This document shows positions 1 to 64,000 of a stretch of DNA of 64,000 bases, one piece after another (the first letter of the stretch is position 1; the number at the start of each line of letters is the position of its first letter). This DNA is from Bigelowiella natans CCMP2755 (taxonomy: Eukaryota > Protista > Cercozoa), in assembly GCA_000320545.1 (NCBI GenBank), contig ADNK01001665.1:23578-87577 (forward strand). Reading direction: 5' to 3'. The translations under genes and the position numbers were made by a program. A model generated the notes under the pieces. The model did no database searches. It was not told the DNA's origin and saw only the letters and a list, made by a program, of their open reading frames with translations.

Positions 1-320
1 CGGCTCAGAACGAAGAATGGCAGCCGGTTTGCCCTCGCAAGTCCTCTTCGATGCTCGTTTGGGTGGAGCTGCAACTGAACTTTGTGTTGTTGCGATTCTC
101 CGGCTAAGACATCGGGATGTTTCACTTCCCCGTTTGCGACAGGCCATTTTGTCCCAAAACATTTGCAGATGATGCCATGTCAAAATTTGCATTGAAATGA
201 TCATTACGTGCTCCTGAAAAAGCACCGAGAAGATGATTGTACGACGAGAAAAACGAAGAATTTGTCGGCTCGAACAAAAGTGGCGGGGACTTTTTGGCCA
301 AATTCAGCATCCGTCTTTTC

Positions 321-375
321 GAAAATCCAGACAGTGGTGTTGAGAAAATCCAGACAGTGTGAGAAAATCCAGACA
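321..375. repeat. Three direct copies of GAAAATCCAGACA
   Basis: Visible at ~321, ~344 and ~363; resembles sub-terminal repeats of a mobile element (inference). Confidence 0.8.
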
Positions 376-660
376 AAAATGGCGGGAGCTTCAGAAAAGC
401 GCTCAATGGCTCCCCCACGTCTGCCCAACCTGGGTGTCCGTTGGCCCAATTTGGACAGAATCATCCCCTCCAACGCCCAAGACAAGCCTTTTCTTCGCTG
501 TGGAAAACGCAAACGGTTCAGAGCGCTGTGCTTTTTTCGACAATGCAAAACACTGCACTTTTCGCTTTGAAAAAGGCCTGACAAACTCCTTTCCCGCTTT
601 GCAGACACTCCGAACACTTGGAAATCTCGAACTAGGCATGGTACAAACCGAAATGAGGAG

Positions 661-1792
661 TTGGTTCACCCTGTGCGGTCAGAGAACCGGCCAAAACGAA
701 CTGCCAGCCCATGGCACGTGAAAGCTTTGCACGACTACTGCAGCTCCAACATCACATGTACAGAGGCTGCAGTGAAGCAGGGGAAATCCCCCCAGGCGTT
801 TAATCATTGGTTGAAAAAAAAGGAAACAACCCCAGAGCGCAGGGACGGTCTCAGGAATGTTGCTAAAAACATCGATCTGGATGACGTGTCGATTGAGATC
901 GATTTGGATGAGGTCTCAACTGAGACTGGAGATGAGGTTACTGGAACCAGCGACAACTTGCCCATCACCGCCAGTTCTACACGTGGAACAGGAATGGTTG
1001 TTGAGGAAGCTGGGGGGGGTAACGTGAACTCTACCGATGCTGAAAATCGTAGAGGTACAACGGCAACGACAGGCTCTGCCGACCCCACTGAGATGGAAAT
1101 CGAGGTAGTTCTCGACGATTCTGACACTGAGGAATCAGAAATTGAGGTTGAGGTGAGTCTAGGCCAAGCTAGCAGCTCTGAGAGCGGTGTCAAAGAGCCC
1201 GACGTCCAGGAAGTGGACAGTCTACAGGAAGGCGATCGGGCAGTGCACAGGAACATCGAGCATGTTGACGTTCTAAAAAAACACCGCAACGGAAAGGGGG
1301 GTTTTCACTACATCTGCCGACGAGCAGATGGCCACCAAGGTGCAAACTTTGGGCAAGCACCTTGCCAAAATCGAAGCGCCGTCTGAGCTGGTATCGTTTG
1401 AACACCATGGCGAAAAAACGGATGACGTCGAAAAAATCAGAAAATGTGTTGCAGATCATTATCCCGGCCGTTACGCCGCCTTTGTCAGAGAGCAGAGAAT
1501 GTTTGACCTTGAGCTGCGGCCGAAGGCCAAAATGAAACCTGGAAAAGTGTACCGCAGGGGCGACGTGACGCCGGCATGCTTCGCGAAGGCGCATGCCTTG
1601 GGCTGTGCTCTGGTCAGGGTCTACCACCCAAACGACAAAAAGCTTAAGGACAGAGGCGGCTTGCCGAGCGCGACGGGCAAACAGAACCGCAGGCGGCACG
1701 GGCAGGAAAAGAGCTGGGCGCAGGGCGCCGTCGCGGCGAGCGAGAGGAAGGCCGAGAGCGTAGTAGAGAGCGCGCTGCAGCAGGCGCAATAG
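661..1792 (+). pseudogene. Frameshifted ORF pair (661-1386 and 1328-1792): N-terminal HTH-like segment, acidic linker, small beta-barrel-like segment; probably a decayed mobile-element gene
   Basis: Removing one C at ~1332 joins the frames into ...ICRRADGTKVQTLGKHL. 'TCTEAAVKQGKSPQAFNHWLKK' resembles an HTH. Intronless, unlike neighbouring genes. Lies in a TpA-depleted tract. No transposase catalytic motif seen. Confidence 0.45.
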
Positions 1793-2361
1793 CTGGCTTG
1801 CTTTCAGCTTTACATTACTGTAATTGGATGAGCTAGTGAGTATCGGGAAAATGCAATCATTTCATTACATCCATCTCACTCACCTGCATCACTCGCACAC
1901 ATTTGATCTAGTTGTTGCCCGACATAGCATGGATGCTTTTACATGCATGTAGTACATAATAGCAGAAATCAACAAATGCAATATAAGCACTGTAGCTGCT
2001 TTGCATAGCTACTGGACTATTAAAAAAAAAAAATAATGTCATTACATCCGTCTCATATTTGTTGCCCGCCGTGTTATTATGTATTGCTAGCATGCAATTC
2101 TAAACACATGTTCACCAAGCTATGAATAAAGGCTGCAAATGTTCTCGATGCTAGCTATAACAAACATACAAGCATTACCATTATTGCATCAGCAAAATTG
2201 CAAATAATTTTGCAAGACTGCTCATTCTGTGGTGGTATTTTTTTTTTTGTGTTTACCACCACATATTAACAGCTGCACTAAATGCGCTTATTTGCATTGT
2301 GCGACCCTACTGCCACTTGAGAGAAGTAGAGGTTATTGAGAGGAGGACTGCCGCAAGATGC

Positions 2362-4429
2362 TTAAAGTTTAATCATTTGGAACCGCTCATACGCGGCCAA
2401 TTTTACCGAAACCTTTTCTTTCTTCTTCGATGACTTTTCCCCATTTTCCTTGGACTCATCAGCAGCATCTTCATCCTTGTTCGAGCTCAGATTTTTATCC
2501 TCTTCCAGCTCATATGCGCCCCAAGCACACTCCGCAGTATCATACGCAACAGTCCCATTACCTATCAATGTGATCATTGAATCAAATCAAAACAAATCTG
2601 AATTATCACGGCATCCCACATGAAATAGTAGCAAGCATATTGGCACATCCAGGCTGTGAGACGATAAAGACGAATACCCACCTACAAATTCTCTTACAGC
2701 AGCGTCAACACCGTCCCCGTGGGTAACTAGGAGCACTCGATCATTGCACCGTACGCAATGCCGACGAAACAAAGCTCTCATCGCAGACATCATGCGAACC
2801 TGCGCCGGAAATCACGAAGTATTGGCATTTATTGCAAATCGAAATCAGCCAACTGTATGGCTTCATTCTATGAAGATATCAGCAATTCTTTTGCGTTGCA
2901 AACTATGTAGATTCAAACTAATCACTACTGCGTCTCAACGTGAGGGGGTCAGCATTACCTTCCCGTTTCTGTCGTTTTCTGAGGGCTCAGGGTCAACACC
3001 GAGAGCTTTCTCTCCCTCATTTTTTGGCTTCTCCTCTGAACCAACATGGCAGCGCCAAACGTTTTTTACAGACAAGATTCTCCGGAGTTGTATTGTTTTA
3101 TATCGGTGCCATGGGGGTGATCGGCAGTCATCATGGTTGATTTTTATCAGATGCTTAGTTTGCTAACACGCTGTCTTCTTGTCGAGGATTTGTTATAACC
3201 TGGCTCGATTTTGGTGATGAAGCCGTCGGAAAACTCTTTCAAAATCGATTCCATTGAGTCTTTGCTCAAATATTCAACCTAAGATTCGATGAAGGGCAGC
3301 ATGTCATATCATGATTTTCCATAACACGCATCATCTGCACGTCGCTACCGGTTTATGAACATCACCTTGCCGTCCGCTTTGTCCGGTCCCCAAACCGCTT
3401 TCTGTATTTTTCGCACGCATCTGCGCACCTGACCATCCCAAATTGGAGCACGGTGGATAAAACACACACACAATGTTCTCGAGAACAGCGGAAGATCTAG
3501 TCTACTGGAATTCGTCATTAACACGAACGTTGTGGATGCACCTCTCCAATGGATTTGTTAACTCTCAGCCTCGATACACCTAAATCGTGTTGAATTAAAT
3601 TTTATGTTTTGTGCTCTGCAGCGCCATCTTTGTGGAAAATAAGATGTATGTTTTTTTATCCCGCCTCTCTCGTATTCAACTCCTTCAAGTAATGAAGTTG
3701 TTATTACCTAGATGTTTCGCAATAAGAGCTGCTGTCTGGAGGCATCGCGTGTAAGGGGAACACACTATTAAGTCAAACCCTCCATATCCTTTCTTCTTCA
3801 TCACGTCAGCCTAAGAGAAGAGCAGTAAGCTTCACGATACTCACCCTTTCCCATACGTCAGATGAATACCAAATGCCATTTTACACTGTCATTGAAACCT
3901 GGTCAATGGGAAGCTTCTTATCACAGATTGGGGAGTCATATGGGCGCTCATTCTAAGCATACGGGAATAGATATGTGAAGGATATGTGTCACAAAGTGCG
4001 TAAATATAGAAAATGGAAGAGAGGGGGAGGACAGGGGGGAGATGATAAAGAGAGGGAGACAAGTGGGTTCGGGGGAAGGGAAGCGAAAGGGCGAGATCCT
4101 TCTATATGGTTCACTACCCGTCCGGGCCATGTGGCTTTCTTGTCATTGTCCTGTAAAATGTTACATGGATAGAGTCAGCACAGGGAGAGATGTATACATT
4201 GTTTCAAGTGGAGACCACGCTTGTCCATGAGATTCATCGGTGTTATTATTACCAGTCTCACTGAGTGTCGAATCACCACCATGTATCCTTTCTTTCGGAT
4301 GTCTACTCAACACATATGAGTGATCGGAATTCGAAGCCCAATAATAAAATCGATGGATTTCCCAACAGGCAAGATCGAATCGAGTTAAGTGACGAGACCT
4401 GCTTTCCCAGCAGGGGACGCGGTAGCCAT
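2362..4429 (-). CDS. Histidine phosphatase / phosphoglycerate mutase-family protein, multi-exon
   Basis: Spliced reading MATASPAGKA|DIRKKGYMVVIRHSVRL|DNDKKATWPGR|NERPYDS...; IVCSPYTRCLQTA at ~3715-3765; RVLLVTHGDGV at ~2710-2740. These match the RHxxR, SPxxRxxQTA and VTHG motifs. Confidence 0.85.
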
Positions 4430-4686
4430 CGTGGCTTCCCCGGGATAGTCTCCCGAGATTCCTCCCTGGACTTGAGCTTCTTGTTGAAGTAGAAATGCAA
4501 TTGAATTATCACCTGCGACAACAATTATTTCAAACCGCTTAGCATTCGACAACTCGCTGCAGGTCAGTTCCACGTGGATGGCTCGGAAAGAGAGGAGAGC
4601 GCGAGAGAGCGAGGGGTGGGGGAATGCGCAGTTCTTCAACCTATTGGGAATCACTTGTGTGCTTGTGTTTTTTTTTGTTCTAAGTG
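4430..4686. promoter_or_regulatory. Compact (~260 bp) putative bidirectional promoter between the histidine phosphatase and COQ5
   Basis: Head-to-head start codons at 4429(-) and 4687(+). Confidence 0.5.
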
Positions 4687-7313
<2,627 letters not shown>

Positions 7314-8116
7314 GTGAACGAAAGAGTTGTGTGCCATTGAAAGATAATGCGCTATTCTTTAACCTTATCGCAAAATTCCCATACGCTCAGTCGTTTCGTC
7401 TTGCTTCTTTCATGAAGCTATGAGTCTGTGCGTTGTGAATTCTAGAATTAGGTTTCACATCATAATGCTGATCGTATTCAGTGACTCCTGCAGCATAAGA
7501 TTAAGCTGTATTGTATATTCTTGTATGATATCACGAAGATCATCCTGAATGACATTCACGAATTACCATTTACATAATATTAATGCTGTTTGGATATATC
7601 CCCATCCAGTAGTGTGTTCCTCTGGGTTTCACAGTCATGAAAAAATCAGATTTAGCATACGCATAGCTATTGGTAATTTTGTTCGAACGAATGTACCGGA
7701 GAATTAGTTCGTCTGCGTGGACATGCTGTAGCATGCATTGCACACATGCAATAATTAGCAGTATCGATAACACCCGCCCGCATATAATCCTCCCCCGATC
7801 CGCTTCACACGTGCGAGCCAGCAGCATGTAACAGAGACTTATCTCTGGATTGTGGATCGAACGTACCACGCTAATATGAAATGTTTGTAAGTCTGGCGAG
7901 TGAGACTGTGTGTGTGTGTGTGTGTGTGCGCGCGCGCGCGCGCGCATTGCAGGGAGCATATCCTCAAAAGCATATTTTAGATCACACGTGAACAATATGC
8001 TATGTGCATATGATGAAGATGATAGTATGCAACGATAAAGACATTGTCAGGCAAGGCAATTATTAGGCTATCCCACACTTGACGGACCTACGATTACTAC
8101 AATGCATGCAGCGCAC

Positions 8117-9383
8117 TTACAATGTTATAAACACAAATTTGATACTTTCTAAATATTCCTCTATGATGTACGAAATTTATTGATCAAAGCATGGCGAAAT
8201 GTACGATTTCTCATATTATTTCTTTACTCTTTCTGCATATCCATATTTCGCGGAAAATTGAACGTCTGCTTGAAGTGGCTACCTTCTTAGTGTCCTGTTT
8301 TTCTATAATCTAATTCTAAACTTCAAGAGCTACTGACCATTTTCAAACTCTGGTCCTTTGATAAGGGAATCGGCTTTTGCAATTGCTTTTGGAAAGAAGA
8401 CTCGATGAAGCACACGAGCACATCCGACTCATCATCTCCAATTTTCTTGCTGCTCTTTTGACATGTAATCTTTTGTTAGAGATTTCAGTACCTGAAATCA
8501 TGGTTTATGATAACATTACATTTCGGTGTATATCCTAGACAACACACTGCACAGAAAATGCAGCCAATGTGCGAATATGCTAGATTGCCAACCTCAGGGC
8601 CAGCAGCAACATGAATTCGAAGCTGGTTTCTTTTCTTCCGCTCCAATGATCTCCGGACATCTCTTACAGTTGTGAATTAAAAAAGGGCAAGTTCTATGAT
8701 GCTAACAATGAATAGAGTACGATTCGTAAGCTGGTGGCACGTAGTACCTGTAAAAAGAATCCTCAGAGTCGTGGTCGCTGATCTCAGCTCCGTGGCCTGC
8801 TGTAGTGAAGCTGATCAAGTTGATGCTACAAATAGCTGGAAAAGTCAAGATGACGACCTTTCAATTGACCACCCAAAAGTAAATCTTCAATGGGTACAGT
8901 CTTGGTCGAGTTTCCTCTCGGCTTTGCACGTCCCTCTTGCCTTGAATCCTTCTGTTTGTTTAAGATCAAGATGATGATGTGATGTGGAGCTTTAACTACT
9001 TATCAGAGTGTATCAACCTTAAATGGCTTCCGCTTGACTTTTATCCTTCTCTTGACTCCAGCGGCTGAATACTTGGCCTGTCGCCTAATGGTATGATACC
9101 AATATTAAACTCGGTACCGTGTATGATGTATGACAGTGTTACCTGTTGCTGGTAGGATTCTTCTTTCCTCGCCTGGATTTCATTTCAATAGCTTCCTAAT
9201 CAATTCGATGATTTCATCAGGAATCGTTCTGGCTGATGTATTGATCGATTGATCAACTAGTTTCACCACCTCGGAATCGTTAAATCCGAATTGAGAAGTG
9301 AGTAGAATTTGAAGGACAATCAAAGCAGAGACTAGAGTCGCACCGGAGCGATAACGTAGAGATCTACCCCAGCATCTCCACAT
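8117..9383 (-). CDS. Hypothetical protein with an N-terminal hydrophobic segment followed by basic exons; 3' end uncertain
   Basis: MWRCWGRSLRYRSGATLVSALIVLQILLTSQF, then GT-AG-bounded segments (e.g. EAIEMKSRRGKKNP, VKRRIKVKRKPFK). No recognisable domain. Confidence 0.4.
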
Positions 9384-9840
9384 GAATGGATTGTAACCTG
9401 CTTATAGTCCTGGACTGCTCGGAGACTGTGGCGGTCTTCCGCGCCCACAAGAGTAGTAGGAGGAGAGTCACGCAGGGGGGGAGGAGTGACGAAAGGCGGA
9501 ATCGTTCGGAACCCGAGGACAAGCGAACTGGAACGAACTGCGACAAGATAGTCGAATAGCGGCTAATAGCGGGTAATGACGGTAATTGACGGGTGATGAT
9601 GGATAATCACGGGTAGTGACCGGCGGTACCAGCAGTAAATTCACAGTAAGTTTACAGCTTGAACCTTCACTCCATCCCTTCTTAAAGGAGAGGAGGAGAA
9701 GGAGGAGGAAGAAGAGGAAGAGAAAAAGACGCTGCGGAAGGCGAACGAGCGTTCACGTAATCGAACCAACGCAAATTGCTTCCGGGAGGAGAGGAACGGT
9801 TTATACGGCCTTGGACATTTAACCGCGACGTGACTGAGTT

Positions 9841-11081
9841 ATGGGACAAGCAATCTGCTCTTCCGTGGTGAGTTATGCGCTTGATAGAAGTGACGAGAAA
9901 TTTCCCCAAGGAAGTGCATGTTATCAGTGTTCTGTCTATCACTATTGAACGAGTTCTGTTCCTTCATTATTAAATTCTTGTGTACAATTAGCTCAATGGA
10001 ATTGAGCTGTCATCGGATGGACGTGTTCTATTCGAGGAGCTATTGCAGAAAATTAAAGAGGATGACGAACTCATGCAGTTCGATAAAGCGGTCAAGGCAA
10101 TAAGCAAGATGACCCCCAAGGAAGGAAAGGTTACGAATTTTGGGATTATAGTCTCTGAATTCAAGCGAAAATAAATCCTGATTACTTGGGTGAAGCTCAT
10201 TTCCTTTTTTAGGTTCTTATTGCAGAAGTGGAGACCACTCTTGAGAATGTTTGGGGTCGAAATTTTCAGAAAAACATCGAGCGCCTAAAGGGAAAGGTAA
10301 GAGTACATTTACTGACAAAGATAGTTATTGATACGACGGTTTCCCTCGACAGAGAACAAAGACGCGTTTGGACGATGATGACGGGGGCTGGGGTGACACG
10401 AATGCAGACTGGGGCGAAGATGAGAAAGATGCTGCTGGTACTGAGGAAAAAGAAGAAGCAGATGGCGATGACGGTTGGGATGACAACGAACCTGAGATGA
10501 AGAGAACGGAATCATGGTAGCTCCCTTTTAATTTGTAGGCCATTTACTTCTTTCTTCCGCACTAACATGCACCTTTTTGCAGGGGATCAACTGGAGAGAC
10601 CAATGAAGGGTAAAAAAGTTAAGGAAGCAGGCGATGCGATGTCGCCTCAAATCTGTGTGTTTTTAATACATCTAGGGACTGGGATGAAGGCGAAGGAAAT
10701 GAAGACTGGGGTGAAGAAGAGCCCGTAATTCACATGTCATTTTTTGAACGAATTACGCTTAACTGAGGGATCAATTGTGACATCAGACTTTGGAACAAGT
10801 TGATTCAATGGAGGATATCATAAAACCGAAGAAATCAGGAAGTTTTTTCTGCCTCAGTGAAGGCTACTTAATGCAGGAGGTCATTGCTGTATTTTGTTAA
10901 AATAAGCACCGTTTCAATCCTTCCACTATTGAAAATTTTAGGTTTTTAAGAAATCCAAAGCTCTAGCCGACGCAGTAGATATACCAAGGGGGGTAGCAAC
11001 AAATTTGCTTCGAAGCTTCAAATGGAATAAGGTTGTTGCGATAGAGATATTATTGTGGTTGTTTCTCATCTGAATATTATA

Positions 11082-11120
<39 letters not shown>

Positions 11121-12078
11121 TTGTGGTGAATAGGAACGTGCGATCGAAAGTTTTTTCAGTGATCCCCGAAGACTAAAAAAGAAGGCATACACGACCCACC
11201 CTCCAATCGAATCAAAAGTGCGAAAGAATAGATTTTTGTTGTTTGCAGTGCTATTTTTGACACAATATTGATCTCTACAGGAGACCAAAGTACGTTGCAT
11301 GTTTCGGGCGCAGTTGTCAGGGAAGGTATAAATCGGTTTTGAATGGCGTATCGTCTCCCTCCAAATGAATTATTGTATGTTTCTTGTCAGGATGAAAAGG
11401 AAGCAACTAGTTCTTCTAAGCAGAAGAAAACTCCAAAGTTAACCGCCGTCGAGAAAGCCGTGGAGAAATTGATTAAAAAGGCAAAGTCTCAAGCAGAAAT
11501 ATATAAAACTTTGGGTTCTAAATTCAAGCTTCGTGACGTTATGATGGCTGTAAACAAGATGAATGCTCGGATGGCAGCAGAAAGCCTAGCATCTGAGAGC
11601 CTTACAATATGTGAAAGCAACAATGGGATCGTGCCAGTAGAAAATGCAACGCAATTGCGATGTGGACACTGGGCATGCAATGATTGCTGGGAATCTAATC
11701 TCCGATACAAAGCAAAATCTGGAAGAGAATGCATCAATTTTAGATGTCAATACGTCGTTTGTAAGAAGAGAAACTGTCGCCACAAATCCGACTTGGGTTG
11801 CTTCTGTCAGGAAGCCATTCCCCGGGAGATGTTCGTCAAGTTTCTCAAAACCGAGGAAGTCGGAAAGTACGACAAATGGATGGCTACGCAATACTCACTT
11901 GACAACAGAAGTACGATTACACATTGCCCCCAGGCAGGATGTGGGTGGTGGCTAAAACCGAACCCATCCGAGTTGACCTCGCGTGCAACTTGCTTGTGTG
12001 GGAAAGTGTTCTGCTTCTCTTGCGGAAGAGCTCCTCACAACCCTGTTCCATGCTTCCAGTACGAGGTGTGCGCAGTCG

Positions 12079-12154
<76 letters not shown>

Positions 12155-13202
12155 GTTTGCCGTCTGGTGTCTGTTTTTGAAATAAGGGACTCGGTTTTCC
12201 AAAGCTGACTCCGACCCCATCGCCATTTTCCAGCTATTGACAACGATCTCCCTTTCTCTTTTAAAACATCCGTAGGATTTCCAGGAAAGAGGAAAACCGA
12301 TGTATCTGGAGAAACTTTGGCTAGAGAGCAGCACACTTCCATGCCCGAAGTGCAAAGCTCCGATCGAAAAGAATAAAGCGTGTTTACACATGACCTGCAT
12401 TTGCACCTATGAGTTTTGCTGGGCGTGCGGGCAGAAATGGCAAGGTGTCGGCCATGGATTCTACAATTGCCCAAAGTATAAAAAGAACGAGGACGCTAAG
12501 ACAAGGGATGAGGACCAGCAGAGAGCTATCCGGGAACTGAGTAAGTTCAAGTGGTATCAACGGCAAATGGATGTCACGAGAAAGGAAATGGAGGAAGCTC
12601 AGAAGAGAAAAGCTGAATGGGAGAAGGAAATGGAAGATAAGACCAATAGCTACCGCGACTATGCGTTCGTATTCGATGCTCTCGATACGTTTTTGCTCGC
12701 GAAGGAACAGATGCTGAACTTGAGCATTATTGCTTTCTATTTCCAAGGCAAAAATATCGAATGGAGATGCCCGTCATGCACGTTTGCCAATGGATACGGT
12801 GAAGTGTGCCAAATGTGCAACACGAAGAAGCCGAAAGAAAAGAAGTCAGATAGCGTAAAGGAGATGTTCGAGTTCCAACAGAGGATGATGGTCAAAGTTA
12901 CTACATCGCTTAAAAAGTGCTTTGAAGATAAAACTCTGGACAACGTGCTCAAAGAGAAGAAAAACGTCCAAACGAAAGCTAACGCTTGCAGCAAATTTAT
13001 ACGGGAACTCGTTAGAGACGTCGAGTCTGGGAAATACACAGCATACATTCTTGAACAACCAGATGATTCCATTTCTGGATGGTTCTGCATTCGATGTGAA
13101 CAGATGAACAAGTTCGACACGATGATATGCAAATCTCCGGGATGTGAAGCCTGTCAAGTCCATGGAGAACCGGCATGCTTACGTTGCAATCCGAGGCAAT
13201 AG
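9841..13202 (+). CDS. Ariadne-type RBR E3 ubiquitin ligase (acidic N-terminus, UBA-like, RING1-IBR-RING2, Ariadne-like helical domain) with extra RanBP2/NZF zinc fingers
   Basis: MGQAICSSV| first exon; UBA-like GVATNLLRSFKWNKERAIESFF; RING1 CGHWACNDCW; IBR CPQAGC...CLCGKVFCFSCGRAPHNPVPC; RING2 CPKCKAPIEKNKACLHMTC.C.YEFCWAC; WRCPSCTFAN...CQMCNTKKP. Confidence 0.9.
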
Positions 13203-14259
13203 TTAGTTTGGAGATCACATTATTTCTGTCACTCACGGACACGACGAACGACAGTTCTGCGTGTGTGTGTGTGTGTGTGTGTGCGTGCGTGTATGTGTTG
13301 TCGCAGCTGTATTTGTGCTTCTTCAGCTGACACAAGTGTGTATTCACGCGTATGATGACGTTCTTTGTGAGTTGAAAATGCTGTGTTCTGGATATATGAT
13401 GCCCCCATGCGATGAGCGTTTTCTTTGATTATTTGCATGGTAAACAAACAAAAGAATATAAGGCTGTATCGTCGGGTAAAACCGTTTACTTTGATAGAGA
13501 AGGAAATGAGATGCGACTTATTAATCATTCGGCACATTGCTGCACCTATAATAATATGTTTTTATGCATATATGCATATGCAGCCCGAGTGCACTCCGCA
13601 CTGTCAGTGCATGCGTAAAAGCATTAGTAAGCGTATATTGCATGCGCAGCCAATGATGCATGAGACGGCGCAATGAAGTCGATTGAATCTTACCAATTGT
13701 CATCCTAACAAGTGTCTCTAGATCGGTGCAATGCTGCGTTTTTGACATTAGCGATTATGTTGTATCTGTTTCTTTCCAATTGTGATCTACATTCTCTATC
13801 ATTAGCTTGTTAGCACATGCTGCTGCATGTGTGTCCGAATTAGCTAATTGCTGAGATGCACGCTTCTATGGACGCTGTTATGCTGTCTAGCTGTCGCACT
13901 CACAACAAGCTCTACATACAATAAACACTACCTGCACTGCTGATCTGCTGATCCTAATGATGAACAACGTGGTTGAACAGATGCAACACTATGAAACATG
14001 AGAGACCAAGAGATCCACGTGTCTGTGGTGTTAGCGCGCTGCACATCGGATGCTTTCAACAAAACATAGCCTCAGTTGTTCTTAAGGGATGACTCATGGG
14101 TTGCAGATTGCAGCCTGAGCGTGCTTTAAAAAAAAGACCTTTCATCATTGTCGCAAGACGGATGTAATAAATCAAATTAAATTTGTTCAATGGTCATCCT
14201 AATGTAGCTATGCAATACAGCGGTTACAGCGCTAATACAGTCGTGTGCCTTATTCTGTT

Positions 14260-15155
14260 CTAGCTTCTTTCCTCTTTACCCTCTTCGGAGAGTTCAACGC
14301 TGCTTGTTTCATGCCGGCGCTCCATCCCTTCTTGGCTGCCGTTCGCAGATGCTTCGTTGTGCTGCTCAGCATAGCCATGATCACGGCCGTCGTCATGTTT
14401 TACATCGCGATGTCGTTCTCGCGCTTGCTTTCTGTATCTGCTTCCGTCATCATGCCGTTGATCATGCCCTCTAGAATCACGACCGTCAAGACGACGTTGA
14501 CTATTGTTATCGTAACCTCTTCCTCCTCTTTCTTCTCTGTGATAATTGTTCTGTTTTTCTGTATAGTCAGCATCACTGTTGCGACCGCTGCTGCGGTAAT
14601 ATGTTCGGCGACCCCGATTGCCATTGTCATCACCATTATCGTCTCGAATGTCGTGATCCTCGTTTTCCTCCGCAACGCTATGATGGTGGCTGTCGTAGTT
14701 GTTCCGAGGTCCTCTGCCACCACCACCACCACCACCACCACCACCATCTTCATCGTTATCATCATCACCCCTTCTCGTGGTCATTCTCGGTGCTGTTTCT
14801 TCTTCATCGCCGCGTGCTCTTCTAATTTCTCGATGGCTATCACCACGTCTCCACCTATCACCACTATCCCTGCCATCCTGATGATCATCATTGTCGTTTC
14901 TCCGTCGTCTTCTCCTTCTTCTCCTACTTTGACTTCGCCCGGCAGCAGGAGCAGTATTTCGAGAGGTTGATCTCCTCCTTTTTGTTCCAGCTGTAGAGCC
15001 TCTCCACATTCCTCTTCTGCCACCATATTCTCCCCCCCGTCTATGGTCATAATTCCTCCTGTCCCCACCGCCATCCTCATCACGGTAGCGTCTTCTCCTT
15101 CTTCCAATTATCCTATCGTACTTTGGATCCCAATCACGTCTGCTTTCACACAAAC

Positions 15156-15241
<86 letters not shown>

Positions 15242-15248
15242 ATGCACA

Positions 15249-15347
<99 letters not shown>

Positions 15348-16105
15348 TCAGGAATGGTGATCGTTATCGCCATTACAATCGATCGTTGTAGGACCTGAAA
15401 TCTTCTAAAGTCTCTTGGTCTTTCGTCGTCATCCAATTTTTGTCTGAATGGACATTAGAAGATGTTGTTTTGTTCTTTTTGAGTTTGCTTATGCACGTTC
15501 TTATCCTGTAACTTAGCTGTTGCTCTCACACCACTCGTACAAGGAATGAAGGGAATCACAAGCATATACTGTAACAAGCAAAAATCCTCTCCCCCATATT
15601 CTCCTACTACGCCTCGTGATTTTCGATGTTTGTCCTCATATTAAGTACCCGTTATCTTTTCCGAGATGATCTCTTGCGCTTGGTAAAATGCAGCGCTAAG
15701 AATTGTTAGAGCGGCTGTGAGCCATTCATCAAACCAAAAGGATGCGCTACTACGCTACTACGTTCGTTGTGCTTTTGCCATGTCCATACCGTCTGTTCTT
15801 GTAGTGACCCATAATGTAAAGCCTTTTCGTGCGATCCTCTCGTTGGAAGTTATCGAAAAACAAGAACGCCGCGCTGCTCTGTCCCAGTCTGGGTCGTGAA
15901 GGAGGAGAAGGAGGAGGAGGGGGGGGGGGGGGGGCAAGGAAAGCTACTTTAGACTTTGCAAGCGACATGGCATTTGCGATGTTTAGCGCAGCACAACCAA
16001 GACTGCACATATACGTTATGATTACTTTTGCAATGTTTGAGCTCGAGCCCCCATCAAATATCCCAACGCTCCTATAGGGACGTCAAGCGTTGCCACCTGA
16101 TTATT

Positions 16106-16184
<79 letters not shown>

Positions 16185-17389
16185 CGTGTGCGTGTGTGTG
16201 TTTGATGACCTCTTTGCGTTTCTCCAAGTTTGAGAAATCTATCCTAACATCCTGTGAGTAATGATGCACAAACATGTTGCTCAAAGCCGTCTGGAGAGGT
16301 GAAGTATGTTCTTTGGCTGTGGGGCGCTGTATTTCAAGTGTGTTGGACAATATGGTGACCTTCGATTTTCTTTGCTGAAGCATGATTCTCACGGCCTCGC
16401 TACACAAATGCCTAAACACAACACAAACATACGCGCGCTTTATATAATATTTGTTTGTGTGTGTGTGTGGTGTGGTAAGAGAGTAATATCCATTAAGAAA
16501 GTGCCGTGCCTACTAATCATTTTTCGGATTATAACTGCTGCTACTGCTGCTGCTAATAACCTCTGATGATCGCTGCCTCTAATAATAGCCTTGTTATCTT
16601 CAACCCTCAAACGTGCGCTAATGAGAGAGAGGGAAAGAGAGCGCGAAGGGAGAGAGGAAAGAAGGCCGATATAAACGTCTAGCACTGTAAACATGATTAC
16701 GTATTCACTCGAATACCATTAAACAAAATTACATCGTCAATTCTACTCATCTGCTATGTGCTACCCGCTCATCTCCATTAGAGCCCTGCACACGCTACCC
16801 CCCCTTCCGAGGATGTAGGGAATCTCTACAGCCTCCATGGGAATTGCGGTGGTGGTTGCAAGCGCTCTTTCTCCTAAACACACACGCGAATACATATGGA
16901 TACTACTAATAGTTGCGTGTAAGGGAGAGGGGAGAGGGAGAGAGAGAGGGGAGAGAGAGAGAGAGAGAGGAGGAGGAGGAGGAGGAGGAAGGGAAAGAGG
17001 AGGGGGGGGGGGATCGAGATGCTTGCGCATTTTGCCTAAGCCGTCCTCTTCGTAATTTTACCGTTGTTAGCATTGCGTCTATCTGCAGCATGTTGCTCTC
17101 CTTCTTCTTCTTCTTTTCGAGGAGGCAACTGAGAACCAGCCTGGTACCCTTCCTGCTGTCTTCCTTCATCAGATAAAATCGACTTGCTCCGCAGCTGCTG
17201 CTGCTGCTGTCCTGGCTGAGTGTATGGTGTTTGCGGCGGCCTTGGCGGTGTGATCTCCAAGGACAACAGCTTACTCCTCCCCCCATTTGAAAATAACCCG
17301 ACAGCTGATGAAGGTGCCACATAGCAAACCCAAAACGCTCCGAGCAGCACTGCCATCCCCACGCACGATCTGCGCAGTTGCAGCAGCAT
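14260..17389 (-). CDS. KH-domain RNA-binding protein with Arg/Asp/Gly-rich C-terminus and a signal-peptide-like N-terminus, multi-exon
   Basis: IPYILGRGGSVCRALMEMSG|ARLRVEDNKAIIRG (KH with GxxG); second KH-like VPIGALGYLMGARAQTLQ; last exon 14260-~15140 is R/D/G-rich. Start codon inferred. Confidence 0.7.
15157..15345. repeat. Compound microsatellite (AC)n(AG)n(AC)n(AT)n in an intron; representative of many intronic SSRs in the window
   Basis: Directly visible. Confidence 0.95.
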
Positions 17390-18075
17390 ACTTGGGTAGG
17401 GTGGCGGAGGGGGAGCAGGGAAATGGAGTAATAAAGCAGATACTTCGTAGCGCACTTCCGATGGCGATCTGTCAAAAAATCTTAGGATATTCGTAGGTTA
17501 TTTCGCACAATATTCATTAGTATTCTCCGATAATATCTCAAGACAGCAGTCTCATATTTTCAAAAATCTTATTAATTACAGGATGTTTCCGCATGAAATT
17601 CTTATCATGTTCATTAGTTTAAGATGTGCAACTGAACAGAACCACAGAATCACCAGATCAGGGCGATGATGACTCGTTAAGGGGGGAATGGACGCAAGCC
17701 GGCTGGATAGAATCTCATCCTATTCCTGCAATCGAACATAATTTCGTAATTGGTACGCAACAAGTCCTCATTTCAAGGCGAATGGCGTATCTTGTTCTTA
17801 TATTTGTTCTATTCTCGTGATAGACAAGGCACTTCTGCGATGGCCTCCATACTTCCAAATGTCGTTCCCAGATGTCTGCTGCTTGAATGCTTGCGCATGG
17901 TGAAATGTATATGATAAAAGCGGATGGCTCCTGCTTTTACCTTTGAGGCCTGTTATGATATATTCTTGATTTCGGCACAACATTGATGACGTAGCTGCTT
18001 TTAAACGACAACCTGCCTTTCTCATCTTCGTCGCTATTACCTCTTCAACACACGCACACTTGTGATGTTGCCCAC

Positions 18076-18585
18076 CAGGAGGTGCAAAAGGCGGTCGTGG
18101 ATAAGAAGAGGGAAAACACTCGCAAGGTAGTTGAGTTATCATATAGCAAAGTCTGAAGAGATGAAAGTGCTGCCAGAAGCATTTTAATGAATGCTGCTGA
18201 TAGTTCATTTTAATGAATACTGCTGATAGTTAATTTGGCATTGGGATATAATATGTCACAACTATTGGCAAATCGACGTGATGTTGCTTTATCACTTACT
18301 CATGAAAGGCGAACTTGGTTAAAGATCTCATCAGTAGAGAAAATGCACGTGTGCTTCAGAAACAGAAGCACATAGCCCGAATACGAGGCGAATTAGCGAA
18401 GGTATAGTAAATGGAATGGAGATCACTATCTACAATGCTACTCACAAATTGGAATATTTTCTTTTCGTCAATTTTGTAAAATGAATATAAATGAAGATGT
18501 CATTTCTCCCAGTATTGAAGCATCGATTTCCATACTTTCACTTCATATCAATTATTGTCATCTTATGATTAACAGTTTTCATCAG

Positions 18586-18619
<34 letters not shown>

Positions 18620-19042
18620 GTTGCCGTTTGTCGTTATTCTGCAAGGTTGATCGAAGCGTGAGCGACCAAATCAACATTCTACGAAACAAGATAGATCGGT
18701 ACTGTTTGTTGTTGTTGATAGGAATGTTGAACATGCTGATGATGATGATGATGACACTGCTGTATATTCAGTGCTGATAGAGGCTTTTCTGAAGCTCAAA
18801 GGATATTCAAATCTGCAGAGGAAAAGTAAGAAAGAGTAGTAGTCAGCTGTACTAAACATTTCGATAATTGGATAGCTGTCGCACAATGCTGCTACTGGAC
18901 GGCAGAGAGGGGGGAGGGGAATATGAGAGTAGAAAGCCTTCAACCACTAAGACTAATCCCCTCTCTAGGTATTTAAAGGCGAAAGCAAAGTTGGAGAAGG
19001 CGACCAAAATGAAGCAGTTGCTGTCTCAGCATTTGGTCATAA

Positions 19043-19082
<40 letters not shown>

Positions 19083-19612
19083 GACATAGTAGAAATAAAT
19101 ATATTCGCCCTTTAGATGTGCCTGCATAAAATACACACTTACGGGGGGGGGAGAATGATAGAGAGAGAGAAAGAGAAAGAGAGAGAAGGTTTCATTATTA
19201 TCTCTCCTCATCATCATCATCTTGTGTGTATGATGCTACTGTCGCGAATATTACAGGCTCAGATTCTAATACACGTTGAGGAAGAAAAAGCTGCTAGACT
19301 AGAGAATCTGCTTCGGGTATGCAGAACACCGCAATATTACCGATTATGTAAAAGATCCTCTTGTATGGTACACGTGAATCTCTTTTCCCATTATGAAATT
19401 TCCTTCCTCTCATATCATCATAAGGTGAAATCTCACAACATTCTTCGGGTTGTGTTCGTTGTTTTTAGCTTTCTACTCTTATATCGCTCTGCCGTGATAA
19501 ATATTGTGCATTCCATCCATTCGTATACATAGGATCTGAACATTAAGAGCAGCGCTGCCAAAGGCGATGATAATGGTGATGGTGAGGAAGATCAGAATAG
19601 CAGCCAGCTCAC

Positions 19613-19645
<33 letters not shown>

Positions 19646-19925
19646 GAAGCACAACGACAATGACGATAAGAACCAAGAGCCATCCAGCGTAATGCAGACC
19701 GGAAATAGCAATGGCGATGATAGCAAAAGCAACGACAGAAAGGAAGAGAATAGGGAGGAGTCAATACCACAGATACCGAAGGCGAGGCCACGCCAACAGC
19801 AACAAGCTAGGGAAAGAGAAGAAATGAAGGACCGGATGAGCAGTAAGAAGATAACCACAACAAAGGTACTTACAAAAGAATTTACAGCTCACAGCGCATA
19901 CTAAGAAGACACGATGCATTATCGA

Positions 19926-19967
<42 letters not shown>

Positions 19968-20110
19968 CAGGAGCTGCAAGCTATGGAGAAGGATGCTGCC
20001 GAGAAGTTAATGCTAGACACAAACAAGAGTAGCTCTTCCAAGCAGCATCAACACACAGACACATCATCATCTGCGGCGACTGGAAGAAGCTTTAATAGGG
20101 GAATCAGGAA

Positions 20111-20142
<32 letters not shown>

Positions 20143-20570
20143 ATCAGTCGAATAAAAGTCCCTCGCAGCTGCTCCATCGTAAGCAAAAGAGCCTTCAAAG
20201 AGGAAAGGGGAGAACATTATTATCTCTCGCAAGGGCTAAACAAGCAGCATGTAATTATTCTAGACATGACGACAACTGTGATTGATCCTCCTTCCTCAAA
20301 GTGTTTGTTTCATCCGTGCAACGTAGGATAGAATGGTGAATGAATATTGTAATGTTACTAACCAACCTATTTTTGCTGATGTAGCTGCTTCTTTCGTCTG
20401 TTATTCGGCGTGATATTGTTGATCTATTCCAGCGGCGAGAAGAAGGGGCGACGGCAATGGTGGCAGCAAAGATGCAAACGATTTCTTCTCAATGATAAAT
20501 TATGATCATCAAGGCAGAAACAGGATAACCAGCACGAATGTCAGTTCAGGAAAATATTGCAGCTAATTTC
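18076..20570 (+). CDS. GORAB (RAB6-interacting golgin)-like coiled-coil protein; both ends uncertain
   Basis: Spliced RGELAK|VDRSVSDQINILRNKIDR|ADRGFSEAQRIFKSAEEK|YLKAKAKLEKATKMKQLLSQHL|AQILIHVEEEKAARLENLLR|DL closely parallels the conserved GORAB coiled-coil as I recall it (DIGILRNRID...KEQLTEHL...ELRKAKKLEELM). Confidence 0.7.
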
Positions 20571-21086
20571 TCACATAAATTTGACACAGAGCTATCATCA
20601 TCATATAGAATATAATGATAGTTATCCATTTACATGATTTCTACTATTATAGGGCAGCTTTGCAGGATTTGATGACAACGGTGAAGACGACATGACAACA
20701 GACCAGGATGAGGATCTTACATAGACAACGACGAAACGCCCTAGATCAAAGTGTAAACGACGAAATGCTTGTCGCTTGGTTGGCAACCAGGCGCATATGT
20801 ATGCACCTTGCCTCATGCGTGGTCTGATAAGCGATACACAAACATGTACGATACATGTACCAAAATGATGGCCCGCGAAGTTTGTACGTACAAATCTAGA
20901 AGCTGGGGTCTATCCAGCAATGTGCACGTTTGCGCGTGCTCTGTGAGGGTGCTCTAGCTGAGCTCCTCATTGCAAATACACATGACACGCACACTCTGTA
21001 GATCTGCAATGCCTTGGTATATACATCATATAAATATCATGATCATATTGCATGTCTATCATAATAGACACAGCAATATGGTACAT

Positions 21087-21122
<36 letters not shown>

Positions 21123-21373
21123 ATATACACATGTACATACACATATGCTGCACGCCTGTGACCAGACTACGCCTGCTGCTAAGAAACAGCAAATCGAGAA
21201 GTAGCTGCACTCTTTTGGTAAATCATGTACTAGATGCAGGGCGGGCTGCTTGCTAGCTTGGCTGCTACAACATGCACATTCGAGAGCCCACCTTACAATT
21301 TGACGTGTGTAAAGCAATGGCATGTATTCACAAAGCTACACTCACATGCAATGACAATAGACATGCTTGCGCG

Positions 21374-23545
21374 TCAACGCATGTGATCCTCAAGCTTCTT
21401 TTTGAGGCATGAAATGTCGTAGAGCAACAGCTTTTTCCCGTCCGCTGTTTGTTCATCCAAAACCTGCACAATGAAGAATACAATTGTTATTTCTACACAC
21501 TAGATGTACAAGTTGTATCTCCCCCCTCCCTCCCGTGTGCCTACATAGAATTGGATCACTCACAACTAAACACGTGCGCGCTGAGTAGCTAAAGGCTTTA
21601 GAGAACATGGGTGATGGTATGACTTGCCAATCGTGGATATCACCAACATCATCATCGTCATTATAGTAATCATCATCAACGTCATGTCTGCATTGTCACC
21701 TCCAACGGATGAGAGAGGTTGAAGGGCGGGGCTCTCAGATTTATAGCGAAGTAATCTCCAGCCGTTATTTCGCCTGTATATCGGTGTTTTCGGGTACATC
21801 AGCTGTCACGAACGGATGGGAAAGTGAGTGAATCAAAATCACGTCTATCATTCTTACGGTTTCTTCCTTCATCGTAACTTCCAACCAGCCAATATCTGAT
21901 AAATGGTTTTTCCATGTTATCACTCATCATTCGAGCAAGTTCCATCTTCAAAAGCATTTGTAATGGTATCTTACCGTGACGAAGATGCAGCCACATTTCT
22001 TATTACCTGCCATATCTAGAGTATATCGCCATTATCAGCGACAAAAGACGACGTTTGAATGATTGTAATGTGTTCGGTAGGAGCTCGCAAATATGAATAA
22101 TACTTGTTTAGTCGGAAGATGCTGAAGACAGTCTCGCGTGAATATTAGATCATAGCCTGTTATTCATGAAATCACAGCATCATCATGAGAGAGTACATCG
22201 TGAGATATTCTATCACCGTAGCGCTACCATCAAGATCTTTCTGTGGTGAGCACAATGCAAGATTTCCGCAGTCAAACTGCCAGCTTGGGTGAGATTTGCG
22301 GTACCTACGGAATAAATGTTTCTTCATCAAACATTCTAGGGGGGAGGGGGAGATAAGAACGACGATTCTAATCTAATGAACAATTAAGTCTCTTATTCAT
22401 CTATGCAACTAAGAGCTTTTCTTGAAGCGTGCAAGGATATTCTGAGAAGTACCCACAATCAATACTACAGACTATAGCTAACAATTATGAGTGGATGGAT
22501 ATGGTTAAACCATTCGTCGTTTGTGTCGTTAGTCGTAACCGTACTTAATTCTATTGGTCTCGATTACACTAGGAACAATATCCATCCCCTTGTACATGAA
22601 CTAATCAGCAAGAAGAAGCAATCGTATCACCAGAGCACTATCGATAGCGCACGGTTGTTAAAGTGATAGTATGTGGTTCGGTGCAACAACGACAACTCTT
22701 TTTTTGGCGGAGAACCTCTGGCATAAGTTTGCTCTGAATGTTCGCAATTAGAATCTCTGTCCACTTCATCCCTCCTGCAAGAACGAGTTGTTGTACGTGG
22801 ATTTAGCAGCTGCTGCTGCTGCTGACTTCGTTGATGAACTGTACTATCATTACAACAATCTACCGCATGGCGCGTCCAGCATGCTTGTGATGTTCCTTTT
22901 GCGTATCAGCTCCAAAATGACCGCTCGGGTGTGCGTTGTGTAGGATGGTTCGGAACCTGTGGCGATGACGTAGAGAAGAGATGTATTATAAGCTATAATA
23001 CGAGACAACGACGACAATGGACAGTCACAAACTATGGCAGAAATTAAATTCTCACCCAAACCAGATCCATGCCCTTCAAAGCCCCAGATTCGAGATCTGA
23101 TTAGAGAGGTTTTGGTATGATCAAATGCGATGGTGACGATACAGCGGTGATATTTTATTTGCATTTCCTACTTGTAGATAGTCTCAAATGTACTCCTAGT
23201 ATGTTCGTCCTCAAGTTTCTTCACTGTAATATCGTCGTTTTGCGATTTATCACTCTGCATCACGCCATTTGGATTCAAGACCCCTCCCCTCAACAACACA
23301 TGGGCGAGTCGTTTGCGATAATCACCAGGGCTTGCCGGAGAGTAACACTGAGAATCGCTTCTTCTGCTGCAATTACTTTTTATGTTGACACAAGGGCTCC
23401 TAAGACTCCGAGAGAATACTGAATATTCAAATGGCAAACTACTGCTACTTCTGCTACTGCTGCCACTGTCAAAGTAGTTTAGCAGCAGCAAAAGGAGGAT
23501 AATGGCGATCAGCGTGCTGCGCCACACAATGTGAAGCGTCTTCAT
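21374..23545 (-). CDS. Type II membrane-anchored class I SAM-dependent methyltransferase
   Basis: N-terminal TM (LIAIILLLLLL), FETIYK|SRIWG..GSGLG|SEP, SMLDAPCG|GMKW, YKGMDIVPSVI, YDLIFTRDCLQHLP. Confidence 0.8.
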
Positions 23546-24124
23546 GATCGCGACAACTAACTATTCCAATTGTTGGTCCTGAGCAATCTTCTTGTTCTTC
23601 GCTGATCAGCTATACCGCTATACCGCAATGATCGCCATCATGCCATCATGCTGCATCCATCCATCCCCGGAACGTGTCCTGCCGTGCGCACAGCGTGGGA
23701 GTTCCCGTGCGTGCAGCTGTGTCGTACTGTGCTGAGGGGAATTATCATCGACGACAAGAATAGAGTCTCAATTTTGTAACTGCGACAACAAATCGTGCTC
23801 CTCCATCGCACTCGTTCTCTTTTTCTCTGCGGGATCTGCACGAATAATGCGACGGCGACGGGATGCGAAACGGCGAGAAGGATCGTAGTGATATGTTGTC
23901 GCAAGAGATAAAATTGCATTCAGAATCAAGAGAAAGTGCTGTCGCAGGTCATTAACGCCCTTGCTACTCTGCTGCCAAGCCTAGCCACAAGCATCTTCTC
24001 CTTCCAGTATCTCCTCCTCCTCCTCCCTACAACTACTACCACTGGGGTCATCCCTGCCTCCGTCGAAGGACGTTCCCTTCTTCCCAGTTACATCGCGTAG
24101 CAGCGAAGAAGTCTGGGTAGGAAT

Positions 24125-24960
24125 ATGACAGATCAATTAAATCGATCCATTGGGAATGGACTCGGCGCGTCGTCGAGATCCATGCCGATAACGACGTCTA
24201 GCGTACAGCGAGAACCAGGCAGTCGCAGTGCACGTGTTCATATTGATCTTAGTAGCAGTAGTAGTAGCGATAGTAGCAGTAGCAGCAGTAGCAGCAGTAG
24301 GATCTGTGGAAGTGATATTTCCCGGCATAGAAGTAGTAATCACGTAAGTAGTAGTAGTGCTGCCAAAGAAGCAAACGTAGCCATTGCCACGACAAGGAGA
24401 AGTATCAGCTTCGTTCCGGCTCATATTGTACACGATTCGATCTTTGTCTATCTTGACCCCCAATCTCTCGCCAATACCTGTAACATTGTTTGTAAGGTGT
24501 GTATTACGGGAAAGGACAATGGGAGGGGAGAAAGAGATGGGGGGGGGGGGCGACGATGAGAAAGGCGTGGGTTGAAAGACTATTAAAAAATCAATTGTAT
24601 TCCAATAAATGAAGAGGGAGTGGTGTTTGGTTTTCTCATCCCTATTGATCACCTACAACAAATGATATAAGCTGTCTTGTGGTGGTTCCGTAGTTGCTGC
24701 TTTGCTCATTCGATAACTGAATAAGTATTCTCATTTTTCTATTCCCTTTTGATTAGCGATGGCGGATAATGGCGTCAGGATGTCGCTTGTGGCATTGTCT
24801 TTGTAAACTTAGATGGAATATACGGTATGGTGATGTTAGCATAGTGTAATAAGATGTACGCGGGCTGTTGTGTAGAATATGATGACCTCCATGTGAAACT
24901 CTCTCTGCTCCTCTCACAGATTAAATTGCCAACTCACTTTAAATACACGCGTTCGCGCCA

Positions 24961-25011
<51 letters not shown>

Positions 25012-25032
25012 GTGCGGGTGCGTGTTTTGTGT

Positions 25033-25075
<43 letters not shown>

Positions 25076-26728
25076 GCTTTCGTTCTCACTTAACTGCATG
25101 TTGCACATATAATAACTACCAGCACTCCCATGTGCCGTGCGCGTGTCTACGGAAGTAACAAGTGGATTCAGGTAAGCATGAATTGCTGCGATAATACATC
25201 ACAAGAGGAAGGGGGGAGGGGGATCGGGCAGCACATGCATTGGTCCGAACTCCAATCTTATTTACACTGATACAACTGACGTTATAATCATCATCATTAT
25301 CATCATCTATTCATCTCAGCAAGTACTATATGTGTATAAATTCAAGGTCTACAAGAGTCTTTCCCGTAGGATGAGGATGCCTCGGGGGAAATATACCGGT
25401 AATAATCAACAGTGTTGCTACTCGTTGCTGTGGAAAGTTGTAACAGCTCTCCTCCTTTTACCTCTCGATCTTGTTCCTGTTCTTTTTCTTCCTCTCTGGA
25501 ATTTTTTATACGTAGTCGTAGTCGATGATGTTGATGATGATGATGGAATTGTGGCTGTAATTGTAATTGCCATCAGGGTCTCGATGTAGAGTCTTCGCAA
25601 CAGGAAGGTATCAAGGAGTATTGTCATCGCCGTCGTGATTTTACATTATTCTTCTCTAATATCTGGCACCACCCCCCATTGGTTGTTCCGGTGCAATAGG
25701 AAGCAGCTCAACCAACGACAGCAATTCATATTTCCTCGAGTCACTTATATCGTCATTAATTATTACCCCCACACCCCCCACAATCCTTTTGCCTTCCTCA
25801 GCTTCCTGACAGATAGACGTTCTTTCAATAGGCATGAGGGCGTCGATGTTTGGGTATCTGTTGTCCACAGGCCAGACTGCTCTTTGCGATCAACATCTTC
25901 GCAGGTGACAGGATAATCATCACCAATGACGAGAGCTTCACGTACAATTCTCTCTCTCATATTACTAATAATACTACAATACTCGATGTCTGTCCTTCTG
26001 CTGCTGCTTTGCATAGATTCTCGCTCCGACTCTACAAGCAGAATGGCCAACGATACGTAATGAAGCATTAAGGACTCTCTCTCTCTCTCTCTCTTTCACA
26101 TACACACACATAAGCGTACATTTCACTTTTATTAATTGACGCCCATGGGGGAATATTCTGACTTTATATTACCTGATGCTCTACTGTTCAGGAATGAGAA
26201 TTGCTATTCAAAACATAACAAAGCACACGGTTACTGAAACCTTAGATAGTAGCGATAGTATGTAGCAATGCACGGCTGCATGTCGCTGCTAAAGTATAAA
26301 GATATTGAACTAAACAGAGGGGAGAAAACGAAGAGAAGATAAGCATGATTATATTCACAGAGATCTGACAACGCACTGACCGTTTGACACGCAAGAGTGG
26401 AGATCCCCTTCCTCCCCTCCCCTCTCTCTCCCTGTCTCTTGGCCTTTAATTTAATCATTTGCCGACTTGATGCTATGCATGCAGGTGTTGCTATCAACAC
26501 TTCCCCAGGATCTCAAACTATTCATTCGAATGAAGAGTGGAATGATTGTGGTATCTACGATACAGATTAATGCAACGACTAAAACCAAATGATCCACAGC
26601 CATGATGATGATGATGGTGATGATGATGATGATGATCTTGTGATCATGATAGTTTTAGATTTTGTTTGCGTGTTCAAAGCATTCATCCAGTGTAGTATCA
26701 CTTAGAGCATTCTTCTTCATTTACACGG

Positions 26729-26767
<39 letters not shown>

Positions 26768-27319
26768 GATATCAGAAACCAGTTTTGCACGAGCATCAGC
26801 AGCAGCAGCAGCAGCAGCAGCATCTTCCAAATGAGAGGGGAAATTTTTCTCCTCCTCCTCTTCCTGGTAGCAGTGGTGCTGTTATCGTTCATGATGCTAG
26901 CGAACAAGGGCAGGAAGAGAAGAAGGCGAGTAGTAAAAGAAGGAGTAAAAGAGGCATGGATCATGATCTCCAACAGTATGTGAAAGAGGATGACACTATC
27001 TCGCCACGTGTGGTCGCTATAGATGGCCGAAAAGTACAACGCTATGCAGGAGAGAAGGTAATAATAACCTATCCCATCAGACAACTACGAAGTCAATCTT
27101 ATCATCATTACCACTGAGCACGTTCACCATTCTCATCATGTAACAAAGGTGTCGCTCGGTCCCCTCGCATTCGCTGTATTGGAGGCCAGTTTTCCTGCCG
27201 CTGTCAGGTATCCGTAGTCGTCGTAGTAGTAATCGCCGTCGTCTTGGTAGTAGTAAGTTGCTGTTGTTGTCATTGTTGTTTTTCTGGCAAGTGCCCTATA
27301 TTTACTGGTGGATTTCATG

Positions 27320-27350
<31 letters not shown>

Positions 27351-28152
27351 ATGTATAATGTCCTCTGCTACTTCTGTGTTGTTTTGCAGGGGCGTTAGAT
27401 TCGAACCGGAGTTTCTCGAGCAATGTGACATGTACGCTACACATATGTGCATATACAACAACGACTCCCCATAGTTATTAGCTGTCCTGAGAAGAATCAA
27501 GGCAGCATATAATCATATCTCGTGATGATCCATATCTGATGATAGCTAGCACACCATGTACTACTACTACTACTAATACTAATACTGGTACAACCGACAG
27601 ATCAGCATCGTTGATGTCTTCCCACTCCGCATACTACACCTGATTGAGTGTCAAAATCATGTCTACTGCTATTAGGATGTGCCTCTGTGGTTATAAAGCT
27701 GCTGCCGCGGAAGGAGAAAGTGATGATACGCAATTCAGTGGAGTCAACAAACATGGGCGTGGCACTGAAGAGGAAGATGTGGTTGTAAGCAGTCGTTGTG
27801 AACATGAGGAAGGGGGGAATAAGCATGCTGTGCAACTTCATTGCTACCAGAAACAGCATGGCAGTGGAAGAAATAGACAGCAGACAAAATGGCAACGTGT
27901 GACTCCGCGTATTAATTTCATCGACGATGGGGAAATATGGTATTAGCTAGCAGTTGCAAAAACAGCGGGATTTACTCCCACTAACCCCCCCTCATTACTA
28001 ATCGCTACAATCAACTTAAAAATGATAAACCATCATTGCTGAGTCTGCTTTTGAACAGGAAACATTACTCGAGTTTGCCTGGAGGCTACATGTACCTCAA
28101 CGATTTAGACACAATTGCTCACAATAACAGACAAGACAAAGGCTTTCTGTGA
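24125..28152 (+). CDS. F-box protein, multi-exon; 3' end approximate
   Basis: ISFVPAHIVHDSIFVYLDPQSLANTCNIVCK|RWRIMASGCRLWHCLCKLRW is an F-box pattern. Downstream exons not recognised. Confidence 0.7.
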
Positions 28153-28232
28153 ACCAAAAATTGTAAATGACAAAATCGTTGTGGATTTGTGGCCGCACAT
28201 ATCATCATGCGTCAGTTTGTACGTTGAGGTAC

Positions 28233-28860
28233 GATGTGTTTGTGAACGATGACGTTTGAATGCGATGCCATGCATGCATGCAGTGCGCTTGCTGCTGGGT
28301 GACAACCACACCCCACATTTCATTCCCCTGCCATCGGGGGTAGCAAAAATTGCGAAAATGTGCAACATGAAAATTTGCCTGTCAGCTCACACGCGGAATG
28401 CGAATTGCCTATGCCGCCCTGAAATGCGATTCTGTGCCTCAAATGTAGGTGCAACTGGGCGAAACTGATTGCGCTGATCAATGTTGGAACCTGTTCTGCT
28501 TTTTTGGTGTCCATCGTGCACAGTTTTTTTTCGGCTTGTGCGCAGACTTTGTGCCCAAGCTAGCAAGTTGCAGGTCGCAGCAAGCCCATCTGCTGTGAAG
28601 CTGCTTCGCGCTCATTGCTAGGTTGATGGTAGTGCCACGCTAGCACGCATTTACACATCTGCATGAGTGCTCAGTTGTTCATCATCTTCAATGCGCGGCA
28701 GGCTTCCACATGCCAGTGTCTTTGATGGTGGACAAACTCTCGTCATCACGGTCGTCATCAACCAACGGCTTCTTTGTCGCCATGTCTACGATGTTGAGCC
28801 AACCAACTTTGGACGAACATGCGACGACCGACGACGCAACCGTGTTGTTTTCTAGCTGCG
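28233..28860. other. TpA-depleted island, possibly a decayed element or gene remnant
   Basis: Manual count: 10 TpA in ~630 bp, 9 of them in CTA or TAG context; CpG abundant. Confidence 0.6.
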
Positions 28861-29002
28861 ACAAGCTATTTAATTAGACGTAGGTTTAAAACGGATTTCA
28901 TTTCTATTAAAAAACAAACACACGGATAAGATCTGTCCTCCGCCCCCTTCTAGTGCTGTCAGTTTAGCTAATCAGCGTGTCACAGCGTGAAGGGAGTTTG
29001 GC

Positions 29003-29756
29003 ATGGGGAACTTCTTATGCAGGCGAATTGATGATGATGAGCTGATATCGGTGCCTTGACAATTCAATTACATCGAAAAGAATGATTCTGGACAGTGGCG
29101 ATGTAGCATATTCGCGACGATCTTCTCATTGTGTCACCATACTCTCTCTCCGGATTTTGTTTTCATACCTCCACCTCTCACGTTTTTTTAATTCTCCTAT
29201 GTTCGCAACAAACAGAAAGAGGTGAAGCTGCCGAATGCACAAGACAAACGTGGGAGGACTTCAGACCCGGAAACTCAAGGTGAAGGTGGTGTGCTGGTGT
29301 GGTATGTTGCGCAAGTGCTCCTACTCTCCGCTTCCCCCTTTCTCTCCCCTGCTGGATTGCCTTTGGTTACCAATTGTAAGTTTCTTCTTCGTTGGCCAAA
29401 ATACTAGGTGCATTGGCCATACAGGCTGCTATTAAGGCTGTCTTGTCAAAGAAGGTTACTCGAGATACGTGCGATCATCTTGCTATGTCAAGTTTCTACA
29501 TCATGCTGCTGCTGCTGCTGTAAGGTTTCTGTACATATTCCGCAGCTATCATTTCAATAAAATGTGGCACCGCGCAGCTGTTACATCTGTTTGCTTTCGG
29601 ATGCTGCAAAGATGCAGTTTACCACAGCACTCCGTAGCCTTCATACAATACTTAATTGCAGGCGTGTGAAAAGATACACAAGAGGCGTACAAGACGAATG
29701 AACGCTGAAACAGAGGTCTCGCACTTACCCTGTTTGGGAAATTCCAAAAAAAAGTC

Positions 29757-29803
<47 letters not shown>

Positions 29804-30567
29804 ATATTGTATCAGCTGTCGCAGAACGAAATAAGTGCTTAGTTTGTTTGAGCGTCGTTCATCTTTGACAGATGTTGGAAAATGAGCGAAAGTATGTCGG
29901 GTACTTGAACATTCTGAGAGATGTTTACCAATATCCCATCGAGGTAGTGACGCAATGGCGAACGTGATGCAGATGCATTCACATCTGATTTGTGTAGATC
30001 TCTATCGTGTGTGTTACTTGCAGTAGCATTGTACGACGAAAACAAGGAGAAGAAGAACAAGAACAAGAACAACACTGCAACTCCCAACATTGCTATCAGC
30101 TAACTCACCATTGTTCAACCCTGCGTCTATTGATGACGACGATGGCGATGATGATGATGATGATAATGAGCGTGCACCCGTTCTAATTACAGGTCTTGGC
30201 AAAGAAAAGAAAGTGGAAATCGGTAGTAATCAAGTGAAATATAGGACGACTAAGGGCTGCTGCTTAATTGAGTATTAGAGAAACAGCAGCCGGAATTGAT
30301 CGATGAGTGCGATGTTCCCTTATGTCTACGATGGATTGATAGGAGAACTATACATTTGCAACTCTGCTGGAAGATGTAAAAGTATGCGTGTGTGTGTGTG
30401 CGTGTGTGTGCGTGTAGATGTATGGCAACGACTGATAACGATGGCACTTCTATTTCAGAATGACATTTCTGGAATTTTTAGCTACTTGAAGCCTATACTT
30501 GACCTTCATCAGGAGACTATCTTACCAGTTAGAATATCCTGATGACGACGATGATGATTCATGATTG

Positions 30568-30600
<33 letters not shown>

Positions 30601-31131
30601 CGATGACGATGATGATTATGATGATGATGATGAGGATGATGATAACTGCATACTTTCACTTCCCTGATGAAGATGGTGGTTGTGGTGGTGGTGGTAGCTC
30701 GATGATTGCGTTGTTATTTCTACTTTAACGGTGACATTTTTGCGTGGGAGTTTCTCTACGATTGTTCTTGAGCAGCTAGTAGCGCGACTATGTGCGTGTT
30801 CGTTCATCTTTGTGGATATTGTGATATCATACTGTTTACCACACCATCACCAACCATATTGTTTGCTTGTGCTTGTGCTGCTGATCGAAGGAATTGGAGA
30901 AGTCATATGCAGAAGGCAAAGGAGTTGCAGCTCCGTTCAACAAGTAGTAACGGAATGAGGATGATGATGAGTTGATGAGTTGATGATAACAGAGGAATGT
31001 CTTCTATGAGTTTAGAGTCATATGAGCTCCTCATCTTAATACGTCGTTTTATGAATAATTGAAGGTACGCGAAGTTCTTTGGAATATATGCACAGTATCT
31101 TCAGAACTACAATCATGCTTGCGACATCTTG

Positions 31132-31166
<35 letters not shown>

Positions 31167-31333
31167 ACGTCTACAACATGAAGGAACGGATGGCTAAATC
31201 AATACATGCTCATGCCAGGCATCGATATAGGACCAAGCACAAGAGATTTCGCACACTCTTAGACACACAAAGAAACGATCCGGTATTCCCCCTCCCCCTC
31301 CCCCCCCCTCCCCCCCCTCCACACACACGCACA

Positions 31334-31368
<35 letters not shown>

Positions 31369-31500
31369 GGAGAGAGAGAGAGAGAGGCATTAGTATAATT
31401 ATTAAGTAAAATTGTTGATCGTACACAGAACACAGGAAGGCGAAAGTTTCAAGATATAGTATCTTACATGATTATGCCTTGTCAGAGAATATCAAGGTAC

Positions 31501-31535
<35 letters not shown>

Positions 31536-32160
31536 TTCAACAGTAGCACCCTGCTGAATAAACAACGACATCTCAAAAAGCTACTGTCAAATAAGTAGAA
31601 TCAATGTGATTTGACATAGATCTGAAATCTAAACCAATTAGCATATCATGTTTTTTTACTTACTCCTTCCCCTTCCCCTCCCCCTCCCCATTCTCCTCAT
31701 CCTCCTCCTGCTACTACTACTGCTGCGACTACGTACGCAGATATCAGCTGCTGCTAATGGAGATTATGAAAAATAGTTTTGAGGAGGAAAATCCAATGTA
31801 AGAGCACATGTCCTTTCACACAATCTTAATAGTTCCCCCCCCCCCCCCTTCCCTCTTCCCTATTTCCCTGATAATATCTCTCCCTCCCTAAGAGTCAAAG
31901 ACCAACAATAACGATACCTTGTTCTTCTATATACTACAATTCAGACGGTATAAGGAGATTGAGTCAGCTCATAACGTTGTGCAGTCCGTGGCCATGAGCA
32001 ATGAGCTGTATCAAAAGAATTCAGAGGATATCACTCGCCTCTTGCAGCTTCAAAACAAGATAAAAGGTGGTAGTAGGAGTAATGATAGTAATCATAGCAG
32101 TAGTTGTAGTAGCTGTAGTAATAAAATGTGTTTAGTATTTTACCCCTCCTCGTTCTTGTA

Positions 32161-32207
<47 letters not shown>

Positions 32208-33456
32208 ACCCACTGACTGGCTCTCCCTCTCTTAGCGCTGTCAATTACCGTTTTCGCTCCCACGAGACGTCTTGTAAAGGAGGGAGAGGCTGAGGTAGTG
32301 CCATCATCATTATCGTCATCATCATTATAGTTGACAGCATCTGTCATATTCGCATTGTAAGCGCATATCGCCTCTCTTAATTTTCACACTTATTCATAAA
32401 AGAGTAGCAGTAGTAGTGGTGATCAAGCACACTTTCTCCTCCTACAACTTCGTTCAATAAAACAATTATATATGATGAGGTATCATTGATAAATTTTTGC
32501 AGGTCGGTATAGCAGATCTGCTCAATCCGACAGAATCGCATCAATATTTCAGCGTAATTCAATGCAACAATTACAACAACAACCACTACTACAACGATGC
32601 TATGATGATAACATAAAACACACTTTGATGAGCACTTAGAAGTGCTGTTAGGTAACAATAAAGAGTCACACAACCTACTACTACGATATATCAAGAATGT
32701 CCAAGAAAATACAAGTCATCACACATAATACACAAACATCAACCCATTATTATATTCATGCTAGGAAAAGATGGAAACAACGAAGAAGATAACCCCGAGC
32801 AAGCTTTATGTGTTTAGTGATCTTATTCTATGGACGAATCTCAAGGTGAAGTCCAGTTTTATGAGCTTGGATGTTGCTATCAAGATGCCGTGAAAGCTGT
32901 CATCTCATCAACTTTGTTCTCTTGGCAAATAATGGGAACTACTAAGCTGTTATTAACATGTGTTCTCCCACTCGAGCGAGAAAAAAGTTATTATTACCAT
33001 TTACTATTCTTCTGCATGTCTATTCGTTGTGCGTATTCATTGTAAAACAGGATGAATATAGCGGCAGCGCTAGCTTGCTTGGAAGTCGATTAGAGGCTTG
33101 TGGAGAGAAAAAGGCCATAGGTGTATTATCTTTGAACAATGACTGCGTTTTAAATGTATTTATATATTTCGCAAACTAGCCAACATTGCCAATAACACCA
33201 CATCATCATCATCATCACCATCATCATTATCAAAATAATACTTGTCATCTTCATTTGTTATCACAGGTGAATCCTTCTACATGATCTTAAAGGATGCTGC
33301 GCTCGTAGGAAAGAAAAACAAGAGAAGGTAACATGTCAAACTGCATCTTTCTTTTCTCTCTTTCTCTTCCGACTGACTCCTCTATCTTTCCGTTCTGAAA
33401 CATGCGTCGTTTGGATTCAGCTATATGCACAAGTGCTGCTATGTCTCACCATCATC

Positions 33457-33490
<34 letters not shown>

Positions 33491-33762
33491 TCATTGTGGT
33501 TGTTGTTGGTTATGTAGAAAGGACACCATGCTGCATGTGTCATTTGGAGGTAAGGTGGGAAGCAGTCAAAAAGGACGAACAACGGGTGAGTAAACACGAA
33601 CACAGACACACGGCAGTTTTTATCATTGCCCAAGTGTCAGCTCCGTCTCTCTAACTTGGAATGATGTCAATTACAGTGGACAAATGGGTGGGGGCCATTC
33701 GCGATGCAATTAGCAGCTGCAACAAAGCAGAAGCTAGTCGGAAATTGAGGACAATGAGATAG
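29003..33762 (+). CDS. Dbl-family RhoGEF (DH-PH) with N-terminal MGNFLC acylation-like motif
   Basis: E|MLENERKYVGYLNILRDVY, NDISGIFSYLKPILDLHQ, YAKFFGIYAQYLQNYNHA, YMIMPCQRISR|YQLLLMEIMK, and PH-like LYVFSDLIL...DKWVGAIRDAI. Confidence 0.88.
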
Positions 33763-35162
33763 ACGATGAAGTTTGCTTTACAAAGTAGTTTAGCTACTAT
33801 GTCATATAGTAACGTGGAGTAACCTAGTGCGTATGTAATATGCGTTAATATGGGGATGGTGATGACGTGCATGACAGCAAGGATGCTGATGATGAGCCTG
33901 ATGTTGCTAGCAATTTGAATGTTCTATTCGTAACACATGCTCTCAGCATTTAGTGCATAGAAAATATTGCCAAATTGAGGAACATGAAAATTTTTTCCAA
34001 ATGTACTCATCAAACTTCTTCCCATTAATATGGTAATCACCGGCGAATGTATGCCCCTACATGCCGAGCAGATCGATGCGATACCTATCGTATATCATTT
34101 GCTATATCATTTGCTGCATTTCCATACATACGATACACACCATCGCGTGCTAGCATGACAAAAGAGCCAAGGCACTCAATGAATTCACAGCACTGGTTGT
34201 TACTGCGGCATTCGACCGATGGTGCTTCTCTTTATTCTGCTAGCTTTGTCCACCGATGCTTGCGTCATCATTTTTACTGGGACACCATGCATTTATCATG
34301 TGAGTATACTACGATACGTGGCCTTGCTGGAGATCTCCGTGCGGCTATACAATACTGCAAGAGAGTATTATTCATGCATTATTTAGATGCATTGCAGGCA
34401 CAATGACATTGCATACTTAGAAACGCCACAATGAATGACATGGATAGTGATAGTACGTACAGTTTAGGGAACGCATCGACTTTCTAGCTTTCTGAACGAC
34501 AACTTTTTTGTTTTATTTGAGATTACATGAATACGTGCACATAGAATGTGATGTACATCTATACACCATTGAAAAAATTTGATTCTTCATCACATCCGTC
34601 TCACATCTATACAACTGTGCTCTATACTTATTTTGTTTGTGGACTTTTTAGTTACTGATCAATATCTGCCATATGATGATGTCTCTAGTAATTGTATTAG
34701 CTCTTCAGATTTCAACAAATCAAAAAGTTTAGATTATCGAGAGAATTGCTAAAATTTACATCTAAATTTGCTGAGAAGAAAATTGGAAGCATTATGCATA
34801 ATCCAACATAAAGACCACGGTATTTCCCTATGACCATCATTATAGAACAACTTCAATATCTATCATTACAGTGTTATCATCATCATCATAATCATCATCA
34901 TCATTGTCGTTGCCATCACACTTTCGAGAAACTATATAATTTTTTCAAATTTACACTTAATGAACGTATAACACGTCGCAACCACTTGTTCTGAATAGCA
35001 GATGATTATGATCTATCTTTGAGGTTATTTCCCCTCTTCATTTGTTAAAGTCCTCTCTCTTCACCTCTCCAATGATAACATTTAGTCTGGTTATATTTAC
35101 TCTTGACTCTTTTTCTTACTTACTAAATACTAGCCTAGCTCAATTGTAATGAAGAAACATCT

Positions 35163-36233
35163 CTATTTCTTCCAGAAATCTTTTCGAACGGAAGTTGCAG
35201 CACTGGAGGTGGAAGAGACCGGAAGCTTTGCTTTCAGTACATGGGGACGACGCACTATGGGGGGGGGTCTCTTTGCCATGTTCTGTCTTTCGTTGATGTA
35301 CTGCCCCAAATTCTCGATAGTAGTTTGACTCAAAAGCTTGGCTAAGGGATTAGCTTGCATCACGATTTTGACGACTTTGCGGAGTATATTTCTTGGTGTT
35401 AAAACAGACACTGAGCGAGGAAAGATGCTACGATAATCAGCCGTTGCTTGTTTAAGTTGTCTACTTAACCATCCTTGGTCCCTCTCTCCTCTTCTCTGTA
35501 CTTGATTTATCTTCTCTAACTCCATCTCTCGGATCTTTGGAACAACTTCTGCAGCGACTCTTGAAGGCTTTGAGACGATGATATTCACCAGAAATTGTCC
35601 TATTGTTGTAAATCATCTTTCACGTATCTCAGGATTGTTCCTACTACTACAACTACTACTACTACTACTACTACTACTAATCATCATCATCATCTTTCAA
35701 TATTATCGACTCGCTGATACTACCAACTCTGCCAAAAGCATCCTCTCCAGACCGCAACAATTCGGTGTCAACGAGACCAGGATTTAGCGTAACTACTTCC
35801 AAATTCTCACAAATAAGAAAAATACGAAAAGAAGAAGAAGAATAATAAACAGACAGTTCTCTTGAATATTGTTGTAATAGAAGAACGAGCAACGACAACG
35901 AAGGAGACAAGTGTGATAGTAGTAGCAGTAAGAATACCGATGTACGCAACTCAGATGTAAGAGAAGATGCTAATTGCCTCACACCTAATCAAAGACAACA
36001 AATAGGAGGAGAGAGCTCATATCTAACATTTATCTTACTGCTACTACTAAGCTTCTCTCTCCACTTCTCGATAATTTTCTCTTCTTTTTTTTTTCTCGTG
36101 CGCCTTCCCCACCCCCTCTTCACCTGCTTTAGTAACACCATATGCAGCGTACTTAGGTGTAGGGTCGCCACCACCACCAGCACCCTAATGTTTATTTATT
36201 AAGCAAATCAACAATGAATCAATCATTAAGCAA

Positions 36234-36312
<79 letters not shown>

Positions 36313-36926
36313 GACGAAGGAGGATGAATAGAGTAGAAATACTGACCTCTAACAAAATGATCATTCCTGGGTCTCCAGATATCCGCATGGATCTTATAGC
36401 CTAAATAATAGTAACAAGAGAGAGAGAGAGAGAGAGAGAGAGTATCATCTGCAATGGTGTAGTTATAGTGTAGTAACAGTAGTACAAAAAGAAGAAGATA
36501 AAAGGAGACTAGCCCTGTAACAGCATTGCAAACCATCCAACATGGCATTTAATGGTATAGCATTCTCTTTGAACCTCCCTCTCCTCCTCTCCGTCTCCTC
36601 ACGTGTGATGATTATTATTCTCGTCAACAATACCTCTCTTGCTGTGAGAAGTGTTCCCATGATATTAGTTGCTGCAACCTCTCGGATAATGGAGGTTGGA
36701 GTTTCTTCAAGCTCTTTGAATAAGTACCCATTCTTGAAAGGAGGAGGAGGGAGGAGAAAGGGGAGAGCAATCAATACTAATGCAACTAAGGAGTCTCTAT
36801 CATCACCAGGAAACAGCCGTATCTTAGTTGTATAGGATTAATTCAAGGCGGGGGGTGTCGCATAGAAGAAGAAGAATTATGATGATCCCATCATATGACC
36901 TCCTCCTCCTCCTCCTCCTTACTCAG

Positions 36927-36995
<69 letters not shown>

Positions 36996-38063
36996 GCATA
37001 AATAACCTAATCCCTTGATTTATTCATTTTTCCTTTTAAGCATATACTACTCACATCCTCTCCCCCTTCTCTCCCTCCCCAATGAATATTAAATGTGCTA
37101 CTACTTACTACCGTCGCAGCGTTACATATCCAGATATCAGCACCCCTGTTTCATATTGATGTATTTACTCACTTGATCATGATAGCAATGATGATGACGA
37201 CGACGATGATGATGATGATGATTATTATTATTACAACGGTGATGATAATGAGGAGACATTTATGGTAATGATGGGATGTTTATGAATCGTTTTGTATTAA
37301 GAGAACGTCGTTGTAGTAGATGATGTAGTACGTTTATTGGCATCTTTTTATCATCCTTCCATTCTCTCATCATCATTACTTATCAAAATGACGTCATTCA
37401 CAGTTTAGAACAAAAAAGGGGCAGGCTGCTAACTACCTACCCCCAAAGATCTTTTGCTTGGTTTGCCAGTCTTAGCAGCTACACATCATATCAGTCCCAC
37501 ATTATCATGACCCGATGAAGATAGCGAGAATACTTATGATCGTGGTGATGATGACGGTAAGAGTCGATAAACCTATACTTGACTCTCTCCCACTCTTTCC
37601 CCTCTCATCATCAACTTGTGATTGAATTAAGTGTAAACTCTCTCTCTATCTGTCTCGGATATAGTAGTATTACATCTTCCGGCTGTGTGACATCACATTT
37701 GGCGCCGGCAATCTAATTCAACAAACAAGGTGAAAGCGTAAGAGCAACATACGATCAAATAGAAATGTGAAGTCAGAGAATATTGTCGCTTCATCTTTCT
37801 AATCCCCTCCCCTCCCCCTTCTACTTGCAGTGATTATGTGATGATACCTCAGATTTCTCCCATCCCTCTCTCAGTGATTTGTAATGATACCTCAGATTTC
37901 TCCCATCCCTCTCTCCTGATTTGACGTTTAATCTGGCTCACAGCTCTTCTAACCATATCACTTTATTGTAAAACACAAGGAGGACATGAATAAAGTACAA
38001 GAAGGGCATAAATAAACAAAAAAATACCCCCCCCCCCCACACACACACACATGATATGTACAT

Positions 38064-38096
<33 letters not shown>

Positions 38097-38419
38097 GTGT
38101 GTGTATGTGTGTGTATGTATGTAACCCATTTCTTGATCCAATTAAGACTTTATCGCCAGCATGGAGAAACTCCTCTGCCAGAGCTCTCCCCTGAAGCAAA
38201 ATAAGACTTTTGATTAGAACAACAAAAGATGATTTCAATGAGTACAATAGAGCAGCTGCGATGTTATATTGAAGGATACTAGGATTTTCCATTGGCAATA
38301 CAAGAAAGAAAGAAAGAGGATTCGATCATAGATGTGCATTTGGATGGTATATTTTAAAATGTTACCAATCCTTTTGTTCCTCCCGTTATCACTACTCTCA
38401 GAGATTGACGTGGTGATTG

Positions 38420-38453
<34 letters not shown>

Positions 38454-39063
38454 ACAGATTCCTAATGTAATTATTTGCAAATTTCGAATATTACTACTGG
38501 ATCTAGTGAGAATGACCATAGTGCATTGTAATAGTAACCGTAGTAGTAGTAGTAGTAGTAGTAGTCAGCAACAAAATAGGAATAGTAAGCTATAGCAGTA
38601 ACAATTTTGTTGACACATGGCATTATAAGTTAGGAAGTTTTTCTTTTGTACCATATTGTAAAATTTACTACTACAGTGGATGATGGGGAAAACGTATCAG
38701 TACCTTCTTGCTGATCTCTGTCGGTATTATCGTAAATTGCTGTTTTTTTCTCTGGTATCCTCGACTTGTAGTAGGTAAGTCCACTGACCGCTGCTGCTGC
38801 TTCTTCGGATTCATAGTATTAGAGAAGAAAAGATGCTTCTGACTCCATGTTCTCATTATCCGCTCTTCAATTCCCTGACGAGACGCTGTGGCTGAGGTGA
38901 GTTGTGATCGGCGAAGTGTCGGAGGAGAAGGCGCTGCAGCAGTCGCAAACAGCAGAGGATGATGTTGATGATGATGACGCGGATTAATAATATACAATAC
39001 TGCCGTCACAGTAATCAGACAGGAAATAATGCCAGCACTCTTTCGCAGCATGAGCATGATCAT
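35163..39063 (-). CDS. Short-chain dehydrogenase, chlorophyll(ide) b reductase NOL/NYC1-like, with bipartite plastid-targeting-like leader
   Basis: GRALAEEFLHAGDKVLIGSRN, AKCDVTQPEDV, DIWICNA, TNIMGTLL, GAGGGGDPTPKYAAYGVTKA (YxxxK), LNPGLVDTELLRSG. Leader is hydrophobic (IISCLITVTAVLYII) then S/T/R-rich. Confidence 0.82.
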
Positions 39064-40228
39064 CACCACACCGTCAGAGAGGGGGAGTGATGATGAGTGG
39101 TTCGGAAGCAGCACCACACCGGAACTGTGTACTAAAAATTAAAAAAGGTCTTCCATTTTATGGGTGCGTCACATGAAAATAATCATTTTAAAAATTATTT
39201 GCCTCCAAAATCCTTCAAAATCCAAATTCTGTCCCGACTTCAAAAAAAGAACAACAAGCACATGAGACAACACGGGCACACATCCATGAAACTGCTACTC
39301 TATTTTCCATGGATGAATCTAGGCAAAATATAGCAAAAATCGTACGTCTGACTCTCTTCAGTAGCTAATTAATGCCTGTTTTAGATCTATCAGAAGAACA
39401 TGCAAGCCTTTCTTTGACGATGCCCAAGAGAAAGAAAGAACCACGTAGCGATCAATGATTGGGTGTGCTTTCAATCACAGAGACAACATTTACCAAGAGT
39501 TATAGTATGAAAAGGATTCACGTACATTGAAAAATTTCAAGCTAATTATGTCTATTTCCTGGATTTTGACGGCAAAAATACAACTACGACAATAGTCTTA
39601 AAAATCCTAGCGTTAATTCCGTCCTAGATGCATAGGCCAAAATTTATTGACATTTGTGAAATTCTTCAGAATTTCAACATGAAATGATGCAGAAGCATAC
39701 CCTGCGACCTATATTAAAGGCCCCTTTCTCGGGTAAATCGTTGTTATGAGAAGAAATAGGGGGTTAGTCCACAAGCTGAGAAAGAATCAGAATAAATCGT
39801 ACCAAAATGCCTGTCTGAGTTTCTTGGGAACTTCAATTTATGCCTTTAAATTCGATGTTGTCGTTGTCAAAAGTATGTAGTCTCATCCATTTTTTAAAAA
39901 AGAATGCATCAAAGAAAATACGTACTCTTATTTTGGGCAGGCCTCGGCAGCCACCCTTTCTCTTTCTTTTTTTTGCATGAATCATTGTTTTGGGACAATT
40001 TTCTAGGTTAATTTCTGGTAGAATGAACAACTTAATATGAGAAAGCAAAGAGATGTTTAATGTGTGATTCACGATCAGCAGTTTACAATAAAATGGAATA
40101 AAATTATTCCAGTGAACATCTTAATTTTATGATCTATTACTACCAGCAATTGGGAGGAGAGGTGCCTCGACCACAGAAACTCTCACAACCATTTATCATC
40201 ATCAGTTGTGGCGCATCTCTTCTTCAAC

Positions 40229-42581
<2,353 letters not shown>

Positions 42582-43335
42582 CGAAGTTAATAGAGTAGTC
42601 GATTGCGAAGAAATATTTGAGCTTGCTAGCTTGTGTTTCATTCATATCTTTGACATGAATTACAATATGCATAATACCTCTGGCTTTCTATTGTTGCTAC
42701 GATCTGGGGAGGTGTACGCATGCGGGTATGTACGTCTGAATATAACGTACTAGAAAGACAAAGCAAACGTGACCGTGCAAGTGTACGTGTACACATCTAG
42801 ACATCTTTAGCATAGCTCTGCTCGGCGATCTAGCGAAGTCTTTATGTGCCATACACTAGTACATCTAGTTGTGAATTAGACATGTGCGTATCATTTAGCC
42901 TCGCATACGTATTATTCCAGCAATATGGTATATGTACTATATATGTATCATATTGCATGTCTATCATATCTGCTAGCCATGCTAGCATGCATGCTTGTCA
43001 CACAGCAGCATGACCATAGCTAGATAGACAACGTAATGTAATATATGTGTAATGCATGTTGTGCATGTCTAGATGTGTGTAACATTCCTGTCTAGCTGTG
43101 TCTGCATTCTAGAGCATGTTATCATGACCACTGCATGCATGCTAGCATGCCATTCGCACGTTTATTCGCACAAGCGCTCCTCAGCATCATTGCTCAAGCC
43201 TAATACTGGCATAGCTAGACGACAGGACCACAAGCATATCACTCGACTTTGAATTCATGTTGCATGGTCTATGCTAATTAGCTAGTATGGATGTGGAGGA
43301 TTTACATTGACAATGAATCCAAACATATATGTACG

Positions 43336-44918
43336 TTAGACTCTTCGTCTTTTTGGGTGGCTTACCAAAGGAGAACTTTGGTACTGCTGTGAGCTCTGTT
43401 TTTTTGATCTCTTGCTATTATATCCTGACACGTTGGTCGATTTGGAAGTGGAAGTAGAAGATGATGATGACAATGGTGCAACATTCCGGGATGCGTTCTT
43501 CGTCGTAACGACGTTAGTTCTTTTAGATTCTGACGAAGTAGCGTTCATCATCCTTGTTGGACTTTTTATTGGCGGCCGAGAGGAAATCGGTTGTCTACTA
43601 CTTTTGGGGCTGGTAGGGGCGGAAAGCACGCCCTCAAAACGAGGAGGAAGCATCTCGATACTTCTACGATGTGGCACCGCATTACCTCCTCCTCCTCCTC
43701 CTCCTCCTCCTCCTCTTTGCTGCTGCTGCTGCTGCTGCTTTGCTTCTGTCTCCATTCCATCTTCCATAGAGATGTAGTCAAACCTTCCCATATAACCAAG
43801 ATAAATGCTGCACTTTTTCCTGATTCTGCCTTTAAATATCGAGGGAGCCATGATAATTTTCTCTCCTTTTGGAAATACTATAATGATTCTCAATTGGAGG
43901 AACATCGCTGCCATTTGCAAGTCAATGTGATCTAGATGACCATTCCGATGTCGTCTCGCTCTTACTTCGATTCCATAAATATTAGCAGTTGCTCTTTTAG
44001 CTACGTTCTCGTACCTAGATATTAGTTCGTCATATTTCCATTTAATATACTTTCGTAACCTTCGAGATGCGTCTTGGGAGGCCGGATCTAAATCATCAAA
44101 ATACTCGTGGAAGTGCTTGGGTGCCTTTGTCGCCATTTGGTGGAGGATGCCTTGCACCGCACATTCATTCAAGTTGCTGGTGTAAGCTTTTAAATGTTTT
44201 TGTAAATTCTCAGCCCTATAAATCCATCACCAGAGAGGAAAAGGTGGAGGAGGAGGCGGGGGGGAGAGAGAGAAAGAGATAGAGAGAGAGATAGGTACAA
44301 ACGTCAATATTTTCATGAAGAAGATGATGAATGGTGCATCCTGTGTAAGTATGGCGGTTGTTGTTCGTTTTTGTTCTCTACATCTTTCATCATTATTATC
44401 ATCATTATCATCATTATCATCATCATCATCATCATTATCATAATCATCATGATACTACTGACTGGTCACTGAGGCATCTTCTCTGAAAGCTCTTTCCAGG
44501 AAGCGGATTCATTTCTTGTTGATTCACGCAATACTCCACATACATCTTATACTGTACAATTCTTATAATCGGCATATCCAGTGAATTAATGATCTGTAGA
44601 AAAGTCTTGATTTCCCCTCTTCCTCCTCCTCCTCCTCCTCCTCCTGATGCTGCTGGTGGTGCTCCTCTTTTCTGTTGAGACCTGCTGCTGCTGCTGCTGC
44701 TACGTCTAGGTGAATGCGGGCTAGGTATAGAGACATCATCATGTGTAGCATAAAGAGACGGGGAAGGAAGAGGAGGAGGGAAATGAAGATTTTGATGATG
44801 ATGAAGCAGCTGATGATGATCATTGTAATCACCTACTGCTGCTACATTTTGCGAAGAAGAATATATCACAGGCTGCCATTCCCCCTTATGTAGAGCTAAT
44901 ACCCAAAATCTATTGTTC

Positions 44919-44952
<34 letters not shown>

Positions 44953-47628
44953 CATCGGTATTTTCCCGGCTATTTTGCTGTGATATAGTAGTAGTAACTG
45001 CTGCTGGTGACAACGCCACAAGCTTAGAGGAAGAAGAAGAACCAGTAGGAAGAGGATCACTCGTCGTCTAAAGGTGATATTATAAAATAAATAAGCAAAC
45101 AACTTAAATCATTAACAACGTCAACAAATAACTAAATCTATTGGAAAACGAAAGGACTCTGTTGAGAATCATTATAAATTGTGTATCAAGATAGCCTCCT
45201 TGACAATGAAGAAAAGTAACAAAAGGGAAAAAAAGACAACAACCAAATTATCAATGGCGTTTGATACCAATACAATGAAGATATTATATATGAATATGAT
45301 TACCGGAAATACAAGAAGGATTCTAGTCCCAGTGTAATTGGCGATGATTTGACAGGTCGCAAGGTCCATTTTGAGTCGATTTACAGCTGCAGCTACAGAT
45401 AATTGCTGAGTATTCCTACTGCTGCTGCTGCTGGTGGTGGTGGTAAATCTACTATCAGCGAGGGCGGATGACAGAAATGTCTTCTCAGTCAACTCAAACT
45501 GATGCAAAGGTGCTGCTGCTGTTGAAGTAGTGGAGGGAGATATGCTGCTTTCAGCATTATTATTTGGCAAATCACCTCCACCTCCACCACCACCACCACC
45601 ACCAGTAGTAGCTGCTATGGGAGGAGAAGGAGAAGGAGGAGGAGGAGGACTCTCACAATATTGGCGAAGGAGAACGCAACTCATGATTGCTCCTATAAAA
45701 TCCTTTTCTTCCTCCTCTGAAATCGTCACTATCGTTGTATCTCCACAGTGGTGGTCATGTTTCTTGTTCTTGTCCTCCTCCTCCGTTTTGTTGTTCTTCG
45801 TATGTTTCTTCTCCCTCTTCAGATATAGGGAAGCGAGTGCACGATACAAGCTATTACTACTTCTTCTTTTCATCATACTCTGGCTTTGAGTTGGTTTCTT
45901 TTCTTCTCTGATAATCCACCTACTGTGAGACTTAAATGTGAGATCACACATTCTTCTTCTGTCGTAAAGTGCTAAACTATTATGTAAATTGTTCTCTAGA
46001 ATAAGCTTAGATGGTCGTGATGACATTGTGTACTCGATGTACTGCTGATCTCGTTTTGGTGAAAGAAATAGTCGTCCTGCCCTCCAACCTCTCTGTCCTC
46101 CTCCTCCTCCTCCTCCTCCTCCTCCTCCTCCTCTTCCTCCGTGCACTGTTATTATTGTTTCCCGACGCAGATCTTTCCATATTTTCCTAGGAGGTTCTTC
46201 TTCTTCTTCTTTTGATCATTATCATTGTGATTATCAGCTAGAACCCCGTGCTGCACTCCACCAATCTTCTTGTCAAAGTCAGCTTTGTTGTCCATCGATA
46301 CGCTCAGCGATTTGATCACGTGGTGGATCACAGGTTCAATCTTTAGGATCCTTTGCCGTATTTTTTGAATAAATGCACGCGACACAGAACGATTGTTATC
46401 AATCAACCGGCAAAAACCGCGTAGATGTTGGCTGTATGGCCCACTTGGAGCTTGCAGGATTTTAGGAAGCTTCGTCTTTCTCCACCGTGTGTGCAGTCTC
46501 TGCACCAGAAGATCTGGGAATCCGTCAAATTTCTTGCTGATCTGCTCCAAGAATTCTCCTCGGATTTTGAATTCATCACCTCTTCTCTTGATTTCATCAC
46601 TTCTCCTTTCAGCGGAAATCTCCCGAAGCTTTCCGATAAATCTTTGCATATGCTGTTGGAGAGAGAGCACAATGTCATTCTTCATCACAATTTTTATTTC
46701 CCGGGCTAAAGAGAGTTTGGAGACGCAGAGTTTTTCAGTCCTGCCATCAATATCAGCAAGAAGGGATCCTGTGCCCCCTCCTCCTCCTCTTCTCCCACCT
46801 CTCAATCCTCCCTTGATGCCACCACGCTTACCACGAATGGGCTCACAGCAGTAGTCTCTAAAGAGTTTGGTAAGCGTTTCGGAGAACCCCTTTTCCCTGG
46901 TCTTCTGCAATCCTCCTCCTCCTCCTCCTCCTCCTCCTTTCTTGTGGTAACTACTACTACTACTACGATGTTGGCGGGTGGTGGTGTGTCTACTAAACAA
47001 ATTCTTAAGACTCTCTTCCACGCGGTCCCTTACAACATCAATGAGCAGTTGCTTCAGATCATCGCCTTGTTTTGTCCTAAATCTTTCGATAGTCACACCC
47101 AAGCTTGAGACAAACTTGTCGTCAGCAATCTGTAGTAAAGGTCCTAAGGCAACTTGAAGCTCTTTCCCATACACGTTTGTGCTGTAGAATATTCGTTGCC
47201 CGTAGTCATTGAAGCATTTTACCAGTCTATCCCTCACACCCTTCCTCTTTTTCTCTCCAAACCGCTGCCAGGCTGCTCGCACAATCTGCAGCACGTCATC
47301 GGTGTAGAAAAACTGCTCATGAGCTTCCCTGGACGCGACCATGCTTGGATGACTCGCAATGGCACGATACACAGCCTCTACGTTGAGTTTGCCCTGAAGG
47401 CAATCCTTGACTGTGTTGTTAACTTCGGTGGGAAGATCGATTTCAATTGAGGCGTCAGTCTCCGTATTGTGATCTAGTCCTGCACGTAGTAGCGACTTCA
47501 ACTTTCGGATCATTCCACCAAATTGGTTTTTGAGGTAAGCTGCCTGTGAGAAGCCTCCAAGCATCTTCATCAGGTCACGTCCATTGCTGCGTATCCTCGC
47601 AACAAGAAATTCCTCCAAGCGATTATCA

Positions 47629-47662
<34 letters not shown>

Positions 47663-48094
47663 TAGCATTATTCCTCCTCCTCTCAGGTGTAGTACCAAAT
47701 AATGTAAGGGGGTTGTTCTCCGTTATAGCAGTTCTTAGGGTTGATGCAAGGTACGGTCGACACAGGGCAAACATGAAGTGATCATCAAACATCTGCTCAC
47801 GTTGCTGCTTAGATAAAGAGCATCGTCTTAGATCGTCCACGATCTTCGCCTTGGCGTCCTTAATCATGCTCTTCTCCGCAACCTTGTCACTCTGCATTGC
47901 GGTCGCCAGCTGTGGCAACAGGTTGTTGTTGTGATTATCCTCCTTAGACTCCCTTATATGCTTCGGTGTCTTGAGATCAGACTTCTCTCGACAGCCGAGA
48001 ATGCTGAGATGTGTATCACCGTGCAACCAGCTTTGCAGTACATGGTTGCGAAAAACCTCCAGAACAGACTTACTGTTGGACAGGTTCTTGTGCC

Positions 48095-48128
<34 letters not shown>

Positions 48129-48544
48129 GTAGGTGTCATCATCATCATATGTACTACTACATCAAGAAGAAGAAGAAGAAGAAGAAGAAGAAGAAGAGGA
48201 AGAGAAAAGGGAGGGGGAGGGAAGGAGAGGTGCTCTTTGTACCCAAGACAAAGCACAACATTTGTTGCATTCTGAAGAGAAGCAATGAGCTGCTCGTTCT
48301 TGAAGGGATCGGTCTCATTACATCCTGGTGGATCAACTATGCGAGTTGACTCTAACACGGCACAGGGGGCATAAATATGCAGCGATTTGGCAAGTGAATT
48401 CACTACTGGTTGTCGGAGTATTTCGAAGATGCGATCTCGCACATGAACACGGTCGGAGACGATATCACCACCCTTTCCAAGCACAACGTACACATTTCCA
48501 AGCTCAGCCTCCACCTTTGGGTCGAATTTCACACCCCCCGACTG

Positions 48545-48576
<32 letters not shown>

Positions 48577-50586
48577 GTGAGTATGAGGATGGGAGATACG
48601 TATCCTCATCGTCGTAAATGTCATCCTCTTCCACCCCAGTAACCATGGAGAGGAGTTTCACCATGTAGAGCCGGCGCTCGTCCTGCTCCTTCTCAAGCAA
48701 CCCAGCACGCCATTTCTCCAGCTGGCCTTTCCAATCGTACTGCGTCAAAAGGGTCTCCACCTCGGTCTTATTTGATACGATGAGCACAGCATGGTACAAC
48801 GAAGAGAAAGAGAACACTGTTTTGAGGGAGGTGACAGAACCAGAAGCGTCACTATGCTTAACCAAGAAAGGGATCTGCGGCTTCATATTGTTATCTCCAG
48901 AGTAGAAGCGAAGCATCCTCTGCACCTCCTCTCTCTCGGCTGCTAAAACCCTGGTCTCCTTCAAAATGTTGTTCTCATTGAATCGCTTCTGTGCAACACT
49001 CCTCGCCTGCTCGAAGTGCTTGTCCACAAGAGCATGTGCATCATCCTGTACATTCTTGGCGTTGTTCCTCTTCATTCGGTTGCGTTTTCGTTTTCGATTA
49101 TTGTTAGTTCCTTTTCTTCTATTGGTATTGTGATGAAGCATGGCCTCTTCCAGCATCATCAGTTCTCCAGGTAAAACATCATCTATGGGTTTATTGTCGG
49201 GTCGATTTGCCTTCTGATACCACTCTTTAGAGTACTCCGAAGTACGAAGAGCTTGGTCAAGTGCAAAGCTTTTCCCTATACGGCTCTCTCCAAGAAGTAC
49301 GACCTCGTTTTGATGCTGCTTGAAGCCCTTCAAAAGCTCGGTAAAGTCTATCGACACTGACCTGTGATGAATGATTACATGGAAGGGGATGAGGGCGAAG
49401 AAGTCTTATTATTAAACACATTATTCCCATATTTTACGTAGACTAGAGATGGGATGAGGAGAGGGATGATGAGAAAGAGTCTCTTGTAATAGTACACCTT
49501 ATGTCAGATGTTAGCTTCTGCTGGAGGGGTCCATGAGCTAGCGCCTTGCTCGCCCCAATGGATACGATTAGCTTTAACTCGGTCTGTAAATGGTTGAGTA
49601 TCTCGGGCAAAGGCTTCTGAGTTACATCTTCTTGCGTTAGTGACTCTTCTTCCTCGGAATACTCATCCTCAAACTTCTCCTCAGCCTCGATCGTTTTTAG
49701 TTTTTGAACGAATGGAAGAAGATACATGTTATATGCTGTTCGAGTTGTTCCGCGCTTAAGATTGGATTTTGGGTAACCTCGTCTGAACTTCTTAGTGATT
49801 TCTGTCCAATCAGCATCAGAGAGCTCCCGGCCCCAGATTCCATGTGTCTTACTAGTGGTTCTTCTGTTGTTCGAGTTCCTTGCTTTCTCTACGATCTTAT
49901 GGAGCTTGAACCAGTCCCAGGGTTTCTTCATATGTCTCTTGCTGTATTAGTTTTAGTAGTAGTAAGTAGGTTTCATATTCAAATGAGTCGCATCCTTAAA
50001 AGCCCAACTACTATTCATCATGAGATAATATTGTGTAGTAGATACAGCGACGGTAGGGAGAAGTCATTAGTCAGACGCACCCATTCACAACAACAACAAC
50101 AATAGCAACAGAACTACATAATAATATCATCGAGATATCACTAATCCTCCCCAGTTACTACTACAACTACTTTTTCAGCCTTCGAATACGTTCGTTGGAT
50201 TCCTCATGGAACTCTTCCAACTGCGACAAGAACATCCCTTTCTCATCACCCTCTTGTTGTTGGTATTTTCTTCTATCTGGATTATTCTCATCATCTTTAT
50301 CTTGCTCCTCATCCGACACTAGATTCACGATGTCCCTCTACAAAGATGGTTAGTTGTACTGATCGTGATGGTAATGGTGGTCGTCGGTGGTAGAAATAGT
50401 AGTGGTAACAATCGATCAAAGGAAGTTCCTGTGATAGTGAAGAAAGGCAGGTGAATTGGTTATTACCTTAACGTCGTCGGAAGATTCTGTATCACTTTCA
50501 GTTTCTTCGCATACTTGCTTCACGTGCATTCTCGGGTGTTCCGACTTGGGAGATCTCGGTCCGTCCTGAGAGTGGTTCTTTTCATT

Positions 50587-50669
<83 letters not shown>

Positions 50670-50708
50670 CTTTTCAGACATTCTTCGCCTTTTCTTATGT
50701 CTTTTCAT
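43336..50708 (-). CDS. Large predicted nuclear protein: ARID + dynamin-like (NUGGC/SLIP-GC-like) GTPase + helical region + two OTU-like domains
   Basis: MKRHKKRRR N-terminus; ARID-like FLSQLEEFHEE...KPWDWFKLHKIV...WTEITKKF...AYNMYLLPF; P-loop LLGESRIGKS; LHIYAPCAVLESTRIVDPPG; GCREKSD; OTU-like SNSLYRALA and NECAVQGI...IDLQMAAMFLQLRIIIV...IYLGYMGRFDY; C-terminal PKRRRV. Confidence 0.7.
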
Positions 50709-51015
50709 CTCCTGGGTCTCCTCCTTTGTATCTTTTTAGGAAGGGGTTGTATTATGAGGGGGAAGAGCTTCTCTCAACTTACTTCTTCGCGAAAAAATAA
50801 ATAAAATTAAAATACATGTATGATAAGAATCTCTAGGGAAAAAAATGATCTGAACATATCCTAATAATATTATTTATTTCAACTAGGGTGCTCTCTGACT
50901 AGCTCTACAGTTTTTGGGAAAAATTACATTATCTAAGATATATTAGTATCAATATTTTATCTAAAATTACCCCAATTCAACAGCTAGCGAGCAGGAAGAA
51001 AAAGAACCCCTCCCA

Positions 51016-51835
51016 ATGATGCATGGGGTTCCGCTCTTTCGTTCGTGTACTATATGGGCCACTCTTGTCCTGGCGATGATAGGAAGGGCATCTGCAACCA
51101 CAACTACGACGAGGATAAAATTTCCCACCAGAGGTGCCATTATATCACCGCAGCCTTTTGCTAATACTGATTTATACGTGGACCCACACGCACACACCTC
51201 ACTAACTCACTCACTCACTCACTAATATGTCGTTGTTCACAGCTTTGAAGGCTTCTAACCAGCTAATGAGGAGCAATTTTGGATGCAGGTCTGCAGCCAT
51301 AACCTCACAAATGATTCCGCTGCTGACTCTTCAATACTTTGATGAATGATACAAAGCGGTGAGTGGAAGACCAAAATGCCTCGCTCAGTCCTTATACTGG
51401 CGTCAAAGAAGGACCAGCCGAAAATTGATCTCAAAGCCATCCAAGGTTTGTGACTGGAAAAAAGTATATTTGAATTTGGAAAATCCCCGTGAGTCTTGAG
51501 TAAATCGTTTCTTCTTGCTTCTAAAGAGCGCATGGAAAGAGAGGCTCCTGGATTCATAGCAAACGAGCAACCGCCAGTACTATTACTACTACTACTACTA
51601 TTAATACTACTCCTTGGATAATATCTGTTGAATTAGCAATAATCACAGTTCCAGCTTGTGTTAGTGTCAAATTTACAATTCAATTCCCAGCAACGAGTAC
51701 GGAGGGAAGCTGCTATGAATGAAAGCGTGATATCAGGCGTTCGAGGTGAGGCTTGCCCGATTCATCAAACGTTAAATTTATGATGTTCCCTGATCACGTG
51801 TCCCATACTGAGCATCATGTCGTTGATTAAAAAAT

Positions 51836-51874
<39 letters not shown>

Positions 51875-52096
51875 TAGCCGGGATCGTGGTTATCGTCTGT
51901 TGTATTATGTACGCATTATTTCTTGCTAACGGCGATCTCAAGGTTCTAATTCTGACACAAACTGAAATGGAAATGATGAATATCAAATAGGAATTCGGTA
52001 ACATCTGAAGAATATGAATTCTATTTCGCTTCTTATTTCTCTACCCAACTAATTCTTCTCATCAGCTACCTTCTTGGATTCAGGATTTATCTTAAG
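51016..52096 (+). CDS. Hypothetical small membrane protein (signal-peptide-like N-terminus, C-terminal TM)
   Basis: MMHGVPLFRSCTIWATLVLAMIGRASA; later segments WKTKMPRSVLILASKKDQPKIDLKAIQ and GIVVIVCCIMYALFLANGDLK|LPSWIQDLS*. Splicing only partly resolved. Confidence 0.4.
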
Positions 52097-53114
52097 TATT
52101 TTTAACAGCCAAATTTGGCACGGACGCCATTGATGAGAAAGAATAGATTGTGGCGCGTGCTAGCGTGTGTACATGCATCAGAACCGAATGCATGCCATGT
52201 GCATAGCTCTTTCGCGTAATAGCAGTAAATTCCAACGATTTTCGATAATGTACTATCCATGCCTAAAGTTATGCACAAATAATGTGTATCCGTTCACGAT
52301 TATTTCGTGCTATCTAGCTATGCTAGTATGCGCATTATTGTCGTATCGCACTGCCATATATATAGAACGTAGTGATGCACGTCTGCTCTTGCTGCATGCA
52401 TGCTAGCATGGCAACGCGTAGTGATGTAGCACTTCTTATTAATCTACACACATATATAAGACGCATGTAATGAAATCTTTAAGTTTTTTCAATAGTCATC
52501 CTAATGTACGTAGCTGTGCAATGCAACGGCTACAGCGCTCAAGTTGTATCTGTTTGTTTCCTTCTACACACACATTTGCATACATATATACTATATTTTA
52601 TAGCGCATCTAAGGATGTTGATCTAGCGCAGAGCAAACATGCTCATGCTAGCATGCTGCAGCATGCATGCAGCACCATGTACAGCGTGTCTCGGATGGAT
52701 CAGAGAGACTAAGTTGCATAGCGATGGCAAGCTTGTTGTTTTGTGCTTTCTGGCTGACGCCTAGCGTTGTTGCTGTACTTGCTAGCTAGCTAGACAAAAT
52801 TTAGAGTGTGTGCTCTGCCAACAAATGCACTAGCAGAGCGCACGTGTACCGTCTAGACCGTACATTTATCATTGTCTATCAATGCTGAGCAAATTGCACA
52901 CTGTATCCGTCATGTAAGCTGAAACAGTTTTGCGATTGAAGTGCCTGTGTGTTAGCCATGCCATGCTGGCATGCTAGCATGTATGATGAGATATTGTGTT
53001 CATCATCCCCATGCGCACGAGCATGCTCACTTATCGTTCTTTGCTTTTAATTGACTAAACATGCCATTATTATACCTGCCTTTATTTACACTGCTAACGT
53101 CTCAATTTCAGCTC

Positions 53115-56100
53115 TCAAGTCTTCTTCGATGAACTAGCATCCCGTGCTGCGGCTTTTCGCTCCTTCTCAGTAGTTTGCCTGAGAACGAGCTCAACTCGCA
53201 TGTTGTTCGGAAAAAGTTTGTGCTTTTCATCCTTACAAGCCTCATCAATCTTGCTTTTGGGCAATATAAATCGGTAAACTTTGGTCCGAGTCCCTCCAAT
53301 TGTGCACAGAGAAGCAGTCGATAGGCGTGAAGAAGAGATGCGTGATGATGAAGATTGGTTCCGCCGGTGATGTTTTGAAGAAACAGATGGTGGTCTCAGC
53401 AGGTTAGTTGTGTTACGTTGATGTTTTAAAACAGGCCGAGATCTCAGCTTCCTTTCTCCTCCATCTGCTGTAACACCACCCTCACTGGTAGAAGTAGCAG
53501 CAGGATCACTGCTGTTGAAGTAGCTGTTATCATCATCGTCGTAGTCGTCGTCTTGTTCTTCTTCAGCAGCGAGAAAACGAGTATTGAACCAAAAACGAAA
53601 CAATTTTACTGGCTTCTGTCTTAAACCTACTTTTGGTAGGAATCGAAATTGCAACAAGATGTCGTTGTCCACCGTGACTATACCGTCTACTCCAGCAGTG
53701 AAAAGAACGTAATCGAGACCTCTCCTCACGTCACAACGGACCCGACCACGTGATATGTACTCGCGTGCAAGTAAAGCGCCTTTACCCTCTGCACGTTCAA
53801 AGTCCTGTCGCACCACAAACCATAGGTCTACGTCATCAGCGGCGGGATGTTGCTGAGAAGAAGAAGGATTGAGCGAGTAAGCTGCCGACTTGACACATTT
53901 AGGTATGCCTAAGATTCTGATGGATATCAATCGTAATGGATTTCGAGTTGGTACGGTTTCTGGTGGTTGTCTTAAGTATTGATGAAAATAATGAACGTAA
54001 CGTATTTGGGATGGTATTGTGACTCCTTTTTGATCTTTTGTCCTTTTCACAGCAAATAAGCGTAAGGCTCTTTCCGCATCAAACCATGGATTGGTGTACA
54101 TAAGAAAGCAGGCTATCATAAATCCAGTGCGTCCTTTGCCAGCTTTGCAGTGAATGGCTATTACGTTCTTTGCATTGAATTTTAGCCAACAAGATGCTTC
54201 TTTCATGAAAATCTCGACGCAGTCAATAGGGCAGGGATTGTGGTCGTCAAAATCATGAACGCTGACTCTATCATGAAACTTGCTTGTAGCGTAACTGTGA
54301 AAGAAACAACGTTTATTTATGAAGAAAAAGAAGAAGAAGAAAGTGAATATACTACTACTATAAATTACAACTAAATAAATAGAATTATAGCTGCATGATA
54401 AAACATACAGTCGGTCTAAAGCTATTAACATCATCATCATCATCATCATCTTTTTGCAGTAACTAGCAACTTGTAGTTACAAATACTACATACCGTCTTT
54501 CAGAACATAAGTTATAAATCCAGTAATGATCTTTATGTCTAATCTCGAAGAATCGTTGTACATCTCGCATTGAATTACGATAATTTGATTCCATCCCTGC
54601 CGACACCACGTATGCACATGCAAAACACATAATAGTGTGAGTAATCATATTTTTCTTCCTCTTGATCTTTTCTTCTTCTTGTGTAATATGTTAAAAAGAT
54701 GTATCTATTATGACCTTCTGAAGGGAAACCCATCGCTATGAGGTTTGTATCGATGTATGTAAGATCAAGATCAAACTCACGACTATGGAACCGCCGTTTT
54801 TTCTTTGAAACTTTAGAGCGAATGACGTCGAGTGCTGATTTCTTCTGGAAAGTCTTTTTTCCTTCTCCTCCTCCTCCTCCTTTATCAGAAGTATTATTAT
54901 TGGACGAATACAAAGACTTAGGCGATGATGGTAAAGAATCTTGTTGATCCTGCTGGCGGTGCTGCTGTTTTTCATCATCGTCATCTTCATCAGAGCCTCC
55001 GTAATCCTCTGCAAGCTCCTCTACATTTTGGACCAAATACTTTGGGAAAGTACCCGATTTATCCGGTCGTCCTGCAATATACCCGCGCCATAACTTGGCT
55101 TTTGCATTTGCAGTGCATGAACCTTCTGACAATACGTTCAGGAAAGATGTGGGAATAGAGCAAAACTTTCTAGTATTTACAATGATAATACTCCAAGGGC
55201 CTTCTGTCCTCATTATCGTGACTACTTGGCCTTTGCTTAATTGAATATTGCTCTTGACGGATGGTTTGATAAGAGGCATTGTTGTTGTTGATGATGATAA
55301 TGATGATGATGGATCATAGTCTTCCTTAATCTCCCCTGTCTTTGTCATCATGCTTGGATCTTCAAATATCTCTAGATAATTATTAGGAACAATACCCTCC
55401 TAACAACAACGAGGGGATCGCAAATAATACGCAACAAAAGAAAGAAAGATGCGTCAGATCTCTGCTGCTATGTGCGTATTGCTTGCTTGTTGTTGTTGTT
55501 GTTGTGCGTGGTGCATATGATAGGATCGCCCCATTATCCAGATTCTGTAAGCAGCAGCAGCATCTGAAATCGTCGTCACTGCTACTAATACTAATACTAC
55601 TATCACCACTATCATCACCCACTACCACCACCACCACCACCACTACTACTACTTCTACCACTATTACCTGCTTTTCACCCACCGCATCAGCAGTAGTAGT
55701 AATAGTAGCACTGGATGAAGATGATGCTGGTGCTGCTGCTACTCTAGAACCATACCACCAATTTTCAAACCCAGACTTTCCTTCCTTGCCGAGTATGGTG
55801 ATAACATCATTTTTCTTAAATGGAAGCTCATTGTTGGCTGGATTTCCTTTGAATGTGTGCTTAGCCCTAGCAATTATACGACGATGATGACTCTCGTGCC
55901 CACCATCGGTTGGTTCTGTCGAGGTCACGACGATTATATCGTCATATCTGAATAATAATAATAAATAATAATAATAATAATAATACATGGAGAACATAAC
56001 ACAGAGCACCGCAGAGAAAAGAAGAATAAGAATAAGAATTAGAATAATAATTAGAATAATAACAACAACAAGAAGATAGGCTGGTAGGGTTAGAGATCAT

Positions 56101-57278
56101 TGATTGGAGGAGCAGGTGTATGATACTACTACTACTACTATATACCTGAAGTTTAATGATTCAAGCGATTTAGATGAATGATCTTTGAGCGCTCTGCACC
56201 AAATCTCTCTCTTGTTTATTGAAAAACGATGATGATGAGTTGGGGAAAGATAACCGGTAGGAGTTGAACATGATGATGATAATGCTGTAGTAGAGATACT
56301 ATTAAAACGGGAGGACGACAGCAGCCCCCCTCCCCCCACTTTTGGTTTTCTCTTGGTGTCATCGCCATACAATCTAGACTTCTTGGCTTTCTTGGAGGAA
56401 GAAGAGGGACTATCATCATCACCATCATCAGGGTTATTATTTGTGCTAAGTAGTTTCCTTTCTGCTGCAGCACCAACAACATTACTATTGTGTGATGATG
56501 CCGGAGATAATGGAGAAGATACTGCTGCTGCTATTGATGATGATTGATTAGTATTCTGATGATCACGAGGGCGGTGAGGAGAAGCTCTTCTAGGTTCATC
56601 ATCATCATCGTCGTTGCTGGAGCTTCTTACATGAATGATATTCAGTGATTTCTTCTTCTTCAATGATGGATTGGATTCTAACCTGTTTTATCACGCAAAC
56701 ACCGCGGATGAGAATGAATCATGAGTGAATGATGATAAGAATGAATCATGAGTGAATGATGATAGCAATAGTAATGATGATGGTAATGATGGTGATTAAA
56801 GAAGCTTATTATTGTTAAAGCTTATTGCGTTTTAAAGCATATGAAGAATATTTTGGTAGTAGCTTTTAGGAAAGAAATAAATACATGTTGGTAGTATGTA
56901 TTTGTTCGGCAGTAGTGAGTTCTCTGAGCGCTACCACTGCTACTATTATTATTATTGCTACCACTACTAACACTATGAAGAAACAGAAAACAAGAAAAAG
57001 AAGAGACGAACATATACCTACTGGTACATGGCTGTTATTGATCTACTATAACAATAACAACTACTAGTAGCTAGCAACAACATAAATAACAATAATAATA
57101 CTAACGAAGTAATACCACTGGCCCTCCTCCTCCTCCTCCTCCTCCTCCTCCTCCTCCTCGTCTTCTGGTACTCCCAAACCGATCATAGAATACCAATTAT
57201 TGGTTTCAAAATCAGAAGAAGCAGCAGGCAATGTTTTCAAGAACTGCACAGAAGGTGGCAGGCCTGAATAATACATTG

Positions 57279-57318
<40 letters not shown>

Positions 57319-57410
57319 AGAAACCAGACAGAAATGAGTCGCTCAGAAAAAGATGATAAGGCTGCTGCTGCTGATGATGATGATATTGATAGTGATGGCG
57401 AGGAAGAGTG

Positions 57411-57448
<38 letters not shown>

Positions 57449-57485
57449 TGAAGTGTTGTCCGTCCCTCTCTGCTTCGTGTTTAGT

Positions 57486-57522
<37 letters not shown>

Positions 57523-58780
57523 TGGTAGTAGATGGGTTATTGTACCGACTACTACTATTACTACTACTACTACTACTACGTGACATACTGAATAATGGGC
57601 GATGAGTGTTTAGATGAATCGTAGATTATTTCTCAGTAATTTACTAGTCAAAATGCATATGAATTATGGAGACAATCAAAGCACCAGCGATTGTGACATT
57701 TAAGCATAATACGAAGATAAAAAATACAATATAACAACAACAATAATAATAATGAAAAGCAGGTTGAAGTCTGTAAAGAACAAAACATTTCTCTGTTTTC
57801 TTTCACACGTATGTGTGTACGTGCTGGCGGTGACACTGTTATTACTACCTCTTTCCTTCACCCACTTCATCACGGCCTAATCATTACATAGTTGTATCGT
57901 AACAGATTAGAAACAATGATAATAAATAATAATTAGACCATAGGAGTAGTAGTAGTAGTAGTAGTAGTAGTTATAGTAGAGCTGTGAGTGATGCATCTGT
58001 TGTTTGGTAGCTCTATTTAATATACAACAACAACAACCTCCTGCTACTGTCTACCACTGCATAAATAGAAAAGAGCAGGCAAGTATTCCATATGTAATGT
58101 GATGTGATATGTGATGTGATGTGATGTTTCCATGACATGCTGCTGCTGCTGTAGCTCATTCCCTACTGCTATTATTACATACTTCTCACTTATTTCCTAC
58201 TAACTACCACTGCTGCTGTACTATATAAGAACTAGTAGATCCTAGTAGTAGTAGATCGTAGTAGATCGTAGTAGCCTAACCCTAGCCTCCAATCTGATTT
58301 TTTGGGTAGACTTGACGTGTGCTTCCCACTTGTTGGAATCGTTGGATTCCATTTGTGCTGCTTTTGTCTTTAGCTCTATGTACTTTCGCATGGAACGCTG
58401 CATTACCTTCAAGCGTGAGCTTTCTATTGAATTCAAGCTTGTCAATAAGAAAGGCAGGGTTTCATCCGTGTATTTCTGTAGAGAAAGCATCACATCTTCT
58501 CGAGTTTCTTCACATTTTAGTATGGCCTGGTGCGCTTTCTCTTTGGCATTGAGCAAGGTATGGATGAGGTCAGAATCCATTTCATTTCTATTTTCAACAA
58601 GGGAATTTACCCATTCTTGGCATAATAAAGGAGATACCTATAGAGAGGGAGGAGGACAGAACAAACAAACAAACAAAGAAGAAGAAGAAGAACAACAAGA
58701 ACAACGTATGATGATCATGATTATGCTTTAAGAACAACAACAACAAGAACAACGTATGATGATCATGATGATGCTTTAAG

Positions 58781-58812
<32 letters not shown>

Positions 58813-59153
58813 CGTATGGTGATCATGATGATGCTTTAAGAACTACAACAAGATTATGTAACGTAACGATGTACATACAGGACTGTAGGAAGAGAGGAAG
58901 AGCAGGCAAAGGAGGAGGGGGAAGGGGGGAGGGAGAATGGACAACTTCTAATTTACCAACGATGCTATAAATCTACCACTATTATTATCATTATCATCAC
59001 CATCATCATCATCATCTTCTTCTTCTTCTTAATCATGACGAGGAACATCACCATCATCATCATCATCATCTTCTTGATCATGACGAGGAACATCACCATC
59101 ATCATCACCATCATCTTCATCATCTTCTTCTTGATCATGACGAGGAACATCAC

Positions 59154-59184
<31 letters not shown>

Positions 59185-60665
59185 TTCTTCTTGATCATGA
59201 CCAGGAACATCACCATCATCATCACCATCTACTTGATCATAACGAGGAACATCACCATCATCATCATCCTCTTCTTCTTCTTCTTGATCATGACGAGGAA
59301 CATCACCATCTTCATTTTGTTCATCATAATCATCATAATACCGCTTTGAAGATAAAGGTCCTTGATTTGGTCTGTATGCTAAATTGTCCAGGAGAAGAGA
59401 TACTCGGTTTTATCCTTGTACCATCAAGTGGAATGACACCCTGAGGTTTCTGCTGTTTTTCTGGAGAAATCTTTGATTTGTAGTATTCTAGATGCACACC
59501 ACCTTCATTGCTCACGCTTTGAAGTCTACAATACCTACACGAAGAAGAACAAGAAGAAGATAATGTGTAGCAGCAGAAGAACATCAATACAAACAACATT
59601 AACAACAATAATAATATTAATCATTATAAGACAACATCGTCATCATCATTTTTCGTAATCGCGAAGAAGCTGCAATATAAGCTGCAATATACAAATTGAG
59701 TAGTCGTGAGTATTTTCAATGATTATGAATGATACATAGGTTATATATATCTCTTGCAGTTTATCTTTCTCTCTGCTCTTGTTGCTACTTACTCTTACTT
59801 ACCTACTCATCGATCGTACGTACTACTATCTATCTATCTATTTATCTATCTAATACTATAGCCCACCTTATATGCAACGTAATTATATAGTAGTATTACA
59901 TGTTTTGTATGATCATCATCAAGATCAAGATAAAGATGATGCTACTATTATTATTATTATTATAATTATTATTATTACTATTATCAAAAATATACCTTCT
60001 TTTAAATCGGGTATTGTACTGACCAGCCTTTTCTAACCATCCTTCCTTCAATGTGGTGTTGTTGTTACTGCTGCTTTCCAAAGACGGCTTATTTCCTTCA
60101 TTATCAGCACTATTACCACCACCATTATGGCCACTCATTAATGAGGACGATTGAGAGGGGAAAAGCAGCAATGATCCTCGCTTATTTGTAGTCGATTTTT
60201 GTTCTAAATCGTGTTCAACTTTGGTAATGAGATGACGGATATCCGTTGTCCATGAAGTCCCATTAGCGACTGCCTTCGTTCGGACGTCTATGTTACAACA
60301 ACAACAACAACAACAATTTGTGTAAAGTATCATGCAAATTACAATAATATAATACAACATTTGGTAAAAAACGATGATTGTATGATGGTAATGATGCTCC
60401 GATGATGATCTGATTGCGACAAATAACTGCTTTAATACTACTACTACTACTAGTAATAGTAATAGTAGTAGTAGTAGTAGTAGTAGTAGTGTAATAACAA
60501 CCCACCCTTGAGCTCATCTAGAGCATTAGCAGCCGCTATTTCCTCAGCCTTTGATCATTAAATCCATATAATGGATGATCATATTCGGTCGAGCATCACA
60601 CACACAAACACACACACACACACACACACAAATTCATATAATGGATCATCATATTCGGTCGAGCA

Positions 60666-60703
<38 letters not shown>

Positions 60704-62346
60704 GCACACATCGATAGTAGTAGCAGAGTAGTAGTAGTAGCAGTAATAATAATAATAATAATAATAATGCGTGTAGTAGTAATAGTAGTAGTAGTAGTAG
60801 TAGTAGTAGTATCAAAATGGTTCCATCCATCCATCCATCCATCCATCCTATTATTGTATACTGTTATTACTAGTATTCTTATTATCACCTCAAACTGATC
60901 GTTTATTTTAGTGAGATCAAGGAGAGCTTTGGTGTACATGTCACCAACGTCTCGAAGTTTTTTCTCCAAAATGGAATGTTGGTTGCTGAGAGGTGCGGCA
61001 ACTAGTTTCAACACATTTTGTGATAAATCCCGAAGTCGATGTGCAGCGCTAAGATCGAACCTGTGGAGGGGGGGGGGAAGGAGAGAGAGGCAGTCAGGCA
61101 GTCAATCATTGATCCATGCACTTATTCATTCTTGAGAAGTAGTAGTAGTAGTAGTAGTAGTAGGGTGTTCCTAGTAATAATGAAGGGATGAAGTAGTAGT
61201 AGTAGTAGACGGTGTACTAGTAATAATGAAGGGGGGTTTGTTGCCTACAACAAGAACATTAAAAGAAGATGATGGTGGAGTCTGTTTAAGTTGGCGGATA
61301 ATGTGGTTTAATATCTTGCAAAGAAGCAAATCATAAATTGTACGGCACACATGTAGTATTATGTTATGTAGTAGTCGTTGTACGCACTGATGCAGTTTGT
61401 AGAGAGCATTTAAGACCGGTTTCATTACATCAGAATCCATTTGTGCATATTTGGTGCTCCTTTCTCTCTCTGCGGTCTCAATTGTTCTTTCTACATATGC
61501 GGGAGTCTTTTCCCATTGTTTCCTTAAATACGAAGCAAAACGCTTCATTACGTACAATCCAGTCCTCACTTGCTCAAAAACAAGAGGGTACCTGAGGAGA
61601 GAGGAGGGATTTGGATGATGATCACAACGACATACGACGAAAGTAGTAGTATTGGTTATGCTGATTATAACAATAATGGTCTGATGATAACAATGATACT
61701 CGTAAACCCTCTTCATTTATTATAGATCAATGGTTAGGGTTATTGTAGTAGTAGCAGCAGTGGTTGAGGTGTATGCTTCCACATGTGATTATGATTATTA
61801 ATATTATTACACATAACAACAATATGTAGTAATGGTGACTAACTGGTGAGTCAGTAGAGCGAATCCTTCTTGTTCTGCCCATCCACGCACTGGCAACATA
61901 CCATCCTCCCCCCCTTCCTCCTCAAGATTATTATTGTGGTTGTTCTTGTTCACATCTTCGTTTTTTGTGGTGGTGATGTTAACGTCAGCACCGACGTCAG
62001 TCCTTCCTTCATCATCATCATCATCATCATATTCTGGCAGCCTCCTCCTCCTTACTTCTGCTGCTGCTGCCTTGTCTCCTCCAAATACCTCTTTGAATTC
62101 TGTAACCTCTGTCTCCCCTCCCGTCGGACTATCTCGTTCATCATTATCTTGGGGTGGTGGTGGTGGAGGTGGAGTTGGAGTCAAAGCTCTAGCATCCTCC
62201 TTCGCATCTTTTGCATGACCAAACCCCTCCTCATCGGCCTCCTCCTCAGAAAACTCAGCACTCAATGGAGGTGGTGGCGGTACTTCTTCATCATCATCAC
62301 CCACAAGTGCGCCGTGTGGGTGGAGATGTACACCATCTTGTTCCAT
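53115..62346 (-). CDS. PTEN-family lipid phosphatase (phosphatase + C2) fused to N-terminal F-BAR-like, PH and three SH3 domains; start uncertain
   Basis: IRSKVSKKKRRF..FDLDLTYI..NLIAMGFP, YRNSMRDVQRFF, YWIYNLCSERR, DDHNP, IHCKAGKGRTG, GVTIPSQIRYV, LFRFWFNT; PH KEGWLEKAGQYNTRFKRR; SH3 ELPFKKNDVITIL..NWWYG..GIVPNNYL. Confidence 0.85.
58690..58850. repeat. Intronic tandem repeat, 3 units of CAACGTATGATGATCATGATGATGCTTTAAGAACAAC(AAC)n
   Basis: Directly visible. Confidence 0.85.
59020..59315. repeat. Intronic minisatellite, about 6 units of TTCTTGATCATGACGAGGAACATCACC(ATC)n
   Basis: Directly visible; explains the pseudo-ORFs at 58965-59349. Confidence 0.9.
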
Positions 62347-63785
62347 ATTTCTTTTCAATTGTTACCAAAAATACTGGCACTTTAAGATTGCAATTTTCTC
62401 TGTTGTCTTCCCTCCTTGATTATTCTCTGAGAGGACTATACCCAAATGATATAGACTGTTTTTGGCTGATATTGAATTCTGCTTCTTCTGTCCGTCCTAA
62501 CGAAAAAGCCCGGTGTTACTGTAGAGGAGACGTTTAAGCAGTACGTGTACCATCTAGACGTTCATTCATTCATTCCATCTTCTGTGAGCTTTGTAGTGCG
62601 AGATCGATCATGCACAGATTTCCTGGATTTCCTCCTCTGTTATAATGTTTACGTCATACACTTTTCTTTGTCGCATGTAAGAAACTCCATTGTTAGATAT
62701 TTGCTCTGATGTTTCGGAATCCAGCAGCAGAGAAAGGTTCTAGGTCCCGAGATGATGAATGATGATGATGGATCCTTCTCCCTCTCCGACGACCATCTTC
62801 ACAGTAAAGGAGATCAAATAATATCCTCATCAGTATAGAACGAGGAGTACACTGTAAAAGAAGGAAACCGAAGAGAACGATGAGGATGATAGGGAGGAAA
62901 AGATTACACAAGTGTCATCATAATCATCATGAACATCATTATCGTTTAAAACCCCAGCAGATCAGAACGAAATCATCCGTTGAGCTGTGGATAAATCTTG
63001 CTATGGCAATTTGATGGAAATAATGCTGCTACTACTAGTGCATGTCTTACGAGACATATCGTCATCTTGTAAGTCATGGATACTGCACGTCTTACGAAAC
63101 ATATCGTCATCATCTTGGAAGTCATGGTGGTCACTGCTAGTAGTAGCGATGATGGTTTTACTATCGATGAACAACTTCAGTGGAGTCAGGAGTTTACGAA
63201 CATCTCTCCAAGGAGGTTTAAAGGAGGATTTCGACGATGGTAAGCAAAGAATCAATACATAAGGAGGAGGGATTAATCACTATCTGCTAAATCATCTCAT
63301 TCTCTTCTTCTTCTTCTTCTTCTTCTTCTTCTTCTTCCTTTTGCAACGATTATTCCTACTTATTATTTTGTATTATTATTCGATATTAAGGATATTTGGG
63401 AGCATCAGGCTTTCTCACAGAGTTCAGCAGCAGATTTAAAGATGAGAAATTCGAACAAGAGATGGCTTCTAAAATGCGGACGGCGTGGAAAATTTTCAAT
63501 CTTTTGAGGCCAAACTGGCGACAGATTGCTGAAAACTTGGGTAGTCTTTGTCACTAAAGAGGAGGGGGAAAGAAGAATATACATGCGTTCGAAGTCTTCT
63601 CCCATGACCACCTCCACCCCCCTATTCTACATCCCTTCTTCTTCCCTTGCAAACAAAATATCACCACACACACTATGTATGTAGGGGCCTCGGTTAACGA
63701 CTCTTCTGTTATGAAATTAAAGGTGATGAACAGGAAGCTACAACCACCACTACCACTACCGTGATGCCCATTGCATGATCATCAA

Positions 63786-63820
<35 letters not shown>

Positions 63821-63875
63821 ACTATGCAGTAGTAGTAGTAGTAGTAGTAGTAGTACTAGTATCATCCTAGTCTAC

Positions 63876-63918
<43 letters not shown>

Positions 63919-64000
63919 CTCTGCTTTTTATGATCTAGATCGATCTATTTCATCATCCATGATTCTCTTGAATTGTTCTTAGGAGCAGTATGAGCTTCAG

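What the first reader, a model, noticed from the sequence alone, without database searches (positions are those of the whole stretch)
43336..50708. ARID + NUGGC-like dynamin GTPase + tandem OTU-like domains in one predicted nuclear protein
Seen after manual splicing: basic NLS-like ends (MKRHKKRRR; PKRRRV), a SIM-like DIVNLVSDEE, an ARID-like DNA-binding domain (~49500-50250), a GTPase with G1 GESRIGKS, G3 VDPPG and G4-like EKSD (~47980-49360), a long helical stalk, then two OTU-like folds. Established: NUGGC/SLIP-GC proteins are nuclear dynamin-like GTPases; ARID binds DNA; OTU is a deubiquitinase fold. I know of no protein with this combination. Inference: a chromatin-associated, oligomerising GTPase coupled to ubiquitin/SUMO signalling, possibly in nuclear defence.
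Basis: partly seen in the sequence, partly recalled or inferred. Interest (0 to 1): 0.8.

Follow-up and report, generated by a model that had tools for sequence, protein, structure and literature searches.

The report
DNA-tethered dynamin-like GTPase, doubtful OTUs
This is one expressed gene of the alga Bigelowiella natans for a roughly 2,000-residue protein that joins a DNA-binding ARID domain to a very divergent dynamin-type GTPase; relatives in other protists carry ubiquitin-protease (OTU) domains, but the two "OTU-like" domains claimed in this protein could not be confirmed.

Summary
The locus is a real, expressed, seven-exon minus-strand gene. The genome is Bigelowiella natans, and the public model Bigna1/76062 is this gene's first 1,334 residues.

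- **Transcript:** Spliced RNA contigs from three studies join the ARID exon to the P-loop exon and exon 5 to exon 6. They also carry one extra base at 46181. That base removes the stop ending the public model and adds about 680 residues.
- **ARID:** confirmed. Pfam gives 27.9 bits against a cut-off of 24.1.
- **GTPase:** confirmed as dynamin superfamily by fold only (Foldseek E 4e-6, Z 16.2 to SynDLP). Pfam Dynamin_N and DUF7605 do not hit, so closeness to NUGGC is suggestive at best.
- **G4:** the "EKSD" motif sits at the right place in the fold but is not conserved among relatives.
- **OTU:** no profile method supports it. Pfam gives nothing, hhalign gives E about 0.2, and a custom HMM scores no better than shuffles. 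The fold prediction failed (pLDDT 44). Only a language-model look-alike search (0.92) favours OTU, and only for the last exon. The presumed catalytic residues look degenerate.
- **New here:** the GTPase belongs to an unannotated protist family. Its members are fused to ARID, homeodomain, canonical OTU or PIN domains, and one B. natans paralogue has a canonical OTU.

Verdict: partly supported; a new variant of a known kind.

The parts
43336..50708 (-). Whole gene, about 2,017 codons. Exons: E1 50708-50670 and 50565-50467; E2 50337-50171; E3 49941-49498; E4 49361-48243; E5 48093-45304 (with one extra base at 46181 in RNA); E6 45067-44553 (or to 44463); E7 44215-43339; stop 43338-43336.
   Evidence: Public model P0001 = jgi/Bigna1/76062 matches E2-E5a at 100%. 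Splice sites were read.
50305..50334 (-). DIVNLVSDEE, which fits a SUMO-interaction motif pattern (hydrophobic core plus an acidic/Ser tail). It is a short motif only.
   Evidence: Sequence; not testable here.
49710..50238 (-). ARID/BRIGHT DNA-binding domain (P0001 residues 145-244), split by intron 50170-49942.
   Evidence: Pfam PF01388 on P0001: E 3.3e-6, 27.9 bits against a gathering cut-off of 24.1, profile 3-88 of 89. Exon 3 alone gives E 0.0028.
47976..49361 (-). Dynamin-superfamily G domain. G1 GESRIGKS is at 49268-49291. A basic low-complexity insert (NNRKRKRNRMKRNN) is at 49061-49102. The switch-I candidate FLVKHSDASGSVTS is at 48827-48868. G3 VDPPG is at 48323-48337. Intron 48242-48094 follows. 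The strand ending in REKSD (G4 position) is at 47976-47990.
   Evidence: AF2 model of P0001:320-800 with 19 homologues: pLDDT 69.6, core 85-93. Foldseek: SynDLP E 4.2e-6, and all top hits are dynamin-like. VIA: Z 16.2. Atlas: all hits are Dynamin_N clusters.
46155..47975 (-). Long, mostly helical region after the G domain (the presumed stalk), with N-, G- and K-rich runs. The family-conserved segment extends about 200 residues past G3.
   Evidence: Local alignment of homologues. Language-model leads to DUF7605, Dynamin_N and DLP_helical at 0.84-0.87, which count as leads only. Not folded.
46181..46185 (-). A-run that is one base longer in RNA than in the assembly. With the extra base the frame runs on from the stalk into 46179-45304, so the public model's stop at 46152-46154 is false.
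   Evidence: 'Put in behind 46181: T' in the contigs of all three runs X1, X3 and X8; sequence.
44861..45861 (-). First OTU-like candidate, split by intron 45303-45068. SSNSLYRALAS (45829-45861) has Ser where OTU has Cys. MDLATCQIIANYTGTRILLVFP is at 45304-45369. RFWVLALHKGEWQPVIY is at 44861-44911. Long G/S/T/N runs lie between them.
   Evidence: Motif resemblance only. Pfam gives nothing. hhalign aligns only the Cys box, E 0.25. Custom OTU HMM against shuffles: p about 0.16 for E5b and 0.02 for E6.
43765..44215 (-). Second OTU-like candidate. NLNECAVQGILHQM (44134-44175) has a Cys at the start of a predicted helix. LDHIDLQMAAMFLQLRIIIVFP is at 43870-43935. SIYLGYMGRFDYISM (43765-43809) has Arg-Phe where OTU has His-Tyr.
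   Evidence: ESM Atlas features: OTU clusters at 0.92 with 180 shared features. Pfam OTU gives nothing; VG15 gives E 0.009. hhalign E 0.22-0.24. HMM against shuffles p about 0.19. AF2 pLDDT 44.5. Foldseek gives nothing. Weak similarity to the first candidate, E 0.012.
43339..43764 (-). Low-complexity Q/G/S/T/K-rich tail ending in PKRRRV (43339-43356), an SV40-type basic cluster.
   Evidence: Translation.

Best explanation
One gene encodes a protein of about 2,017 residues. It belongs to an undescribed, very divergent branch of the dynamin superfamily found patchily in protists. From the N terminus it has: an acidic stretch with a SIM-like motif; an ARID domain; a G domain with intact G1 (GxxxxGKS), a conserved switch-I Thr region and G3 (DxxG), plus about 300 residues of mostly helical or low-complexity insertion between G1 and G3; a long helical region; then about 680 residues of low-complexity linkers around two small modules that may be degenerate OTU remnants; and a C-terminal basic cluster. 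Inferred mechanism: ARID and the basic clusters place the protein on nuclear DNA or chromatin. Nucleotide binding and hydrolysis then drive G-domain dimerisation and stalk-mediated assembly, as in other dynamin-like proteins. The C-terminal modules lack a complete Cys/His pair, so they would at most bind ubiquitin-like proteins rather than cleave them. Shown here: gene structure and expression, ARID, and the dynamin-type fold. Inferred: localisation, oligomerisation, and any ubiquitin link.
For: Spliced RNA contigs join ARID to the P-loop exon and exon 5 to exon 6, and they repair the frame at 46181. P0001 is Bigna1/76062 and is 100% identical to exons 2-5a. ARID scores above Pfam's cut-off. 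Dynamin fold: Foldseek E 4e-6, VIA Z 16.2, and only dynamin-like proteins among the top 48 rows. Atlas neighbours are all Dynamin_N clusters, and the best (TM 0.51) is a Dynamin_N+DUF7605 cluster. At least 14 of 26 relatives give sub-threshold Dynamin_N hits. Relatives carry ARID (P0026, E 1.3e-7), homeodomain (P0010), OTU (P0003, P0007/P0028) and PIN (P0003). A B. natans paralogue on contig C2529 has a canonical OTU (DGNC...HYDS) upstream of G1, G2 and G3 exons on the same strand. ESM features place the last exon with OTU clusters.
Against: No Pfam Dynamin_N or DUF7605 hit on this protein or contig. A profile of the family finds only P-loops in PDB sequences. The family has no conserved N/TKxD, so guanine specificity is unproven. 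The stalk was not folded, and single-sequence search finds no relative for it. OTU has no profile or fold support. The exon 6 to exon 7 joint and the 5' end were not seen in reads. No contig spans the whole gene, because contigs break at codon repeats.
Confidence: 0.65

Rival explanations
1. One reading: the C-terminal third holds two genuine OTU folds, and the protein couples GTPase-driven assembly on chromatin to deubiquitination or deSUMOylation.
For: ESM features for the last exon give OTU clusters at 0.92 with 180 shared features. Three OTU-like motifs occur in the canonical order in both modules, and the middle motifs resemble each other (E 0.012). Canonical OTU domains are fused to relatives of this GTPase in three separate cases.
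Against: Pfam OTU gives nothing even at E 10. hhalign E is 0.2-0.25, with only the Cys box aligned. A custom OTU HMM scores no better than shuffles. AF2 pLDDT is 44.5 and Foldseek finds no match. The aligned catalytic positions are Ser in module 1 and Arg-Phe for His-Tyr in module 2, so activity is unlikely even if the fold is right.
Confidence: 0.15
2. The C-terminal 680 residues have no relation to OTU. They are a lineage-specific, largely disordered low-complexity tail with small domains of unknown kind, and the motif resemblance is chance.
For: All profile and fold tests were negative or inconclusive. No relative of exons 5b, 6 or 7 was found among the family's proteins, in B. natans or in metagenomes. 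Much of the region is homopolymer runs.
Against: The language-model hit to OTU clusters has a shared-feature count (180) typical of true family members. The predicted helix starts at the Cys, and a helix followed by three strands occupies the right place (low confidence). OTU recurs as a partner of this GTPase family.
Confidence: 0.35
3. The assembly is right at 46181. The protein then ends at 46155 as in the public 1,334-residue model, and the downstream exons are untranslated or belong to another gene.
For: The public gene model stops there. No single contig bridges 46088-46145 in the rows shown.
Against: Contigs of three independent studies all carry the extra base, which opens the frame for a further 292 codons up to a verified GT..AG intron that is itself in frame with the next exon. 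Depth is similar on both sides. Exon 7 has no start codon ahead of its conserved-looking Cys box.
Confidence: 0.07

Closest known systems
Bacterial and organellar dynamin-like proteins with solved structures (SynDLP 9em9/7zw6, Campylobacter DLP1/2 5owv/5oxf, Fzo1/mitofusin, BDLP, IniA)
   Same: Extended G-domain fold. VIA gives Z 16.2 with 244 residues aligned to the SynDLP minimal G domain, and Z 10-12.7 to the others. The G1 and G3 motifs are present, and the strand-helix-strand after G3 ends at the G4 position.
   Different: Sequence identity is only 11-19%. There is no Pfam Dynamin_N hit. About 300 residues are inserted between G1 and G3. No N/TKxD is conserved. No membrane-binding paddle or transmembrane part is evident; instead there are a DNA-binding ARID and basic nuclear-type clusters.
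NUGGC / SLIP-GC nuclear GTPase family (Pfam Dynamin_N + DUF7605)
   Same: Nearest predicted-structure clusters include 'Nuclear GTPase SLIP-GC-like' (TM 0.46-0.48) and a fungal Dynamin_N+DUF7605 cluster (TM 0.51, the best by query). Language-model leads for the stalk exon point to DUF7605 (0.86-0.87). [quoted passage not shown]
   Different: Pfam DUF7605 and Dynamin_N do not hit this protein. The TM margin over bacterial Dynamin_N clusters (0.42-0.46) is small. I found no record of NUGGC proteins carrying ARID or OTU (literature searches found none).
ARID/BRIGHT chromatin proteins (ARID1-5, JARID, Dead ringer)
   Same: The ARID domain is recognised over nearly the whole Pfam profile and above the gathering score.
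   Different: No solved ARID is close in sequence (no hit at E 1). None of the usual partner domains (JmjC, PHD, BAF250_C) is present; the partner here is a dynamin-type GTPase.
OTU deubiquitinases (PF02338)
   Same: Motif order is Cys box, then helix plus strand ('E.E..A.A...I.V'), then a terminal strand, in two modules. ESM features support the second module. Relatives of this GTPase family carry canonical OTUs.
   Different: No profile or fold support in this protein. The catalytic Cys is replaced by Ser in module 1, and His appears replaced in both. Long low-complexity inserts lie inside module 1.

Membership tests
Dynamin superfamily (large GTPases) | G1 P-loop GxxxxGK[ST] | tested here: met
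   GESRIGKS at 49268-49291. It is conserved as G....GKS in most relatives.
Dynamin superfamily (large GTPases) | G3 DxxG after a hydrophobic strand | tested here: met
   VDPPG at 48323-48337. P and G are invariant in 20 family members.
Dynamin superfamily (large GTPases) | G4 [NT]KxD giving guanine specificity | tested here: inconclusive
   REKSD ends the strand at the G4 position. The family alignment shows no conserved NKxD there, so nucleotide specificity is open.
Dynamin superfamily (large GTPases) | Extended G-domain fold matching solved dynamin-like proteins | tested here: met
   Foldseek E 4.2e-6, prob 1.0. VIA Z 16.2 with 244 aligned, and dynamin-like proteins fill the top 48 rows.
Dynamin superfamily (large GTPases) | Pfam Dynamin_N (PF00350) at the gathering score | tested here: not met
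   No hit on P0001, on the exons, or on this contig. At least 14 relatives score E 1e-5 to 0.24, all below the cut-off of 27 bits.
Dynamin superfamily (large GTPases) | Helical stalk/bundle, nucleotide-dependent oligomerisation, stimulated hydrolysis | not testable with these tools
There are only language-model leads. The biochemistry needs the bench.
NUGGC / SLIP-GC family | Pfam DUF7605 (PF24564) after Dynamin_N | tested here: not met
   No hit at E 10 on the stalk exon, on P0001, or anywhere in the genome scan.
NUGGC / SLIP-GC family | Closer in structure to SLIP-GC-type than to other dynamin-like clusters | tested here: inconclusive
   Best TM is 0.51 for a Dynamin_N+DUF7605 cluster, against 0.42-0.49 for the others. 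The margin is small.
ARID/BRIGHT | Pfam PF01388 at the gathering score over the full domain | tested here: met
   27.9 bits against 24.1, E 3.3e-6, profile 3-88 of 89, P0001 residues 145-244.
ARID/BRIGHT | DNA binding | not testable with these tools
   Needs EMSA or ChIP.
OTU cysteine proteases | Pfam PF02338 or profile-profile match | tested here: not met
   No Pfam hit at E 10. This contig is absent from the genome's OTU hits. hhalign E 0.22-0.25. HMM against shuffles p 0.16-0.19.
OTU cysteine proteases | Catalytic Cys (DGNC box) and His (HY box) | tested here: not met
   By eye and by the hhalign register: module 1 has SSNSLY (Ser) and no His in register. Module 2 has NLNEC (Cys) but GRFDY where relatives have HYD. 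The alignments are weak, so this is provisional.
OTU cysteine proteases | OTU fold | tested here: inconclusive
   AF2 single-sequence model of exon 7 residues 1-150 has pLDDT 44.5, and no Foldseek match reaches E 0.001. ESM features favour OTU at 0.92. Module 1 could not be folded because an intron splits it.

The most novel reading that the evidence does not exclude
This gene represents an unrecognised eukaryotic family of nuclear dynamin-superfamily NTPases built on a modular plan. A swappable DNA-binding head (ARID, homeodomain) tethers an oligomerising NTPase to DNA. Swappable effector modules (OTU protease, PIN nuclease) act on ubiquitin-like marks or nucleic acids. That would make it a chromatin-based surveillance or defence system of protists, analogous in logic to immune NTPases and possibly related to vertebrate NUGGC.
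Probability: 0.2. Interest if true: 0.8.

Novelty: new variant of a known kind. Interest (0 to 1): 0.55.

Why it matters
Dynamin-like proteins are known as membrane remodellers. The nuclear member NUGGC/SLIP-GC is poorly understood. A family in which a dynamin-type G domain is repeatedly fused to DNA-binding domains (ARID, homeodomain) and to OTU or PIN modules points to a DNA- or chromatin-directed role for this fold, and it offers tractable domain combinations to test that. The result also corrects a public gene model: Bigna1/76062 is cut short by a one-base assembly difference. It further shows that Pfam misses the whole family.

Tried and rejected
- **Word searches:** the word-index protein search with exon 4, with exon 5a and with P0001 (region 120-1334) found nothing but P0001 itself. 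This is due to the tool's length window and the family's divergence.
- **PDB by sequence:** the G-domain exon, exon 7, the ARID region and the family profile gave only chance or P-loop hits.
- **Other libraries:** NCBIfam gave nothing.
- **Relatives of exon 7:** the own-genome search found only low-complexity matches. The metagenome scan found none.
- **OTU by profile:** hhalign against 3- and 7-sequence OTU profiles and a custom HMM with 500 shuffles were not significant. One hhalign run used a wrong flag and one script timed out.
- **OTU by fold:** I chose an unbiased single-sequence AF2 run of exon 7 rather than seeding it with true OTU rows, which would have been circular. It gave a low-confidence model and no fold match.
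- **Family tree:** deep nodes are unresolved, so it says nothing on one or several origins of the ARID or OTU fusions.
- **Literature:** searches for this architecture, DUF7605, or B. natans dynamin/OTU/ARID found nothing relevant.
- **Rejected:** an acceptor at 48086 for exon 5. The family alignment and read depth favour 48093 with the donor at 48243.
Full report
**Organism and public model**

I confirmed this. The only strong hit of the exhaustive protein search is P0001, listed by EukProt as Bigelowiella natans, jgi/Bigna1/76062, 1,334 aa. Exons 2, 3, 4 and 5a of the window match it over their full lengths.

**What I left out**

The first 1,334 residues were studied through the public protein id. 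Everything downstream was searched exon by exon, by window reference. So the full model of about 2,017 residues was never searched or folded as a whole. The first OTU-like candidate is split by an intron and could not be tested in one piece.

**Gene structure and expression**

I laid reads on 44100-50099, which is the 6,000-letter limit, so the 5' 600 bases and the last 760 bases were not covered. Contigs of three runs from three studies behave as RNA.
- Depth is zero in 45100-45299 in all three runs, with 40-190 on the flanks.
- Two joints have GT..AG ends on the minus strand.
- The first joint, 49361|49498 after the stated shift, links the ARID exon to the P-loop exon in frame (LTSDI-R-SVSIDF, as in P0001).
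- The second joint, 45067|45304, links exon 5 to exon 6 in phase 0.
- Contigs break at homopolymer-codon runs, so none spans the gene. Depths are similar throughout (X1: 46-78).

All three runs also carry one more base behind 46181, which makes an A-run of five rather than four on the coding strand. With it, the frame that the assembly closes at 46155 runs on through 46179-45304. The public model therefore looks truncated by about 680 residues.

Three junctions are less secure.
- **Exon 4 to exon 5 (48243|48093):** taken from the public model. It is supported by conservation of the VVLCLG-HKNL strand in relatives and by read depth.
- **Exon 6 to exon 7:** inferred. Rows at repeats were dropped. 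Donors at 44553 and 44463 (and two others) are in phase with the acceptor at 44215. Residual depth in 44300-44499 slightly favours 44463.
- **The MKRHKKRRR start:** it needs the (GA)n repeat spliced out (50669-50566), as in the public model. I could not check this. The public model's further upstream exon looks doubtful.

**ARID**

Exon 3 alone gives a weak partial ARID hit (E 0.003-0.005). The public spliced protein gives PF01388 at E 3.3e-6 and 27.9 bits, above the cut-off of 24.1, over profile positions 3-88 of 89. No solved ARID structure is close in sequence.

**GTPase**

Pfam finds no Dynamin_N or other GTPase family on the exons or on P0001. Genome-wide scans with PF00350 and PF24564 do not touch this contig.

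The exhaustive search with exon 4 found 26 proteins at E up to 1e-3.
- One is a B. natans paralogue (P0006).
- Others come from Norrisiella sphaerica, Stephanoeca diplocostata and Copromyxa protea.
- The rest are environmental sequences.

Their alignment shows the following conserved features:
- a conserved G....GKS;
- an 'LLP...STT' switch-I-like segment;
- a 'DRVYIR' segment;
- 'APC..L....VD.PG..D.DP' (G3);
- a following strand-helix-strand.

The long G1-G3 spacing (about 200-300 residues) is a family trait. At least 14 of the 26 relatives give sub-threshold Dynamin_N hits.

An AF2 model of P0001:320-800 built with this alignment has mean pLDDT 69.6, with the core at 85-93.
- **Foldseek against PDB:** only dynamin-like proteins at the top, led by SynDLP (E 4.2e-6).
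- **VIA-align:** Z 16.2 with 244 aligned to the SynDLP G domain; Z 10-12.7 to Campylobacter DLP, Fzo1, mitofusins, Vps1, BDLP, IniA, Drp1, MxA and dynamin.
- **ESM Atlas fold search:** only Dynamin_N clusters. The best by query (TM 0.51) is a fungal Dynamin_N+DUF7605 cluster, and two 'nuclear GTPase SLIP-GC-like' clusters score 0.46-0.48.
- **Language-model search on the stalk exon:** DUF7605 first, at 0.87, which is below the tool's trust level.

Dynamin superfamily is therefore solid. NUGGC-likeness is a reasonable but unproven placement.

The family has no conserved NKxD there, so I would not assume guanine specificity.

**OTU in this protein**

- **Pfam:** no OTU on any C-terminal exon, even at E 10. 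The genome's nine OTU matches do not include this contig.
- **hhalign:** against OTU profiles built from relatives and from B. natans OTU genes, only the Cys-box segments align (NECAVQGILHQ and SSNSLYRALAS), at E 0.22-0.25.
- **Custom OTU HMM:** scores are matched or beaten by 95 of 500 shuffles for exon 7, 78 of 500 for exon 5b and 10 of 500 for exon 6.
- **AF2 on exon 7 residues 1-150 alone:** pLDDT 44.5 and no fold match. The predicted pattern does fit an OTU: a helix starting at the Cys, then later a helix and three strands.

In favour of OTU:
- The ESM feature search places exon 7 residues 1-150 with OTU clusters at 0.92 with 180 shared features. By the tool's own calibration, that count is typical of true members.
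- The middle motifs of the two modules resemble each other (E 0.012).

If these are OTU folds they look inactive. Module 1 has Ser for the Cys and no His in register. Module 2 has the Cys, but Arg-Phe-Asp where canonical relatives have His-Tyr-Asp. My estimates are 0.6 that module 2 has an OTU-type fold, 0.3-0.35 for module 1, and 0.15 that either is an active protease.

**Family context (new here)**

Relatives of this GTPase carry other domains.
- P0003: canonical OTU (E 3.7e-6) plus a PIN domain, C-terminal to the GTPase.
- P0007/P0028: canonical OTU (E 5e-10), N-terminal.
- P0026: ARID (E 1.3e-7), N-terminal.
- P0010: a homeodomain.
- Norrisiella P0022: a faint ARID (E 0.21).

In B. natans itself a third family member lies on contig C2529. 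An ORF there has an OTU domain (E 4e-4, with DGNCMF...HYDS). On the same strand, within 3 kb, follow exons with G1 (GTNGVGKST), the LLP...T segment, DRVFIR, and a 1,157-codon exon starting at the G3 motif. That exon is 31% identical to P0001 (E 2e-9).

So OTU and DNA-binding domains are recurrent partners of this G domain. A tree of the G domains is unresolved at depth.

**Function**

Expression, ARID and the dynamin fold are shown. The rest is inference:
- nuclear location (PKRRRV, other basic runs, ARID);
- nucleotide-driven assembly on DNA;
- a ubiquitin-related role;
- the defence idea, which rests only on the modular, patchy, paralogue-rich character of the family.

NUGGC itself is cited as a nuclear GTPase that enhances genome stability in B cells (PMC12107551).

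**Verdict**

The gene is real and more interesting as a family than as a single protein. It is a new variant of a known kind. Interest is 0.55.

Noticed in passing
window 46181-46185: The assembly has a four-base A-run where RNA contigs of three studies have five. This creates the stop that ends the public model Bigna1/76062 at 1,334 aa. It is probably an assembly error and may not be the only one in this genome.
   Followed up: partly
L018 (G000:C2529:11000-20999), minus strand 2214-8541: A third B. natans member of this GTPase family. It has a canonical OTU domain (DGNCMF...HYDS) in an upstream ORF, then G1, G2 and DRVFIR exons, and a 1,157-codon exon beginning at the G3 motif. It is very likely one OTU-GTPase gene.
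   Followed up: partly
G000:C3234:107883-114271 (L014-L017): Paralogue P0006 (Bigna1/86186, 1,675 aa). Its closest relatives are Norrisiella P0022, which shows a faint ARID hit, and the environmental protein P0009. No G....GKS P-loop was found in P0006 or P0009 by pattern.
   Followed up: no
window 49339-49507: In run X8 only, the contig joins 49339 to 49507. That differs by 31 bases from the canonical joint and has GT..AG on the plus strand. It would break the frame. It may be an assembly artefact (31 is the k-mer size) or a non-productive or antisense splice.
   Followed up: no
window 50590-50668: A long (GA)n microsatellite lies in what the public model treats as the first intron. If it is retained, the MKRHKKRRR start is out of frame, and the first in-frame AUG would be at MHVKQ (about 50531).
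   Followed up: partly
L010 (G000:C2461:67790-68269) and L011 (G000:C3248:153842-154345): Two B. natans OTU domains have a helical insert of about 100 residues between the Cys box and the rest of the domain. They sit inside open frames of 892 and 593 codons. The rest of these proteins was not examined.
   Followed up: no
window 43339-44214 (exon 7, residues 23-88): Sub-threshold Pfam hit to VG15 (PF25310), E 0.009 and 16.6 bits against a cut-off of 26. It covers the region just after the Cys box. Its meaning is unknown.
   Followed up: no
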